In this document: piece after piece, positions 1 to 64,000 of the stretch
Numbering within the stretch: position 1 is the stretch's first letter
Layout of the letters: each line of letters opens with the position of its first letter
Assembly: GCA_963764165.1 (NCBI GenBank)
Contig: CAVXRD010000002.1
Span: 1,920,001-1,984,000, forward strand
Length of the DNA stretch: 64,000 nt
DNA from: an uncultured Verrucomicrobiae bacterium
GTDB taxonomy: Bacteria; Verrucomicrobiota; Verrucomicrobiia; Limisphaerales; Palsa-1400
Reading direction: 5' to 3'
The notes under the pieces: model-generated
Told to the model about the DNA's origin: nothing
Seen by the model: the letters and a program-made list of their open reading frames with translations, nothing else
Database searches by the model: none
Position numbers and translations under genes: made by a program

Positions 1-1
1 A

Positions 2-832
2 CCAGCCGGTTCCGCCACTGCCGCCCTCGCCACCACGAAAGCCCTTGCCATGACTACGTTTCAAAAAATCATTTACACCGTTGCCCTCGCGGTCGCCGCC
101 GGGGCGGGAATTTATGAAGCGCGCCGGGCCGCCCAATGGCGCGTGCAAAAAGAGGCGCTTGAGCGCCAGCGAACCTCGCTCACCGAACAAATCCAGCGTC
201 TGCAAGACGCCAGCGTCGAAGGCTCCAATCGGCTGGCTGGGCTCATGGCTGAGATTTCGACATTGAAATCGAACCAGAGCCAGAAGGAGCTTTTGCGATT
301 GCGGGGGCAGGTTGGGCAGATGAAAAGTGCGGAAGCCCAAAAGGACAGCGATCCGGCTCAATCAGAGGTGAAATCGCTGATGGAAAAAGCGCGCCTGCTC
401 AGGCAGTATCTTGATCAACACCCGATCCAGAAGATACCGGAGACCCAATTGGTTTCTGAAGTTCAATGGTTCGACGCAGTCAAGGCGAACAAGCTTGAAA
501 GCGAAGCCGATTTCAACGAGGCGCTCCACACTTTGCGAATTGCCGCAAAACAGCGATTCGGGAATTTGGTGCTCCAGGGACTGCAAGAGTATGCCACGGC
601 CAACGACGGGAATCTGCCTGACAGCCTGACGGATTTGCAGCCCTATTTTGGCGTGCCGGTGGATGATGCCATCTTGCAGCGTTACGGAATGGTGCGAACC
701 GGAAAAGTGAGCGATGTCCCGCCGGATGCCTCCGTGATCCGGGAAACGGCGCCTTTGGCGAATCCCGGCAATGACAGCCAATTTGAGTTCAAAATGAACG
801 GCTTCACAATAAAAACCGTGCGGGCGCAGTGA
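2..832 (+). CDS. 5'-partial protein, probably the C-terminal extension of a Verrucomicrobial ECF sigma factor
   Basis: Frame is open from base 2 (PAGSATAALATTKALAMTTFQK...). The TKALAMTTxQK + TM + coiled-coil pattern is recalled from extended ECF sigma factors; the sigma domain would lie upstream of the window. Confidence 0.55.
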   Translation, partial: PAGSATAALATTKALAMTTFQKIIYTVALAVAAGAGIYEARRAAQWRVQKEALERQRTSLTEQIQRLQDASVEGSNRLAGLMAEISTLKSNQSQKELLRLRGQVGQMKSAEAQKDSDPAQSEVKSLMEKARLLRQYLDQHPIQKIPETQLVSEVQWFDAVKANKLESEADFNEALHTLRIAAKQRFGNLVLQGLQEYATANDGNLPDSLTDLQPYFGVPVDDAILQRYGMVRTGKVSDVPPDASVIRETAPLANPGNDSQFEFKMNGFTIKTVRAQ

Positions 833-967
833 TTCGCGAGAAGCAGCATTCTCGCCGTCTGCATCACGGCTTTTTTGTTAGGGGGATCGGGCAAACCAAA
901 CAAAAGCCAGCGCGGAAAATTTCAAAAAATTTGGCGTGACTCCGGCCAGATCCTGCCGTTCCCATCC

Positions 968-1267
968 CTATCGAACGCGACGCTTCCAGAATACCGGATC
1001 TCGTTTGACATGCGCGACCGCGATTACCTCAACATTGCCGCGCTCGAAAATGTAGACTATTGCAAAGGGAAATCTGCGAACTAAGGACCGGCGGGTGCCC
1101 CGATATGCATCAGGATGGCGAAGCGGATCTTCGGTTATTTTGTCCAAAACTGCCTTGATCTCGCCAAGGAATTCCAAACCCAATCCGCCCCGTCGCTCCT
1201 CGTACCATCGAAATGACTCCTCCATGTCCGACTCGGCTTCTGGACGGATGATATGCGGATAACTCAC
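968..1267 (-). CDS. RelE/ParE family toxin
   Basis: PEAESDMEESFRWYE...RRFPFAIVY...VIAVAHxKRDP; GTG start overlaps the antitoxin stop (GTGA at 1267-1264). Confidence 0.85.
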   Translation of the reverse strand: MSYPHIIRPEAESDMEESFRWYEERRGGLGLEFLGEIKAVLDKITEDPLRHPDAYRGTRRSLVRRFPFAIVYIFERGNVEVIAVAHVKRDPVFWKRRVR

Positions 1268-1488
1268 TTCCGTTTTGAGGTGATGCGACCATACACATCT
1301 TTCCATGGGGAACCGGCCGCCGGATTCGTTTGGCGGGAGGCCAGGCGCTCATCAATCAACTGCTTATCCATATCCGTCAATACGAGGGCTTCCGGAGCGT
1401 CGGCGATGCTGTTCCAGATGTCCTCCACCAATTGCAATCGCTCAGGCACTGGAAGCTGTAATAATTCTGATGCGGAAAACTTGTTCAT
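1264..1488 (-). CDS. Addiction-module antitoxin (74 aa)
   Basis: LLQLPVPERLQLVEDIWNSI...LIDERL...SPWKDV, directly upstream of the ParE toxin. Confidence 0.85.
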   Translation of the reverse strand: MNKFSASELLQLPVPERLQLVEDIWNSIADAPEALVLTDMDKQLIDERLASRQTNPAAGSPWKDVYGRITSKRK

Positions 1489-1589
1489 AGCCCAACCGTA
1501 ACAGTTCGTCGCGGCGGATTCAACCGCTTGTTCCGCAGATGGTCCGCAGGGGGTGTGATTAGAGGTGGGTGAGGCATGCAGCCCGTTAG

Positions 1590-1702
1590 GCGCGGCTGTG
1601 TCGAAGACCAGCCGCAGCGCGTTGAACCGGCAGGCGCGCCCGTTGCTCCCAGCGTGCTGCGGCTGGTTCTTTGTCGCTTTGCTCCGTCGAACACAGCCGC
1701 GC
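1590..1702. repeat. REP-like palindromic element (GCGCGGCTGTGTCGAAGACCAGCCGCAGC family)
   Basis: Nested inverted repeats gcgcggctgtg/cacagccgcgc and accagccgcagc/gctgcggctggt; second copy at 56384-56555. Confidence 0.7.
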
Positions 1703-1904
1703 TCCGCCTGAATGCGTGTGCGCATCACCCATTTCTAATAGCACCCTTCCGAAGGCCGGGAAGGAGCGCAAAATATTCGCATCCTTCGTCAAGATGTGAC
1801 CTGTTTCCGAACCCCGGCGATGCATCCTTGTCAGCGAAGAAATTCTCACGCGTTTCAGATTTTTCTCTCGCGGTGCGTCACGGTTGTGTTACTTGTAACG
1901 CCCG

Positions 1905-3566
1905 ATGACGGACACCGAAACGATCGCGGGCCAGCCCCAACCAAACATCGACCGCTGGCCCTCGCAAATAAGATACATTATCGGGAACGAGGCGTGCGAG
2001 CGCTTCAGTTACTACGGGATGAAAAGCATTCTCGCCGTCTATATCACGACGGCGTTTCTGCAAGGGGGATTGGGGCAAACTAAAGACAGCTCCACCATCA
2101 TCATCCACCTCTTCAGCGCCGTGAACTATTTTATGCCGCTATTCGGCGCATGGCTCTCGGACAAGTGGATCGGCAGATACCACACCATCCTTTGGGTTTC
2201 ACTCTTCTATTGCGCGGGCCACGGCGTGCTGGCTTGCAGCGAACTCGCTCACGATGTGAACGGAAAGCTGGCGTGCCTCTACGCGGGCCTGGGATTGATC
2301 GCGTTTGGGTCGGGTGGAATAAAGCCGTGCGTTTCGGCTTTCATGGGAGACCAATTCAAGCCGGAACAATCGCATTTGCTGCAAAAGGCCTACGGCGTAT
2401 TTTATTTCACAATCAATTTTGGCTCATTCTTTGCCTTCCTCCTTATTCCGATGATTCGGGACCATAAAGGCTATGGCTGGGCGTTTGGCGTTCCGGGCAT
2501 TCTGATGGGAATTGCAACGTTCATCTTCTGGCTGGGGACGAAGAAATATGTGCGCGTCCCCCCGGGCAAAGACACAAAATCCGCCGGCTTCGTCAAAGTG
2601 TTTGCCACCGCCTATTCCAACACCACCCACTCGCGCTTCGACGCATTGGTGAATATCGTCACGACCCTCGGCTTCCCCTTGTTCATCATTATTTCACTGG
2701 GCATTTTCAATACCGCATTCGATCTGATGAAGAAGGACGATGCGGCGCAGGTTGTTTGCACAGCGGCCGTGGCAGCAACGGTTCTCTGGTACGCTTCCGT
2801 TTTGATAGCGAGCTTTCGCGGCAAATTTGATCTCGGCGATGGCTTTTGGAACGGTGCCAAAGGTCATTTCAGCGAGAAGGAAATTTCCGGAGCCCGCTCC
2901 GTGATGCCGATTCTCTTCGTCTTCGCGTTGATTCCCGTTTTTTGGTCCCTCTTCAACCAGACCAATTCGACGTGGGTTTTGCAGGCGGGGGGCATGGTTC
3001 CAGCCATCGTCCCGCTTTTCGGGGGCCACACCTTTAAAATCGGCGCCGAGGAAATGCAATCCATGAACGCTCTGATGGTTTTGATTCTGGTGCCGTTTTT
3101 CACCCTTGTGGTTTATCCGCTCGTCGGAAAGTGGGCCTCGCCTTTGCGCCGCGTCTCCTGCGGCATCTTTCTGACCTCCGCCTCGTATCTCGTGGTAGCC
3201 GCGCTCCAGCGCCAGATCGAAACTGGCCACCAATTAAATGTGCTGTGGCAAAGCGCGCCCTACCTGGTCATATCCGCCGCCGAAGTTCTCGTGTCAACAA
3301 CCGGATTGGAATTTGCCTTTCGCGAAGCAGCGCCGGAATTGAAGAGCACCATCATGAGCTTTTTCCTGCTGACGATCACGATTGGCGATTTGTTTGTGGT
3401 GGGGATTACCAGGCTGCTCACCACCCCCGGCAGCGGCCATGAGGAATCCGTCAAAACTTCGACTTTTCTGATTTACTCTGGGGTAACCTTCGTGGTGGCC
3501 ATCCTCTTCAGCCTGGTCGCCATGAACTACAAATACCGCGACGCCTCGGCCGCGCAAGGGAAGTAG
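1905..3566 (+). CDS. POT family proton-dependent oligopeptide transporter (MFS)
   Basis: ExxERFxYYG motif (NEACERFSYYGM), GSGGIKP, YFTINFGS, many TM helices. Confidence 0.92.
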   Translation: MTDTETIAGQPQPNIDRWPSQIRYIIGNEACERFSYYGMKSILAVYITTAFLQGGLGQTKDSSTIIIHLFSAVNYFMPLFGAWLSDKWIGRYHTILWVSLFYCAGHGVLACSELAHDVNGKLACLYAGLGLIAFGSGGIKPCVSAFMGDQFKPEQSHLLQKAYGVFYFTINFGSFFAFLLIPMIRDHKGYGWAFGVPGILMGIATFIFWLGTKKYVRVPPGKDTKSAGFVKVFATAYSNTTHSRFDALVNIVTTLGFPLFIIISLGIFNTAFDLMKKDDAAQVVCTAAVAATVLWYASVLIASFRGKFDLGDGFWNGAKGHFSEKEISGARSVMPILFVFALIPVFWSLFNQTNSTWVLQAGGMVPAIVPLFGGHTFKIGAEEMQSMNALMVLILVPFFTLVVYPLVGKWASPLRRVSCGIFLTSASYLVVAALQRQIETGHQLNVLWQSAPYLVISAAEVLVSTTGLEFAFREAAPELKSTIMSFFLLTITIGDLFVVGITRLLTTPGSGHEESVKTSTFLIYSGVTFVVAILFSLVAMNYKYRDASAAQGK

Positions 3567-3583
3567 CCACGCGCTGTCCGCAT

Positions 3584-4393
3584 ATGGACGAGCCTCCCAT
3601 TATTCGTCCGTTGTCCGATGCCGATCTTCACGAACTTCTGCGCGCCAAGGCCTTGATCGAGCGCCCCGGCCTGGCCATCCGGCTGGCGAATTTAGTTGGC
3701 TCGCCGCTGGAGAAGGGTTTCGCGCTATTGCCGAAAAATTGGAACGCGGTTGTCAACAAGGCGGCGCATAATGCCTTGATGAAGGCGCTGAGCGTCGCCG
3801 TCGCCACTCTCGGCCATCCCACGGGGCGCGGCTCGCGCGAATTCTCGCATAAGGTGATGGCGGGCGTGTCCGGTGGTTTCGGCGGCTTGTTCGGCCTGGC
3901 CGCGCTGCCGATTGAACTGCCGATTTCGACAACGATTATGATGCGTTCCATCGCGGATGTCGCGCGCAGCGAGGGCCATGATCTGTCAAACATTGAAACG
4001 CGCCTCTCGTGCCTGGAGGTGTTTGCGCTTGGCTGCAAAGAGGCGACTCCTGAAGCGGCCCAAAGCGCCTATTGGGCCACCCGCGCCGCGCTGACTCAAA
4101 GCATCTCCGAAGCCGCTTCGCACATTGCGCGCAAAGGAGTCGTCAGCGAATCCGCCCCGGCCATCGCGCGGTTGATTGCGCAAATTGCCGCCCGTTTCGG
4201 CGTGGTGATTTCCGAGGAGGTCGCGGCCAAGGCGATTCCGATCTTGGGTGCGGTGGGCGGCGGCACGATCAACGTCATGTTCATCACCCATTTCCAGGCG
4301 GTGGCGCGCGGCCATTTCATCATCCAGCGCCTCGAAAAGCAGCACGGCCGCGACCAGCTCCGCGCCGCCTATGAGCGCTTGGCGTTAAAGTAG
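3584..4393 (+). CDS. EcsC family protein
   Basis: GGFGGLFGLAALPIELPISTTIMMRSIADVARSEG; AKAIPILGAVGGGTIN. Confidence 0.8.
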   Translation: MDEPPIIRPLSDADLHELLRAKALIERPGLAIRLANLVGSPLEKGFALLPKNWNAVVNKAAHNALMKALSVAVATLGHPTGRGSREFSHKVMAGVSGGFGGLFGLAALPIELPISTTIMMRSIADVARSEGHDLSNIETRLSCLEVFALGCKEATPEAAQSAYWATRAALTQSISEAASHIARKGVVSESAPAIARLIAQIAARFGVVISEEVAAKAIPILGAVGGGTINVMFITHFQAVARGHFIIQRLEKQHGRDQLRAAYERLALK

Positions 4394-4420
4394 AATCGGC
4401 GCAAATCTGCTCTTGACGCC

Positions 4421-4516
4421 GGCTCGGAAGGGCCTCGCCCTACCGGGACCAGACCGAGGACGCGGAGTTAAAAATCACTGCCAGGCAAAATGAGCGTCCT
4501 CTCCGCGCTCTCGGTC
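4421..4516. repeat. REP-like half site plus inverted repeat between convergent genes
   Basis: 4421-4444 reads GGTAGGGCGAGGCCCTTCCGAGCC on the minus strand (similar to 35804-35828); gaccgaggacgcggag (4452-4467) is an inverted repeat of 4501-4516 at 14/16. Confidence 0.5.
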
Positions 4517-4556
4517 TTTCCCTTGTTCAGATTTTTCCGCAGAAACGCCGCAAGCG

Positions 4557-5114
4557 CTATTCCAACCCCAAGACCCTGCGGCCATCCGCGGTGATCATGG
4601 ATTGATGCCACGGGGGATCCCACACGATGTCCACTTCCGCATCGTCCACTCCGGGGAGATACAAAATTTTCTGGCGCGCATCGGAGGCAATGACGGTTCC
4701 CATCCCGCAGCCTGGCGCGGTCAATGTCATCTTCACGCGGACGATGCTGTTGCCCGTTGGAGCGGGTTCGATGACGAGATCGTAAATCAAGCCAAGGTCA
4801 ACAATGTTCACCGGGATTTCCGGGTCGAAGCATGACTTTAACGTGTCCCAGACCAGCTTCTCATCAACGGGGCCTGTTGTGCCCGCCGGTTTCTCGGCGA
4901 CTTCTTCCATCAGGCTTCGAGATGGCTGGATGCCCAGCGCGTCGGCATCCCTGGCGGCGATGCGGAACAAGCCGCCCGGAGCGCGCACGGTGTAATTGCC
5001 GCCGAGAGTTTGCGTGATGTCGACGGGCGTGCCTTCGTGCAGGCGCGACGTGTTGCCCAGGGGAATTTGAATCGCGTCGCAATCGCGAGTTAATTTGACA
5101 GTTGTATCTTCCAT
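4557..5114 (-). CDS. sufT: Fe-S cluster assembly protein SufT (DUF59/PaaD-like)
   Basis: ITQTLGGNYTV N-terminal domain; DPEIPVNIVDLGLIY...MTLTAPGCGMG...WDPPW. Confidence 0.88.
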   Translation of the reverse strand: MEDTTVKLTRDCDAIQIPLGNTSRLHEGTPVDITQTLGGNYTVRAPGGLFRIAARDADALGIQPSRSLMEEVAEKPAGTTGPVDEKLVWDTLKSCFDPEIPVNIVDLGLIYDLVIEPAPTGNSIVRVKMTLTAPGCGMGTVIASDARQKILYLPGVDDAEVDIVWDPPWHQSMITADGRRVLGLE

Positions 5115-5123
5115 AGTGGGCAA

Positions 5124-6185
5124 TCAATGAGTCTGGGGAAATCGGAAGATGATGACGCTCTTGTAGGTCTCTCCCGGCCTGAGGACGGTGGACGGAAATT
5201 CCGGCTGGTTGGGGGAATCCGGGAAATGCTGCGCCTCCAGGCAAAAGCCCGTTCGGAACGCGTAAACCCGCCCGCCCTTCCCGGTGATGGAGCCGTCGAG
5301 AAAATTTCCGGTGTAAAACTGCAAACCCGGCTCGGTGGTAAGGACTTCCAATATGCGGCCGCTCGCCGGCTCGGTGGCGCGGGCCGCGAGGCCAAGCTGG
5401 CCGGGCGGATGATTTAGCACGAAATTATGATCGTAGCCGCGGGCCAACTTCAGTTGCTCGTCAGCGTCTTCAATGCGCGCGCCGATGACGTGCAGGGCGC
5501 GGAAATCAAACGGCGTGCCAGCCACGGGCTTCAATTCGCCGGTCGGAATCAGATCGCTGTTAATCGGGGTAAAGCGGTCTGCATTGATTTGCACTTCGTG
5601 CCCGAGAACATCGCCCTTCCCGGCGAGATTGAAATAGGTGTGCTGCGTCAGGTTCAGAACGGTTGTTTTGTCCGTGGTCGCGGTGAAATCGAGGCGCAAG
5701 CCGTCGTCGCTCGTCATTGAATAGACGGCTTTGACGGTCAGGTTCCCCGGATAACCTTCCTCGCCGTCGGCGCTCACATAAGTGAGTTCCAACGAAGGGC
5801 CATTCGGGCCGGAAATCTGGGCGGCTTTCCAGATTTTCTTGTCAAATCCGAGGTTGCCGCCGTGCAGGGAATTTGTGCCGCTGTTGGTGGCGAGCTGGTA
5901 ACGCGCGCCTTCAAGCGCAAAGGATCCCCCGGCAATCCGGTTCCCGTACCTCCCAACCAGCGCCCCAAAATAGGGCGTGGCCTTTAGATAACCCTGCAAG
6001 TCCTCATATCCCAGCACCACGTCGTCCATTCGGCCATGGCGATCAGGAACCTTCAGCGAAACCACAATGCCGCCGTAATTGGTGATGCGAGCCTCCATTC
6101 CGCTGGGCCGGCTGAGGGTGAAAATATTCACCGGGGATCCGTCCGCCGTCTGGCCGAATGGGGCCTGAGAAATGAGAGTTTCCAT
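5124..6185 (-). CDS. galM: Aldose 1-epimerase (galactose mutarotase)
   Basis: GRYGNRI, NSLHGG, NLTQHTYFNL, GYDHNF, CLEAQHFPD. Confidence 0.93.
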   Translation of the reverse strand: METLISQAPFGQTADGSPVNIFTLSRPSGMEARITNYGGIVVSLKVPDRHGRMDDVVLGYEDLQGYLKATPYFGALVGRYGNRIAGGSFALEGARYQLATNSGTNSLHGGNLGFDKKIWKAAQISGPNGPSLELTYVSADGEEGYPGNLTVKAVYSMTSDDGLRLDFTATTDKTTVLNLTQHTYFNLAGKGDVLGHEVQINADRFTPINSDLIPTGELKPVAGTPFDFRALHVIGARIEDADEQLKLARGYDHNFVLNHPPGQLGLAARATEPASGRILEVLTTEPGLQFYTGNFLDGSITGKGGRVYAFRTGFCLEAQHFPDSPNQPEFPSTVLRPGETYKSVIIFRFPQTH

Positions 6186-6533
6186 AATCGCAGTCTAAGA
6201 ACGCCCTCCAATCAAGTCAACCAACCGGCGGGCTGAAGTTTAATTTCCGCCGGGCGAGACTCCGTCGAGCCATTATAAATCGCGTGGAATCCAGAATAAC
6301 ATTGGGGTTCGGCAAAGTTTCGCTTTAAATGAGGCCAAATTCAACCGCATCATGGCATAAATCGGCAAAAAAAGCATGGAGAAACCGTTCGACGAACATG
6401 GATTCTTGACCCGCCGCCCTGCGGCAATCTCCAGAATCCCTGCCGCATAAGGTGGCATGGCTTAAGAATTGCTTCATAGTTGCCGATTAGAAGTTCGTCG
6501 AGGGATTGCAGTAAGAAGAAATTGCCTACATAT

Positions 6534-6986
6534 ATGCGCGCGCGTCGATCACTCAGAAACCGGGCGGCCTCTCTCGGATTTTCGCTTATCGAAGTCTGTG
6601 TGGCGCTGGCCATTGGAGTCATGGTCATGGCGGGGATGTTTCAAGGCTACACCATCGCCTCGCGCCGGGCCCAGTTTTCCGCTTATCAACTGGCGGCCAC
6701 CCAAATGGCGATGCAGCAGATGGAAAGCATTGTGGCTGCAACGTGGGTGGTTTCGGGGACGAGCATTACCAATGTTTTCAGCCCTTCGATGACAAATACG
6801 CAGGTCAACGCGCTTTGCATGCCCAACAGCGGGACGAATCTCGTTTATGCGACCAATTTTGCGACAGTTACCCAGATTTCGACCAATCCGCCCTACCTGC
6901 AGGTGCAGGTCAGTTGCGTGTGGAATTTCATGGGGATGGGAACGTTCACCAACTCGGTGGCCGTTCTGCGGGGGCCGGACTTGTGA
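6534..6986 (+). CDS. Type IV minor pilin (PilV-like) with prepilin cleavage motif
   Basis: GFSLIEVCVALAI class III signal peptide; start chosen at ATG 6534. Confidence 0.75.
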   Translation: MRARRSLRNRAASLGFSLIEVCVALAIGVMVMAGMFQGYTIASRRAQFSAYQLAATQMAMQQMESIVAATWVVSGTSITNVFSPSMTNTQVNALCMPNSGTNLVYATNFATVTQISTNPPYLQVQVSCVWNFMGMGTFTNSVAVLRGPDL

Positions 6987-7642
6987 AAATCCGCCTCAGC
7001 TCAAGCTGGACCCAGCCCCGCGACGGATTCACCGCGACAGAGATGCTTATTGTGATGGGCACGCTGGTGATCCTTTGCACGGGGATGATCATGGCCAACA
7101 TGTATGGCGCGTCGATGGCGGTGCGCCAGCAAATCTGGCTCAGTTGCAGCGACGATTCCGCCAAGGCCCTGGGAATGATTTTCTCCGATGTCCGGTCTGG
7201 GGCGTCGAATTATGTCGGCAATGGAAGTCTCGGCGGCTTCACCAACGTGGGCGGCACCAACACCTGGCAGCAGGGCAACGCGCTGATGATCATGCAGGCC
7301 AATACCAACGGGAACACCAACGGCGCCTGGATCATGTATTATTATGACCCGGCTAGCAGCAACCTGTACCGGACCAATTGGACTGGATCAAATTCGGGCG
7401 ACTACCGGATGGTGAGCGCGAACCAGCTCATGACGAACAACGCCTACAACAGCAACATTTTCTCCGCCTACAACGTCCAGAACGGCGTTTGGGTGCCTCA
7501 ATCCAATGCTGTTGGAACGCCTTTGATCATGGTTTGCCTTGCTTACACGAAGCTGCAAAATCCGCAGATCGTCATCCAGCCCGGCGGCGCGGTTGATTTT
7601 TATCAGATCGTCACCTACGTCGCCTCCCGCAACCGGCCATGA
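6983..7642 (+). CDS. Type IV minor pilin (PilW-like)
   Basis: GFTATEMLIVMG; GTG start overlaps the upstream stop (GTGA). Confidence 0.7.
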   Translation: MKIRLSSSWTQPRDGFTATEMLIVMGTLVILCTGMIMANMYGASMAVRQQIWLSCSDDSAKALGMIFSDVRSGASNYVGNGSLGGFTNVGGTNTWQQGNALMIMQANTNGNTNGAWIMYYYDPASSNLYRTNWTGSNSGDYRMVSANQLMTNNAYNSNIFSAYNVQNGVWVPQSNAVGTPLIMVCLAYTKLQNPQIVIQPGGAVDFYQIVTYVASRNRP

Positions 7643-9981
7643 AGACCAGCCGATCCCATTCCCCAAGGAGCCAGAGCGGCTGGGCGCTGCTGGTGGTGAT
7701 GTCGCTGGCGGCGGCGGCGCTCCTGCTGGTGGCCAGCGTCATGACGTGGGCCAACGAAAACGCCACCGTGACCGCGCGCAACGCTGAATATTTCACCACA
7801 GCCTACGCGGCGGAATCGGCCACGGAAAAAGTCCTCAGCGCGATGGTGCAGGACGACCAGAATTACGGCGTGGGACTGGTCTACACGAAAACGGCCGCCT
7901 CGTCCTACAATGCGCTTGTGCCAACGACCACGGACAGCCCGTATTGGGCAAATTACCGATTTGGCTCCGGTTCGTCGTCGTCCGGCGGCACCGTGATCGT
8001 CCAATGCGTCAGCACGAATGTGACGAACTATGCCGGGCCGCCTTACTCGGGTTTGCAATATGTGGGCTCGGACTTCGAAATCATCGCCAGCGCCTCGAAC
8101 GCGAGCACGATGTACCATGTTCCCGCGACGGTCGGGCAGGAGGTGGTCTTTGGGCAGATACCCATCTTCCAATTCGCCATCTTTTACAATGATACAATGG
8201 AGATTGGGCCGGGCGCCAACATGGTGATCAACGGCACGGTTCATGGGAACACCAATATTTACGTCGATCCTGGTTCAGGCGTCACGCTGAGTTTTTACAC
8301 CGATGTCTCGGCAACCGGCACATTGAGTCAAACATGGAGTCCATTGAATCCAGCGCCGAACAATCCAGTCGGCACGATCAATTTCGATGGCAATCACGTG
8401 GCCGATGTGAATCCGCTGACGCTTCCGGTGGGAACCAACACGTCTGGCAGCAACACCAGCGGATCGGTTTACGCCATCATCCAAATGCCTCCCGCCGGCG
8501 AGTCGCCAAACTCGACGATTGGCACCAATCGTCTCTATAACCAAGTGGACATGATCATCACTATTTCCAACAACAACGTCATCACCGTCACCAGCGGGGT
8601 GGCGGTCAATGGCGCGGACACCGTCATTTCCAATGGCGATTGGAGCAAGTTCATCAATACCAACGGATCTTTCTACAACATGCGTGATGCGGCGACGGTT
8701 GATCCCATCGATATCGATATCGGCAAATTGACCCAGTGGAGCAACACCAACGCGACGCTGCGGCCGCTCCTCGCGGGCCTGCGCGGAAGCGCCGCGGCCA
8801 ACGTGGAGTCGATTTACGTGGCGGACAACCGCTTTATGAGCAATTCGACGATCACGACGAACACATCTTACACGACGAATACGGCCACGATGACCACCAG
8901 CAACTATCCGACCGCGGGGAGTTATTTGCCCCCGGTTGCGACCAATACGTCAGTGACGACTTCGGCCACGTATCCGACCAGCAACTTTATTCCACCCATC
9001 CTGACTACGAACCTGATCGCCACAACCTCGACCAATTCCCCGGCTGCCGGAACTTACGCGGGCACAATAACGAACAACACCACCAACTATTCCAATGTGT
9101 CCTCACCTCCTTCCCCAGGCCACTACACCGGCAGCATTACGACAAACACGACGCGAACGACCACCTCATCCCTGCCGGCGCCTAACACCTACACAGGGTC
9201 AATTACGACGAATGGCTCGGGCGGCGGCAGAACCTATACCTACAACCTGATCACAGGGTACAGCTATTCCTACACCTCGTATTCATACGCGGCCATCTCC
9301 GGCTACATTTTCAACGGCATCACCGGCTACACATACGCCAGCATCAGCGGAGTTGTTACCAATTACACATATACGACCAACTACGTCCAGTACGCCGAAC
9401 CAGGCATCGTGCTTACAAACGGAGGGCAGCTTCCTGCCAACGGCCTCTCCGTCGTCACACCCGATCCGGCCTACATAGTGGGGAATTGGAATGTGACCAA
9501 TACCAGCGGCCAGGGAATGCTCCAGACGTTTAACGTCTCTGATTCGCTGCCCAGCGCGGTTTACGCCGATGCCGTTACGATTCTTTCCTCGGCTTGGAAC
9601 CCGAATAATTCGACCGCAAGCATCAGTGGCACCACCAACCGGGTCGCTGCGCCGGATACGGTGAATGCGGCGATTTTGACCGGCAACGTGCCGTCGAACG
9701 GATCCCATTACAGCGGGGGGGTCGAGAACTTTGTGCGGTTTCAGGAAAATTGGTCTGGCGTGAATTTTTATTACAATGGGTCCATGGTGGAAATGTTTCC
9801 GAGCCAGATCGCAAATTCCCCATGGCCCGGGACCGGGACGGTTTACAACCCGCCGAACCGAAATTGGTCTTACGACACCAACTTCAACAACCCCTCGCAG
9901 TTGCCGCCGCTTGTGCCGCGCGTGACTTACTTGAACCGCGTCCGGTGGTATTCCCTGACAAACGGCGCGACTGTTTTCTAA
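7639..9981 (+). CDS. PilX-like protein with large Thr/Asn-rich C-terminal region
   Basis: QSGWALLVVM (no Glu5) and AYAAESA are typical of the PilX N-terminus; ATGA coupling to the upstream gene. Confidence 0.7.
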   Translation: MKTSRSHSPRSQSGWALLVVMSLAAAALLLVASVMTWANENATVTARNAEYFTTAYAAESATEKVLSAMVQDDQNYGVGLVYTKTAASSYNALVPTTTDSPYWANYRFGSGSSSSGGTVIVQCVSTNVTNYAGPPYSGLQYVGSDFEIIASASNASTMYHVPATVGQEVVFGQIPIFQFAIFYNDTMEIGPGANMVINGTVHGNTNIYVDPGSGVTLSFYTDVSATGTLSQTWSPLNPAPNNPVGTINFDGNHVADVNPLTLPVGTNTSGSNTSGSVYAIIQMPPAGESPNSTIGTNRLYNQVDMIITISNNNVITVTSGVAVNGADTVISNGDWSKFINTNGSFYNMRDAATVDPIDIDIGKLTQWSNTNATLRPLLAGLRGSAAANVESIYVADNRFMSNSTITTNTSYTTNTATMTTSNYPTAGSYLPPVATNTSVTTSATYPTSNFIPPILTTNLIATTSTNSPAAGTYAGTITNNTTNYSNVSSPPSPGHYTGSITTNTTRTTTSSLPAPNTYTGSITTNGSGGGRTYTYNLITGYSYSYTSYSYAAISGYIFNGITGYTYASISGVVTNYTYTTNYVQYAEPGIVLTNGGQLPANGLSVVTPDPAYIVGNWNVTNTSGQGMLQTFNVSDSLPSAVYADAVTILSSAWNPNNSTASISGTTNRVAAPDTVNAAILTGNVPSNGSHYSGGVENFVRFQENWSGVNFYYNGSMVEMFPSQIANSPWPGTGTVYNPPNRNWSYDTNFNNPSQLPPLVPRVTYLNRVRWYSLTNGATVF

Positions 9982-9990
9982 TTGCTCTTT

Positions 9991-10563
9991 ATGCCGAAAA
10001 TTTTCCCGCTCAGTTTTCTCGTGCTGGCCGCCCTCGTTTCCGCCCAGGCGCAGCCGGCCTTCAAGGCTTATCCTTCCGAGGAAAAAATGATGGAGGGCGG
10101 AACCGCCAGCCTGCTCATCATTGAAACGGACCACGGGCACTTCGCGCTGCGCGTGCCGCGGGAATATGGCGCGCAGGTTCGCGCCATCGACCAGACCATC
10201 ATATTTTCATCCCAAAACGACAGCAGCGTCATCACTCTGAAAATGTCCACCAATTACGCGGGAAAATTGCCCAGGCAGGACGAGCTTCGCGACATCGTGG
10301 TGAAGAAATTTGCCTCCGCCTCCTTCGCGCGCGCTTCGGCCTGCTACACGTCCTGCGGCGCCGGCTCGGTGTTCGAGTTTTTTCAGCCGGCCGCAGGCAG
10401 CACCACCATCCGCATCAAGGATGCTTATCTTCCCTTCGCCGATGGCAGCTTCGAATTTACTCTGAAGTGCGACAGCCGCGATTACGAGAAGTGCCATCTC
10501 AGTTTTGACTGGCTATTAAATTCCTTCCGCTTGCAAGCCGATACTGGTATTACACAACGATGA
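9991..10563 (+). CDS. Hypothetical secreted protein
   Basis: Signal peptide ending AQA; lies in the operon and its stop overlaps the pilM ATG. Confidence 0.6.
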   Translation: MPKIFPLSFLVLAALVSAQAQPAFKAYPSEEKMMEGGTASLLIIETDHGHFALRVPREYGAQVRAIDQTIIFSSQNDSSVITLKMSTNYAGKLPRQDELRDIVVKKFASASFARASACYTSCGAGSVFEFFQPAAGSTTIRIKDAYLPFADGSFEFTLKCDSRDYEKCHLSFDWLLNSFRLQADTGITQR

Positions 10564-11624
10564 CATTTCCGTTCCTAAACGGCAAAAAAAACCGCGACCA
10601 GGTTTTTGCGGTCGATTTGGGGTCGCGCACAACCAAGGCGGTTTTGCTGGAGCGCTCGGATAAGGGCTACAGCCTCACCAAGTATGCCGTCCAGGATGCG
10701 CCCATCTACGACAAGGCAATGCCCCAGGGATTGCTCACCGAGCATCTTCGCGCCACCATGGAGGCCATCCAGCCGAAGACCAAGCAGGTCACCATTTCTG
10801 TCGGCGCGGGCGATTCCGTTCTGCGCAGCACCGAGCTTCCGCTGATGCCCGTCGCGGAAATGCGCCAGATGCTGAAGTTCAATTCCAAGACGCATTTGCA
10901 GCAGGATTTGCGGGATCATGTTTTCGACTGCTTCATTGTGCCCCCCCGCGGGGCGAAGCCGGGCGAACCGACCAAGGCGGGTATTGTCAAATACAAAGTT
11001 TGGGTGGGGGGGGCGCGCCGGGAATTGCTCGCCACCCTGGCCAGTTCCGTCAAGGCCGCCGGCCTGACACCCAGCCACGTCACGCTCAGCCTGCTGGGGC
11101 CGGTCAACGCCCTCGAATTTGTCCAGCCGGACACCTTCAACAAGGAAGTGGTGGCAATTGTGGATCTCGGGTTCAAGTCTTCCGCCATCAGCATTCTTGA
11201 CGACGGCGAGCTGTGCCTGAGCCGCTCGGTGGAATTGGGCGGGGATCGCATCACCACCGGCCTGGCCGAGGCGATGAACATCACTTACGCCGAGGCGGAG
11301 GGCATCAAGGTCGGCATGCCGCAAGAGGTGGAAGGGCATTTGCTGCCATTGCTCACGCCCTTGGGCCGCGAATTGCGCGCCTCGATAGATTTCTTCGAGC
11401 ACCAGCGCGAAAAGACTGTCAATAAAGTTTTGATTTGCGGCGGCGCGGCCCGGTCGGAATTCCTTGTCCAGATGCTGCAAACCGAATTGGCGGTTCAATG
11501 CAAGGCCTGGTTTCCCACCGACGGCCTGAATATCGCGCTGGGCGCGCAGCAGATGACCGAGATCGAACAAGTCTCCAGTGTTCTCGCGGTGGCCATTGGT
11601 TCCGCGGCCATGTCCCTCAGCTAA
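10560..11624 (+). CDS. pilM: Type IV pilus assembly protein PilM (actin-like)
   Basis: AVDLGSRTTK, VDLGFKSS, GGDRIT, ELRASIDFF, ICGGAA. Confidence 0.85.
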   Translation: MTFPFLNGKKNRDQVFAVDLGSRTTKAVLLERSDKGYSLTKYAVQDAPIYDKAMPQGLLTEHLRATMEAIQPKTKQVTISVGAGDSVLRSTELPLMPVAEMRQMLKFNSKTHLQQDLRDHVFDCFIVPPRGAKPGEPTKAGIVKYKVWVGGARRELLATLASSVKAAGLTPSHVTLSLLGPVNALEFVQPDTFNKEVVAIVDLGFKSSAISILDDGELCLSRSVELGGDRITTGLAEAMNITYAEAEGIKVGMPQEVEGHLLPLLTPLGRELRASIDFFEHQREKTVNKVLICGGAARSEFLVQMLQTELAVQCKAWFPTDGLNIALGAQQMTEIEQVSSVLAVAIGSAAMSLS

Positions 11625-11641
11625 CACCCTGTCAGACCCAG

Positions 11642-12529
11642 GTGCAAACCTGCCTCATCTTCAACCCCTCGGCCCGAGGGCAGAAAGCCGAGGCGTTCAA
11701 CGCCAGACTCAGCGCGCTTTTCCCCAGCGCCGCGCTGCGCCACACCAAGGGCCCCTCCGACGCCCGCCGCATTGCCAGCGACGCCGTGCGCGAAGGTTTT
11801 GGAACTGTTGTCGCCGTGGGCGGCGACGGCACCGCCAACGAAGTGGTCAATGGCATTGCCGACGTGCCGGGAGGACTGGCCGCCGTCCGGCTTGGTTTGG
11901 TGCCGCTGGGAACGATCAATGTTTTCGCCCGCGAATTGGGATTGCCGCGGAATCTGCCCGGCGCCGCGAGAATGCTCGCGGCCGGCAACGAGCTGAAAGT
12001 GGATTTGGGGCGGGCGGAATTCTGGTTGAACGGCGCCCCGCAAACCCGGGTGTTTTTGCAATTGGCCGGGGCTGGCCTCGATGCGCGGGCGGTCGAGCTT
12101 GTGAGCTGGGAATTGAAGAAAAAGACCGGCCCCATGGCTTACGTTGTCGCGGGTCTTCATGCTTTGCGCGAGAGCCAGCCCAAGATCGAAGTAACCGGTT
12201 CTGCCCCGGCTTCCGGCGAGTTGGTTCTCCTCGGGAACGGGCGTTTTTACGGAGGAAGTTTCGAACTCTTCCCGGCCGCAAGCCTCCACGACGGCCTTCT
12301 GGACATTTGTGTGCTGCCCGCCGCCAATGTTTGGTCCGCGATGCAGGCCGGAATGGGTCTGGCGACCGGGAGTGTCCACCGATTTTGGAAGTCGCAATGT
12401 TTCCGCTCGCCAACGGTAACGCTGCGGAGCGCGAGCCGCGTCGGCTTGCAATTAGATGGAGAATATGTGGGAGAACTGCCGGTGACGTTTTCGGTGCTGC
12501 CGAACGCGCTGCGGGTGATCGTCCGCTAA
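11642..12529 (+). CDS. Diacylglycerol/lipid kinase family protein (YegS/DgkB-like)
   Basis: IFNPSA, GGDGT, PLGTINVFA, GAGLDA, NGRFYGG, QLDGE; GTG start at 11642. Confidence 0.9.
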   Translation: MQTCLIFNPSARGQKAEAFNARLSALFPSAALRHTKGPSDARRIASDAVREGFGTVVAVGGDGTANEVVNGIADVPGGLAAVRLGLVPLGTINVFARELGLPRNLPGAARMLAAGNELKVDLGRAEFWLNGAPQTRVFLQLAGAGLDARAVELVSWELKKKTGPMAYVVAGLHALRESQPKIEVTGSAPASGELVLLGNGRFYGGSFELFPAASLHDGLLDICVLPAANVWSAMQAGMGLATGSVHRFWKSQCFRSPTVTLRSASRVGLQLDGEYVGELPVTFSVLPNALRVIVR

Positions 12530-12551
12530 AAAAAGCGGATAAGGCATTGAT

Positions 12552-12621
12552 GAATCAGGAACGACCGAACTCAGGAACAGAGGCTGAGGCCTCTTTTCCT
12601 GCGGTCGGTCGTTCCTGATTC
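12552..12621. repeat. Palindromic element (AATCAGGAACGACCGA family), copy 1
   Basis: gaatcaggaacgaccga is a perfect 17-bp inverted repeat with tcggtcgttcctgattc; same arms at 26757-26917. Confidence 0.8.
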
Positions 12622-12761
12622 AATTATGTTTCCCCTCCTCTCGGTATCGCTGAGATCTCTTTTCATGAGTTCGTGAGTCCCAGATTCAATTTCCTTCCCA
12701 ATACCCAAAAGGCTCAAAATTGGTTTTGAGTTTTCCCCCTTTGGCAAGGTAGCCTTCCGCG

Positions 12762-13469
12762 ATGAAACATACTGGGCGAGCTCGGAGCGCCGCGCTGAGA
12801 CTGATTTTGATGTCGCTGGCATTGGTTTGCGTGGCCGGTCTTTTGGCCTTCGGCCTGGGATTGGTGGGTGTCATTGCCAAATTTCTGTCCGGCATCCTCG
12901 TCATTTTATTTGTGGTCCTGGGCGCGATCTGGATTTTGTTTGCGCTGTTCACTCTCTACTTTTTCCGCGACCCGGATCCGGATCCGCCTCGGGAGCCCGG
13001 CGTGGTGCTTTGCCCGGGGCACGGCAAGATTGACGCGATCGAACAAATCGACAATTCGGAATATCCCGGAGGCCGATGCCATCGCATTTCGATATTCCTG
13101 TCGGTCATAGATATTCACGTGCAAAACGCGCCCGTCAGCGGAAAAGTTGTATTGGTGAAGCATACAGCGGGAAGATTCATCAGCGCGCTGGAGGCCGATT
13201 CCGCCGTCCACAACGAAAACGTGCTGATTGGTCTGGAATGCGCGGAAACCATTGGCGAGAAAATCGGCGTGCGCCTCATTGCAGGCGTGCTGGCGCGGCG
13301 CATCATCCCATTCGTCAAGGCGGGCGATGAACTCAATCGCGGCGATCGCATGAGTTTGATTCAATTTGGCTCCCGCTGCGACCTCTACCTGCCACTGTCA
13401 TATAAACTCAAAGTAAAGGTTGGCGACCGCGGCATCGGCGGCAAAACGGTGATGGCGTCCAAAATATAA
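12762..13469 (+). CDS. psd: Phosphatidylserine decarboxylase proenzyme
   Basis: YFFRDP, SIFLSxxDIHVQ, HNEN, IQFGSRCD autocleavage motif; adjacent to pssA. Confidence 0.9.
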   Translation: MKHTGRARSAALRLILMSLALVCVAGLLAFGLGLVGVIAKFLSGILVILFVVLGAIWILFALFTLYFFRDPDPDPPREPGVVLCPGHGKIDAIEQIDNSEYPGGRCHRISIFLSVIDIHVQNAPVSGKVVLVKHTAGRFISALEADSAVHNENVLIGLECAETIGEKIGVRLIAGVLARRIIPFVKAGDELNRGDRMSLIQFGSRCDLYLPLSYKLKVKVGDRGIGGKTVMASKI

Positions 13470-13471
13470 TT

Positions 13472-14326
13472 ATGGAACCCGCTCCGCCCGAGAACGACGG
13501 CCCGTTCAAGATTCATTTTCTTCCGAATCTGATGACGGCGGGAAATCTTCTCAGCGGTTTTGTTGCGCTGGGTTACATCGTTGAGGCGCCGCTGGGGCCC
13601 GCGGGAAACTGGCAGATCAAAACCGCCCTGCTGTTCATTCTCCTCGCCTGCATTTTCGACGCGCTCGACGGGCGGCTCGCGAGGATGGGAGGCGTGGAAA
13701 GTCCCTTCGGGCGTGAATTCGATTCGTTGGCGGATTTGATTTCCTTCGGCGCCGCGCCAGCCTTCCTTGTGCATCGCGTGGTGTTGCGCGAAGTGTTTGC
13801 CGACAAGCCTGAGCTGGGCTGGTTCATTGCCTCGATTTATTTGATTTGCGGCGCCCTGCGGCTGGCCCGCTTCAATTGTTTGGCCGCGATGTCCGGCGGC
13901 GGGGGCGGGAAGGAGTTCCTCGGATTTCCCATCCCGGCGGCGGCGGGATTGGTGGCATCGTTGACGATGTTTCTGATGTGGGATGAAGACCGCATTGATC
14001 TTTCCAAGGGCTCATGGCGTTATTTGCTGCCGACGGTGCTGATGTTTCTTTCATTCATGATGGTAAGCGAGGTCAAATATCCATCGTTCAAAAATCTGGA
14101 TCTGCGCTCGCGCCGATCGTTTTCCAAGACGGCTATCTTCATAATCCTGCTCGCCGCGCTGTTTATCGGGCGGCGCATTATATTGCCGGTGGTGCTGCCG
14201 ATCATGTTCACCATTTATCTGCTCTACGGTTTCATCCGCCCGCGCATTTCCAGAAAAGTCCGGCACGAAATTGAGGAGGACGAGGAAGACGAAGAAGGAA
14301 AGAACGGCGGCCCGCCCGCCGATTAA
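13472..14326 (+). CDS. pssA: CDP-diacylglycerol--serine O-phosphatidyltransferase
   Basis: DALDGRLAR...FGREFDSLADLISFG CDP-alcohol motif; RLARFN; FLGFPIP. Confidence 0.92.
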   Translation: MEPAPPENDGPFKIHFLPNLMTAGNLLSGFVALGYIVEAPLGPAGNWQIKTALLFILLACIFDALDGRLARMGGVESPFGREFDSLADLISFGAAPAFLVHRVVLREVFADKPELGWFIASIYLICGALRLARFNCLAAMSGGGGGKEFLGFPIPAAAGLVASLTMFLMWDEDRIDLSKGSWRYLLPTVLMFLSFMMVSEVKYPSFKNLDLRSRRSFSKTAIFIILLAALFIGRRIILPVVLPIMFTIYLLYGFIRPRISRKVRHEIEEDEEDEEGKNGGPPAD

Positions 14327-14327
14327 T

Positions 14328-14993
14328 ATGGAAGGGCATCATCTTCTTCTGGCGTTCATCACCGGATTTGTCAGCGGATTCATCCTGAGCGTCCCGGTTG
14401 GGCCGGTCAATGTGACGATTCTCAACGAAGGCGCAAGGCGCGGCCTGATGTGGGCGGTTCTGATCGGGATCGGCGCCTCGATTATGGAGGTCATTTATTG
14501 CGCGCTGGCGTTCACCGGGTTCGCTTCGCTGTTCACAGGCAAGAAGGTCAAGGCGATCATGGAGTTCGTCAGCTTTGGCTTCATGCTTTATCTGGGCATC
14601 CGCTTTTTGCTGACGAAGGAAGTGCCGTCCTGCGTGGCTGAGGGGGGCAAATTCCAAAAGAAATTGCATCCGCACTCCGCCTTCGCCATCGGATTGGTGC
14701 GCGTCATGTGCAACCCGGGTGTATTCGTCTTTTGGATCTTTTTGGCGATCAAGTTTCGCGCCAGCGATTGGGTCGGCGGAACCTGGGGGGATGTCTGGAT
14801 GTGTGTGGCGGGCGTAGGCGCGGGCACGAGCCTTTGGTTTACAGGATTGAGTTACGCCGTGTCACGCGGATACGGAAAATTCACCCCGAAAACCCTGCTT
14901 CGCATGGAGCATGGCTCCGGCATCGCAATGCTGCTGCTGGCTTTGGGCGAAGGCATCCACATTGTCATACAAATGGTGAAGCACGAATTGTAG
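14328..14993 (+). CDS. LysE family translocator
   Basis: SVPVGPVN, NPG motif, about six TM helices. Confidence 0.8.
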   Translation: MEGHHLLLAFITGFVSGFILSVPVGPVNVTILNEGARRGLMWAVLIGIGASIMEVIYCALAFTGFASLFTGKKVKAIMEFVSFGFMLYLGIRFLLTKEVPSCVAEGGKFQKKLHPHSAFAIGLVRVMCNPGVFVFWIFLAIKFRASDWVGGTWGDVWMCVAGVGAGTSLWFTGLSYAVSRGYGKFTPKTLLRMEHGSGIAMLLLALGEGIHIVIQMVKHEL

Positions 14994-14999
14994 TGGCAA

Positions 15000-15085
15000 A
15001 GGTAGGGACGCCTCGCCGAGGCGTCCGAGGACTCTCGCGAGTCCGAACGCATTCGAAAAACACTACGGCCTCGGACGCCTCGGCG
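15000..15085. repeat. GTAG-type REP pair; second REP split by IS1182 (rest at 16769-16786)
   Basis: AGGTAGGGACGCCTCGCCGAGGCGTCCG at 15000; cggacgcctcggcg interrupted at 15085. Confidence 0.85.
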
Positions 15086-16768
15086 GAGACTGTCTCAAAA
15101 CGTTTTAGTCTGGCCGATCTGGTTATATGGGCACCAATAGGGGCTGTGGAAACGGGTGTCAACTTTTAGTTGTCAGAGCGTGGCTGGCGTCAGCGATGAC
15201 GCCAAGCTTCCCTTTCCCTCCTTTTTTAGGCCGCCATCGCCAAATTTCCTTCAACCGCGGCGGTTTTGACTTCCATTTTCGGCGTCTGGACCCGGGCCTG
15301 CCACTTTTTATAGAGGATTCGCAGGTTCAAGGTGGCGCATAACAAGGCCCATTGGGCTTGCACGGCTTCCAGACCCCAAACTGTCCAACGCCGAAAGCCG
15401 TCGTGTTGCTTGAGCTGCCCAAACCGGCGTTCGATGATCTCTTTGCGCTTTCCATAAAGCGCGGCGGGTCCTGGCTCTTGCAGCCGGGCCCGCATGGCTT
15501 GCACCAGCGTGGTGTGCGGCCACACTTCGACTTGCCGCCCTTTGGGATCGCGGCTGCAGAGGGCGCGCACGGGACAGTCTCGGTGATGGCAGCGGAAGCG
15601 CTCAACGGTCTGGCCTTTCTTGGTGGTCTGGCCTTCGTGGTCCAGAAGGCGCTCTTGCGGGCAGGTGACGGTGTGGGCCGCCTCGTCATAATGAAAATGC
15701 TGCGTCGCGTAGGCGTTGTCGTGGGCTGGCTTGCCCTCCGCCGGCGGGGCCAGCACATTCATCTGCTGTTCCACGGCCGCTTTCAAGTCGGCCCCGCCCC
15801 CATAGCCGGCGTCGGCGGCGGTGAGGGTTGGAATGGCCGCCGGACCGAGGTTTTGCCTCGCTTCTTCAATCATGGGGACCAGCTGGCCGGCGTCGGTTTC
15901 CTGGCGGGTGGCTTGACAGGCGACCATGATGCCCTCCTGGCTGTCGGCCACCGCCTGGGCGTTGTAGGCAAAGCGGTTGGTGTCGCCGACTTTCATCCGG
16001 CGCGCCTCCGGTTCGGCTGGATGGTAATGGTGGCGCCCGTCGGCCTGCAGCTGGGCCAGGCCTTTTTTGATTTCCTCGCGCAGGGCCTGGCGCTGGGCCA
16101 ACCCGGCGGGCAGCCGGCAGCCCGGTGCGCTGGAATCCTGGTTCTCCGCCACGACTTTGAGCTCGATTTCCTCCAAGGCGCCATCCAGCTGGGCCAGGAG
16201 CTTCTCCATGTAAACCTTGCTCCAGCCCTGCGGCCCGCTGCAGGCGGCTTGAATCTTGGTGCCGTCCAACGCTTGCAAGGCAAATCCCACCGCCCCGGTG
16301 CGGAGGGCCAGCTGCACGGTTTGCTTGAAAACCTGGCGCAGGGCCTTTTTGTTTCCGTCCCAGAACCGCCAGAGGCTGTTGTGGTCGGGGGCGTTGAGCC
16401 CCGTCAGCCACAGCAGCGAGACATGCTCCGTGCAGGCGGTTTCCAGCTTGCGGGTGGAGCGAATGCGGTGGAAATAACCGTAAAGCCAAATCTTGAGCAG
16501 GAGGCTGGGGGCATAGGGCGGACGGCCTTCGGCGGCGGCGGGAATGACAAACCCAAGCTGGGGCAGATCCAACTGGTCGACAAATTCGCGCAGGAAGCGG
16601 GCGGGATGGTCGGCGGACACCCAGTCCTCCAGGGCGGGCGGGAGGAGGAACTGCTGTCCGTAATCAGGGGCAATCGGTTGAGCCATATTTGTTGAACGGC
16701 ATTGTCAACTAAAGGCTCACATATTGTCAAATACATTCCTCAAAAAACAGAAGTTTTGAGACAATCTC
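15086..16768 (-). mobile_element. IS1182-family insertion sequence, 1683 bp
   Basis: Terminal IRs GAGACTGTCTCAAAAC / GTTTTGAGACAATCTC (15/16); 4-bp target duplication GGCG at 15082-15085 and 16769-16772. Confidence 0.92.
15226..16686 (-). CDS. IS1182 family DDE transposase
   Basis: LLPPALEDWV..DHPARF, GRPPY.P..LLKIWLYGY, DGTKIQA, YNAQ, ADAGY, IERRFGQLK. Confidence 0.93.
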   Translation of the reverse strand: MAQPIAPDYGQQFLLPPALEDWVSADHPARFLREFVDQLDLPQLGFVIPAAAEGRPPYAPSLLLKIWLYGYFHRIRSTRKLETACTEHVSLLWLTGLNAPDHNSLWRFWDGNKKALRQVFKQTVQLALRTGAVGFALQALDGTKIQAACSGPQGWSKVYMEKLLAQLDGALEEIELKVVAENQDSSAPGCRLPAGLAQRQALREEIKKGLAQLQADGRHHYHPAEPEARRMKVGDTNRFAYNAQAVADSQEGIMVACQATRQETDAGQLVPMIEEARQNLGPAAIPTLTAADAGYGGGADLKAAVEQQMNVLAPPAEGKPAHDNAYATQHFHYDEAAHTVTCPQERLLDHEGQTTKKGQTVERFRCHHRDCPVRALCSRDPKGRQVEVWPHTTLVQAMRARLQEPGPAALYGKRKEIIERRFGQLKQHDGFRRWTVWGLEAVQAQWALLCATLNLRILYKKWQARVQTPKMEVKTAAVEGNLAMAA

Positions 16769-16791
16769 GGCGAGGCGTCCCTACCTTTCAG

Positions 16792-17445
16792 TCAGATCCC
16801 CAGAACCCGGTTCAACTCCCCGAAATCGTCAATGACATGTCTAGCCGCCTTCGCCACAGCCGGCGTTTTGGGGCGGAAGGCGATGGGCAATCCCACTTTC
16901 TCGAAGCACGGGATATCGTTCTCGTGGTCGCCCACGTGGCAAATCTCTTGCGGGCGAACCGAGTATTGACTGCAAATTTTCGGCAGCAGCAAATGCTTTT
17001 CCCAGGGAGAAACGGACATGTCAAATGTTCCGCTGAACACGCCGTTCTCCGTGTGCATGATGTTGCAGAAGCAGAAATCCAGCGCCGTTTCCCGCGCCGC
17101 ACGCTTGCCAACGAGATCAAGGCAGCCGGACAGCAATCCGCGCACGAGCCGGCCGCGGCTGGCCTCCAGGAATTCCCGCGCGCCGGGCGAATAGGGAATC
17201 GGAAACAAGACAGGCTCCGCGATATGAAGCGAGCGCCCGCGCAAATCCGCCGCGTCCTCCTCGGCCCATTGGTTGCTTTTGTCGACGGCAAGGTAATATT
17301 TTTTGCAGCGCGCGTCCCAGGTTTCTTTCAATCCATAGGCGAACGCCACGGCGTCCCAGCTTGAATGAAACTCGCTGCCGATTTCCGTGTAGGCGAAGAG
17401 GCAGCCATCGCCATCGATGGTGACAAGTTTGATCGGCTGGCTCAT
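16792..17445 (-). CDS. HAD-superfamily phosphatase (SerB-like)
   Basis: DGDGCL motif I, LLSG motif II, conserved K, VGDHEND motif IV. Confidence 0.85.
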   Translation of the reverse strand: MSQPIKLVTIDGDGCLFAYTEIGSEFHSSWDAVAFAYGLKETWDARCKKYYLAVDKSNQWAEEDAADLRGRSLHIAEPVLFPIPYSPGAREFLEASRGRLVRGLLSGCLDLVGKRAARETALDFCFCNIMHTENGVFSGTFDMSVSPWEKHLLLPKICSQYSVRPQEICHVGDHENDIPCFEKVGLPIAFRPKTPAVAKAARHVIDDFGELNRVLGI

Positions 17446-18953
17446 TGGGAGAGCTTGGCTGCCTCATCGCGTTCGCGTTCGGCAATGTATTTGCGCGTGG
17501 CAGCGGGAAGTTGATTCCACATCGAAACGGCAAAGATCGTTCCCAGCACCGCAAACGGCAGCAGAAAGACCGGCCACCAATACCAGCGATTAATGGTGGG
17601 AAAAGTTTCGGGACTTGTCAGATAACCGGCGGCGAAAGATTGGATGCTGACGCCAAGATAAACGAATCCATCGGCGATTCCCGAGCAGGTGGCGGTCGCC
17701 TTGCGCCCGCCAAAATCCGGCGCCGCCGTTCCCGCCATGATCGAATGCACGCCGATGACGAACAGGGTGATCAGCACCGCCGACCAGCCGACGATCAGCG
17801 GCGCTTTGAAAAGGAACAGCGCGATGGCTCCCGCCAGGACAAACATGATGGCCGAGCAAATGGCCGCAGGCGGACCGCGGCGGGATTGGAAAAATTTATC
17901 GGACATCCAGCCGCCCAAAAAGCCGCCCACAATTCCGAATACGCACACCAGCAACCCCCAATTTTTTGTGATGAAAACCGATTGCGGCTGGTTCATTTCC
18001 TTCGCGAATATCGGATACCAGGTCATGATCCCATTGCGCAGCACGCCGACCGTCACGCCGATGGCCGCCACTGTCAACATAAGTTTGCTGGCGAAGACTT
18101 TCTTAAGCAGATCCATCGTTGTCAGTTCCTCATCCATGTGGCCGCTCGAGGCATCGGCGGTGTCGAACGGAGGAAACCCGGCTTCCTCCGGCGTGTCTTT
18201 GATAATCAATAGATCGATGAGCGCCCATGCCATGAGCACCGCGGCAGGCAGATAAAACACCACCCACAGCGCGTTTGCAGCGCCGTCCCTCGGCGCGAAA
18301 ACCGAGAGCAGGAGATGATGGAACCAACCGATCTCTCCCGTCCTGTTCGCCGTCACCATCTCAACCAGCGCGTGATTCCAATCGAACGCAAAATAGACAC
18401 CCAGAGAAATGAGCGTTCCGAAAATCGCGCCGAAAACCCCGCGTTCCCGGACATGGAACCAATACGCCTTCACCTTGATGATGGAAACGGCGCCGAAACT
18501 TTGGAAATACATGTTCAACCCGTAGAGAATTGAGAAGGCCGTCCGCAAAGGAATGTGCGCGCGGTGCGTTAACATCAGATACGTCAAGTAGCCGACGGCA
18601 ACATTGGCGAGGCTTGAGCCGATGGCGCCGATGAGCATTCCATTCTTGCCGCCAATTTTATCGACCAGCGGCCCGTTGATAAGAAATGAGAAGGCATAAA
18701 CAAACGTCCCTACGCCGAAGATGATCCCGAAATCCTGGTTGGTCATGTCCTTGCCCAGCGCGATTTTGGCCACTGTCAAATTGTAGCGCGCCATGTACAT
18801 GAACGCGTAAGTCATGCCCAAGGGGAACCAGTTGATGAAGCGCCTCGTGACAAACCGGCCACTGAGTCCAAGGGGATTATTTTGGAAATAAATGAAGATG
18901 ACCGTGGCGATGCAGCCCAGGACAATCAGCGAGGAAATGAGCGTGTCGGACAT
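17442..18953 (-). CDS. MFS transporter, organophosphate:Pi antiporter (GlpT/UhpT-like)
   Basis: YAFMYMARYN, NGPLVDKIGG, ERGVFGAIF, GWMSDKFFQSRRGP. Confidence 0.82.
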   Translation of the reverse strand: MSDTLISSLIVLGCIATVIFIYFQNNPLGLSGRFVTRRFINWFPLGMTYAFMYMARYNLTVAKIALGKDMTNQDFGIIFGVGTFVYAFSFLINGPLVDKIGGKNGMLIGAIGSSLANVAVGYLTYLMLTHRAHIPLRTAFSILYGLNMYFQSFGAVSIIKVKAYWFHVRERGVFGAIFGTLISLGVYFAFDWNHALVEMVTANRTGEIGWFHHLLLSVFAPRDGAANALWVVFYLPAAVLMAWALIDLLIIKDTPEEAGFPPFDTADASSGHMDEELTTMDLLKKVFASKLMLTVAAIGVTVGVLRNGIMTWYPIFAKEMNQPQSVFITKNWGLLVCVFGIVGGFLGGWMSDKFFQSRRGPPAAICSAIMFVLAGAIALFLFKAPLIVGWSAVLITLFVIGVHSIMAGTAAPDFGGRKATATCSGIADGFVYLGVSIQSFAAGYLTSPETFPTINRWYWWPVFLLPFAVLGTIFAVSMWNQLPAATRKYIAERERDEAAKLSQ

Positions 18954-18978
18954 GGCGTGGCGGCGTCAGTTCGGTTCG

Positions 18979-20010
18979 CTACAACGTATTCAAGACATTG
19001 ATCAGATGGCGCAGCCGGCCGTAATCCTTGCGGTTGAAACCGAAGGCAATCCGCTGCAAGGAAAGTGTCGAAGGCTCATCCTGCTCTTCCGGCGAGGGGC
19101 CGACGGTCCGGATTTTTTCCCCGGTGATGATGTCCTCGAAATCTTCATTCAGCGCCTCGATGGCCGATGGTGTCGGCGCATTTTTGAGGCGGATCACCAA
19201 TTCTTCCGCAATCGAGCGCATCGAATGATAATTGCGGTAAAAGCGCGCAATATGTTTGACGGCATCCTCGACGCTTTCAGTGACATGATACAAATTCAAA
19301 TCCGGCGGGCTGATTAAATTGGAGCGCAGCAAGTGCTCGCGCATGTGTTTGTCCCACGTCCTCCAATAAGCCGAGCCGGGCGGATTGATGAGCACCAGCG
19401 GGCGCAGGCGCGTCTTGCCTGTCTGCATCAGGGTGAGCGCTTCGTAGCCTTCATCCATCGTGCCGAAGCCGCCGGGAAAAAGGGTGATGGCATCGGCATG
19501 GCGCACGAAGGTGAGCTTCCGGGTGAAGAAATATTTGAAAGTGATCAGCTTCTTGTCGCCGAACATGATCGGGTTGGTGCCTTCTTCCCACGGCAGGCGA
19601 ATGCTCGCGCCAAAACTGTTTTCCAAACCCGCGCCTTCGTGTCCGGCGCGCATGATTCCGGGGCCGGCCCCGGTGATCACCATCCAGCCGGATGCCGCCA
19701 TTTGCCTCCCAAATTCCACCGCCTGCTTGTATTCGGGCTCATCAAATTTTGTGCGGGCCGAGCCGAAGATGGTGACTTTGCGTTTCTCCGCGTACGGCTT
19801 GAACAGCCGGAACGCGTATCGCAATTCGCGAACCGCCGTGCGAATCAGCCGCACGTCGCCGCGATCCTCCACGTCGGTCAGCAATTTCAGCGCGTTGACA
19901 ATGATGTCGGCGACGAGATCGGGATTGTGCGTGCCGCCTTTGTAAATGATCAGTTCCTGGATGCGCCTCTGCAATTCAGGATCGATGGGGGATTTGAGTC
20001 TTCTTTCCAT
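18979..20010 (-). CDS. LOG family nucleotide monophosphate nucleosidase
   Basis: VTIFGSAR, ITGAGPGIM, YFFTRK, PGGFGTMDE. Confidence 0.9.
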   Translation of the reverse strand: MERRLKSPIDPELQRRIQELIIYKGGTHNPDLVADIIVNALKLLTDVEDRGDVRLIRTAVRELRYAFRLFKPYAEKRKVTIFGSARTKFDEPEYKQAVEFGRQMAASGWMVITGAGPGIMRAGHEGAGLENSFGASIRLPWEEGTNPIMFGDKKLITFKYFFTRKLTFVRHADAITLFPGGFGTMDEGYEALTLMQTGKTRLRPLVLINPPGSAYWRTWDKHMREHLLRSNLISPPDLNLYHVTESVEDAVKHIARFYRNYHSMRSIAEELVIRLKNAPTPSAIEALNEDFEDIITGEKIRTVGPSPEEQDEPSTLSLQRIAFGFNRKDYGRLRHLINVLNTL

Positions 20011-20027
20011 TGCTGAAGGACGGGTCT

Positions 20028-20465
20028 TCAGACGCCGATGTCCTCATTCCACAACTGCGGATTCTTGGCGATGAAATCGCGCATGATTTGAATGCATTCG
20101 GGATCCTGCAAGACATCGACCTTGATGCCGTTGGCGCGCAGATGGTCTTCGCCGCCCATGAATGTCACGTTCTCACCGACGATCACGTGCGGGATTGAAT
20201 AAAGGAGAATGGCGCCGCTGCACATCGGGCAGGGCGAAAGCGTGGTGTAAATCGTGCATTTCTTGTAGACGGCGGCGGTCTTTCGCCCAGCGTTTTCCAG
20301 GCAATTCATCTCGCCATGATGGATGACGCTGCCTTTTTGGACGCGCTGGTTGTGGCCGCGCCCGATGATTTTGCCTTCGTAAACCAGGACGGAGCCGATG
20401 GGAATGCCGCCCTCAGCCAACCCTGCCTTGGCTTCGTCGATGGCTGCTTTTAGAAATGGATCCAT
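20028..20465 (-). CDS. Cytosine deaminase (yeast FCY1-like, CDA fold)
   Basis: EGGIPIG, HGEMNCLEN, TTLSPCPMC, WNEDIG. Confidence 0.88.
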   Translation of the reverse strand: MDPFLKAAIDEAKAGLAEGGIPIGSVLVYEGKIIGRGHNQRVQKGSVIHHGEMNCLENAGRKTAAVYKKCTIYTTLSPCPMCSGAILLYSIPHVIVGENVTFMGGEDHLRANGIKVDVLQDPECIQIMRDFIAKNPQLWNEDIGV

Positions 20466-20560
20466 GCATTCAGAGGCGCGCCTCGCCAATTTCCGCTGGC
20501 ATAAGCGTGACCATCCGCCTAGAATGCCGCAACGCTGACAAATTGGAAGCCAAAGTTGTA

Positions 20561-20643
20561 AGGTAGGGACGCCTCGCCGAGGCGTCCGCTTTGAGGCGTG
20601 GTTCATGCGCAAGCCCGGACGCCTCGGCGAGGCGTCCCTACCT
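20561..20643. repeat. Intact GTAG-type REP inverted pair
   Basis: aggtagggacgcctcgccgaggcgtccg (20561-20588) and its perfect complement (20616-20643). Confidence 0.9.
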
Positions 20644-20661
20644 CAACAAAAAAATAAACCT

Positions 20662-21795
20662 ATGCCATCTCTTGCCACAACCGTTGACGGGCTGAAAATG
20701 CCGAACCCCTTCGTCATCGGCTCCGGGCCACCCGGGACCAACCTGAACGTCATTGCCAAAGCCTTCAAGGAAGGCTGGGGCGCGGTCATCGCCAAGACCA
20801 TCAGCCTCGACGCTTCCAAAGTCATCAACGTCACCCCCCGTTACGCGAAACTGCACAGCAAAGCCGGTGACGAAGTTGTTGGCTGGGAAAACATCGAACT
20901 CATCAGCGACCGCCCCTTCAAAATCTGGCTCGATGAATTCAAGAAGTGCAAAGACATGTTCCCCGAAGGCGTTCTTATCGCCTCGATCATGGAGGAATAC
21001 AACAAGGACGCGTGGGTTGAAATTGTCGAGCGCTGCCAGGACGTCGGCGTGGATGGATTTGAATTGAATTTTTCGTGTCCGCACGGATTGCCCGAGCGCA
21101 AAATGGGCGCGGCCATGGGGCAGGATTGCGAGATCCTGGAAGAAGTTTGCGGCTGGGTCATGGGCGCGGCCAAAAAGCCCGTCTGGGCCAAGATGACGCC
21201 AAACGTCACGCACATCGAAGAGCCGAGCCGCGCGGCCTTGAAGGCCGGATGCCAGGGCATCAGCGCGATCAACACGATTCGCTGCGTGATGGGAATTAAC
21301 CTCGACACCTTGCGGCCCGAGCCGAGCGTGGAAGGCTACAGCACACCGGGTGGCTATTCGTGCAAAGCTGTCCGCCCCATTGCGCTCCGCATGGTGATGG
21401 AAATCGCGACGATGACCGCGAAGGAATTTCCCGGCCGCTCGCTCTCGGGCATCGGCGGCGTCGAGTCTGGCACGGACGCGGCGCAATTCATACTTGTCGG
21501 CGCGGACACGGTGCAAGTTTGCACCGGCGTCATGAAGGAAGGATACGAGTGCGTCAAGCCGATGCAGGACGAACTGCTGGCCTTCATGGACAAGCATAAA
21601 TTCAACACGCTGGCTGATTTCAAAGGCAAAAGCCTCCCGTATTTCACGACCCATTTCGGTCTCGTCCAGAAACAAGCCCAGCGCAAAGCCGCCCAAAAAG
21701 CCGCCGCCGCCACGCCGAAAAAAGTGGTTGGGTCCGATGCGGAATGGAGTGGAGACTCGTTTGTGCAGCAGTCGGATGCGTTATCGAAAAGTTAA
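20662..21795 (+). CDS. preA: Dihydropyrimidine dehydrogenase PreA subunit (no C-terminal ferredoxin)
   Basis: GSGPPGTN, GWENIELISDR, ELNFSCPHG, WAKMTPN, SAINT, VQVCTG. Confidence 0.9.
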   Translation: MPSLATTVDGLKMPNPFVIGSGPPGTNLNVIAKAFKEGWGAVIAKTISLDASKVINVTPRYAKLHSKAGDEVVGWENIELISDRPFKIWLDEFKKCKDMFPEGVLIASIMEEYNKDAWVEIVERCQDVGVDGFELNFSCPHGLPERKMGAAMGQDCEILEEVCGWVMGAAKKPVWAKMTPNVTHIEEPSRAALKAGCQGISAINTIRCVMGINLDTLRPEPSVEGYSTPGGYSCKAVRPIALRMVMEIATMTAKEFPGRSLSGIGGVESGTDAAQFILVGADTVQVCTGVMKEGYECVKPMQDELLAFMDKHKFNTLADFKGKSLPYFTTHFGLVQKQAQRKAAQKAAAATPKKVVGSDAEWSGDSFVQQSDALSKS

Positions 21796-21981
21796 GTCCC
21801 AGCTTCGGCAGAGTATTCGAGGCAAGCCTTGATGTCGTCTGGTTCCAGATACGGAAAGTCCTGAAGGATTTCTTGTTCGCTCGCGCCAGCGGCGAGAAGA
21901 CCCATCACATCTATAACGCGGATGCACATTCCCCGAATGCAAGGGCGTCCGCCGCATTGTGATTCGTTCAGCAAGCTTCAT
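21792..21981 (-). pseudogene. DUF433 family (antitoxin-like), frameshifted
   Basis: MKLAERIT from ATG 21981 is out of frame with QCGGRPCIRG..IRV.DV..LLA.G....EIL.DFP.L...DI.A. Confidence 0.7.
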
Positions 21982-22349
21982 ATCACCTTAAATCCTTGGC
22001 TACTCTTACAAAAATCTCGGAATCGCACCAGCCAATCGTACGATGCTGAATAATGTCGATCCCAATCGCCGTCCGAAAAATCTGGCGGTCCCTTTGGTTC
22101 TCGCGTGACTTCACCATCGAGCCGCACCCTGCCATCCTTCGGAAACTTTGACAGACATACATCCAAGAAATTCGCTATTTTGTCGGCCTCGGCCGATGAT
22201 ACCTCGGCGCCAACGCCATTGAGCTGCAACAATTTGAAGCGAGTGTCATCCAGCTGCAATGCGTTTCGTACCAAGAGCATTGTTGGGCGCCAGTGCCAGA
22301 TATTAATCTGCACATCTGCACCGGTTGACGCTTGAAGAATAAAGCTCAT
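21978..22349 (-). CDS. Hypothetical protein
   Basis: 123-aa ORF ending FRDFCKSSQGFKVI; ATGA-coupled to the DUF433 remnant. Confidence 0.6.
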   Translation of the reverse strand: MSFILQASTGADVQINIWHWRPTMLLVRNALQLDDTRFKLLQLNGVGAEVSSAEADKIANFLDVCLSKFPKDGRVRLDGEVTREPKGPPDFSDGDWDRHYSASYDWLVRFRDFCKSSQGFKVI

Positions 22350-22418
22350 CGCAGTCTTTCTTAGCTTTCAAATTAGATCAAGAATCAATCGAGGCAACCC
22401 ATGATGAAGTTGCCCCTG

Positions 22419-23040
22419 AGCGCCGTAGGCGCGGCACCGTTGTAGAAAAATATAAAAAGATATCTTTCAAGCTCCGTCAGGAGCGGCACAGGCGCAATCA
22501 TTCATCGGTTGCTTTGAATACATATCGCGGGTCGTAGGGAACGGCAAACTTTTCCAACAACTCGAGGTATTCCTCACGAAATGATTTTTTGGCGTGGTGC
22601 TTCTGCTGGTTGTCAATATAATGAATTACAGCGTTGAGTTGCGAACGCGAATACGAAAAGGCTCCAAATCCTTCCTGCCATGAAAAACGTCCGGCCACCC
22701 ATTTCAGCTCATTAATGAATTTTGACGAGTTGGCCTTAATGTCTCGAACCAGATCGGAAAGCGACTGGTCGGGCAGCAACCCGATGAGCAGATGCATATG
22801 ATCCGGCATATTGTTAATCGCAATCAATTTATGTTTATGCGAGGAGACAATGCCCGTGATGTATTTTTGGAGTCTGTCGTTATGCCGTGGATCAATGAGG
22901 TTTTGGCGGCCTTCAACGGCAAATACAACGTGAATGTAAATTTGGGTGTAGGTGTTCGCCATGCTCAGAAAGTGCCGCTCCTAACGGAGCTTGAAAATCT
23001 TTTTTAGCCGTTACTACAACGGTGCCGCGCCTACGGCGCT
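22419..23040 (-). mobile_element. IS200/IS605-type (RAYT-like) unit bounded by long inverted repeats
   Basis: 22419-22445 vs 23014-23040 is a perfect 27-bp IR; 22465-22489 vs 22972-22996 is a 24/25 IR; both flank tnpA. Confidence 0.8.
22498..22962 (-). CDS. tnpA: IS200/IS605 family Y1 HUH transposase TnpA
   Basis: YIHVVF, MPDHMHLL (HUH), WQEGFGAFS, YIDNQ..HH. Confidence 0.92.
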   Translation of the reverse strand: MANTYTQIYIHVVFAVEGRQNLIDPRHNDRLQKYITGIVSSHKHKLIAINNMPDHMHLLIGLLPDQSLSDLVRDIKANSSKFINELKWVAGRFSWQEGFGAFSYSRSQLNAVIHYIDNQQKHHAKKSFREEYLELLEKFAVPYDPRYVFKATDE

Positions 23041-23151
23041 TCGGCGGTTTCGAGAATTTCCCGCGCGCCCGCCCAAAGGATTTTCTTTTCCTTTCCACAC
23101 AACTCGCTACAATTTTCACCTTTCCGTTCCAAACGGCCGAAATCTGAAGAA

Positions 23152-24633
23152 ATGAATACCTGTCCGGTTTTTATCGGCGGAGAGTGGCGCACTCTCACCG
23201 ACGTTGCCACGACGCCAGTCCACAATCCGTCGACCGGCGACGTGATTGCCCAGGCGCCGTTGTGCACTGCGAAGCATGTTGACGAAGCGGTCGAAGCGGC
23301 GGCGGCGGCTTTTCCTGGCTGGTGGGAAACTCCGGCAGTCGAGCGGGCGCGGATTTTCTTCCGGTTCAAGGCGCTGCTCGAACAGCATTTCGAGGAACTC
23401 ATCCGCCTCAATACCCGCGAACACGGCAAGACCCTCGCTGAATCGCGCGGGGATGTGAAGCGCGGCTTGGAAATGGTCGAGTTCGCCTGCGGCATCCCGT
23501 CGCTGCTGATGGGGGAGAGCATGGAGAATGTCGCGCGCGGCATTGACTGCGATACGATTCGCCAGCCGCTAGGCGTTTGCGCGGGCATCACGCCCTTCAA
23601 TTTTCCGGCGATGGTTCCATTGTGGATGTATCCGGTGGCCCTCGTTTGCGGAAACACGTTCGTTCTCAAGCCCAGCGAAAAGGTTCCGCTGACCGCCATC
23701 CGCATTGTCCAACTTCTGGCGGAATCGGGATTGCCGAACGGCGTGATCAATATTGTTCACGGCGGACGCGAAGTCGTGGACGCCATTTTGACCCATCCAA
23801 AAATCAAGGCGATTTCTTTTGTCGGCTCCACGCCTGTGGCGCGGCATGTTTTTGAAGTTGGCACGCGGCATGGCAAACGAGTTCAATCCAACGGCGGCGC
23901 GAAGAATTTCGTTTTCATCATGCCGGACGCGGATGTCGAAAATTCGACCCGCGGCGTAATCGAGGCCGCTTACGGCTGCGCCGGAGAACGCTGCATGGCA
24001 GGTTCGACGGCGGTTATCATTGGCGACGCTTCGAAGAATGTTTTGCCGTCCATTCTCGAAGCCGCCCGCGCCATTCAAGTCGGCCCGACCGACCGCGAAC
24101 AGCAACCGCATATGGGCCCAGTGATCACCCGCCAGCATCGCGAGCGCGTGGAGCAATTGATCGAAGCGGGCGCGAACGAAGGCGCTAATGTGGCCGTCGA
24201 CGGCCGCCCGGTGAAAGTGCCTGGCGAACCCAACGGCTTCTTCATCGGCGCCACCGTGCTTGACAATGTGCAAGGCGGGATGACCGTCGCGAAGGAGGAA
24301 ATTTTCGGCCCGGTTCTAAACGTCATGCGCTTCGAGCAGCTTGACGCGGCCATTGAAACAGCGAACCGCTGCCCCTATGGAAACGGCGCTTCCATCTTCA
24401 CGCGGTCCGGCAAGGCGGCGCGGGAGTTCAAACATCGCATCAAGGCGGGAATGGTTGGCATCAACATCGGCGTGCCCGCTTCGATGGCGTGGTTCCCGTT
24501 CAATGGATGGGACGAATCGTTTTTTGGCGATTTGCATATGCAAGGCCGCGAGGGCGTCCAATTTTTCACCCAGCAGAAAGTCACCACCACCCGCTGGTTC
24601 AGCTATGGGGAAGGCGACATCTGGCATCGTTGA
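23152..24633 (+). CDS. mmsA: CoA-acylating (methyl)malonate-semialdehyde dehydrogenase
   Basis: GITPFNFPAMVP, KPSE, SFVGST, GGAKN, GCAGERCMA, EEIFGP, GINIGVP. Confidence 0.9.
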   Translation: MNTCPVFIGGEWRTLTDVATTPVHNPSTGDVIAQAPLCTAKHVDEAVEAAAAAFPGWWETPAVERARIFFRFKALLEQHFEELIRLNTREHGKTLAESRGDVKRGLEMVEFACGIPSLLMGESMENVARGIDCDTIRQPLGVCAGITPFNFPAMVPLWMYPVALVCGNTFVLKPSEKVPLTAIRIVQLLAESGLPNGVINIVHGGREVVDAILTHPKIKAISFVGSTPVARHVFEVGTRHGKRVQSNGGAKNFVFIMPDADVENSTRGVIEAAYGCAGERCMAGSTAVIIGDASKNVLPSILEAARAIQVGPTDREQQPHMGPVITRQHRERVEQLIEAGANEGANVAVDGRPVKVPGEPNGFFIGATVLDNVQGGMTVAKEEIFGPVLNVMRFEQLDAAIETANRCPYGNGASIFTRSGKAAREFKHRIKAGMVGINIGVPASMAWFPFNGWDESFFGDLHMQGREGVQFFTQQKVTTTRWFSYGEGDIWHR

Positions 24634-24645
24634 CAGGCTGCCATC

Positions 24646-25050
24646 GTGATCATCAAAGAAACAGATTCACGAGCGCGCCGGATGAGCATCGCGGTGGGGA
24701 TCGCGCTCGCGATCATGATTGCGGCGGCGCTTATTTATTGGTTCGCAACTTCAAAGGAATCCAGCGCAAAATTCAATGGCGCTGCCATCGTGGCCGCGGC
24801 CAGGGATTACACCCGGGATTTGAAATCCCGCAACCAGCCCATCCCAAAATCGGTAACGCTGGACGATTTGGTCGAGCATCATTTTCTGACGCCATCCCAA
24901 GTGGAGGCGTTTAGCGGAGCCAAGACAACCGTCATGCTCATGGCGAATATGAGCGATCCCGCTTCCATCCTGATGCATGTTCATTTCAGTGATGGGACGG
25001 AATTTGTATTGTTGACGGACGGCAATGTCCTGCAGGTGCCGAGCAAATAG
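24646..25050 (+). CDS. Hypothetical protein with one N-terminal TM helix
   Basis: 134-aa ORF between mmsA and SulP; start uncertain. Confidence 0.55.
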   Translation: MIIKETDSRARRMSIAVGIALAIMIAAALIYWFATSKESSAKFNGAAIVAAARDYTRDLKSRNQPIPKSVTLDDLVEHHFLTPSQVEAFSGAKTTVMLMANMSDPASILMHVHFSDGTEFVLLTDGNVLQVPSK

Positions 25051-25082
25051 CCCGTCTGAAAAGGCCGCTGAGGCGGCCTCAT

Positions 25083-26762
25083 ATGAAACCATTTATATCG
25101 TTCCGCCCCAAACTGGCGGACACGCTCAACAATTATTCACGCGATGATTTTTCCGCCGACCTCGTGGCCGGGCTCACCGTTGGCCTTGTCGCGCTGCCGC
25201 TGGCCATGGCCTTTGCCATAGCGTCGGGCGTCAAGCCAGAGGCGGGCATTTTCACGGCGGTCATCGCGGGTTTCATCATATCGGCGCTTGGCGGCTCGCG
25301 CGTGGCCATCGGCGGGCCGACTGGCGCTTTCATCGCCATTCTCTACAACATTTGCGCCACCTATGGCGCGGATAATCTCGCCATCTGCACCATCATGGCG
25401 GGTTTCATTTTGCTGGTCATGGGCATCGCGAAACTCGGAAACACGATTAAGTTTATTCCCTACCCGGTGACGATGGGCTTCACATCAGGCATTGCGGTTC
25501 TCATCTTGACAACGCAGGTCAAGGATTTCTTCGGACTTAAGCTGGACAAGGTGCCCTCCGATTTTTTTGAGAAAATGAAGGCGCTGGCCGGGCACGCCGG
25601 AACCGCTCAATGGCAGGCCACATTGATGGCAGCGGCGTCGCTGGCGGTGATTTTGCTGTGGCCCAAGAAATGGGCGAGGCGCGTTCCTTCTCCCGTCGTT
25701 GCGCTGGTGCTGGGGACTCTTGCGGTCGCGTTGTTCAACCTCCCGGTCGAAACCATTGGCTCGCGTTTCGGAGGCATTCCGCAAACGCTGCCCAGGCCGG
25801 CTTTTCCGGCCATGTCCTGGCATCACATGCGCGAATTGGTGCAGCCGGCCACGACGATTGCGCTGCTCGCCGCCATCGAATCCCTTCTCTGCGCAGTGGT
25901 GGCGGACGGCATGATTGGGGATCGCCACAACCCGAATCAGGAATTGATGGCGCAAGGCATCGCCAATATCGCGAGCCCGCTGTTTGGCGGCATTGCGGCC
26001 ACGGGCGCGATTGCGCGCACGGCGACGAATGTTCGCTGCGGCGCGCGTTCGCCGGTGGCGGGAATGATGCACTCAATCACGCTGCTGGCCATCATCATGG
26101 TGGCGGCCCCCCTCGCGAAATTCATCCCGCTGGCGACCTTGAGCGCCGTGCTGGTGAACGTCGCGATGAACATGGGCGAATGGCACAATTTCAAGCGCCT
26201 TCCCAAATGGCCGCGCAGTGACGCCGCCGTTTTCCTGACGGCTTTTGGTTTGACAGTGGTTATCGATCTCACGGTCGCTGTTGAAATCGGCATGGTGCTG
26301 GCGGCGATTTTGTTCATCAAGCGTGTTGCAGAAACGACGCAAATAACCGCTGTGGACGAATCGACCGAGACCGAGGGATCGCATCATTCGTTGCGCGGAA
26401 AAACGGTGCCGGAAGGCGTGATGTTTTTTCGCATCTTCGGCTCGTTTTTCTTCGGCGCGGCGGACAAATTGGAGAGCGCCCTGCACCGCTTAAAGCAGGA
26501 ACCAGAGGTGCTGATTCTCGGCATGCGCAACGTCCTCGCCATGGACGCGACGGGACTGAATGCGCTGGAGGACATTTGCGAGCGCCTGGCTGGCCACGGC
26601 AAGCATCTCATCTTGAGCGGCCCGCACGCGCAGCCGCTTTTCATGATGGACAAGGCCGGTTTTCTTGACAAGCTCGGCCGCGAAAACGTCTGCGCCGATG
26701 TGGATGCTTCGTTGGCGAGATCGCTGGAGATTCTTGGGATGGGAAAAGGGAAGAGTTTTTAA
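25083..26762 (+). CDS. SulP/SLC26 anion transporter with STAS domain (DauA/YchM-like)
   Basis: DLVAGLTVGLVALPLAMAFA, GPTGA, NQELMAQG, ARTATN, FFGAA...DATG. Confidence 0.92.
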   Translation: MKPFISFRPKLADTLNNYSRDDFSADLVAGLTVGLVALPLAMAFAIASGVKPEAGIFTAVIAGFIISALGGSRVAIGGPTGAFIAILYNICATYGADNLAICTIMAGFILLVMGIAKLGNTIKFIPYPVTMGFTSGIAVLILTTQVKDFFGLKLDKVPSDFFEKMKALAGHAGTAQWQATLMAAASLAVILLWPKKWARRVPSPVVALVLGTLAVALFNLPVETIGSRFGGIPQTLPRPAFPAMSWHHMRELVQPATTIALLAAIESLLCAVVADGMIGDRHNPNQELMAQGIANIASPLFGGIAATGAIARTATNVRCGARSPVAGMMHSITLLAIIMVAAPLAKFIPLATLSAVLVNVAMNMGEWHNFKRLPKWPRSDAAVFLTAFGLTVVIDLTVAVEIGMVLAAILFIKRVAETTQITAVDESTETEGSHHSLRGKTVPEGVMFFRIFGSFFFGAADKLESALHRLKQEPEVLILGMRNVLAMDATGLNALEDICERLAGHGKHLILSGPHAQPLFMMDKAGFLDKLGRENVCADVDASLARSLEILGMGKGKSF

Positions 26763-26917
26763 TCAGGAACGACCGAACTCAGGAAAAGAGGCGTACAGCA
26801 GGCAAACGGCTTGATAAGACTTATAGGACCTATAGGGCTTATTAGGCCGCGAAAAAGTGGCGCGCACGGTACCGTCCCCAAGCCTCCGTGCCTGCGTTCG
26901 GTCGTTCCTGATTAAAA
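26757..26917. repeat. Palindromic element (AATCAGGAACGACCGA family), copy 2
   Basis: ttttaatcaggaacgaccgaac ... gttcggtcgttcctgattaaaa, with a longer spacer than copy 1. Confidence 0.8.
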
Positions 26918-26928
26918 TAAATTTCCCC

Positions 26929-28131
26929 TCACCCGATCTTCAACGAATCCAGCCCGATAATATCCGGATTGCCCTTCTGGATTTCCGCCAGCAATTCGGC
27001 GGGCGGCTGGTCGGCGAGCTGGATGCGGCAGCTGGCGGCGAGCGCTCCCTCAAATACAACGTTCTCGACTTCCTCGACGTTCAAGCCGGCGCGGCGGATA
27101 TGATCCAGCACAAACGCCAGCACGCCAATGCGATCATGATGGCGCACCACCAACTGCCACTTGGCGGGTGTGCGGTGGGCGAGGTTGACGCAATTGGCGA
27201 CCACGCCCGTTTTTATGAACGACTCGACCACATGCACCGCCTCTTCGGCAATGGCGTTTTGCGATTGTGTTGTTGACGCTCCAATGTGGTGCGTGCCGTG
27301 AAGGCCTGGCAATTTGAGAATCGGGTCGGTGAACGGCGCGGCGCCTTCGGCCGGTTCGGGATCGAAAACGTCGAGGCCGGCGCGGATTCGTTTGGATTCG
27401 ACGGCTTCACGAAGGGCGGCTTGATCGACGACTTCGCCGCGCGAGGTGTTGATGAGAATGGCGCCGGGGCGCATCAGCCATAAGCGGGAAGCGTTGACAA
27501 GCTTGCGGGTTTCCGGCCCCAAGGCGACGTGCAGGGAAACGATGTCTGATTCGCGGAAAACGTCATCCACACTTTCGCAAAATTCCACGCCCAATTCTTC
27601 CGCCTGCGCCTTCGTCAGCGAGCGGGACCAGGCGACGACTTTCAATCCGAACGCATGCGCCCGGCGAATCACTTCGCGGCCGATGCTGCCCACGCCAATG
27701 ACGCCGAGAGTTTTGCCGTAAACGCCGTCCGCATTTGAAAAGTCTTTCTTGTTCCATTTTCCATCGCGGAGGGCGGCGACGTTCTCAGGAACGCGGCGGT
27801 CCAGCGACAGGATCAGCGCGAAAACGAGTTCCGCCACGGCGATGGAATTTTTGCCGGGGCAATTACTTACAAAAATGCCCAGGCTGCTGGCCGTTTTGAC
27901 ATCGATGGTGTTGACACCGGCGCCCGCCCGCAAAACGAGGGCGAGATTTGGCATGGCCTTGAGGACTTCAGCCCCAACCTTCTTGCTGCGAACGATGAGA
28001 ATCTTGCAGCCAGGCGAAAAGGACGGAAGCTCTTCGGATTTGGCGGAAGGATGATACTCAACCTCACACCCGATTTGTTTGAGACGAAGGATATAGGATT
28101 CCGGGAAAGTATCGGCTACCAGAGTTTTCAT
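26929..28131 (-). CDS. D-3-phosphoglycerate dehydrogenase-like (2-hydroxyacid dehydrogenase + ACT)
   Basis: RAGAGVNTID, GVGSIG, INTSRG, LDVF..EP, HIGAST, C-terminal HHDRIGVL ACT domain. Confidence 0.85.
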   Translation of the reverse strand: MKTLVADTFPESYILRLKQIGCEVEYHPSAKSEELPSFSPGCKILIVRSKKVGAEVLKAMPNLALVLRAGAGVNTIDVKTASSLGIFVSNCPGKNSIAVAELVFALILSLDRRVPENVAALRDGKWNKKDFSNADGVYGKTLGVIGVGSIGREVIRRAHAFGLKVVAWSRSLTKAQAEELGVEFCESVDDVFRESDIVSLHVALGPETRKLVNASRLWLMRPGAILINTSRGEVVDQAALREAVESKRIRAGLDVFDPEPAEGAAPFTDPILKLPGLHGTHHIGASTTQSQNAIAEEAVHVVESFIKTGVVANCVNLAHRTPAKWQLVVRHHDRIGVLAFVLDHIRRAGLNVEEVENVVFEGALAASCRIQLADQPPAELLAEIQKGNPDIIGLDSLKIG

Positions 28132-28148
28132 ATGTTGCTGCCCGCCCC

Positions 28149-29516
28149 TTATTGAGGCTTTGGTCGATTGCGATATTTATCGTAGAGGCGGGTATGGCGG
28201 CTTTCAAGCGAAACTGCGTGCCCAGCCACCCAGAGATGAGTGACGTTTTGGCGCAAATCCATGATGTCGCCAGTGCAGGAAAACAGCGTGGCGACCTTGC
28301 CGGGCTCAATGGAACCAATCTGCTCAGAGACTCCCATGACTTGGGCCGGATATAAAGTGATCGCCTTCAAAGCCTCGTCGGCGGGCAATCCGTAAGCGAC
28401 GGCGGACGCAGCCGTATAAGGCAGATTCTTTGCCAGCGCGGCGGGGTCGGCCGACTCGCCGCCTTCCGGCATCGAGATGATGACTTTCACGCCAGCCTTG
28501 TGCATCAGTTCAGGAGCCTTGAAATGGATGTCGTAACCGTCAGATTCTGAGGAGGGCAGGGTATAAGTCCCAGCATAGATTACGGGAACGTCCTGTTTGG
28601 CCAGCAAATCGCCAACCTTCCACCCATCGCGTCCGCCCGCAATGACAATTCTGTATTTGTTGGTGCCAGCCCATTTCAATGCTGCCTTGATTTGTCGAAC
28701 ATCGTCTGCGTGGACGACAATCGGAGCGTCCCCGCGAACGTAGGGGCGCATCGCTTCCCACGAAGGATTCAAGCCGGGATCGGGTGCGCCGTGGGTTTTG
28801 GCGGCGCTGCGGGCCACGTCATAGGCTTTTGCGTCAATAAAATAATCGGCCAGCTCCTTGATCTTTTTTTGGCGCTCTTTGACTTGCTCGTCTGGTGACG
28901 CGCCGCCAGCCCCACGACGGCGTCCGCCGCCACCCCCACCTCCGCGCCGGCCGCCGCCACCGACGTTCATGTTCGGCCAAAAGACGTGCAGCGCGGCGGG
29001 TTTTTTGAAAACCATGCTCTCCGTGGTCCAGCCGTCCATCGCCATCAAGCCGGAACGGCCCGCCACCATTGTGCCTTGCGGAATTGGTTCGAAATAGCCA
29101 ATGCCATTGGCGCGGGCCACCGCGATCAATTCGGAATCCGGATTGACCGCCACCCAAGATCCCACTTCTGGGATGAATTGCCCGACTTCCTCCTCGTCAA
29201 GAGTTGCGCGAACGGCTTCGATCTCCACAAGGCCCAGTGGCGTATCCAAATCCACCAACCCGGGATAAAGATGCTGTCCGGTCAAATCAATGGTTTGGTC
29301 AGCCTTGGCCTCAATGTGCGCGGCGATTTGCGAAATTTTTCCGCCGTCCACCAGAACATCCGCCCCCGCCATGGCCGGGCCGGTGACGGGATGCACGGTC
29401 GCGTTTTTCAGCAGCAGCGTCTCGGCGCGGCTTGACAGCGGCGCGAGCGCGCACGCGGCCATCGCCACCCAAGCAGTGAGCCTGGCTGAAAAATTATGGT
29501 TTGCCGTCCGCTTCAT
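28149..29516 (-). CDS. Secreted amidohydrolase family protein
   Basis: Signal peptide; LLKNATVH, PGLVD, ITLYPA, GSIEPGKVA; start chosen at ATG 29516. Confidence 0.82.
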   Translation of the reverse strand: MKRTANHNFSARLTAWVAMAACALAPLSSRAETLLLKNATVHPVTGPAMAGADVLVDGGKISQIAAHIEAKADQTIDLTGQHLYPGLVDLDTPLGLVEIEAVRATLDEEEVGQFIPEVGSWVAVNPDSELIAVARANGIGYFEPIPQGTMVAGRSGLMAMDGWTTESMVFKKPAALHVFWPNMNVGGGGRRGGGGGGGRRRGAGGASPDEQVKERQKKIKELADYFIDAKAYDVARSAAKTHGAPDPGLNPSWEAMRPYVRGDAPIVVHADDVRQIKAALKWAGTNKYRIVIAGGRDGWKVGDLLAKQDVPVIYAGTYTLPSSESDGYDIHFKAPELMHKAGVKVIISMPEGGESADPAALAKNLPYTAASAVAYGLPADEALKAITLYPAQVMGVSEQIGSIEPGKVATLFSCTGDIMDLRQNVTHLWVAGHAVSLESRHTRLYDKYRNRPKPQ

Positions 29517-32500
29517 CGCGATCGTGATTGTAAAAGTCGTCCTGATGTTCCAGCGCCACTTCGAAGAATCGGCGGCGCCCCTGCGGCGTGCCGCCGCTTT
29601 CGCCACCCTCGGAAAGCTTGCGGGCTTTGGCCAGCAGCGCTTTGCGCTCCTCCTCGAGGGAAGCGGTGCGTTTCGGATCCAGCGCGAGATCGAAGTATTT
29701 TTTCCCTTCAATCCATGTTTCCAAGCAAAGCGTGGTCGAATCGAGAGGCGATTTTGACCAGACGGCGATGTCGCCGGATTTTCCAACCTCCAGGGAGCCA
29801 ACCAGCTTGTCGACGCGCAATTGAATGGCCGGATTGATGGTCACAAATTTTAGCGCTTCGACTTCGCTCAAGCCGCCATATTTGACAGCTTTGGCCGCGT
29901 CGAGATTGAGCCGGCGGGCGAGGTCATCGGAATCCGAATTGAAAGATACAACCACGCCTCGGTCGTGCATGAGCGTGCCATTGTAAGGAATGGCATCGTA
30001 AACTTCAAACTTGTAGGCCCACCAATCAGAGAACGAGGACCCGCCGATTTTGCCCGCTGCCATCTCGTCCGCTACTTTGTAGCCTTCAAGGACGTGCTGC
30101 ATCGCGGCGATTTGAATGCCGAAACTTTGCATTGTGCGGATGAAATAGAGGATTTCGTCCTGGCGATACGAATGGCAATGGATGAAGCGCTTGCCCTGCA
30201 AAATTTCGCCCAGCGCATCCAATTCCAAATCGCGGGCCGGAGGGACGCCTTGCCCCGTTTTGTTGTATTTGTCCCACGTTTCCAAATACTGTTTCGCCGC
30301 TGTGAAACGGTTTTCGTAGAAGGTCGGCACCCCCATGCGGGTTTGCGGGAAACGGGTCCCGCCGCCGCCGTTGGACTGCTTGACGTTTTCGCCCAGCGCG
30401 AATTTGATCGTCGGCGGCGCTTCGGCAAATTTCATTTCCTCGGGAGTGGCGCCATCGCGCAATTTGATCAGGCAGCATTGCCCGCCGATGGGATTGGCCG
30501 AGCCATGGAGCAGATGAGCCTCCGTCGTGCCGCCCGCCAATTGCAGATATATATTGGCGCTGTCGGCGTTGACAACGTCGCCAATCCGCACCATTGCGGA
30601 AGAGGGAAGGGTGCCTTCGTTGACGCCGCCCAAAATCATGCTGTGGCTATGGCAATCAATGATTCCCGGCGAGACCTCTTTGCCGGTGCCATCTTCAACC
30701 AGCGCCGAATCGGGATGGCGAACTGTTGCGCCGATTTCCGCAATCTTTCCGTTCTCGATTAGGATTGAAGCCTTTTCCAAAACACCAGAGGGGCCGCAAG
30801 TCCAGAGCGTTGCATTCGTGATGAGCAGCGCGGGAGGATTCGTGATTGGGCCGCGACCTTCCATTGGCGAATGCGCGAGGCGCTTCTTCATCAACTCACG
30901 ATTCGCCGCCGAGCGATTGCCGCCACGGCCACCTCGCCCGCCGCCGGGACCTCGGCCTGGGTTTGGAGCCGGTTCGTCGGAATTTTCAGCAACTTTGGAA
31001 TCGTCTGGTTTTGCGGGCGAGTTGGTGCCCGGAGCATTGGTGCCTGCCGAATTGGTGGCCACAGCGTTCGTGCCGAGCGTGTTTGCGCCCGGAGACTTCG
31101 CGTCGTCAGATTTTGCTTCAGCCGAGCGATCTGGACGAGCTGGGGCGTTGGTGCCTGAATCGTCCGCTTCGCTCTTATATATTCTGCCGTCGATCCAGAC
31201 TTCCTTCACTTTCGCGTCCGGATCGAAATAGCCTTTGCCGCTGACGACCGTCAAATCGGCCATTTTGCCCGCCTCAATGGTGCCAAGCGATTTATCAACG
31301 CCGCACAATTTTGCCGGAATCGTGGTCAGTCCCGCCAGCGCGTCATTCTCGCTGTATCCGCGGTCGACTGCGGCAACAACGTTGCGATGGAAGGCGGACT
31401 TGTCGTCCAGTTCGTAGGTGGTCAGCGCCACTTCCAAATTATTGCTGCGCAAGATCGCCGCATCCTCGGGCGCCCAATCCCACGCGCGCAATTGATCGAG
31501 GTTTATGGAGTTCCAATCGTCGTCATCCGACATCTTGGTTATTTCCGGGAAACTCAACGGGAGAATAAACGGAACACCCGCGCTTTTGGCCAGCTCAGGC
31601 CGGCGCCACTCCTGGCCGCTGGCGAGAATGTAATAGTTCAGCCCAAATTCCTGAGCCAGCCGCGTGGCGCGATCCACCATCAACGCGCTCCCGGGCTCGA
31701 AAACCACCGTCATCTTTTTGTCGAGGGCGGGCTCCAGCGCTTTCGACGCCGGATTGAAGGGGGGGCGTTTGTGTCCCAGCGGAGACTTTTCGTAAGCAGC
31801 GCGCTCCAGCGCATCGTGCTGGGCATCATACATCGTCTGTCGGATGGCCGAGATGATGCCCATCAGCGAACTGGGATAGCCGCCGCCGAAACCTCCGCCC
31901 GATTCGAGCGCGATGTGCTGAAACACATCGGCCCGAATGACGGCGTCGTTGGGATTGCTTTCGCCGAGCGAAATAAATGCGCTTGTTCCCTTGATGATTC
32001 CCGTGGACGGAACGACGTTCCCGGCGGTGAATCCCGCGCCGCGCAACGATTGCAAAGCTGCGGCTTCCGGCGCGAGCCCTTCCACCGCGCGATGCTCCGG
32101 AACAATAACGGAAAGCTGCGAACTCGGCCCCGGCGCGCCGGGATCAAGTTCCGCCACAGCCAACCCGTAGAACCGTCCTGCTGTCAAATTCTGGCTTTGA
32201 GGCGGCGGCCCTCCGAAGCGTCCGCGCGTGGGCGCCGCATTGGTGGCGGCGGCGGACGCAATGGTAAGATAAGGATCGATGAACCCGGCGTAAATGGTCG
32301 TCCCCTTCATGTCCCAGACCCGGGCGTCCGGCGGAGCAGTGACGTCTTTTCCAACTTTCTCAATCAACCCATCGCGAATGACGATGGTGGCCGAATCGAG
32401 AGTTTCACCGGGTTTGACAACAACTTTGCCTCCGACGAGAGCATGGACGCCGAGGGGGACGGCCCTGTTGCCGGGAGGCAGAATCTCCGCTTGCGCCGCG

Positions 32501-32556
32501 GCCGCAGCCGTCAAGCACGCCAATCCGAGAGAAATAGTTTTTGGAAACTGGCTCAC
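29494..32556 (-). CDS. Secreted two-domain amidohydrolase family protein
   Basis: Two amidohydrolase modules (GFIDP...GTIEAGKMAD; PGIIDCHSH, HCHSYR, NSDS, GSLEVGK) joined by a low-complexity linker. Confidence 0.85.
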   Translation of the reverse strand: MSQFPKTISLGLACLTAAAAAQAEILPPGNRAVPLGVHALVGGKVVVKPGETLDSATIVIRDGLIEKVGKDVTAPPDARVWDMKGTTIYAGFIDPYLTIASAAATNAAPTRGRFGGPPPQSQNLTAGRFYGLAVAELDPGAPGPSSQLSVIVPEHRAVEGLAPEAAALQSLRGAGFTAGNVVPSTGIIKGTSAFISLGESNPNDAVIRADVFQHIALESGGGFGGGYPSSLMGIISAIRQTMYDAQHDALERAAYEKSPLGHKRPPFNPASKALEPALDKKMTVVFEPGSALMVDRATRLAQEFGLNYYILASGQEWRRPELAKSAGVPFILPLSFPEITKMSDDDDWNSINLDQLRAWDWAPEDAAILRSNNLEVALTTYELDDKSAFHRNVVAAVDRGYSENDALAGLTTIPAKLCGVDKSLGTIEAGKMADLTVVSGKGYFDPDAKVKEVWIDGRIYKSEADDSGTNAPARPDRSAEAKSDDAKSPGANTLGTNAVATNSAGTNAPGTNSPAKPDDSKVAENSDEPAPNPGRGPGGGRGGRGGNRSAANRELMKKRLAHSPMEGRGPITNPPALLITNATLWTCGPSGVLEKASILIENGKIAEIGATVRHPDSALVEDGTGKEVSPGIIDCHSHSMILGGVNEGTLPSSAMVRIGDVVNADSANIYLQLAGGTTEAHLLHGSANPIGGQCCLIKLRDGATPEEMKFAEAPPTIKFALGENVKQSNGGGGTRFPQTRMGVPTFYENRFTAAKQYLETWDKYNKTGQGVPPARDLELDALGEILQGKRFIHCHSYRQDEILYFIRTMQSFGIQIAAMQHVLEGYKVADEMAAGKIGGSSFSDWWAYKFEVYDAIPYNGTLMHDRGVVVSFNSDSDDLARRLNLDAAKAVKYGGLSEVEALKFVTINPAIQLRVDKLVGSLEVGKSGDIAVWSKSPLDSTTLCLETWIEGKKYFDLALDPKRTASLEEERKALLAKARKLSEGGESGGTPQGRRRFFEVALEHQDDFYNHDRDEADGKP

Positions 32557-32619
32557 GAACGGGGGCGAGACTGTCGCCTCTCAAAAACAAATTCAAGCAC
32601 AAATGTTACAAAATTGAGG

Positions 32620-32757
32620 GCCACGCGCTTACACAGATCAACACAGATTTTAAGACCCACGCTTTGATTGACGGCCGAGAGCCCGGTTTAATCATGCATG
32701 ACCGCCCGCCCAGCCCATTTTTGATTCATCTGTGTTGAGCTGTGCAAATCTGTGGCT
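32620..32757. repeat. ACACAGAT-type palindromic element (uninterrupted copy)
   Basis: acacagatcaacacagat ... atctgtgttgagctgtgcaaatctgtggct, built from 10-bp periodic units. Confidence 0.75.
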
Positions 32758-32790
32758 CTAAGGGGCGGATTTGTGGCAGTATTGCCGCAA

Positions 32791-33285
32791 ATGAGCGGCA
32801 GCCACGAATTTTCCGATCTGCTTCCCTCCGATGCGCCCGCCATCCAAGCCCTGATCACAGCGGCGATGGATGCGGATGAAGGCGTCCTGGCGGCGGAGAC
32901 GATTCGCAGGCACTTCGCGGCGGCTGGGGCGGGAATTTCAGACGGACGGAGGTATTATGTTTACAGGGAAGGCGGCTCGGTTGCAGGCATGGTGGGGCTG
33001 CATCACTACGAATGGGGGCCGGCGGAAAATGTCTGGCTCGGCTGGTTTGCAGTGCATCCGAGCCGCCAGGGAAACGGCATTGGCAAATCATTGCTCGCAC
33101 TGGCAGAGAAGAAAGCCCTCGAAACGGGATACAAGAAATTCTTCGTCGAGACCTACGGATCGCCCACCTTTGCCCGGGCGCGGGAATTTTATGCGCGCCA
33201 AGGGTTCGTGGTCGCCGGCCAAGTAGCCAACTACCTTCCCGACGGCGGCGACATGGTTGTCTTCTGCAAATGGCTCAATCGTTGA
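32791..33285 (+). CDS. GNAT family N-acetyltransferase
   Basis: FAVHPSRQGNGIGKSLL acetyl-CoA motif; AREFYARQGF. Confidence 0.88.
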   Translation: MSGSHEFSDLLPSDAPAIQALITAAMDADEGVLAAETIRRHFAAAGAGISDGRRYYVYREGGSVAGMVGLHHYEWGPAENVWLGWFAVHPSRQGNGIGKSLLALAEKKALETGYKKFFVETYGSPTFARAREFYARQGFVVAGQVANYLPDGGDMVVFCKWLNR

Positions 33286-33384
33286 AATCCGATGGTGTCG
33301 CTTCGCTCAACCGCGGCTGCAAGCTGTGCGCCGCCGGCATCTTCCGCCAGCGCGCTTCGGCGCCATATTCTTCTGAGACTGATT

Positions 33385-35718
33385 CTAAGGGGCGTCCATC
33401 GCGCGGGCGATGGAGTTCCACCAAAGGTCATGCAGTTCCGTGAGCGCCCATTTGCCTTCCCATGGGCCGGCTTTGATGGCCAATTCGGCGCCTCCGACAA
33501 TGCCGAGTTTCATTGCGCCTAATCCAAGGATTTTCGCGCGCTCGATGACTTTGGCGGCGTTGTCCGGGGCGACCGAGACAACGACACGGCTCTGCGTTTC
33601 GCCAAATAAAAGCACCTCGAGCCGTGTCGATTCGTTTGCGGAGCTGGACAAATCGATTTGCGCGCCAATCAAGCGGGGCGTTTCGCGGGCGATTTGCTGG
33701 GAGATGCAGCTTTCGGCCAGCGCGACGGCCAGGCCGCCTTCGCTGCAATCGTGCGCGCTCTTGATGCAGCCGGTTTGGATAAACCCGCGCACGGCGTTGT
33801 GAAGCGTGCGCTCTTTTTCCATGTCACAGCGCGGCGGCGTGCCGGTTTTCAAATGGCGCGCGACTTGCAGCCACGCGGAGCCGCCCATGCCGCGCATCGG
33901 GTCTTGTTCGTCAACAATATCTCCCAGCAGCACAATGACGTCGCCCTCGTCCTTGAACCATTGCGTAGTGATGTGTTCGGCTCTTTCGATCAAGCCGACC
34001 AGCGCCACCGTTGGCGTCGGATCGATGGGGCCGTTGGGACTTTGATTGTAGAGGCTGCAATTGCCGCCGGTGACGGGGGCGTTGAAAAATCGGCAAGCCT
34101 CCGCCAGTCCGCGCACGGATTCCTTCAATTGCCAAAACAACTCGGGATTATGCGGGTTGGCAAAATTCAAATTATCGGTCGAACCGAGCGGTGTTGCGCC
34201 TGCGCACGCGAGATTGCGCGCTGCTTCGGCCACCGCTGTTTTTGCGCCTTCGTAAGGATCGAGGTAAACGTAAGTTGCATTGCAATCCACTGTTAGCGCG
34301 ATGTATTTCTCGACCGTCGTGACTGGGCCGCCCACTTCCGGCAGCGAATCTTCCTTGATGCGAATGACCGCCGCGTCCGAACCGGGGCAAACGATTGTGC
34401 CGTCGCGAACAGTATGGTCGTATTGGCGATAGACCCAATTCTTTGAGGCAATTACGGGCCAGGCCAGCAGCGCTTTCAAATCCGCCACCGGGTCCGCCGA
34501 CACGGCCACGCCGGCCAGCGCGAATTCGCGGACGGCTTTCAGATACTCCGGCTCCTTCGCGTCGCGCGTGTAAACCGGCGCTTCGTCGGCCAGTTTCCTC
34601 GCGGGAATGTCCGCCACCACGCTGCCGTTATGTTTGACAACCATGTGACCGGTGTTGGTGACCTGCCCGACTCTGGCCCACGGCAAATCCCACTTGTCGA
34701 AAATCTTTTTGACTTCGTCCTCGCGGCCCGCTTTCACGATGATTAGCATGCGCTCCTGCGATTCGCTGAGCATGATTTCGTAGGAGGTCATCCCCGGCGC
34801 GCGCTGCGGGACGAGCGCCAATTCGATTTCAATTCCCGTTCCGGCGCGTGCGGCTGTTTCGCAAGTGGAGCACGTCAATCCGGCCGCGCCCATGTCCTGA
34901 ATTCCCGCCACCGCGTCGGTCGCCAGCAATTCGAGGCACGCTTCGCAAACCAGCTTCTCCATAAATGGATCGCCGACCTGCACCGCGCCGCGCTGTTGCT
35001 CGGCGGATTCTTCGGTCAAATCGCGCGAGGCAAACGCCGCGCCCGCCAACCCATCCCGCCCCGTCGCGGGGCCGACGTAGAAAACCGGATTCCCTTCGCC
35101 CTTGGCCGCGCCGCGCGCAATTTGCTCGTGGCGCAAGACACCGAGGCAAAAGGCGTTGACCAGCGGATTTCCCTCGTAACTGCTGTCAAAGTAAACTTCG
35201 CCCGCGATGGTCGGAATGCCGAAGCAATTCCCGTAATGCGCGATGCCGCTGACCACGCCGCTGAAAAGCCTTCGATTGTTGGCGGCGCTTCCATTATTCC
35301 CGTTGCCGGTGATCGGGCCGAAGCGCAAGGAATCAATCGCGCAAATGGGCCGCGCTCCCATCGTAAAGATGTCACGTATAATTCCACCGACGCCGGTGGC
35401 CGCGCCCTGGAACGGCTCGACCGCGCTCGGGTGATTGTGGGATTCGATTTTGAACGCGATGGCCAGTCCGTCGCCAATGTCAATAATACCCGCGTTTTCC
35501 TCGCCCGCGCCGACAAGAATGCGCGGCGATTTGGTGGGGAATGTTTTCAGCAGCGGACGCGTGTTTTTATAGGAGCAATGCTCGCTCCACATGACGGAAA
35601 AAATGCCCAATTCCGTGTAGCTCGGAGCGCGCCCGAGGATGCCGAGGATTTTGTCGTATTCCTCGGGGGTGAGGTTGTGCTGCTTGACCAATTCTGGAGT
35701 GATGGCTGGTTCGCTCAT
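33385..35718 (-). CDS. purL: Phosphoribosylformylglycinamidine synthase subunit PurL
   Basis: [39 protein letters not shown]. Confidence 0.97.
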
Positions 35719-35727
35719 GACTAATTA

Positions 35728-35952
35728 AGGTAGGGACGCCTCGCTGAGGCGTCCGGGTCGAGGTAAGCGCCATTGCCGTTGCTTTCGAACAGTCGGCACG
35801 CTCGGCAGGGCGAGGCTCCTGCCGAGCCGTCTTTGTCGGGGACTGGCTCCGCAGGAGCGTCGCGCCACCGCATTTGCTTGCTCGCGGGAACATCCGTCCT
35901 CGGGCGTGAATAGAGCCTCACCCCGGACGCCTCGGCGAGGCGTCCCTACCTT
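35728..35952. repeat. GTAG REP inverted pair enclosing a second REP-family pair
   Basis: Outer aggtagggacgcctcgctgaggcgtccg / cggacgcctcggcgaggcgtccctacct; inner 35804-35828 and 35845-35869. Confidence 0.85.
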
Positions 35953-35981
35953 GATCAGCGCTTCGCGCAAGTTGTCCATGG

Positions 35982-36692
35982 TCACGCGGCTTTCGCCAAG
36001 CGGCCTTCAAGCCAGCTCACGAGTCCCTCAAAAATCAAACGCCCATCGGCCGAGCCCAAAATATCCTCGCTCGCCCGCTCTGGGTGCGGCATCAGGCCTG
36101 CGACGTTTCTCGCTTCATTACAAATGCCGGCGATGTTTCGCAAAGAGCCATTCGGATTCGCGGCATCGGTCAATTCGCCTTGGGCCGTCGCATACTGCCA
36201 CAAAATTCGATTCTGCTTTTCCAATTGCTCAAGCGTCGCGTCGTCCGCGAAATAACACCCTTCGCCGTGGGCGATGGGAATGCGCAGGATTTTTCCATCC
36301 GGAATTTTATTCGTGAATGGCGATTGCGTGGTCACCGTTTTGAGAAAAACTTTCTCGCAGCGAAATTGGAGCGAGCGATTCCGAATCAACGCGCCTGGCA
36401 GCAAGCCAGCTTCGCAGAGAATTTGAAAGCCGTTGCATATCCCCAGCACCGGACCGCCGCTGGCCGCGAAGTCTCGCACCGCGCCCATGATCGGACTGAA
36501 TCGCGCAATTGCGCCGGTGCGCAAATAATCGCCATAGCTGAATCCTCCCGGGACAATGACCGCGTCAAATCCCGCCAGCGAGCTTTCTTTGTGCCAGACG
36601 AAGCGGCCCGATTTTCCCAAAACGCGGCGCACGACGTGCAGGGCATCCTGGTCGCAATTGGAAGCGGGAAATTGAAGGACGGCAAAATTCAT
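35982..36692 (-). CDS. purQ: Phosphoribosylformylglycinamidine synthase subunit PurQ
   Basis: [35 protein letters not shown]. Confidence 0.97.
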
Positions 36693-36703
36693 ATCACATC
36701 ACG

Positions 36704-36943
36704 TTACTCAATCACGAAACGGTAATCCTCGATGACGGGATTGCTGAGAATCTTGTGGCAGGCGTCGTCGATTTGTTTGCGCCACGCCTCGGCGTCCGCG
36801 CCGGGCAATTCAATTTCGAGATATTTGCCGACGTGGACAGCGCCGATGCCGCTGTAGCCCATTTGTTCGAGGGCGTTCTGGACCGTTTTTCCCTGCGGAT
36901 CAAGGACGGCCTTTTTTGGTGTGACGATGATTTTCGCTTTCAT
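36704..36943 (-). CDS. purS: Phosphoribosylformylglycinamidine synthase subunit PurS
   Basis: VLDPQG...VGK...LSNPVIEDY; start at ATG 36943. Confidence 0.95.
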   Translation of the reverse strand: MKAKIIVTPKKAVLDPQGKTVQNALEQMGYSGIGAVHVGKYLEIELPGADAEAWRKQIDDACHKILSNPVIEDYRFVIE

Positions 36944-37027
36944 TTCAAATGGCCGGCGGAGCGCGGCGCACCCGGATGCTAAAGAACGACAGCCGCCGAC
37001 GCCAATATAATTTAAGCCGGGCAGGAA

Positions 37028-37145
37028 AGCCACAGATGGACACAGATCAACACAGATTTTGGGACAAGGCATTTGTTGACAGGCATCGGCGGGCCGCATC
37101 ACGAATCCCGAAATTCTTATCTGTGTTGATCTGTGTCCATCTGTG
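37028..37145. repeat. ACACAGAT element interrupted by the island (candidate attL 37131-37145)
   Basis: Left arm agccacagatggacacagatcaacacagat; right arm breaks after atctgtgttgatctgtgtccatctgtg. Confidence 0.75.
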
Positions 37146-37343
37146 TTCAAGTTTTGCAAAGCCTTGCAAATACGAGGCTTATTGAACCGATGGACGGCCA
37201 CTGTCAGCGGAACTGTCAGTAAAGCGGCGATTGCCAAAACAATTCGCCACAACTGTTCGAGAACTCGCTGAAACTTTGCCACCACTGGCGTTCGAAAACG
37301 CCGCGGATGCAGGACTGGAATATCGAAAACAGGTAATCCAGTT

Positions 37344-38381
37344 ATGAAAACGAAATTCACAATGTTCCGGCGCGGGGAAATGTTCTACATGCAGGACAGC
37401 GCGACGGGGAGACAGACCAGCCTGCGCACCAAAGACGAAACCGAAGCCAAGCGGCTACTAAGCGCCCGCAATGAAGCGCAGCAGCAGCCGACACTTAACC
37501 TTCACCTTGCCCGCGCTTACCTGACGGCAAGCGATCCTGTCTTTGTGGATCGCAATTGGCAGACCGTCATGGAGCAATTGCAGAGCCGAGGCAAGGACAG
37601 CAGCAAAGAGCGTTACGCGAGCGTGTTCAAGTCGGCATCCTTCGACGCCTTGCGCCGAAAGAAATTGTTGGAAACCACCGCCGATGATTTCTTTGCCATA
37701 TTCAAAGACGGCAAAGTGTCCATCGTCGATTTTCTGAAACGGTTGCACAATTTTGCCTTAAGCATGGGCTGGATTGCGCTGCCGGTGGTTGCGCCTTACC
37801 TCTGGCCGAAATATCAGGCCAAAGACCGGCGCGGCATCACTTCGAGCGAACAGCAGAGCATCCTTGCCCACGAGAAGAAACTCGAATGGAAGCTGTTTTT
37901 GGAACTCCTTTGGGAAACTGGCGCGGCCCAAGGCGACGCCGTGAGCATGACCGCCGAGGATGTTGATTGGCAGAGCCGGACGATCACCTATTTTCGGAAA
38001 AAGACTGGCTCGCGGGCGCAGTTCACCATCAGCAACAGGCTGGAAATGGTTTTAAGCCAGTTGCCGCGAACCGGCCCGCTGTTTCCGAACTTATCCCAAT
38101 TCACGTCCAATGACCGGGCAACCCGCTTTCGCCGCCGTTGCCAGCGGGCGGGCGTGTCGGGCGTGACGCTGCATTGCTACCGTTACGCATGGGCAGAACG
38201 GGCGCGGGTTGTCGGGATGCCGGAACGGTTTGCCCAGGCGGCACTCGGTCACAACAGCAGCGCAATTCACCGCGCCTATGCGAAGAAAGCGCAAATCATC
38301 GTGCCATCGCTTGAGGAATACGAAAGGAAGTTTGTGGCAGCCAATGACAACATTTCGCCACAAAAGGCAGTTGCGGCGTGA
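37344..38381 (+). CDS. Tyrosine recombinase/integrase
   Basis: N-terminal arm-binding-like domain; RKKTG, LHCYRYAWA, LGHNS..IHRAY. Confidence 0.88.
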   Translation: MKTKFTMFRRGEMFYMQDSATGRQTSLRTKDETEAKRLLSARNEAQQQPTLNLHLARAYLTASDPVFVDRNWQTVMEQLQSRGKDSSKERYASVFKSASFDALRRKKLLETTADDFFAIFKDGKVSIVDFLKRLHNFALSMGWIALPVVAPYLWPKYQAKDRRGITSSEQQSILAHEKKLEWKLFLELLWETGAAQGDAVSMTAEDVDWQSRTITYFRKKTGSRAQFTISNRLEMVLSQLPRTGPLFPNLSQFTSNDRATRFRRRCQRAGVSGVTLHCYRYAWAERARVVGMPERFAQAALGHNSSAIHRAYAKKAQIIVPSLEEYERKFVAANDNISPQKAVAA

Positions 38382-38481
38382 AGCCGCCAAAATAATACGA
38401 AGCGGTTGAGTCTCAATAACTCAATCGCTTCTTCGCGGGAAACGCACGATTCGAAATGTCTTGATACCTCAGACTCTTTCA

Positions 38482-39417
38482 TCACGACAGAGCCTGCACG
38501 AATGTGTCCGTTCCCATGCCAGCGGGCATCCACACCGCGACGGCGGCAACGCGTTGCGCCAGTGCTCGGCTTTGTGGCGGGCGTTCTTGGAGATTCAAAA
38601 GATGAATCTGAATCGTAAATTCGTCCGCTACTTTAATGTCACGGTCACCCGGATAAACTTCCCCACGTCGAAAATTGCCGCGTTCGATACTTGCACCCTG
38701 AAATAGCTGTTCGATTTCTGAATCCTCGTCCACTGAACGAAGCCTTGGTACCTGCCCATTCCTGGGTGACCAAGACATCAAATAAACGCACGCGGTCGCG
38801 GAAGGATTCCGGTTTAGATATTCTTTTAATTGGAGCAGCAGCCCTATGAATTGCTGGCTGTCACCCGGACTGACGAATTGCAGTTGCGTGAGAAAAGAGT
38901 TGTATAATTCCTCCAAAGCAACGTGCGCATAGCCATGCTTTTGTGCCTCCGTCCGACTCGCATGACCGACGTCTGGCACAAAATTCACTGAGCCGATCAG
39001 CTGATTAACGATTGTCCTATTATGATCCAGAGATGCTTCTGTGAAATGAGGAACGCGTGGATAGAACCACTCTGACGAAAAATTCACATTTTGGTAATCG
39101 AGATCGAGAACACATTTTCGGGTCGGTTCAAATAATTGATCAAGAAAAAATGCTCTCCGCCATTCAGAAAGCGGTCGTCCAGCGACTGCATGCTGCCGGA
39201 GTTGCTCCCGTAAATGTTCTTCATGACTGACATAGGCTGTAAACGCGTCCTGCACTTCGCTTTCTAGGAAAACCCGGCACAGTCCCAGGTAGTTTCGTTT
39301 GTAACCGAGAAACCGCGCCCGCTGTTGTATCGTATCAGCATTGCCGACACCTTTTCCGCGCGGCATATAGGTGATCGTTAATCCTTCGACCGTAAATCCG
39401 CGATCCATAGCTTGGCC
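38482..39417 (-). pseudogene. Z1-domain (SF2-helicase-related) protein, 5'-truncated
   Basis: GQAMDRGFTVEGLTITYMPR...ADTIQQRARFLGYK; in-frame stop just upstream, N-terminal domains absent. Confidence 0.75.
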
Positions 39418-41210
39418 GCGAGTTTACTCAAACGGATTTTGAAAGTCTTTGTCGAAGCGCGGCTTCATCGAAGCATCGCGGAACGAGCATAGGTTATCGC
39501 GGCATAGGGTTTAAATCTGTCGTGGGATTCGCCAAAGTGATTCATATTTTCAGCGGCCAGCTTGAGACAACATTTTCTCGCGAACTGACGGCGCACGCCG
39601 TTCCCCAAGCAACTCGCGTCCCGCTGGTGAGAATCCCGCACCCCGTTGAACCGAGTTTGCGGTCAAAACTCACCGACAGCCTGGATGGACTTACGAGCGA
39701 TGGATTCAAGACTGTGTTTGTTTTTACAGACCTCGTTGCCAGTGGAATCGAAGCTGAGTTTGCTGCGTTTGATCCCACTTCTTTGTTGTTTCTTCGGAAC
39801 ATTCGGCAAGTGGAACTGAAATCTGACATCGAGGCCGTCATCACAATCCGACGCGAAACGGTGGATTCCCGCACACGCTCAATTCGTCTGGCTAGTTCTG
39901 AGGGGGTGAGTAAATGGACGGTGATCGAACGGGATGGTGTGGCTCTAGCGTTTATCCATGCTGAATCTGGAATCGCGCGTCTTGAGGAACGGCAGGCAAT
40001 AATTCACGCCTTTCTGCCCACGCTCGAAACAACAGGCTTTCCGTTCAAAGTGAATGGGGATATTTCAACCGACCCTTCCCGCACCCGGATTATTTTGGAT
40101 GAGCGCACTGCCTCAGGCATTAATTCCGCCGCCAAATTGATGGTTGATCTGATTGCCGAGTGTCTCAACGCTGCATCGCCGCAAGCAGACACGAAATTAC
40201 TTGCCGCCCTTATGCCGATTTCCGATCCGCGAATGGCTTCATTTCAAAGACGAAGTTTCAGGACCGAGCTTTATTCCGCGATCAAACGCGAAGCTAATGG
40301 ACGTTTTGGCGGTTTTCTGTGTCGTCCCCAATGGCTAAATGCAGTCGATTTCTCTAAGCTAACGGAAGCGTCGGGGGCTAAATCTGTCCCTCGCAATTTG
40401 GAAAGTGTCGAGGGATTATCTGGCTTTCTCAAATTTCTCGGAGCGGGAGAAGCAACACTGAAGGATTTCTCGCCCGCTTTGACCCAGGCCGCACCTTCTT
40501 TGGCGGGCGCCGCTGAAATCGTCACACACCTGACAAATCTTCATGCCACGAAACAAATTCAGGCTGATTCAATCAAATCGGATTGGAAGCTATGGCCGGT
40601 GGACGAAATGCCGCTTTCGTTGGATGAAGCCAAAAACACATCCAAACCACTTGCTCAAAGCTTTACGGATTTGATTGCCGAGAAGTCAGGAAGCAGGACT
40701 GAATTGCCGCGAATGGTTGAAAGCCTCACCGACGCGCCGACAGCAACCACGCTGATTCCGAGCAAGCCGTTAATACCATCTCAGTCAAATGATGTAGTTG
40801 CGTCTCAGAAATCGCCAAGTCAACAATTCAGCTTAAAACGCTGGCGGGGTGCAGAGCAGCAAGTGCTTGCAGTTCTGGTAGCATGGGGGTGGAAAGTCGA
40901 GGATGTAAGCCGACAAAATATCGGCTACGACATTGAAGGAAGCACGCCAGAAGATGAGCCGGTGTGCATCGAGGTCAAATCTATCGATTATCCCGGCCAA
41001 TCTTTTACGCTCACGAGCAATGAAGAGGCGGTTGCGAGAGAAAAGGGCGATTCTTATAGACTAGCATTGGTTCGGCAGACCAACACACACCTTGAGATTG
41101 CTTTCATCCGCGACCCGGCGCGTCAACTAAAGGTCACGCGGCAGTGCCGACAATGGGTTTGGGAATGTGCCACGTACGAATTCACGCCGGAAAGGTTTCG
41201 ACTTGAATAG
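39414..41210 (+). pseudogene. Sacsin-like GHKL ATPase + DUF3883 nuclease, 5'-truncated
   Basis: GREFTQTDFESLCRSAASSK...IGYRGIGFKSV lies in frame upstream of the called start; LLFLRNI; C-terminal VSRQNIGYDI...IEVKS...LTSNE. Confidence 0.75.
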
Positions 41211-41296
41211 TATGCTTCGGTTGATATGCGAATGCCCCACTCTAGGGTGCGTTTACACGGACGATGATACCATCGGAAATCGCCAAAACTGGAATT

Positions 41297-42211
41297 CTAA
41301 CTCTCGTTAGCCCGATTTGGTCTTTTTTGATTGGAATTCACGTACAAACTTTCCACATGTCTTAGGAATTCCTCTGTATTTTTAGCGTATCGTTTCTCCT
41401 TTTCACCTACGATCTTGCCGTTATCCGTGAAAGCCTCATAAACGCTGTTAGAAATGCAAGGATCATAATTATCGGTTGCGCCCTTTTTATGAAACCATTT
41501 AATCACCCGATCAAGCGCAGGCCGTGCCGTTTCCGATCCTATCGAGTCCGACTTTAATGGAACTCGGTATTCCACACACACTTGTTCCATAATATCTTTG
41601 AAAAAGGGTCCTCTTTTTTGCCAGATTTGTTCCAGCCTTTCCCATGCCGTACCAACTATGGCGCAACCGCACCATGCCGATTGCCTCTCTAATTCGTGGC
41701 ATTCAATGATTGGCTTTCCCACAAAACAATGTTGTTCAATAAAAAAATTACCCTCTGAAATTGCGCCACGCAACGGCAGGCCATAGTTGAACATTCGTTC
41801 CATCAGTGCAGCGCAGTCGGAAAAAAAATCGAACCAGTAGAGCGGTTCTGCTTCAGATGCTCTTTCCCCTTGTGGAATCTCATACCAAAGAAGAATTGAA
41901 TCGGCAAAAATGATTGAGCTTGTAGGTTTTTCACGCGGACCAGATTTCCGCACTGTTTCTTCTCTGATCTCATTTTGAATACTCAACAATCTCCCTTTTA
42001 TGATTTTGGCCGCCTCGCGAATGTTTTCATCGGAAGCAATCTTGCTGAATCCTAAAATGTCGAAATAGGCCACCAACCCCTGTTGGATTCCATCACAATT
42101 GCCAAGCAGCGATTCCTGCACAGTATTGAAACCGAATTCTACCCTCTTTCTTCCGCTACCGTTGCTGACAGCGCATGGTTGCGGCGACATCCTTAAATCT
42201 TCAAAGTTCAT
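41297..42211 (-). CDS. Class III nucleotide cyclase-like domain protein
   Basis: VAYFDILGFS, IFADSI, LPLRGAISEG, GKPIIECHELE; start uncertain. Confidence 0.6.
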   Translation of the reverse strand: MNFEDLRMSPQPCAVSNGSGRKRVEFGFNTVQESLLGNCDGIQQGLVAYFDILGFSKIASDENIREAAKIIKGRLLSIQNEIREETVRKSGPREKPTSSIIFADSILLWYEIPQGERASEAEPLYWFDFFSDCAALMERMFNYGLPLRGAISEGNFFIEQHCFVGKPIIECHELERQSAWCGCAIVGTAWERLEQIWQKRGPFFKDIMEQVCVEYRVPLKSDSIGSETARPALDRVIKWFHKKGATDNYDPCISNSVYEAFTDNGKIVGEKEKRYAKNTEEFLRHVESLYVNSNQKRPNRANES

Positions 42212-42516
42212 TGCAGCGGTCCAATGTAAGCGTGCGGAAGAAAAAGTCAATGAAGGTTGAAGTTTGTGCCAGGACGGTTTGTTGCGCTCATTCTGACCGC
42301 CTCCTTGAACGCATTCCCCGGTTACACCACGCGGCCTTTTGATGGCTTGGCTTAAAGTCCCAGCCGCGACACGCAAGCAGAAAATCGGTTCCCCCTGAAG
42401 GTTTCCCCCAATTTTCCGCCTTGCGCGTTGCGCTTCGCCCCGGCTCCGAGGGACTTTTTTCGCTCACCATCAGGCCGCGATGGGCGCAGCCCGACAAACT
42501 TAACAAGGAGACTACC

Positions 42517-42729
42517 ATGAGTGATTCCACCAACAACCAAACCGCCGCTTCCAAAACTCCCAGCCACATCGTTTACCATGTCCGAGACCGCGAAGGCGGC
42601 GAGGGCTTCTGGACTCGCATCGGTGCAGCTTGGCCGCACAACGACGGCAAAGACTTCAACATCCAGATCGAAACCGTGCCGCTGGACGGACGCATCACGC
42701 TCCGCGTCGCTGCCGAAAAAGCGAAGTAA
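42517..42729 (+). CDS. Small mobile-element protein (FWTRIGAAWPH; DUF736-like)
   Basis: Strong AAGGAG RBS; followed by a GC hairpin at 42740-42761. Confidence 0.7.
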   Translation: MSDSTNNQTAASKTPSHIVYHVRDREGGEGFWTRIGAAWPHNDGKDFNIQIETVPLDGRITLRVAAEKAK

Positions 42730-42784
42730 CGCATCAACCGGGCGGGCTTCACGGCCCGCCCTTCACCCCGAAAGGAACTTTCCC

Positions 42785-43039
42785 ATGCCAACATCACCAA
42801 CACGCGACTTGCCCACTCGCTTTGACGACTACGAAATCCACGGCGTCAAGGTATTCAAGGAATCCGGCAACAAATGGTGCGAACAAGTGCCCGACCACGA
42901 AGCGGATTTTTGGAGCCTCTACGGCCACATCCCCGGCCAAGGCTTAACCGTTCTCGGTGACTTCACGACTCGTGAGCACACGGACGAACTCTACGCCCGC
43001 ATCACTGGACGCAGCTATTCCGAAGGGAGCGACGTATGA
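42785..43039 (+). CDS. Hypothetical protein
   Basis: 84 aa from ATG 42785; ATGA coupling to the next ORF. Confidence 0.6.
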   Translation: MPTSPTRDLPTRFDDYEIHGVKVFKESGNKWCEQVPDHEADFWSLYGHIPGQGLTVLGDFTTREHTDELYARITGRSYSEGSDV

Positions 43040-43365
43040 CCCACACCAACCACACAATCAATCCGCTATATGCGGCCCGCATGGCACGAACCGCACACCA
43101 GCCGTCGGCGCGTCGCCAAAACGTGCCGGTCTATGCCCGGCTTCCGTTGGCACCTGTCAACGCCAGCCCTGTGCCGCATCTGACCAGCCTCTATCATTTC
43201 CACCGCGCCGGTGAATACGGCGACCGCAGTTACCCAGGCAACTGTGGCGGCAAGCTCACCGACATCATCCGGTTCAGTCACGGGGCATCCAGCAGCCGCA
43301 AGATTTACCGCAGCAGCTTCATCCCCGGTCTCCACGACGTGTGTATGGTCTTTGAAAAGGCGTAA
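43036..43365 (+). pseudogene. DNA methyltransferase-like gene with in-frame internal deletion
   Basis: N-terminal YGDRSYPGNCGG joined directly to C-terminal FIPGLHDVCMVFEK; no DPxxG or PPY motifs. Confidence 0.5.
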
Positions 43366-43377
43366 CGGCTCGGAGCC

Positions 43378-43590
43378 GTGGAAGTTGTGAGGGGTTCTCC
43401 AATCATACTCGGACCTGCCATAAACGCAGGTTCGGGAATTTATCCCGACACGATTTTCGATGCGACCAACAGTTATCAGATTCAGGCGTCCACCAATCTC
43501 ACAAACTATAGCAGCGGTGGCGCGCAGACCTTTATTGACCCAAGCGCAACCAACTTGAATCGTCGTTTCTACCGCACGGCAACCCCGTGA
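43378..43590 (+). pseudogene. Remnant of a secreted protein C-terminal domain
   Basis: YQIQASTNLTN...FIDPSATN..RRFYR resembles the C-terminus of the 61775-62359 fragment; no signal peptide. Confidence 0.5.
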
Positions 43591-43658
43591 AGGAATAGCA
43601 GAGTCGGCTCCGGCACTGAACCAGTCAACTGCTGCGGCAACAGCTGATTGTGGGCAGG

Positions 43659-44204
43659 CTACTCTGACTTTCGGTATGAATTGAATCCGATCAGAATACA
43701 AAAGCCTATCGAACCTATGTAGGCTAATGCATAGCGACAATCTACGACGAATTGCCATGCACCGATGTGAGTGGAAAGTCTCAATACGTGCCAAGTAGCA
43801 AGCGCAAACCAAAGCAAAACGAAGAAGAAAGAAATGCCAACCGCAACAGCCGAAACGGAAAATCGTCGAAGCGGAAAAATGAAAATCCTCCGCTTTTCAT
43901 CAACCTTGTGGTCCCCAAAAAAGCCTTTCTCAAGCACTTCCTCGTACTCCTGGACTTTTATTTCCCACGCCTCGTGCCACCATTTGGAGCCGATGTTCAG
44001 GAGCGTCCAACAGAATGAACTGACAAAACCAAAGCATGAAACCAAAAGCAAAATGCCATCGGTCCGATCCTTCACACCTACATAGCCAACAAGCGCCGCA
44101 GCACTGATAAGCCAAAAGTAGTTAAAACGCTTCCAGAATAGTTCGATCTCGAAGTTTCGCAGTTGAAGTGCCTTTTCAAGTTTGGCTAGTTTGTTTTCGT
44201 CCAC
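43659..44204 (-). CDS. Small multi-TM membrane protein (RipA-like oligomeric membrane protein)
   Basis: ALQLRNFEIELFWKRFNYF, GSKWWHEAWE, RFSVS; family recalled from memory. Confidence 0.55.
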   Translation of the reverse strand: MDENKLAKLEKALQLRNFEIELFWKRFNYFWLISAAALVGYVGVKDRTDGILLLVSCFGFVSSFCWTLLNIGSKWWHEAWEIKVQEYEEVLEKGFFGDHKVDEKRRIFIFPLRRFSVSAVAVGISFFFVLLWFALATWHVLRLSTHIGAWQFVVDCRYALAYIGSIGFCILIGFNSYRKSE

Positions 44205-44613
44205 GATTTTTTGATCCTCCAGAATGGTGTGGTTGTTAGAGGGCCAACTATCAATATAAAACTGCAGATTGGTGTTTTAGAAGGGTCCAATAATGACCCA
44301 CGAAGTAGTGCTCCGAGTTCCCATTAGGCTCGCCGAAAGCATCTTGCGCTGAGCACAGCCCGTAGTTGCTGCGCCTAGCCTAAGCGATTTTACCACTAGC
44401 CCAACCAGTTTCTGTTTCATTCAACCACTCATAATTTCGCCATCGGCACGCAAAATCAAGCCTTTAACGCGATTATCGTTCTCAACCAGGATGTACGCCC
44501 CTAGCTGACGCATCGTTTAGTCAAATTCCTCACCGGCATGATCTTCTTTCATGTTACCTCAGACGCCCAAAGCACCCCAAACCGAACAGCGTGATTTCCC
44601 CCCTTCTTCTGAC

Positions 44614-44850
44614 TCAAAGCCCACGGAGGAAATCGCTCACAGGAATCCCGACCTCTTTCGCAATCCGCATCAACGCTTCAATGGAGATGATTTTCTCTCC
44701 TCGCTCCACTTCTCCGATGTATTTCCAGTTGAGGTCAACTTTTTCCGCCAGCATTTCTTGGGTCAGCTTCGCTTCCTTCCGGTAGCGGCGAATCGCTGCA
44801 CCGATTATCTTCCGATGCGGTAAAATGGTCTTCGGTTTGGATTTGCCCAC
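44614..44850 (-). CDS. XRE family HTH regulator
   Basis: IRRYRKEAKLTQEMLAEKVDLNWKYIGEVERGEK. Confidence 0.88.
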   Translation of the reverse strand: MGKSKPKTILPHRKIIGAAIRRYRKEAKLTQEMLAEKVDLNWKYIGEVERGEKIISIEALMRIAKEVGIPVSDFLRGL

Positions 44851-44990
44851 GGTGAGCCGTAGTTAGGCAAAATCCCCTCCAAAGCGACACCAGCAACATG
44901 CTGGTATTTTGTTCTTGAATTCTTTGGCGCTATTTCACAAGATTCTCACGCCAGCGGCGCATAAACGCTGACGAATTACTCAAAAAAATT

Positions 44991-45236
44991 ATGAAAATTA
45001 TACGAAGACTTGGTCCCGACCCTCACGAGGGCGGAAAACAATCCGCCGGAATGCGTGGTTGCCCCGATATTCTCGAACTCGAATCCGGGGATTTTGCCAT
45101 CATCGGCGCGGACATCACTGATGCCGCCAGCGCCCACCTTCCTCCGTCCGTCGGCTGTGGCCCCGATGAGCGGATTGTCCGCATCCCAAGGGCGACGCTT
45201 GTGCTCGCCCGCTCCGACATCCCAGCGACCGTCTGA
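44991..45236 (+). CDS. Hypothetical protein (GCPDILELESGDFAIIG)
   Basis: 81-aa ORF divergent from the XRE gene. Confidence 0.65.
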   Translation: MKIIRRLGPDPHEGGKQSAGMRGCPDILELESGDFAIIGADITDAASAHLPPSVGCGPDERIVRIPRATLVLARSDIPATV

Positions 45237-45372
45237 GCACACCGCAGAACGTTCGCTACACCCCGTAATGCGGCTGAAAGCAGCGCGTTGCGGGGTTTGT
45301 CTTTTCCAGCACGCCACCCGGATTTCTACACCAACTTGGGCTAAACCATTTTTCCCGTCACACTGCGGCCCC

Positions 45373-45678
45373 ATGAAATACTCCCCCAAATACGGACGCT
45401 TTCGCGCTTTGCTGCGCAAAATCAGAGAGGAAGCCGGTTTGAGCCAAACCGCTCTGGCAGTGAAGCTTGGGAGACCGCAGACATTTGTCTCCAAATCCGA
45501 GCTTGGCGAACGCCGAGTCGATTTTACGGAAGCGGTCGAATTTTGCAAAGCGTGTCGCGTCACGGTGGGGCAGTTCGCAAAACAGCTGGAAGAAGCCACC
45601 GCGCATGATGAAACAACGAGCAGGCAAAAACGACGCAGTCCACGGAAGATGGACAGTGCAGGCCGATTGGCGGATTAA
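45373..45678 (+). CDS. XRE family HTH regulator
   Basis: LRKIREEAGLSQTALAVKLGRPQTFVSKSELGERRVD. Confidence 0.85.
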   Translation: MKYSPKYGRFRALLRKIREEAGLSQTALAVKLGRPQTFVSKSELGERRVDFTEAVEFCKACRVTVGQFAKQLEEATAHDETTSRQKRRSPRKMDSAGRLAD

Positions 45679-45709
45679 TACTGATTTTGGGAAAAGGGGA
45701 GCGGCGGTT

Positions 45710-46165
45710 ATGGGGTTAGTGGCTTCGTGGTTGTCAATCCATTGGTTTAATTTACTCCAAACCATCGGCATCGTCGGTGGACTGATTTACAACGGATATT
45801 CGCTGCGACTTAATGCACGCGTTCGCAGGGTCGAGACGTTGTTCAAAGTCACCGAGCAGCAACGTTCTATTTGGCTGAAACTGGTCGATCCGGCCCACCT
45901 GAAACGATTATTACATGAACACGTAAATCTGGACGAGCACCCGCTGACGAATGATGAGGAGTTGTTTGTTAACCTGCTGCTATTGCATTTTGAAGCGGTC
46001 TTGGAGGCCACGCGCTCCCGCGTGTTCAAAAAGCCTGCCGGGATGGACGTTGATGTTCGGGCATTTCTGTCGCTGCCGATTCCCAATGCGGCTTGGAACA
46101 AACTGAAAGAATATCGTGACGCGAGGACGATCCGATATGTGGAGGGATTCTTAAGGGTTCGTTGA
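45710..46165 (+). CDS. Membrane-anchored hypothetical protein (DUF6082/DUF4760-like)
   Basis: GGGAG RBS, N-terminal TM, C-terminal AAWNKLKEY...YVE. Confidence 0.55.
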   Translation: MGLVASWLSIHWFNLLQTIGIVGGLIYNGYSLRLNARVRRVETLFKVTEQQRSIWLKLVDPAHLKRLLHEHVNLDEHPLTNDEELFVNLLLLHFEAVLEATRSRVFKKPAGMDVDVRAFLSLPIPNAAWNKLKEYRDARTIRYVEGFLRVR

Positions 46166-46293
46166 TGGGACAGGAGTCGGGGCCGAATGTCATTATTGCA
46201 TTATAGCGGTCAATTAAATGCACCAATTTCCACTCCCCGGCAAAAAATTCGACTTGAACGGCGCTGCCTCGTCGAAATTAAAGTCGCCGGAAT

Positions 46294-46473
46294 TTAAAAT
46301 TGGTCGCGGAAGGAACCCTTTTCAAGGGTTTGTGCGATGACCCGCAGCATCCACTCAAGCAATTTATGGAGGGGAGGTTTCTCGTATTGCACGCACAGAA
46401 TGTCGTCGCCATCACGATATTCGGACCGCACCCACAATTCGTCTTCGATCATTTCCAAAGTTTGAATACTCAT
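46294..46473 (-). CDS. Possible 59-aa small protein divergent from the regulator
   Basis: Hand-translated MSIQTLEMIEDELWVRSEY...GSFRDQF*; below the ORF-track cutoff. Confidence 0.3.
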   Translation of the reverse strand: MSIQTLEMIEDELWVRSEYRDGDDILCVQYEKPPLHKLLEWMLRVIAQTLEKGSFRDQF

Positions 46474-46556
46474 AATGCTTCAGATTATCGTCGCTTCTTT
46501 TGATGCTGTCATCCGTTACGAGTCGGGAAACGATGCAACCAATACGAGGGCACCGC

Positions 46557-46671
46557 GTTACGAAACGTAACTGTCCCATCGTGAAAGTCGTTTAAACGAC
46601 GACTGAGCCAAGCGGAGCACCGCTTCCCTTTCGAGGGCATCCTGAAGAATTATCCATTTACGCAACGTAAC
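46557..46671. promoter_or_regulatory. Two palindromic TTACG-N3-CGTAA boxes (candidate operators)
   Basis: GTTACGAAACGTAAC at 46557-46571 and TTACGCAACGTAA at 46658-46670, cores exactly 100 bp apart. Confidence 0.55.
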
Positions 46672-46738
46672 TAATCGTAAAGCTGCGTAAATGTTGCGAT
46701 GCCCAGACATTCAGTCTATCGTCCTCCCGTCTGTGGCT

Positions 46739-48574
46739 ATGAGCAATCAAAAGCAAGACCCCAGCATCGGAATTCGATGGGACGAAGTCAAAAAGGACTT
46801 CGCTCAACTCCTCGGCGCACTCATGCACAAGCATATTCTGTCAACCGAGGAATTGGCGATCCGTCTTGGTTTAAGTGAATCCGTGATCAGGCAGCTTCAT
46901 AATGCCAATTATCCCTACCCCGGCCCTCTCCGTAAACTCGTCAAAATCCATTCGGCAAAACCCGAGGAGGCGCCGTTTTACTTCAAACAAGGAATGGATC
47001 ACGCATTCGCCCTTGAGGCGATTGATTTTTTAAAGCTTAAGGATTTTGTCGCCTACATTTTCGAAGGGAATAATGAACGTCTGAACATTCCGCTCCGACC
47101 AATTACGACGACAATCGTCTCTACGAGGGTAAGCACCTTACCCAGGATCGAGGCTGACCAGCCGAAGTTAACTCAACATTTCAGATCGCGCACAAACACC
47201 ACTCATCCAAAAATTGCCATCTGCATGGCCGACTTTGCACATGTAGGTTTGATCAAGGATGTAGAAGCTGAAAAAAGCCGAGCAGATGACATCCGGAATT
47301 GCCTATTCGAGGCACTCGACGCAGCATTACAAGAAGCTCTCGATGCTCTACACGATCGCTCCGAATTCGTGCTCCATGTAAAAGCATCAGCAACACCGAC
47401 TCTCAAGACCACGTCTGGAATGGGCGCAATGATCATCTGGGAATATCCAACTATTTCACGCCAAATCGAACTCGGTCTCGATCTGTTCTTGATTGATTAC
47501 GCTGCCTACGCCCAATCCTATCTCTATAAAAGTCTAAACGCATTCCACGGATATTTAGGTTTTCCGTGGCTTAAACAGTTGCATCCTAGAATCGTTCTTA
47601 CCAAGGGACCGGGACTAAAGCATTTAGGCTCAAATGGCTGGGTGTTGAGTTACGAAAGTCGCAAAATAGACGAAGCGAAACGGCTCCAAAAATTGGTTCA
47701 ACGACCTGGAGTAATTATTCAAGCCGAGTTTGCGCCCGATCTCTTAATGGAGCGTTTTTGCTTTGATCAAAACAGCAGTGTAACACAGATCAATTTCGCC
47801 AAGGATGTCAACAATTCTCTCGTCAACAATCCTCAAGTATGGATGAAATTGCAAGCGGACTCAAAAGACGGGGATGGAAATCGCATCAATCGAATAGGTT
47901 GGAGGCTCCCTCGGTCCAACTTGAAAGCTGCGCCGAACATTGGAGAAGTCAAAAAGTTATTCGAGTGCCCTTACGATTTAGAATCATTGGAATGGGAAAT
48001 GAAATTTTCGGAACATGACATTGTTTCCCTCTTTGAAGTGCGCGCTCGAATTGAGGCGCAGTTTGCGGGAGAAGCGGCTTCCGCTGCTGCGAATCCTTCA
48101 TCTTTCGCAAATGGGATGCTAAATGATATTAATGCATCTGTGACGAAGATGGAAGAGATGGCAAAGACTGGCTCCGAAGCCAAAGCCATTCGAGATAAAG
48201 CTTGGCGAGCACTTGGCGATCAATTTCATTGCGGAATTGCTAGACTTTCGGACCAGCATCAAGGGGAAAAAAGAGCTGATGTTGTAAATTTAGCTTATAT
48301 CTCTACGCAGCGTGTCTGCGGTGCTGTCGAAGATCGAATTCCTCCAGTGGAAGTAGCTCGCCAGCACCGGCGAATTTTTGAAGCGATAAGGCGAGGGAAA
48401 GCAAAGGAAGCAACATCCGAAATGGAGGAACATATCTCGGCTCATTACAGAATTGCCAGAGAAGAATTGTTCAAGCAATCTATAGATGTTGCGCCGGGCG
48501 CTGCCTGCTTTCTCCAGGACTGTCCTCTTTTAACGTCACTGACCGACCAAAATAACAACTTATGCAAAATCTAA
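46739..48574 (+). CDS. Multidomain regulator: HTH + degenerate class III cyclase-like domain + FCD domain
   Basis: LSTEELAIRLGLSESVIRQL; ICMADF...SGMGAMIIW...IDEAKRLQ; LFEVRARIE...DQFHCGIARLS...QHRRIFEAI..G....A...MEEHI. Confidence 0.65.
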   Translation: MSNQKQDPSIGIRWDEVKKDFAQLLGALMHKHILSTEELAIRLGLSESVIRQLHNANYPYPGPLRKLVKIHSAKPEEAPFYFKQGMDHAFALEAIDFLKLKDFVAYIFEGNNERLNIPLRPITTTIVSTRVSTLPRIEADQPKLTQHFRSRTNTTHPKIAICMADFAHVGLIKDVEAEKSRADDIRNCLFEALDAALQEALDALHDRSEFVLHVKASATPTLKTTSGMGAMIIWEYPTISRQIELGLDLFLIDYAAYAQSYLYKSLNAFHGYLGFPWLKQLHPRIVLTKGPGLKHLGSNGWVLSYESRKIDEAKRLQKLVQRPGVIIQAEFAPDLLMERFCFDQNSSVTQINFAKDVNNSLVNNPQVWMKLQADSKDGDGNRINRIGWRLPRSNLKAAPNIGEVKKLFECPYDLESLEWEMKFSEHDIVSLFEVRARIEAQFAGEAASAAANPSSFANGMLNDINASVTKMEEMAKTGSEAKAIRDKAWRALGDQFHCGIARLSDQHQGEKRADVVNLAYISTQRVCGAVEDRIPPVEVARQHRRIFEAIRRGKAKEATSEMEEHISAHYRIAREELFKQSIDVAPGAACFLQDCPLLTSLTDQNNNLCKI

Positions 48575-49404
48575 CTGCCACGCCAATAATTCCGAAAAAT
48601 AAAGATGACATTGCTTCAATCGCTTATCGAGGCGTTTCCCTTGTCCAAAATTCCACATTACGAGATGCGCTTTCCGATACTTATCGTTCGCCGAATGGCA
48701 AAAGGGCTTTGGCTGCGGCACATGACACCTTTGACAGGCTTATTTCATCCAACTGGAGCGAAGACACGCTTTGTCGGTTCTTGTCCGGTTGGCAGTCCAT
48801 GCACGGAACGGCGCTATTTGTTAGTGGATTGGTAATTCGCTTGCACAGGCAAGCGAGTGAAACCTCCGGAGAAGCTTCTGTTGCCATGTATCGAGCCGCT
48901 GGCCAAGTGGGAGAAATAATTCCTGAGGACACCGGCGTTGATGATGTGCCTCATAACGAACGCTTCGAAGTGTTTGCGAATCAAATAGTGGGCGGCGACC
49001 GCTGGAAATTAAGTCGTTACTCTATAGATGGTTGTAATACGTTCCGTCGTTACATCAAGCAGCAAAGACTTGCGGCATCAATCGAGGATGCAATTCTTAC
49101 TACGGCGGCGTCCGAAAACTGGAATACAGGAGAATATACGTTTCTTGATTCCGTGATCCCGGCTTGGATGGTTCGTGCTTTCGGCGTTACTAAAGAACTT
49201 GCAATCGAGAAGAGCGCTTACATTTCCGTCCACGCAGGCGAAACAGAGTTGGGGCATTTTCTCCATGCCCTGGAAGCTTGGGAACTATACTGTATCGGAT
49301 CGGGGACGCGCCCTGAGCCGGATCACGCCTATCGTGTATTTGATCGCTATCTTGGACGGTTAGCAGAAGCCTTCCTCGATTTGGGCCAAGTGTTTGATAA
49401 GTGA
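48562..49404 (+). CDS. Heme-oxygenase-like diiron oxidase (CADD/PqqC/TenA fold)
   Basis: EDTG....PH, SE, YISVHAGETELGH ligand pattern; helical; overlaps the regulator stop by 13 bp. Confidence 0.7.
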   Translation: MQNLTATPIIPKNKDDIASIAYRGVSLVQNSTLRDALSDTYRSPNGKRALAAAHDTFDRLISSNWSEDTLCRFLSGWQSMHGTALFVSGLVIRLHRQASETSGEASVAMYRAAGQVGEIIPEDTGVDDVPHNERFEVFANQIVGGDRWKLSRYSIDGCNTFRRYIKQQRLAASIEDAILTTAASENWNTGEYTFLDSVIPAWMVRAFGVTKELAIEKSAYISVHAGETELGHFLHALEAWELYCIGSGTRPEPDHAYRVFDRYLGRLAEAFLDLGQVFDK

Positions 49405-49406
49405 CC

Positions 49407-49760
49407 TTATCGTTGCCGGAGTTTCGACCTTGAAATTCCATCCAATGCCACAGAATCGATGAAAAGGTTTTCCTGTTGATAACCACTGGTTGCAGCGCCC
49501 AAGAGGGCATACATATCCCACGCGCTCAATTTTTCTGCATGAAATCCATCCATCCCTGCCGCGATAAAAAAGGAACGCAAATCCTCAGACCGAACGCATC
49601 CCTGCTCGTGCATATTGATCGATCCGAGAAATTTCTTAAGCCGTGCCGCGCCCTCGGGAGTAAGCGCAAAATACGGCTCGTGGCCTTTAGTTTCTTTGTA
49701 GTTCGCAGTATTTCTTTCCAGGTTCTCTTGCAGTTTAAGTCCATCGCTGACTTTGGTCAT
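49407..49760 (-). CDS. Hypothetical protein
   Basis: GGAGG RBS before ATG 49760; converges on the diiron enzyme gene. Confidence 0.6.
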   Translation of the reverse strand: MTKVSDGLKLQENLERNTANYKETKGHEPYFALTPEGAARLKKFLGSINMHEQGCVRSEDLRSFFIAAGMDGFHAEKLSAWDMYALLGAATSGYQQENLFIDSVALDGISRSKLRQR

Positions 49761-49944
49761 AACTCCTCCCAAATGAATGAGCGATTATACTCTACTTTAA
49801 TGGAATCAACAATAAGCTTTGCGATGGTAGGAAACTTACTCACACGACGCTGTCGTCGTCCGGTGGAGTGTTGGAGGGCCTCGCATAGTCACGACAACTT
49901 TATCAGCTATAATTCAGTATGTTAGCGCAATAACTGGAGTCGCA

Positions 49945-51441
49945 ATGAACAATACACTGTCAGCGAACACCGGAGTGGCCATTCTCATTATCTACGGGAT
50001 CGCCATGTTTTTCCTGTCGCTTTGGGTTGTTCGAGGGCGTAGGCAAACCAAGGCCGAATTCTTGCTTGCCAGTCGCAGTGTTGGAATTATTCCAGGAGCC
50101 ATGTCTATCGCAGCGTCATGGATATGGGCTCCTGCTTTGTTTGTATCTTCTTCAAAAACTTATCAGCAAGGATTGGCGGGCCTTTTTTGGTATCTCGCGC
50201 CCAACGTCGCAACCCTTATGATTTTTGGCCCTTTTGCAGCGAAATTAAGAACAAGGTTGCCTGACGGCTATACTCTGCCGCAGCATATGCGAAACGAATA
50301 CGGCAGCGGTGTCCATGTCCTCTATTTGATTCAATTCTTTGGTCTCCAGATTTGTTGCTTCGCGGTCGAGATTTTCGCAGGAGCTACTCTCATGCATTTA
50401 ATTACGGGCCTCAGCTTCGTCTCCGTGGCGCTGTCGTTGATCGGCATTGTGCTCGCATACGCCGTGATGGGGGGCTTGAGAGCGTCTGTGGCAACGGATT
50501 ACGTCCAAATGGCAGCGATGATTGTCATTTGCGGCCTTGTCGTCCCGTGGGCTGTAGCCAAGGCCGGGGGACTTTCGGTAATTTTAGCGGGTTTGGGTGG
50601 ATTGAATGGGGCATACGTTGATCCAAACAACCCAACCAGCCCCTCCTACTCGTATGCGAACCCGCTGAACCCTTGGGTCATTTGGTCGTTTGGAATATCC
50701 AACACTATCAGCTTATTTTCCGGTCCACTTGGTGATCAAATGCAATGGCAGAGGGCTTTCGCGTTGCGCTCTCAAGGAACAGTCAAGCGGACTTTTTTTC
50801 TTGCGGCTTTACTTTTTGGGTCGGTGCCTCTGGCTTTGAGCAACCTCGGATTCATAGCATCAAACAAGGAAATTTCATCCGGCTGGAATATTACTGATCC
50901 GCAAATGGTAGGCCCCATCACTGTCGCTCACCTTTTGCCACACATGATGATAGTGATTTATGTAATCATGATATTATCAGGCCTTTGTGCGACACTGGAT
51001 TCAGTTTTATGTGCTATAGCGTCCCTTACCACGACAGACGTTTTTGGATATCAGAGTGAAAAAGCAGAGAAAGATCAGCAAGCTGTATTTATTTCACGTT
51101 GGGCAATGATTGTCGGTGCATTCTTGGGTTTTATTGTCGCGTATGTATGGCACGCTCTGCACCTCACAATCCTTGATTTGTTTCTTTTTTATGGAACGCT
51201 GAGAGCATCAACAATGATTCCAACAGTTGTTACCCTTCTTTGGCCCGGTTTGAGACCCGGAGTGATTTTTGCGACGATTCTCGCTTCCCTCCTGTTTGGT
51301 GCGCCTCTTATGGCGGCGGCTCGCCTTTCAAATGATGAACATGTCAAAGCAATTCTTAGTGTTGCGGGAAGCTTAGCCGTGGTAACCATCGGGATTGTCG
51401 GCTGCTGGATTGCTAAACGCTTCAGACAGACACAGTTGTAA
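49945..51441 (+). CDS. Sodium:solute symporter family (DUR3/PutP-like)
   Basis: EFLLASRSVG, SIAASWIWAPAL, GGLRASVATDYVQ, DQMQWQRAFA, STLDS-like ATLDS. Confidence 0.88.
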   Translation: MNNTLSANTGVAILIIYGIAMFFLSLWVVRGRRQTKAEFLLASRSVGIIPGAMSIAASWIWAPALFVSSSKTYQQGLAGLFWYLAPNVATLMIFGPFAAKLRTRLPDGYTLPQHMRNEYGSGVHVLYLIQFFGLQICCFAVEIFAGATLMHLITGLSFVSVALSLIGIVLAYAVMGGLRASVATDYVQMAAMIVICGLVVPWAVAKAGGLSVILAGLGGLNGAYVDPNNPTSPSYSYANPLNPWVIWSFGISNTISLFSGPLGDQMQWQRAFALRSQGTVKRTFFLAALLFGSVPLALSNLGFIASNKEISSGWNITDPQMVGPITVAHLLPHMMIVIYVIMILSGLCATLDSVLCAIASLTTTDVFGYQSEKAEKDQQAVFISRWAMIVGAFLGFIVAYVWHALHLTILDLFLFYGTLRASTMIPTVVTLLWPGLRPGVIFATILASLLFGAPLMAAARLSNDEHVKAILSVAGSLAVVTIGIVGCWIAKRFRQTQL

Positions 51442-51500
51442 TCCAAACACACTGTTATACCAACAATTGTTAAGGCTAGGGGGAAATTACTAACATACTT

Positions 51501-51755
51501 ATGAAAACGTGTTCTAGTTGTGGTGGTTGTGGTCGCATGGACTGTCCTCGAAGTAGCTTTGGAACAGTCACATGCACCTGCTGCGGCGGAGACGGTAAAG
51601 TTTTTGAAGGAACACGGGAGGTATTTTCCCTACTTTGCTTTTTTGGAGTGGGAAAATACGAAGTCACTTGTGCTAATTGTAAGCATGTGCATTCATACTA
51701 TTATGGCCCCATTAAACGAGCCACGTGCGAGAATTGTGGGTGCAACTTTGTTTGA
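51501..51755 (+). CDS. Small Cys-rich zinc-finger protein
   Basis: CSSCGGCG, CTCCGGDG (DnaJ-like CxxCxGxG) plus CANC and CENC. Confidence 0.55.
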   Translation: MKTCSSCGGCGRMDCPRSSFGTVTCTCCGGDGKVFEGTREVFSLLCFFGVGKYEVTCANCKHVHSYYYGPIKRATCENCGCNFV

Positions 51756-52265
51756 TCGATGCTCAAACCAGTGCCGCAATGTAGTTATTAGTGGGATTTG
51801 CTTTTGAACTAGATCGCATGTGTGTCCACTTCTTGATGCAGGAGTCCCTCATGTCCCGAGCGCGGCGGCTTTGCTTCGCCTTCGCACCCCGTACCCCGCC
51901 GCTGCGCTACGCAAAACCGCCGCACTCAGTCCGCCCCGGATTCGAGCTTGTCCCTCAGACGGAAAAACGCTCTGTTCCGCTTACTCGCCTGCCCCCCTTT
52001 CCCACGGGCGACCGCTCCACTGCGCGCCTTTCCGTCTGAGCGACAAAGTTTCGCGGCCCCCGCGCCCCATTTGGTAGTCATTGGGTTGTTTCCAAATCCA
52101 TTTTTTTGCGCGGTTCTCCTGCCTATCGCCCTCACCAGCCTGCTTTTCGAGCCGGGGGCCGGGCGCGGTTCCTCCTGAAGGCGACCTCCGCTGGCCGCCC
52201 GTCTCGGCAGGCTTTCTCGGTTGAAGGGCGATAGGCCGAGAACGCACAGAGCAAAAAAAAAGATT

Positions 52266-52652
52266 ATGAAAACAAAACAAAATCCAAAATCAGTTTCAGA
52301 GCTCCAGAACCGGACCGCACAGGGCAGTGAAGGCAAAGCGGAATTGCCGAAGATCGATTTGAACAAGCGCAACCGCAACCGGGTTTTGCCGATGGAATCC
52401 TTGCTTGAGTTGATTCGGAAGGAAGGACCCGCGTTTTGGGATGCCGTGGAAGTCGTCGGCAAATGGGTTTGGTTGCAGTTGGACGGCAAGCAGCCGAAGG
52501 AGATTACCGCCGTAATTTCGCAACTTGGCTTTCATTGGAACAACCGCCGCCAAGTCTGGCAGCACCCATGCGGACAGGTGACTGTCAGGGCCGACTTTGA
52601 CCCCCGCCGCAAATACCGCTCCTACTTCCCATCAGACCAGAAACCGGCCTAA
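52266..52652 (+). CDS. Hypothetical mobile-element protein
   Basis: EVVGKWVW...LGFHWNNRRQVWQHPCG; TAATG coupling to the RadC-like gene. Confidence 0.65.
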   Translation: MKTKQNPKSVSELQNRTAQGSEGKAELPKIDLNKRNRNRVLPMESLLELIRKEGPAFWDAVEVVGKWVWLQLDGKQPKEITAVISQLGFHWNNRRQVWQHPCGQVTVRADFDPRRKYRSYFPSDQKPA

Positions 52653-53179
52653 TGGAGATTTTACCCATGAACGAACAAATACCATTGTTTCCGGGTTTCG
52701 ACATCGTGAAACCGTTCAAGTTTCCGGCGCAGCCTTATGAATACAAGGTGACCGCCTTGCGGGAGTGTCCGACACCGGAACACATGCAGGAATGCGACAC
52801 ACCGGGCAAGGTTGCGGATTACTGGCGCAGGCACGTTCCCGCCCATCCGTATTTTAGCCCGGAATGCGAATGTTTCGTTGTCCTGATTCTCAACACCCGC
52901 CGCAGGGTGAAAGGTCATTACTTGGTCAGTGTCGGCACGATGGACTGTATTCTTGTCCACCCTCGGGAGGTTTTCAGGCTCGCGATTATGACCGCCGCAT
53001 CGGGCATCGTGTTGACCCACAACCACCCCAGCGGGGAGGCGTCCCCATCCGAAGCTGACATTAAGGTGACGCGTGACCTGATACGCGCCGGGCAACTTCT
53101 GAAAATCGAAGTCATTGACCACGTTGTGATCGGCAACCCCGGCCATGTTTCGCTCCATGAGCTTGGATACTTGTCTTGA
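52652..53179 (+). CDS. RadC-like JAB domain protein (no HhH domain)
   Basis: E.FVVL.LN, VHPREVF, HNHPSG...PSEAD...DHVVIG. Confidence 0.9.
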   Translation: MEILPMNEQIPLFPGFDIVKPFKFPAQPYEYKVTALRECPTPEHMQECDTPGKVADYWRRHVPAHPYFSPECECFVVLILNTRRRVKGHYLVSVGTMDCILVHPREVFRLAIMTAASGIVLTHNHPSGEASPSEADIKVTRDLIRAGQLLKIEVIDHVVIGNPGHVSLHELGYLS

Positions 53180-53183
53180 ACCC

Positions 53184-53377
53184 ATGAAACGCAACAAACG
53201 CCGCTTGCCTATCCCGCAGCACGAATTTGGTTTGTGCCCGACACGTTCACCCTGATTCAGGAAACCGGACTGGACGGAGATCGTTTGGCCCACGAACGCG
53301 CCGAGGCAGACCGCGCCCGGACTTTGGCCGAGAAAGCGCAAGCGGCTTTGTTCAACCCACCACCACGCAAAAACTGA
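53184..53377 (+). pseudogene. Small protein apparently split by a 1-bp deletion
   Basis: MKRNKRRLPIPQHEFG continues in another frame as VPDTFTLIQETGLDGDRLAHERAEAD...*, ending 1 bp before the next ATG. Confidence 0.4.
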
Positions 53378-53378
53378 T

Positions 53379-53780
53379 ATGAACACCGACGAAAACGAAT
53401 CGCCCTTTGGGCCAATTATTTACAGCTACACACGCGCCCAAGCCCTTGCCGATGGCGTGCAGGTTGACGTAACCACCACAGCGCAGGAAGCCGGAATTCG
53501 TTTTCCTGTATTCCTGACCCGCACTGTCTTTGACGCATACGTGACCGTTCCGCCCGGCATAGACGGGCAGGATGAAGCCGGGAGACTTTGGGACGTGCTT
53601 ACCCTCTTACGGCACGCCATCCGCGCCGCACGGCCCGGCCAAGACCGCTTGCCGTTTGCGCTCTACGTGCGCAACGACAACCGCCGCGCAAAACTCGTGA
53701 AGTTGATCGCCGCTTGCGGCGCAAAAGACATCGACGATCCGCAGCCGGCCATTACGGTAATGATGCGGGGGGAGGATTGA
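53379..53780 (+). CDS. DUF6573-like mobile-element protein
   Basis: IYSYTRAQALADGVQVDV...GQDEAGRLWDVL...PAITVM..ED. Confidence 0.75.
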   Translation: MNTDENESPFGPIIYSYTRAQALADGVQVDVTTTAQEAGIRFPVFLTRTVFDAYVTVPPGIDGQDEAGRLWDVLTLLRHAIRAARPGQDRLPFALYVRNDNRRAKLVKLIAACGAKDIDDPQPAITVMMRGED

Positions 53781-53799
53781 TCCACCCGAAAACACACGC

Positions 53800-53832
53800 C
53801 CGGCTAGACTGAAAACAGTTCAGCCGGTTTTT
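53800..53832 (+). terminator. Putative intrinsic terminator
   Basis: ccggct...agccgg stem followed by TTTTT. Confidence 0.5.
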
Positions 53833-54174
53833 AAGTTTGGGGACTCGCGCCGTCCCCAAACCCCCACCGCCAGAGGCATGGCCTCTGGACTCCATCACTC
53901 GCTTGCGCTGGCTTTTCCGCTTTCGCGCCCTTTCCGACATCGCGGAAAGGATATTGTTTGAAATCACCGGCACCGCTGAAATTCTGGCGGGTCAAACGAG
54001 CGTGCCACTGTCAGTAAAACCTCCAGTGAAAGCACCTGAAAGTTAGCAAAAATAGTGGCGAGTTAGGGCGAATTTTCATTGATTTTCAGAGGGAAAAGCT
54101 GTATTTTCCTCGTGTCTGAATTCGATAGACAGACTGTGTCAATCTGTGGCCAGAATCAGATGCGGCCCTGGCAA

Positions 54175-56235
54175 TCAGCGGGCTCTGGCCTTGGCGCCTT
54201 GTTTCCTGCCGCGCGATTTTTTGTAATTGACGCTGCTGCCGGCGGCTGGCGCGGTGCCGCTTTCGACTCCCGCGCCAAAGCTGCGTTTCAATTCGCGGAT
54301 TTGGTCGCGCAGCAGCGCGGCTTTCTCAAATTGCAAATTATTGGACGCTTCAATCATTTCCTCCTGCAATCCGCGCAACGTCTCTGTCAAATCGAAATCG
54401 CCGCCGGCCTCGCGCAGCACCATGTCCGCCCGCTGGCGCTGATTCTGGTAGACGGCCAGGCTTTCCTCCACCGCGCGGACGACGCTCCGGGGCGTGATGT
54501 TGTGCTGCGTGTTGTAGGCGATCTGCCGCTCACGGCGATAGGCCGAAACCGCGAGAAATTGCTCAATGCTGTGCGTGCGGACATCGGCGTATAAAATCAC
54601 CTCGCCGTTGAGGTGGCGCGCGGCGCGGCCGGCGGTTTGGATCAGGCTGGTCGCGCTGCGGAGAAAACCTTCCTTGTCGGCGTCAAGTATAGCGACCAAA
54701 GAGACTTCGGGCAGGTCGAGGCCCTCGCGCAGAAGATTGATGCCGACCAGCACGTCGAATTCCCCTTTGCGCAGCGCGCGCAGGACTTCCACGCGCTCAA
54801 CGGCGTCAATTTCGCTGTGCAGATAGCGGACGAGAATGCCGAGTTCGCGCAAATAATCCGTCAATTCCTCGGCGGATTTTTTGGTCAGCGTCGTCACCAG
54901 TGTGCGTTCCTTGCTGGTGGCGCGTTTGCGGACTTCCTCCAGCAAATCATCAATCTGCCCCTTTAACGGCTTGAGCGTAATCTTGGGATCAATCAGGCCG
55001 GTGGGGCGGACGATTTGCTCAACCACCCAGCCTTGCGACCATTCCAGTTCCTGCGCCTGCGGGGTCGCGCTGATGTAAATGGTCTGCTTCTGGAACGCTT
55101 GAAATTCCTTGAAATCCAAGGGCCGGTTATCCAGCGCGCTCGGCAATCGAAAACCGTGCTCTACCAGCACCGTTTTGCGCGAGCGATCACCCGCATACAT
55201 GCCGCCGATTTGCGGAATGGTCGTATGCGATTCGTCGACGACGAGCATGTAATCGCCCGGGAAAAAATCCAGCAGCGTGCCCGGGCGCGACCCGGCGGGG
55301 CGACCCGCGAGATGGCGCGAATAATTTTCGATGCCGGAGCAAAATCCCATTTCCTCCATCATTTCCAAATCGTACTCCGTGCGCATCTTGATGCGCTGCG
55401 CCTCGATCAGTTTGCCTTCCTTTTCGAACCACGCTATCCGGTGGCCGAGTTCCTCGCGGATATTCAGGATGGCGCTCTTGATCTTGTCCTGCGGCGTGAC
55501 GAATTGCTTGGCGGGAAAAATCACGATGGATTGCGGGCTTTCCGTTTTCTCGCCCGTCAGCGGCTCGAAGCGGGAAAGGCGCTCGATTTCATCGCCGAAA
55601 AATTCGATGCGCAAGCCGTCCTCGCTCCACGAGGGGCGCAATTCCACCACATCGCCGCGGACGCGGAATTGGCCGCGCTCGAACGCGACGTCGTTGCGCG
55701 CATATTGCAAATCGACAAAGCGGCAGAGCAATTGGTCGCGCGAAATCTGCTGGCCGACGAACACCTGCTGCACCAGCGCCTCGTAATTCTCGCGGCTGCC
55801 GATGCCGTAAATGCACGACACACTGGCCACCACGATCGTGTCGCGCCGCGTGAGCAGCGAACTCATGGTCGAGAGCCGCAGCCGCTCGATTTCCTCGTTA
55901 ATGCTCGAGTCCTTTTCGATGAACGTGTCAGTGCGCGGAATGTAGGCTTCCGGCTGGTAGTAATCGAAATAGCTGACGAAATATTCGACGGCGTTCTTGG
56001 GGAAAAACGATTTGAATTCCGCGTAAAGCTGCGCCGCCAGCGTTTTGTTGTGCGAGATGACGAGAGTTGGGCGGTTGACGTTCTGGATGACGTTCGCGAC
56101 AGTGAAGGTCTTGCCCGATCCGGTGACGCCGACGAGCGTTTGATGCTTCGCGCCCGCCAGCACGCCTTCAGTGAGTTTGGCGATGGCTTTAGGCTGGTCG
56201 CCGGCGGGCTGGTAGGGAGCGGACAATTCAAACAT
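54175..56235 (-). CDS. uvrB: Excinuclease ABC subunit B
   Basis: PAGDQP, GVTGSGKT, HNKTLAAQL, YYQPEAY, DESH, GRAAR, C-terminal UVR domain. Confidence 0.98.
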   Translation of the reverse strand: MFELSAPYQPAGDQPKAIAKLTEGVLAGAKHQTLVGVTGSGKTFTVANVIQNVNRPTLVISHNKTLAAQLYAEFKSFFPKNAVEYFVSYFDYYQPEAYIPRTDTFIEKDSSINEEIERLRLSTMSSLLTRRDTIVVASVSCIYGIGSRENYEALVQQVFVGQQISRDQLLCRFVDLQYARNDVAFERGQFRVRGDVVELRPSWSEDGLRIEFFGDEIERLSRFEPLTGEKTESPQSIVIFPAKQFVTPQDKIKSAILNIREELGHRIAWFEKEGKLIEAQRIKMRTEYDLEMMEEMGFCSGIENYSRHLAGRPAGSRPGTLLDFFPGDYMLVVDESHTTIPQIGGMYAGDRSRKTVLVEHGFRLPSALDNRPLDFKEFQAFQKQTIYISATPQAQELEWSQGWVVEQIVRPTGLIDPKITLKPLKGQIDDLLEEVRKRATSKERTLVTTLTKKSAEELTDYLRELGILVRYLHSEIDAVERVEVLRALRKGEFDVLVGINLLREGLDLPEVSLVAILDADKEGFLRSATSLIQTAGRAARHLNGEVILYADVRTHSIEQFLAVSAYRRERQIAYNTQHNITPRSVVRAVEESLAVYQNQRQRADMVLREAGGDFDLTETLRGLQEEMIEASNNLQFEKAALLRDQIRELKRSFGAGVESGTAPAAGSSVNYKKSRGRKQGAKARAR

Positions 56236-56383
56236 AGCCCAGCAACGTAAGAACTGCGCGTGAATGTGTCAAACCCGAGCGCAGCAAGCATTCCTCGAAA
56301 TTTGGATCGAGCGCCTCACGGCTGTTCCGCGGCAGGTGTGATTTGATGTGGGTGGGGCGCAAGTGATTTTGAATTGAGCGGAT

Positions 56384-56555
56384 CGCGGCTGTGTCGAAGA
56401 CCGGCCGCAGCCGTTTCGATACAACTAGCGCGCTGGAGAGATTTCCAAGCTTCGCCAGTCGCGGTTCCGAAGGCTTGATATGTTTTTCGGTGATGGCCAC
56501 AACAAGATTCGTTTCCGGTTGTTCGAGTGTTGCGGCGGCTGGTCTTCGATACGGC
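56384..56555. repeat. REP-like pair (GCTGTGTCGAAGACC family), copy 2
   Basis: cgcggctgtgtcgaagaccggccgcagc with inverted gcggctggtcttcgatacggc (18/21). Confidence 0.65.
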
Positions 56556-56811
56556 AGCCTAAAGAGCTGCATCCCTCACCCATTTCTAATCATACCCTTC
56601 CGTGGCTGTTTGCCTCCTTTGGGCTTGACCCGGCCAGGGTAAATGCCCGATTCTATATGCGGAAACAGATTTGGCATCTTGTTGGCTTCCGGGTCTGCGT
56701 TCCTGGCGATTTGCTCATAGTGGTCCAAATCCTGCCGGACGCGATTTCGCGGTCAACACGCAGTTCAACAGGGCCAGTGGCGAGCTGCGCAGTCGTGGAT
56801 GCAGAGCTGTT

Positions 56812-58168
<1,357 letters not shown>

Positions 58169-58172
<4 letters not shown>

Positions 58173-58360
58173 GTTAATCCTCCTTCAATTAAACTTTGCA
58201 CGTCGCTCAACCGAAACCGGACGCTGCCGAGGACCTTGACCTGAGCCAACCGCCCGACAGCTACCAATCTCTCCACTGTCCGTTCCGAACATGCCAATAG
58301 TTGCGCGACCTCTTTTTTGCGCAGCAATTTGTCTTTCGCTATTTCAATCACTTCTCGCAT
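58169..58360 (-). CDS. Excisionase-like HTH protein
   Basis: LLRKKEVAQLLACSERTVERL...SVRF; coupled to the integrase start. Confidence 0.85.
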
Positions 58361-58361
58361 T

Positions 58362-58727
58362 TCAAATCTCCTTTAACAGCCGTTCGGCAGTGTGTTCCCG
58401 GTCTTCCGCTTCGGCCTGATCCGGTGACAGATGTTTGGTGTAAACGCGATAGACCGCGCTATGGTCTGCGTCAATGTTGCGCTCTCCGAGCCAGTCCGAA
58501 ATCTGGCGGTAGGTAAAGCCCTTTTCTCGCAGCTTGGCAATGACCTGCCAGTACTTGTCCAGATCAAGCTGATTGGATTCCTGTTCGGCTTCCTCTAGCA
58601 AGTCATCCGGGAAGGGCGGGGGTGCGAGTTTTTTGGCCGGTTCATCGGCGGTGGCTCCTGGCCGAGCGGTTGACGATGGCGGTTTCTCCGGGCCAGCGGA
58701 GTGCCGTTTTGCCGCTTTATTTTTCAT
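58362..58727 (-). CDS. Hypothetical protein with HTH-like segment
   Basis: IAKLREKGFTYRQISDWL...HSAVYR. Confidence 0.65.
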   Translation of the reverse strand: MKNKAAKRHSAGPEKPPSSTARPGATADEPAKKLAPPPFPDDLLEEAEQESNQLDLDKYWQVIAKLREKGFTYRQISDWLGERNIDADHSAVYRVYTKHLSPDQAEAEDREHTAERLLKEI

Positions 58728-58998
58728 GCGCTCACACTAAACGAACAAAACGAACGGTGCAAGCCAAAATTTTCACTTTTCACCAAATTTAGTCAAGAAG
58801 AATTATCGCGCCGCGCTCGTATCTTGAATTTGAACCGACACTGCGCCCACCGCCACCGAGCAACTGCCGACTTCGAGTGACAAAATGAAACTTAAAGGCT
58901 GCAGCACCCCTTTTTTAACGATAAAACCGAGATTTCAGGCCACTTTTTCCTTGCCAATCGGCAGATTGTGCCAAAGAGTCGCAACAGTTCTTTACATA

Positions 58999-59203
58999 GG
59001 CCAAGGTCATTTGAATCCTTGGTTATGAGTCTTTGCGTTGCGAGGACTCGAACTTCATTCCGAACACGACCAAATTCGATCTCACGAAGTTTGCCTTGAC
59101 GCGCGCCTAATCGCGCGTCCTGGTGTGCTTTCGTGAGAAGGCCGCTTGGTCGTGGCCTGGAATGAGGGTGCGCTAGGCGCGCCTATTCTTTTTCCAAGGA
59201 TTC
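58999..59203 (+). ncRNA. Candidate structured cis-regulatory leader RNA with terminator
   Basis: Six nested helices, a GC hairpin + U-tract, and mutually exclusive pairings (see findings). Confidence 0.5.
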
Positions 59204-59292
59204 TTCGAGTTTCCCGCCATCATTTTCACAGTTGACCGAATTATTGACACGATGTATAAGTGTTCCTGAGGAAGGTTTTAAGTTTTGCTGCA

Positions 59293-60135
59293 ATGAGTCC
59301 GAAAAAGGCATATTGGGCTTTTACGCTCATCGAGTTGCTGGTGGTCATTGCCATCATCGCGATACTCGCTGCGCTTCTGCTTCCCGCCTTATCCGCAGCC
59401 AAACATCACGCCCTAGACATCAAATGTGTCAGTAATCTCAAACAAATCACCGGCGGCGGGCTGATGTACATGGATGATTCGGGGCAAACTATTTTGTTTT
59501 GCGACACAAACCTCACGGGTTCTTGGGCCAGGCAATTGACCCCCTATGGTATGACAAGCAATCTGTTGCTTTGCCCAGCTACGAAGGCGCAAGGCCCTCC
59601 AATCTTGGACGGCGGATTGACTGGAACGGCGAGTCTCGCTTGGAACAATTGCCCTCCAGACTTCCCAAACTCGATTAACGGCAGCTATGGGATAAACGGC
59701 TGGCTTTTCTCCTACGACCCAAGCATCACGAGCGATATTACGACCTGGATTGGCCCACCGGTGCCTCCTGTTGCAAACAATCCAAATTACATCTTTGACA
59801 AACCAACATCGGTTCAACGGCCTTCGAGTACTCCGTTTTTCAGCGATGCTACCTGTTGGAACGAATGGCCCTTGGAAGTAGACGCGCCGGCCACCGATCT
59901 TTCAATAGGGGACGCATTTAACGTGTGGGGCATGGGCCGTTCAACCATTTGGCGGCACGGCGGCAAAACCGCCACCTCTAAAACACCCGTTCAACACATA
60001 AATCTCGCTCCCTATTATATTTTTCCAAATTCTGCCGCTATAAATATCGGATTCGTGGATGGGCACTCTCAGCAAGTGAAGGTTAAAGACCTTTGGAACC
60101 AGTATTGGCACTATAATTGGACGCCTCCGCCGTGA
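59293..60135 (+). CDS. Prepilin-type N-terminal cleavage / H-X9-DG domain protein
   Basis: [43 protein letters not shown]...NIGFVDGH. Confidence 0.88.
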
Positions 60136-60244
60136 TTTTCGATTTCTTCCAACAACACCACAACAAACCAAATTCCTCTCGACCAGAAGTGTCGAAGGGC
60201 GAGCGCACATTGCTGCTCGTAAACCCGTCAGAAAGGCCCCCAAC

Positions 60245-61784
60245 ATGAAAAGCTCTCTCAGAATATCTGCGTTATTAGCTGTTATCTTGACTGTCTTCGT
60301 CGTCACCCTGCCATCGGAATGCTGGGCGCAGGGCGAACCGGAGGCGCCCAATTTGGTGCAAGTGACAGTCATGCCCACCAATGGCTTGTTTTGGAGCATG
60401 CAGATTACGAATCTTTTTCCTTTTCCGGCAGACCCGTACCCTTCACTTTCGCTCTACACGGACGGAAACGGCAATTATTACTACGACGACACGAGTGTCG
60501 ATTATTCCATTGGCGCCGATGTGAAGGGAAATCGGAATAAAACGGGGCGCTCCGGGGGAAATGGCCCAAAAGCCCAAGATGAACCGCCATTGCCCGGGGG
60601 AACCAACTATGGGACGAACGGCGGAACGGGTTATCCCATCGCCGCACTTGTCATCCCGACAAACTACGTGCCCTGTGAAAGCTTTACGAACTTTGCATTG
60701 GATATTTTTGCCAACTCCGGTGACGTCGATATTTACATTACAAACTCTCTGGCCTCGATGTCGTATAATCTGGTGATAACGACGAACTTGGCGCAGCCAA
60801 ATTGGACGGTCATTCGGACAGTGACGGCCAGCAATTACCTTACTTTTGCCACAAATATGGCAATTGGAACAAACGCGTGCCTTTTCTTTGGGGCAACGCT
60901 GACTACCAATGATTTGCCTCCGGTAATCACCGTTCCCCCGACCAATCGCATTGTTGGGACCGGTTCCTCTGCCACCTTTACGGTTTCCGCCTTCGGCCTG
61001 GAGCCATTAAGCTATCAATGGCAGTTGAACGGCACCAACTTGCCCGGCGCGACCGCAACGAATTTGACAATCAGCAGCGCGCAAGCAACCAATGTCGGCA
61101 TCTATACCGTCGTTGTGTCAAACGTGATCTGCTGGGCCGATGCCTCGGCCAATCTTGGCTTGATTTGGTCGAACTATATCGGCGCGGGTTACGGCATCGA
61201 CGCTTCGCCTGCCATTGGCAGCAATGGCGTGGTTTATATCGCCACCACAGGCAACCAAATTTATGCGTTGGACGGAGCTACCGGCAACGGCAAATGGACA
61301 AACACAATTTCGACTGGCGGAGAGATTACTTCTTCCGCGGCTCTCAGTGCTGACAACACGAGCGTAATCGTTGGCTCGCAAAACGGTTATCTTTATGCAT
61401 TTTATGCTTCCAATGGCGCGCCCCGGTGGAGCAACAACCTCGGGGGAGCCATTTATTCATCTCCTGCAATTAGCCATTCAAACGGTGCAATCTACATTGC
61501 CACCTCGGGCACGACCAACGGTCTCTTTGCTGTCAACCCAACCACCGGGGCCATAGAATGGTTACTTTCCCACCGATGACGTTAACAGCCAAAATAGCGG
61601 CATTGATTCCTCTCCCGCCATCGGTACTGATAACACCATCTATTTTGTCAGCAGCGGAGGGGGACTCTATGCTATAAATCCAAATGGCACGTTAAAATGG
61701 TTTTTCCCGTTGCCTGCCGGGTCAAGTCCCGATAGCTCGCCGGCGATTGGATCGAATGAAATTTACGTGGGTTCGGCAATCTGA
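60245..61784 (+). pseudogene. Secreted Ig-like + PQQ-type beta-propeller protein, frameshifted and truncated
   Basis: Signal peptide; P.LSYQWQLNG..LPGAT Ig domain; SSPAI repeats continue in another frame from 61563 to TGA 61784. Confidence 0.7.
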
Positions 61785-62359
61785 GTTCGCGGCTCTCGTT
61801 TTCCGGCAATCTCAACAGCGCCAATGATCCGTATTACGGGATGTGGCTCAACTACACCGGCAGCGGAATCTCGTTCCTTTTGGAAGGCTCCAAGTTCTAT
61901 GCCGCGCCCAGCACGAATTCGCCCTACACTCTCCAACTTTCCGTCGATGGCGCAGGCAACGGCACAGCGTTGCTGGCGGACACGAATGGAAACATCCTGT
62001 CGTTGGAAACAGAGCTATCCGTGGGCCTCGATCCTCTCTGCGTGGTGCTGGCGCAGCGTGAAGGCCAGCCCAATCCAAACGCCGTCGGAACAAATGTCTC
62101 CATCTGGAATTGCGCGACGGTAGTCAGCGGCGCCATTCCTCCCGTCCAAATTGCCCCGGGCTATCCGCAGAGCGTGACGCCGTCCGGCTTCAAGATGATG
62201 CTGCAGGGGCCAATTGGCTCCAATTACGTCATTGAGACATCGACTGATCTTCAGTCGTGGTCGACGCTGACCAACATCGTTAGCACGAATACGCCGTTCT
62301 TTTTCAATGACGCGACGCGCGGCGCAGCGCGATACTACCGGGCAGGATTGCAACGGTGA
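61775..62359 (+). pseudogene. 3' fragment of a second secreted protein
   Basis: No signal peptide; frame closed by TGA at 61757; ends GSNYVIETSTDLQSW...RYYRA. Confidence 0.55.
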
Positions 62360-62563
62360 TAGACTGGCCGAGAGGCGGCAATCGTCACTTGCGTCTCACC
62401 CAGCTTCAGCGACACCACGTGCCGGGGTTCGAATCTCCCCCTCCCCGCCAATTTTTCCCGCCCACCGCCGCTTGCTCCATCGTCAATGGCTCTCAAATAT
62501 AATTCGCAGGCCACAATTTTTTTCAAAGGTTTCCGGGCACCCGGCAGTCAAACGGGCTGTAGC

Positions 62564-64000
62564 ATGAAATTCCGGCGCGTCCTACTCATCGGTTTGCTTA
62601 TTGCCTCCATCGGCGTCTTAATTGGCGTGCGCATTTACACATCCCGCCTGCCGTCCCGGATCGGCACGTTTTCAGACGAAGAGTTCATCGCGGCGCGGCG
62701 GCTGGCGGGTGATTCCAATGAGCCGGCGCCGACGATGATCGTTCAAACTCCAATCGATTATTCCAAGCGCGTTCGCGTTTCCATCGGCAGCTTGGGGCTC
62801 CGCGGGGACGAGGATCAAAAAGTGGCCGCGCTCACGCTCGCCAACCTCAGCGCGGCCCGAGGTGTGGAATTGATCGAGCGAGAGGAGTTGGAGAAAGCGC
62901 TGCAGGAAATCCATATGCTCATGGACGGCTTCGTCCGGGCAAAGGACACTCTGCAGGTCGGCCAGATCCTTCACGCTGACTGGTTTGTCCTCGGTTCGTG
63001 GTATGATTTCAACGGAACAAATTCCGTCGTCATCCGAATTGTTGACGCGCACACGGGCGTTTTGCGCGCCGCGCGATTTCTCGACGGAGACTCCAGCCCG
63101 GCCCAAATGGCGGCGGAGCTGGCGGAGATTGTTCAAAATGCCCGCTCGCTCGCCACCACGACGAATCCTCCCGTGTTCGTGGGCTTGAGCGGATTTGACA
63201 ACGTAGGCGTCAATGACCGCCTGGCGGATTTCCCTCAGCAGCTCCGCGCCGGACTCACCGCCGAATATCGGGATTCGCACATCACCCTGGTGGAGCGCGA
63301 ACGCGTGGGCTTCCTGCTCCACGAAATGGCTCTCGACGCGTCCGGCTTCGCGGATTCCTCGAACAGCGCTCCGTTCGTTCCGCAGCCGGCGTTCTGGATT
63401 GTGGGCGGCTCTTACCAATCGTACGAAACAACCCAGCGCACCGTCGAACTCCGCGTCGAGATCGATCAAGTCTTCGGCACCTTGCGCGAAAAGTCGTTCC
63501 GGGTGCCAACGGGAGCGGAAGCTGTCGCGGCGGTGAAATCGTATGTGGACCAGACGATCGCCGCGCGAAGCCCGGCCGTGCATTACTCGAGAGTCACCGA
63601 AGCAAGCTGGTATCTTGATGTTGGAAAGCGAATTGCGGGATTGACTCCTGGCTCCCGGTCTTCGATTTTCAACACCACATACTCCCAGCAGCCAACGCCC
63701 ATGGAAGCGCGAAACATTCGCGAGGCGATGTCCGCCTTTCAATCCGCTGTTTTGCTGGAACCCACGAATCGGCCGGCGCGTTTGTATCTGGCCCAATGCC
63801 TGAAAATGCATTCCATCGGCAAGTATGAGGAGGCGCGTGAGATGCTGAAAAGCATCATCGATGAGGGTGTCCGCGACCAGTGGAAGATTCCCGCAGAAAT
63901 GCAGATGCAATTTCGCTACGAGATTAGCACGGAGAATATGGTGCGGTGGCTTGACGAGGCCGCGGCCAAGGCCACAAACGCAGTGGCAGCCGATTTTTAC
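62564..64000 (+). CDS. CsgG/HfaB-like domain + TPR protein (3'-partial)
   Basis: Hand translation MKFRRVLLIG...VELIEREELEKALQE...VGQILHADWFVLGS...IRIVDAHTG; absent from the ORF track, consistent with running off the window. Confidence 0.65.
   Translation, partial: MKFRRVLLIGLLIASIGVLIGVRIYTSRLPSRIGTFSDEEFIAARRLAGDSNEPAPTMIVQTPIDYSKRVRVSIGSLGLRGDEDQKVAALTLANLSAARGVELIEREELEKALQEIHMLMDGFVRAKDTLQVGQILHADWFVLGSWYDFNGTNSVVIRIVDAHTGVLRAARFLDGDSSPAQMAAELAEIVQNARSLATTTNPPVFVGLSGFDNVGVNDRLADFPQQLRAGLTAEYRDSHITLVERERVGFLLHEMALDASGFADSSNSAPFVPQPAFWIVGGSYQSYETTQRTVELRVEIDQVFGTLREKSFRVPTGAEAVAAVKSYVDQTIAARSPAVHYSRVTEASWYLDVGKRIAGLTPGSRSSIFNTTYSQQPTPMEARNIREAMSAFQSAVLLEPTNRPARLYLAQCLKMHSIGKYEEAREMLKSIIDEGVRDQWKIPAEMQMQFRYEISTENMVRWLDEAAAKATNAVAADFY

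Follow-up and report, generated by a model that had tools for sequence, protein, structure and literature searches.

The window, by which we mean the whole 64,000-nucleotide stretch of DNA from an uncultured Verrucomicrobiae bacterium analysed here, carries an open reading frame at 46739..48574 (+ strand) that encodes a protein of 611 residues in which a probable helix-turn-helix (HTH), a dead class III nucleotide cyclase and an FCD domain are fused. An alternative ATG start at 46691 (+) would give a protein of 627 residues, and there is no obvious ribosome-binding site at either 46739 or 46691. A 627-residue database copy of the protein, which differs by a single residue and comes from a second contig of 7,144 bp, shows that the frame and the stop codon of the gene are not an artefact of one assembly. 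The next gene, at 48562..49404 (+), begins 13 nt inside the end of the fusion gene and encodes a heme-oxygenase-like helical protein of 280 residues, a predicted diiron oxidase. The possibility that the two genes are the parts of a single frameshifted fusion was rejected, as the linker would be longer than that of the fused relatives and the second contig has an identical C-terminus.

The pair is carried by a 16.8-kb integrative element (37197..54030) inserted between purS and uvrB. The element has an integrase gene (37344-38381), imperfect terminal repeats (37197-37223 and 54004-54030) and low-GC3 cargo, with a GC3 of 0.46, while the core genes on either side have values of 0.64-0.76. The region 46739-51441 is not covered by any of the matches listed for 40 relatives. 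The right 2.3 kb of the element has a 90% identical copy elsewhere in the genome, and an integrative-element family with GCCACTGTCAG / ACTGTCAGTAAA end motifs is present in several copies (G000:C1:61925-64234, C1:584706, C2:471133 and C2:3564366). A sodium:solute symporter gene at 49945..51441 (+), 540 bp downstream of the predicted oxidase, is a possible target gene; no symporter homologue lies beside the pair in the related loci L003-L009.

The element also contains several other genes. A 121-residue ORF (49407-49772, - strand) is convergent with the oxidase gene and has neither a Pfam or NCBIfam match nor a homologue in L003-L009. A cyclase-like ORF at 41297-42208 (-) is unrelated to the fusion gene: both metal-Asp motifs can be recognized by eye (YFDILGF and FADS), and the ORF matches phrog_23933 with an E-value of 1e-9 and does not match the profile of the fusion family. 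There are four Pfam cyclase matches in the genome. The gene of an 8xMP octameric membrane protein (43659-44204, -; Pfam PF24838, E 1e-26) lies 1.4 kb upstream of this ORF in the same orientation, and the two could constitute a separate cyclase-plus-pore pair. Region 38482-41210 contains a Z1-domain ORF, in which the match covers the first 75 residues only, and a NO-VEIN C-terminal/TmtA-like ORF, both of which look like truncated defence genes. The only Rfam elements found in the island are a tRNA-Ser and a match overlapping it. At 56812-58172, a tRNA-Ser is followed by a second tyrosine integrase that marks another island.

Domains of the fusion protein

A preliminary description of this DNA had proposed that the protein consists of an HTH, a dead cyclase and an FCD domain. 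This layout is borne out by Pfam, an AlphaFold model and fold comparison, with the HTH being its weak part. The model was built from a 17-row alignment, and its pLDDT per 10 residues is 61-96, mostly above 85, over residues 151-350. Comparison of the model with known structures shows that the middle region has a class III cyclase fold and the C-terminal region has an FCD fold. A PDB sequence search with the fusion protein as a query gave no match. The protein is about 31% identical to its nearest relative and its end branch is long (1.3-2.1 changes per column).

The cyclase fold comprises residues 153-388 (47195..47902, +). Its model superimposes onto CyaC with a TM-score of 0.74 over the target, a Z-score of 14.8 and an rmsd of 3.1 Å for 189 aligned residues, and onto the uridylate cyclases 8jsz and 7r65 with Z-scores of 13-14. 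The Atlas score of this region to cyclase-like clusters is 0.93-0.94. The class III landmarks named in the preliminary description are all found in the sequence, and the Met at the second catalytic Asp is confirmed by alignment with relatives to be M228. The six catalytic positions, which comprise two metal-binding Asp residues, a base-specifying Lys/Asp pair and an Asn/Arg transition-state pair, are D-K-D-D-N-R in the intact relatives and D165, T224, M228, S304, D311 and R315 in the window protein. D165 and R315 are retained and the other four of the six positions are lost, with T224 in place of K, M228 and S304 each in place of D, and D311 in place of N. A Lys is found immediately next to the base-specifying position, at residue 223, and AHV stands where the intact relatives have a GFT loop.

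The FCD domain occupies residues 431-579 (48029..48475, +). Pfam PF07729 matches residues 431-567 with an E-value of 5e-10, which is above the cut-off, and the corresponding part of the model (about residues 409-579) gives Z-scores of 15-17 against FCD structures. R435, E439, H497, H543 and H565 are all kept. The His residues pointed out earlier are thus present, but the Asp of the DQFH motif (D494) is not the canonical metal ligand and is not conserved in the family. The canonical ligand position is four residues before H497, and it is occupied by G493; this position is Gly in 18 of the 20 family rows and a gap in the other two. An extra His, at position 569, is found in 14 of the 20 rows. 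According to PMC7797058, the zinc ligands of Atu1419 are Asn137, His141, His192 and His214. As the usual fourth metal ligand is replaced by G493, binding of zinc by the window FCD domain is not certain.

No GntR winged helix (PF00392) was detected in the window protein at an E-value of 0.1. Such a helix would directly precede the FCD domain, and weak XRE-type matches instead stand about 350 residues upstream. They define a probable XRE/Cro-type HTH at residues 14-76 (46778..46966, +). Pfam HTH_26/HTH_31 matches this region with an E-value of about 0.03, below the cut-off, the best Atlas score is 0.87 to HTH_3 clusters, and the PDB match to MOR has an E-value of 0.35. The model contains helices at residues 14-30, 36-43 and 47-55 with a pLDDT of 52-63. 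The XRE-like HTH of the preliminary description therefore stands in that all the weak matches agree, but each is below its curated threshold.

A palindrome scan identified two copies of TTACG-N3-CGTAA upstream of the fusion gene, at 46558..46570 and 46658..46670, 100 bp apart, and half-sites are located at 46516, 46676 and 46686. In the whole genome of 7.0 Mb there are three full sites (about three are expected), two of which lie in the 573 bp upstream of the fusion gene. The palindrome was picked after inspection, and the controls therefore counted any doubled palindrome with 5-bp arms. These were found in 9 of 3,000 shuffles, in 23 of 1,024 GC-matched genome tiles (2%, own tile included) and in 116 of 4,000 random genome tiles. 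Such frequencies give moderate support to the two palindromes as a candidate operator of the window regulator. Promoter and terminator scans found no more than is expected by chance. The palindromes and the architecture fit the earlier suggestion that the protein is a regulator, whereas the nucleotide signal that was part of that suggestion finds no support.

The predicted oxidase partner and the cyclase-FCD family

The preliminary description had left out the partner gene and the swapping of N-terminal modules across the family. The model of the predicted oxidase has a pLDDT of 96 and contains the heme-oxygenase-like helical bundle of the HDO superfamily. Its best Foldseek matches are a TenA homologue, CADD, UndA and BesC (E-values of 5e-4 to 4e-3), with TM-scores of 0.5-0.6 and a maximum of 0.61 to UndA. 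According to PMC13108848, HDO enzymes have a 3His/3carboxylate set on three core helices. Six Glu/His candidates of the window protein (E122, H131, E185, H224, E229 and H232) are located on or beside three long helices of the model in the expected order and are kept in 63-65 of the 65 rows of the oxidase alignment. On this structural basis the partner gene is predicted to encode a diiron oxidase with a 3His/3Glu ligand set. Another strictly kept set of residues, H81, D123, N188, E191 and Y220, belongs to the pocket. We found 56 relatives of this protein. It matches nothing at the sequence level in Pfam, NCBIfam, PADLOC or the PDB, a PDB search with the oxidase alignment included, and the accessible part of PMC7848743 contains nothing decisive about it. 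Beyond the seed genomes, it was not found among the sampled 400 genomes of its own phylum and 300 genomes of its own order, as well as among 400 genomes each from the phyla of genomes G442 and G440.

A HMMER search of 1.84 billion representatives with residues 145-404 of the window protein resulted in 19 hits, namely the protein itself and 18 others. Sixteen of the 18 relatives have an FCD match at an E-value of 0.05 or lower, and the other two are short; a Guanylate_cyc match is found in seven, mostly below the cut-off. Removal of the fragment P0068, addition of P0078, P0088 and L004, which were reached via the partner gene, and inclusion of the window protein resulted in a family set of 21 members. 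A word-seeded homologue search found only the protein itself among 7,994 scored candidates, and the same type of search with the family alignment found itself and one more among 7,998. Viral contigs and phage records contained no relatives, and a plasmid search with an intact member returned generic cyclases only, none of the hit locations reaching 80% coverage of the query.

The architecture, which the preliminary description had not recognized, is therefore represented by 21 proteins of the type [X]-cyclase-FCD found here, the window protein included. Three members have received automatic names at JGI, such as 'class 3 adenylate cyclase/DNA-binding GntR family transcriptional regulator'; the core of two domains is thereby known from automated annotation and not from study. 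No published description of the architecture was found in searches of the openly readable literature. The cyclase-FCD family with its swappable N-terminal outputs and predicted oxidase partner is real and rare, and it is apparently undescribed.

No N-terminal module is found in eight of the 21 members. The others carry a TIR module (P0065, P0066 and P0071), a CAP12/Pycsar TIR (L004), a module with the PADLOC match PDC-S60 that we call DUF4062-like from its motif (P0074 and P0077), a PNP module (P0088), membrane helices (P0070, P0072 and P0078), an HTH-like module (the window protein and, by eye, P0067) or a partial module (P0062). No alignment was obtained between the N-terminus of the window protein and that of P0067, so that a relationship of their HTH-like modules is not established. 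Defence profiles are matched by N-terminal modules of the family, namely ThsB-like TIR, PycTIR/CBASS effector, PN-superfamily effector and PDC-S60, and Glu or Asp motifs, presumably catalytic, are retained in the TIR, DUF4062-like and PNP modules. PADLOC, whose models include components of Pycsar, CBASS, Thoeris and Detocs, gave no matches for the window fusion protein and oxidase, and it matches the relatives by their N-terminal modules only. The modules differ even between close relatives. P0071 (TIR) and P0072 (two TM helices) are 86% identical over the core module but not related in the part that precedes it. P0065 (TIR) and P0088 (PNP) are 53% identical, and P0077 (DUF4062-like) and L004 (CAP12-TIR) are sisters in the tree.

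The state of the cyclase follows that of the N-terminus. All six catalytic positions are intact in all eight members lacking a module, whereas the second metal Asp is lost in 11 of the 13 members that have one; of the two exceptions, P0067 is fully intact and P0062 keeps the second Asp and lacks the Asn. The Fisher p-value of 2e-4 for this association ignores kinship and overstates it because the rows are related. Truncated gene calls could account for the members that lack a module, and P0060 starts at the first strand of the fold; two short members are located on long contigs (109 kb and 8.7 Mb). In a tree calculated without the catalytic columns, the catalytic state changes at least three times, with the second metal Asp lost in three or more lineages, and placing all dead members in one clade is rejected with a p-AU of 0.024 (LG+G4, with long branches present). 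The intact P0060 is the sister of the window protein, with a support of only 93/80. The second-Asp position of the 11 dead members is occupied by seven different residues (M, P, N, G, S, A and H), and some of them lack the first Asp too. Such varied replacements look like relaxed constraint and not like a retained pocket. Nine relatives keep the D-K-D-D-N-R set, a motif that predicts adenylyl specificity.

The predicted oxidase is fused to the FCD domain in P0060, P0065, P0088 and P0042 and is adjacent to the cyclase-FCD gene in the window, L003, L004 and L007. Among the cyclase-FCD members with a known context, it is fused (P0060, P0065 and P0088) or adjacent (the window, L003, L004 and L007) in all seven, three of which (L004, L007/P0078 and P0088) were reached only via the oxidase. 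The link is thus direct in seven of the 21 members; in four more it is indirect, an oxidase hit being found on a contig of identical length. The oxidase and cyclase-FCD trees share three groupings (window with P0060; P0065 with P0088; P0074 with P0077 and L004). Nine oxidase loci were fetched, of which three contain a cyclase-FCD gene, four contain an FCD protein free of a cyclase (L006 and L008, which represent one identical element, L009 and L011) and two have no FCD neighbour (L005 and L012). The presence of the oxidase beside FCD proteins that lack a cyclase indicates that the FCD domain, not the cyclase, is its steady partner.

Some of these loci have distinct surroundings. In the Azospirillum sp. 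B510 plasmid (L011:5391-10103), two methyltransferases, a divergent annotated GntR, the oxidase and an MFS transporter form a small metabolic cassette. In the Nostoc sp. UHCC 0926 plasmid (L012:7929-15995), a distant oxidase homologue with 26% identity and the ligands kept is found at the head of an NRPS cluster, which is a possible route to the substrate of the oxidase family. In L006:420-10831, the FCD and oxidase pair is carried by a conjugative element that also encodes a TrwC relaxase, a ParE toxin-antitoxin, ArdC and an integrase. The neighbours in L003 are of a toxin-antitoxin type, and no defence-island neighbours were found among the ORFs scanned in L007 and L009.

Proposed mechanism and alternatives

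The domains, the residue losses, the gene pairing, the exchange of modules, the palindromes and the mobile island are observations, whereas the identity and source of the ligand, the signal relay, DNA binding, the order of events and a role in defence are all parts of the mechanism that we infer. The explanation that we prefer, and to which we give about an even chance, is that the oxidase makes or alters a metabolite, the FCD domain senses it, the dead cyclase serves as a dimer relay and the output is, in this copy, transcription. The neighbouring predicted diiron oxidase would act on a small molecule, a small acid, which the FCD domain of the window protein would bind at its predicted His-ligated zinc site. 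The class III cyclase fold is dimeric in its family, and the stripped fold would pass the ligand signal through the dimer to the N-terminal module. The probable HTH would then act on its own operon by binding to the upstream palindromes, and perhaps also on the symporter gene. The window protein would thus be one output variant of a two-gene sensing cassette composed of a cyclase-FCD protein and an oxidase. Such a cassette may have originated when, in an ordinary GntR/FCD and oxidase pair, the winged helix was replaced by an adenylyl cyclase, with ligand in and cAMP out. The N-terminal outputs (TIR, CAP12-TIR, DUF4062-like, PNP, membrane helices and HTH) would have been added afterwards, followed by repeated losses of catalysis in the cyclase, which would have been retained as a scaffold.

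Judging from the set of outputs, a role in defence or conflict is the likeliest purpose of the cyclase-FCD family, although the window's own variant carries no toxic module. A more specific possibility, which we advance tentatively, is a defensive one-component system in which immunity is signalled by an oxidised metabolite messenger and not by a nucleotide, with the window protein as its transcription-factor version. The diiron enzyme would make the metabolite, or infection would stop its production, the metal-binding FCD domain would read it, and the dead cyclase dimer would activate the fused TIR, PNP, DUF4062-like or membrane effector.

Several other explanations deserve to be weighed against the preferred one. 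The preliminary description had the cyclase reading a nucleotide signal, and the protein would be a two-input regulator if its dead cyclase still bound ATP or a cyclic nucleotide as a second sensor beside the FCD domain. The fold is intact in the model, D165 and R315 are kept, a second cyclase-like ORF is present in the island, the genome has its four Pfam cyclase matches, and in mammalian and soluble cyclases degenerate class III sites are known to function as allosteric pockets. Nevertheless, we consider this improbable: the window protein retains neither the Lys/Asp pair that reads the base nor the Asn, the second metal Asp or the GFT loop, and the 11 dead members show no common replacement, with their seven different residues at the second Asp and, sometimes, the loss of the first. 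We give a similarly small chance to a guard that acts at the protein level, in which the oxidase-like protein would bind the cyclase-FCD protein and keep its N-terminal module off like an antitoxin, with no diffusible metabolite involved. The repeated fusion of the two proteins (P0060, P0065, P0088 and P0042), the overlapping stop and start and the matching tree groupings would agree with such an arrangement. However, the strictly kept residues of the oxidase are the metal ligands and the pocket set, and they are kept also in the distant homologues from the NRPS cluster and beside the MFS transporter, which points to catalysis on a small molecule.

It is also conceivable, though unlikely, that the locus is an ordinary metabolic or detoxifying regulon, in which the oxidase makes or degrades a compound, the symporter moves it, the fusion protein is an odd FadR-type regulator and the TIR and PNP modules are incidental. 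The Azospirillum cassette of a GntR, the oxidase, an MFS transporter and methyltransferases has this appearance, and in the window an SSS transporter lies 540 bp downstream and the pair has no PADLOC match. On the other hand, the symporter is missing from L003-L009, and in seven members the N-terminal part is a TIR, CAP12-TIR, DUF4062-like or PNP module whose presumably catalytic motifs are in place, something that a catabolic regulator would not need. This reading can fit the window copy while failing for the family. Finally, the gene might be a P0060-like cyclase copy that drifts on a mobile element as decaying cargo devoid of function. Its long end branch and the truncated appearance of the neighbouring Z1 and TmtA-like genes are compatible with decay, but a frame of 611 codons has stayed open at about 31% identity to the nearest relative, the FCD Arg, Glu and His residues are kept, the partner gene is intact and paired palindromes stand upstream. 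We regard decay as very improbable.

If the preferred mechanism is right, the cassette links an unassigned family of predicted diiron oxidases to FCD ligand sensing in a testable form. FCD-gated adenylyl cyclase activity is predicted for the intact members, which would represent a ready reporter for the oxidase product. The family, of which only 21 members were found, appears to record, several times, the death of an enzyme after a new output was fused in front of it. Should the TIR and PNP versions defend against phage, their trigger would be a non-nucleotide metabolite, which lies outside the chemistry of CBASS, Pycsar and Thoeris.

Relation to known systems

The window protein would work in the manner of a FadR-type one-component regulator. 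It resembles the FadR/VanR-type GntR regulators with a metal-binding FCD domain (Atu1419, DhdR, DgoR and PmiR) in its FCD fold (Z-scores of 14-17), Arg/Glu pair and His triad, as well as in the placement of its gene beside that of the enzyme that it would regulate. The spacing of the His residues is 46 and 22 residues in the window FCD domain versus 51 and 22 in Atu1419 (PMC7797058). Unlike these regulators, it lacks the winged helix and has a cyclase fold between the DNA-binding module and the FCD domain, a Gly at the Asp/Asn ligand position, a fourth His (569) that is common in the family and a variable output module. With the class III adenylyl cyclases CyaC, CyaB and Rv1264 it shares the fold, but the window copy lacks four of the six catalytic positions, and its sensor is C-terminal and is an FCD domain.

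Pycsar and CBASS combine a cyclase with a TIR or membrane effector. The class III fold and the CAP12/PycTIR-type TIR of L004 are reminiscent of these systems. In the cyclase-FCD family, however, cyclase and effector form one protein, the members of this type have a dead cyclase, and an FCD domain and an oxidase are added. The window pair does not consist of an active cyclase and a separately encoded effector that senses nucleotides; its cyclase is degenerate, and the gene beside it encodes an oxidase-like fold. No CNBD, STING or SAVED domain was matched in the family members scanned. The partner protein is similar to the HDO oxidases UndA, CADD, BesC and AetD in its fold and candidate 3His/3carboxylate set (PMC13108848). 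It differs from known HDO oxidases in being part of a two-gene cassette with a sensor and not of a biosynthetic cluster, the distant Nostoc homologue excepted.

Two further systems are comparable at the level of module exchange. In Detocs (bioRxiv 10.1101/2023.01.24.525353), the DNA-binding output of a signal-transduction layout is replaced by swappable defence effectors, including PNP or membrane domains. The cyclase-FCD family likewise has swappable outputs that include PNP and membrane modules, but it has neither a histidine kinase nor a receiver and pairs a one-component ligand sensor with a metabolic oxidase, and its role in defence is predicted only. Bacterial TRADD-N proteins carry hypervariable N-terminal TIR, PNPase, HTH and nucleotide cyclase modules among close relatives, according to PMC8195603, whose main text does not mention FCD, GntR or heme oxygenase. 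The N-terminal module set of the cyclase-FCD family is like theirs, whereas the constant core, a cyclase-FCD protein and an oxidase, is different. The cyclase-FCD and oxidase cassette is a putative ligand-sensing one-component system that shares parts with each of these systems and is a member of none of them.

Follow-up and report, generated by a model that had tools for sequence, protein, structure and literature searches.

By comparison with its homologues, the leader RNA described here, encoded in a stretch of 64,000 nucleotides (the window), represents a real, phylum-wide family of bistable leader RNAs that has no entry in Rfam. More than 150 distinct members were gathered, with deep covariation, in a phylum with little known RNA regulation. 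The design is unusual in that three rods are built from strands that each have two partners: the 5′ half can fold on itself (Rod A) and so can the 3′ half (Rod B), or both halves can join in a central rod (AB). That these two folds, A + B and AB, exclude each other is well supported by the alignments, and control of termination by the leader is likely. A preliminary description of the locus had proposed a switch-like leader, and the exclusive, conserved folds found here agree with it; an attenuator is still the best reading, although termination itself is something that we infer. Judged from the folds and alignments, the switch is larger than was then described, because the whole 3′ half makes a rod of ~80 nt, to which a rod of the 5′ half is the counterpart.

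Folding of 58990-59210 on the plus strand gave −105.1 kcal/mol (z = −8.42), a stability reached by none of 200 dinucleotide shuffles; the minus strand of the same stretch gave z = −6.37. Among 276 sliding 200-nt folds across 50001-64000, each with 12 shuffles, the leader stretch scored highest. Another strong 200-nt fold, with z about −7 on both strands, lies at 52101-52300, just 5′ of a RadC-containing gene group. A plus-strand RNA had been proposed from the G-U pairs, and under RNA rules the plus strand was indeed the better folder in 88 of 89 homologues. The conserved GTTCTTT was present in 103 of the 104 parsed homologues (one mismatch allowed), and a TTG sits 35-37 nt 5′ of it in 87 of 103 long-type homologues. 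Because of this spacing and the strand preference we infer a promoter-proximal RNA. The element would start at about 58986 and its promoter at about 58951, both outside the coordinates 58999..59203 of the preliminary description (Table 1).

Table 1. Features of the leader RNA and its surroundings (positions in the window)
Feature	Position	Strand	Basis or remark
Left end of small island, divergent from the RNA	56812..58727	.	gene annotation
tRNA-Ser	56812-56903	+	
Tyrosine integrase	56847-58172	−	
HTH_17 gene	58169-58360	−	
ORF	58362-58727	−	
Putative sigma70-type promoter TTGCCA / 17 nt / AAGAGT	58951..58979	+	sequence; site not listed by promoter scanner
Putative RNA 5′ end, conserved AGTTCTTT	58986..58993	+	start site predicted from spacing
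P0, variable 5′ hairpin	58999..59024	+	alignment; hairpin ≤ −5 kcal/mol in 85/89
P1 hairpin, long type only; keeps segment S from Rod A	59027..59049	+	pairing
Rod A, 5′-half self-fold	59034..59105	+	minimum-energy fold of 58986-59110, −32.4 kcal/mol
Rod A helices	59034-38/59101-05; 59041-45/59094-98; 59049-56/59086-93	+	P2 and P3 5′ strands left in loop
Central rod AB, putative read-through fold	59053..59167	+	pairing and covariation
AB helices P2; P3	59053-61/59159-67; 59065-73/59146-54	+	within 59053..59167
AB helices P4; P5	59080-89/59129-38; 59092-59105/59112-59125	+	within 59053..59167
A loop GACCAA, complement of B loop	59068..59073	+	covarying pairing
Rod B, 3′-half self-fold, putative long terminator hairpin	59113..59182	+	−47.7 kcal/mol, z = −5.72
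Rod B helices	59113-17/59178-82; 59119-34/59162-77; 59139-45/59152-58	+	
B loop TTGGTC, Rod B apex	59146..59151	+	closing hairpin stronger than with shuffled arms, long and short type
Small hairpin remaining in AB fold (terminator of the preliminary description), with U-rich tail 59184-59193	59166..59193	+	scanner
Decayed remnant of 3′ T strand (partner of S in most homologues)	59204..59210	+	only TTCGAGT left
Second promoter-like site TTGACC / 17 nt / TATAAG, directly 5′ of prepilin gene	59232..59260	+	read from sequence
Prepilin-type protein, N-terminal methylation motif	59293..60135	+	PF07963, E 2.6e-4, just under its cut-off
Secreted Ig / PQQ-propeller gene	60245..62359	+	frame broken after 61579 into at least 2 frames

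Searching 58500-59700 against Rfam 15 gave no family above its cut-off (best match 17.6 bits, E 1.2, where the cut-off is 55), in line with the earlier impression that this is not a known riboswitch. Seven homologous loci matched nothing in Rfam but one tRNA, and the five matches of a distant member (L238) were all at chance level. A description of the motif was not found in the literature, where large published candidate lists may include it unnamed; in a term search, Verrucomicrobia was absent from the main texts of PMC2864571, PMC5737381, PMC11109978, PMC8632094 and bioRxiv 10.64898/2026.10.21.760802.

BLAST detected homologues in six of 30 other genomes of the same family and matches in 35 of 401 genomes across the order, some of them short and at chance level. 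A scan for the sequence pattern, with each species represented by one genome, returned 47 matches, of which 31 had the whole motif and 16 were chance pattern matches; 28 of these 31 records are titled Verrucomicrobiota or Limisphaerales, and the other three Ca. Acidoferrum or Bifidobacteriaceae. The latter three assemblies measure 5.2-6.8 Mb with 1-9 motif copies each, and the Bifidobacteriaceae titles of at least two records (L073, L087; G570, G571; 5.2-5.8 Mb, up to 9 copies) are doubtful. With a different pattern, metagenomes yielded 114 matches, and all 80 that were counted had the whole motif. The long-type set comprised 112 full members after removal of near-duplicates (104 parsed, 8 dropped), and the diverse alignment used for covariation had 36 long-type rows.

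A short type, which is without the segments S and T, was found via a weak match in this genome, whose seven family copies are the present long-type copy and six of the short type. Short-type matches occurred in 24 of 31 genomes of the family, often several per genome, and a covariance model built from seven short copies had matches in 24 of 151 genomes across the phylum and recovered the present copy at 36.7 bits. The short and distant set had 55 rows (43 parsed, 12 dropped), and a joint alignment of long and short types was too poor for model building. Eight distinct phage loci carry the motif, the other 40 of 48 viral matches being chance pattern; the long-type pattern had 0 matches in viral contigs. 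Paired matches 1-2 kb apart on a single contig were seen in L215 (G019), G004:C24 and G007:C5, and three matches lie inside 23 kb in G019:C34.

In the 36 long-type rows, 93.9% of the AB cells were paired and 17 pairs changed on both sides (P1 and the small hairpin counted in), a number that exceeded all 500 shuffles and all slid controls, so that covariation among the collected homologues is strong. The A and B loops, that is, the six variable P3 pairs, were paired at 6/6 positions in 97 of 104 members, compared with a mean of 28.4 and a maximum of 40 for shuffled partners, and they occur in more than 10 sequence versions. P2 reached −10.96 against −5.03 for shuffled partners. Because kin are not independent, the shuffle controls overstate the case, and we regard the sequence variety of the loops and P2, together with the tree, as the stronger support. 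AB is ~20 kcal/mol more stable than A + B and, in equilibrium folding of the growing transcript, was preferred at every length once P5 existed.

The evidence for the second fold differs between its two rods: sequence comparison argues for the Rod B helices as it does for AB, and more weakly for Rod A. Rod A is the minimum-energy fold of the 5′ half in the present copy and in 21 of 103 long-type members, and P1 in 81 of 103. P1 was paired in 98.3% of cells with no two-sided change, and it is without covariation support because it never varies on both sides. With P1 blocked, Rod A cost a mean of 4.0 kcal/mol and formed with at least 8 bp in 96 of the 103 long-type members. Where S changes from A to G, the Rod A partner has C in 14 of 16 members; on a tree with those columns masked, the bootstrap of which had not converged, this change arose at least five separate times. 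Among short-type members, Rod A formed at hinge length in 36 of 43 and the A loop was unpaired (p > 0.7) in 36 of 43; the rod is thermodynamically modest there (mean z −1.29).

Folded alone, the 3′ half adopted Rod B in 84 of 104 members of the long type and in 38 of 43 that are short or distant; a 6-nt loop forms the tip, and the base always carries the U-rich tail. The hairpin that holds the P3 3′ strand is conserved, with a 6-nt loop and covarying arms. The base helix of the short-type Rod B scored −18.95 against −16.33 for shuffled partners (minimum −17.24), and the small hairpin is usually the weaker of the two; the inner helix scored −10.2 against −7.43 in the short type and was marginal in the long type (−9.36, with a shuffle minimum of −9.34). 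In the 36-row long-type alignment the base helices of Rods A and B together had five two-sided pairs, a count matched in 243 of 500 shuffles; the strands are nearly invariant there, and this covariation test is weak.

These comparisons also change how several pairings of the preliminary description are to be read. All nine that it listed are present at their coordinates, each position Watson-Crick or G-U. The pairing of 58999-59006 with 59017-24, which had been taken for an alternative, is the conserved 5′ hairpin P0. An outer helix, 59013-22/59194-203, is perfect here, but −10 kcal/mol is reached only in this copy (1/89), and across homologues its mean energy (−3.8) was no better than that with shuffled partners (−3.9). 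The 9-bp match between a loop (59101-09) and the terminator (59174-82), present here, is complete in just 10 of 104 members. A scanner did pick up the terminator-like site at 59166-59184 (1.1 such sites expected by chance in the 700 bases scanned); the small hairpin of 59167-59183 is not supported as the terminator, however, its conserved alternative being the ~80-nt rod.

The tail that follows Rod B varies between types. Long-type tails had a mean of 5.0 T in 8 positions (104 members), with a longest run of at most 3 in 53 of 104, whereas at least 6 T of 8 were found in 27 of 43 short-type members; by eye the tail is weak in several phage copies. Such weak U tails would fit a platform for processing or translation, on which AB is cut by RNase III or RNase P, freeing Rods A and B as small RNAs or altering access to the start codon, with little termination. 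RNase III is present in this genome, CI and C4 are described as RNase P substrates (PMC5499578), start codons lie ~10-35 nt from the tail in many short-type and phage copies, and the T strand and a 3′ hairpin are conserved beyond the tail. We nevertheless judge this platform improbable: canonical U runs end many distant members, and long-type start codons lie in A-rich stretches past all conserved helices.

The T strand itself lies 3′ of the long-type tail. Of the 90 homologues that have T, 80 form 12 or more of the 13 bp between it and S, and in the full-length ensemble of the long type T strips P2. The present copy has kept everything from P0 to the tail and lost most of T. L107 and L142 carry an insertion of similar sequence, ~45 nt long and containing a short inverted repeat, either within the motif or immediately behind it, and a look-alike occurs here at 59221-59254, where the T strand is lost; the inserted segment is possibly a recombination site.

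Returning to control of termination, we propose that the A + B fold would terminate and AB would read through, because Rod B ends at the U tail. In the computed folding the 5′ half forms Rod A first in the short type and stands within ~4 kcal/mol between P1 and Rod A in the long type; since it is displaced into AB at equilibrium, read-through would be the default. Rod B would need help to form, because AB wins at every length after P5, and its phylum-wide conservation implies that it does so when something holds or removes the 5′ arm. The complement of so variable an arm would be the simplest agent to hold it. Once freed or terminated, Rod B would present just the loop and strands needed to catch a new transcript at its 5′ arm, the finished RNA kissing the nascent one through the complementary 6-nt loops, and the 3′ half of the captured transcript would be forced into Rod B. 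The variable P2 and P3 letters would serve as the address. A cassette or phage that enters a cell without the RNA would then give a burst of expression followed by self-specific shut-down. In the long type, the downstream T strand may re-pair with S after read-through, a step for which the present copy has no T. Taken as a whole, this attenuator, with a finished copy of the same RNA as its kissing trigger, is our best single guess, advanced tentatively. Arrival-triggered control is less obviously useful for the long-type copies, most of which lie beside ordinary chromosomal genes.

Co-folding energies put the binding of Rod B to its own 5′ arm at about −21 to −24 kcal/mol and cross binding at about −5 to −9 kcal/mol on average; cross binding was under −5 kcal/mol in 108 of 150 long-type pairs. 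Strong self binding is no proof of action in trans, because it is a trivial consequence of AB. The same folds and terminator could instead serve a decision taken in cis, in which a protein, a small ligand, an ion or a polymerase pause would stabilise Rod A or break P1 until Rod B forms, and the loops would kiss intramolecularly and so nucleate the read-through rod. All helices found are explicable in this way; P1 and Rod A differ by only ~4 kcal/mol, and the invariant letters in S, the 5′ GTTCTTT and a 2×3 AA/NCC internal loop provide a candidate binding site. Most invariant letters, on the other hand, already have at least two pairing partners, the P1 loop can take up 14 extra nucleotides, and the downstream genes share no common pathway. 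Control by a NusG paralogue (RfaH/UpxY/LoaP) was rejected, as both paralogues of this genome (C1:1453652, C2:776414) lie far from all seven copies and adjoin none of them. We consider the decision in cis rather unlikely.

Two further readings were tried and rejected. A leader-peptide attenuator has no fixed start codon over the 5′ arm, where 1-nt and 14-nt indels shift the frame (alignments, by eye), and for a tRNA as partner of segment S, the only 13-nt complement in this genome is the element itself. A metabolite riboswitch is unlikely because the downstream genes, which are rarely prepilins, share no pathway. Rho is present in this genome, and a second near-full-length Rho-like gene besides the main rho (G000:C2:2562652-2563740, 492.9 bits) falls just below the cut-off; a search for RNase J gave nothing over the cut-off.

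The link to a prepilin gene in the preliminary description is not upheld by the homologues, in which a prepilin start is the first downstream ORF at 2 of 112 loci and lies further downstream at one more. The prepilin gene here may be a later insertion, possibly independent of the switch. It has its own promoter-like site, which the scanner omits because it requires T at the last position. The broken Ig / PQQ-propeller gene behind it is of the kind usual behind the motif, and at its N-terminus it is similar to the first genes behind the motif in L006 and L007. Its last piece ends in 'YYR', like the C-terminal 'FYR' of many genes behind the motif; these ends are perhaps a sorting domain. At 62424-62450, inside a decayed tRNA-like stretch that begins at ~62355, the 3′ end of the tRNA-Ser recurs almost unchanged, and this is probably where an island of ~5.5 kb ends on the right; ARAGORN and Rfam detected nothing there.

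Elsewhere, the long type precedes genes for large signal-peptide proteins (subtilase in 8 of 35, Ig, RCC1, PQQ), and the short type precedes genes for response regulators, DNA methylase, RadC, helicase and secreted proteins. Upstream of 77 long-type loci stand many different core genes (UvrD, rpsB, EF-G, RpoB, GreA, NDK), and the cassettes occupy scattered sites at which no mobility gene was seen. At long-type loci, L049, L078, L094, L119 and L149 among them, an exported-looking second gene usually follows the large secreted gene directly, often with overlapping stop and start, a layout that recalls effector/immunity or cargo/partner pairs. At the eight phage loci a tiny ORF follows the motif, and a convergent gene lies opposite, in 3 of 8 a repressor gene. 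In L267, L305, L322 and five other IMG/VR loci, the short-type motif lies between lipoprotein-like genes and a convergent repressor-like gene, with an ORF of 8-54 codons behind it, and read-through would enter the repressor gene antisense. The motif thereby sets apart, as jointly regulated, a class of secreted-protein cassettes at scattered sites and a position next to phage repressors.

Multiple non-syntenic copies behind varied core genes, a cassette G+C below that of the upstream DNA in 37 of 42, and the occurrence in phages and islands are also what a single-stranded DNA element would produce, a recombination site or a replication or transfer signal that moves the cassette and whose folds are DNA hairpins. 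Promoter spacing and orientation to the next gene are fixed, however, and there is a U tail; the strand preference follows RNA rules (88/89), and with DNA rules Rod B has only −15.3 kcal/mol. The cassette ends share no sequence, nothing being found in common beyond related flanking genes. A DNA element is thus highly improbable. General ties to integrases and tRNAs were also rejected: none of 77 upstream ORFs had an integrase match (naive ORF choice; 38 of 77 without any match at 1e-10), the integrase in this window being an exception among long-type loci, and a tRNA was found at 1 of 88 loci.

Among known systems, the family resembles riboswitch and T-box attenuators in being a promoter-proximal leader with exclusive folds and a hairpin and U tract at its end. 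It differs from them in the absence of an Rfam match and of a common downstream pathway and in a putative terminator that takes up the whole 3′ half, and, unlike in the T-box, no antiterminator bulge was seen by eye. Antisense-controlled attenuators and kissing antisense RNAs (pT181/pIP501, CopA, IS10 RNA-OUT) use long hairpins whose apical loop kisses the target and then zips onto it. Rod B is likewise a long hairpin, whose apical loop of 6 nt and neighbouring bulges could kiss and zip in this way, and its variable loops would act as a specificity code; its partner, in contrast, is encoded in tandem on the same strand and is not a counter-transcript, and the scanner saw no opposite-strand promoter at the 3′ end of the present copy. 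If the kissing in trans is true, the family would be a natural set of orthogonal RNA-triggered terminators. A still broader reading, a phylum-wide, protein-free and self-addressed switch in which finished transcripts convert their own nascent copies to the terminated fold and the OFF state spreads from RNA to RNA, a phage-immunity-like device whose orthogonal copies pulse newly arrived secreted-protein or defence cassettes, seems to us unlikely.

'Mobile attenuators', as described in PMC2965389, are terminator-bearing transposon ends of insertion sequences with little divergence; the present family shares with them related terminator-bearing sequences 5′ of unrelated genes and departs from them in its deep covariation and in upstream ORFs without a transposase or integrase match (0/77). 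In phage P4, the processed CI RNA pairs with the upstream seqA and a downstream site of its own leader, leading to termination (PMC4825925). IsrK (RF01394) and the C4 antisense RNA (RF01695), of P1/P7 and Gifsy-1, are given there as structural homologues of seqA and CI (PMC4825925, PMC3632133), CI and C4 being processed by RNase P (PMC5499578), and for P1 immI control by the product of its own transcript has been proposed (PMC8201110). Neither covariance model matches the loci, and the family is therefore not a member of C4/IsrK: the C4 model gave four matches at E ≤ 10 in five motif-bearing genomes, none over the cut-off or at a motif locus, and all 15 matches of the isrK model in this genome fell below the threshold and away from the seven copies. 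The second RNA here is also an unbranched rod of ~80 nt with its own U tail, its complementarity spans the entire 5′ arm, and the genes behind most copies, of which a genome has several, are chromosomal ones for secreted proteins or cargo. As in the P4 and C4 systems, there are two tandem structured leader segments of which the second is complementary to the first, with the B loop and the P2 3′ strand covarying with upstream strands in the way of a C4-type upstream target. There is a further complementary site downstream (T in this family, seqC in P4), and in phages a regulatory region lies before a small ORF, with a proposed control by the product of the same transcript. The seqA/CI leader of P4 has the closest logic, and the family may work alike; if kissing in trans is true, the RNA immunity of P4 and P1 would here be generalised to chromosomal genes.
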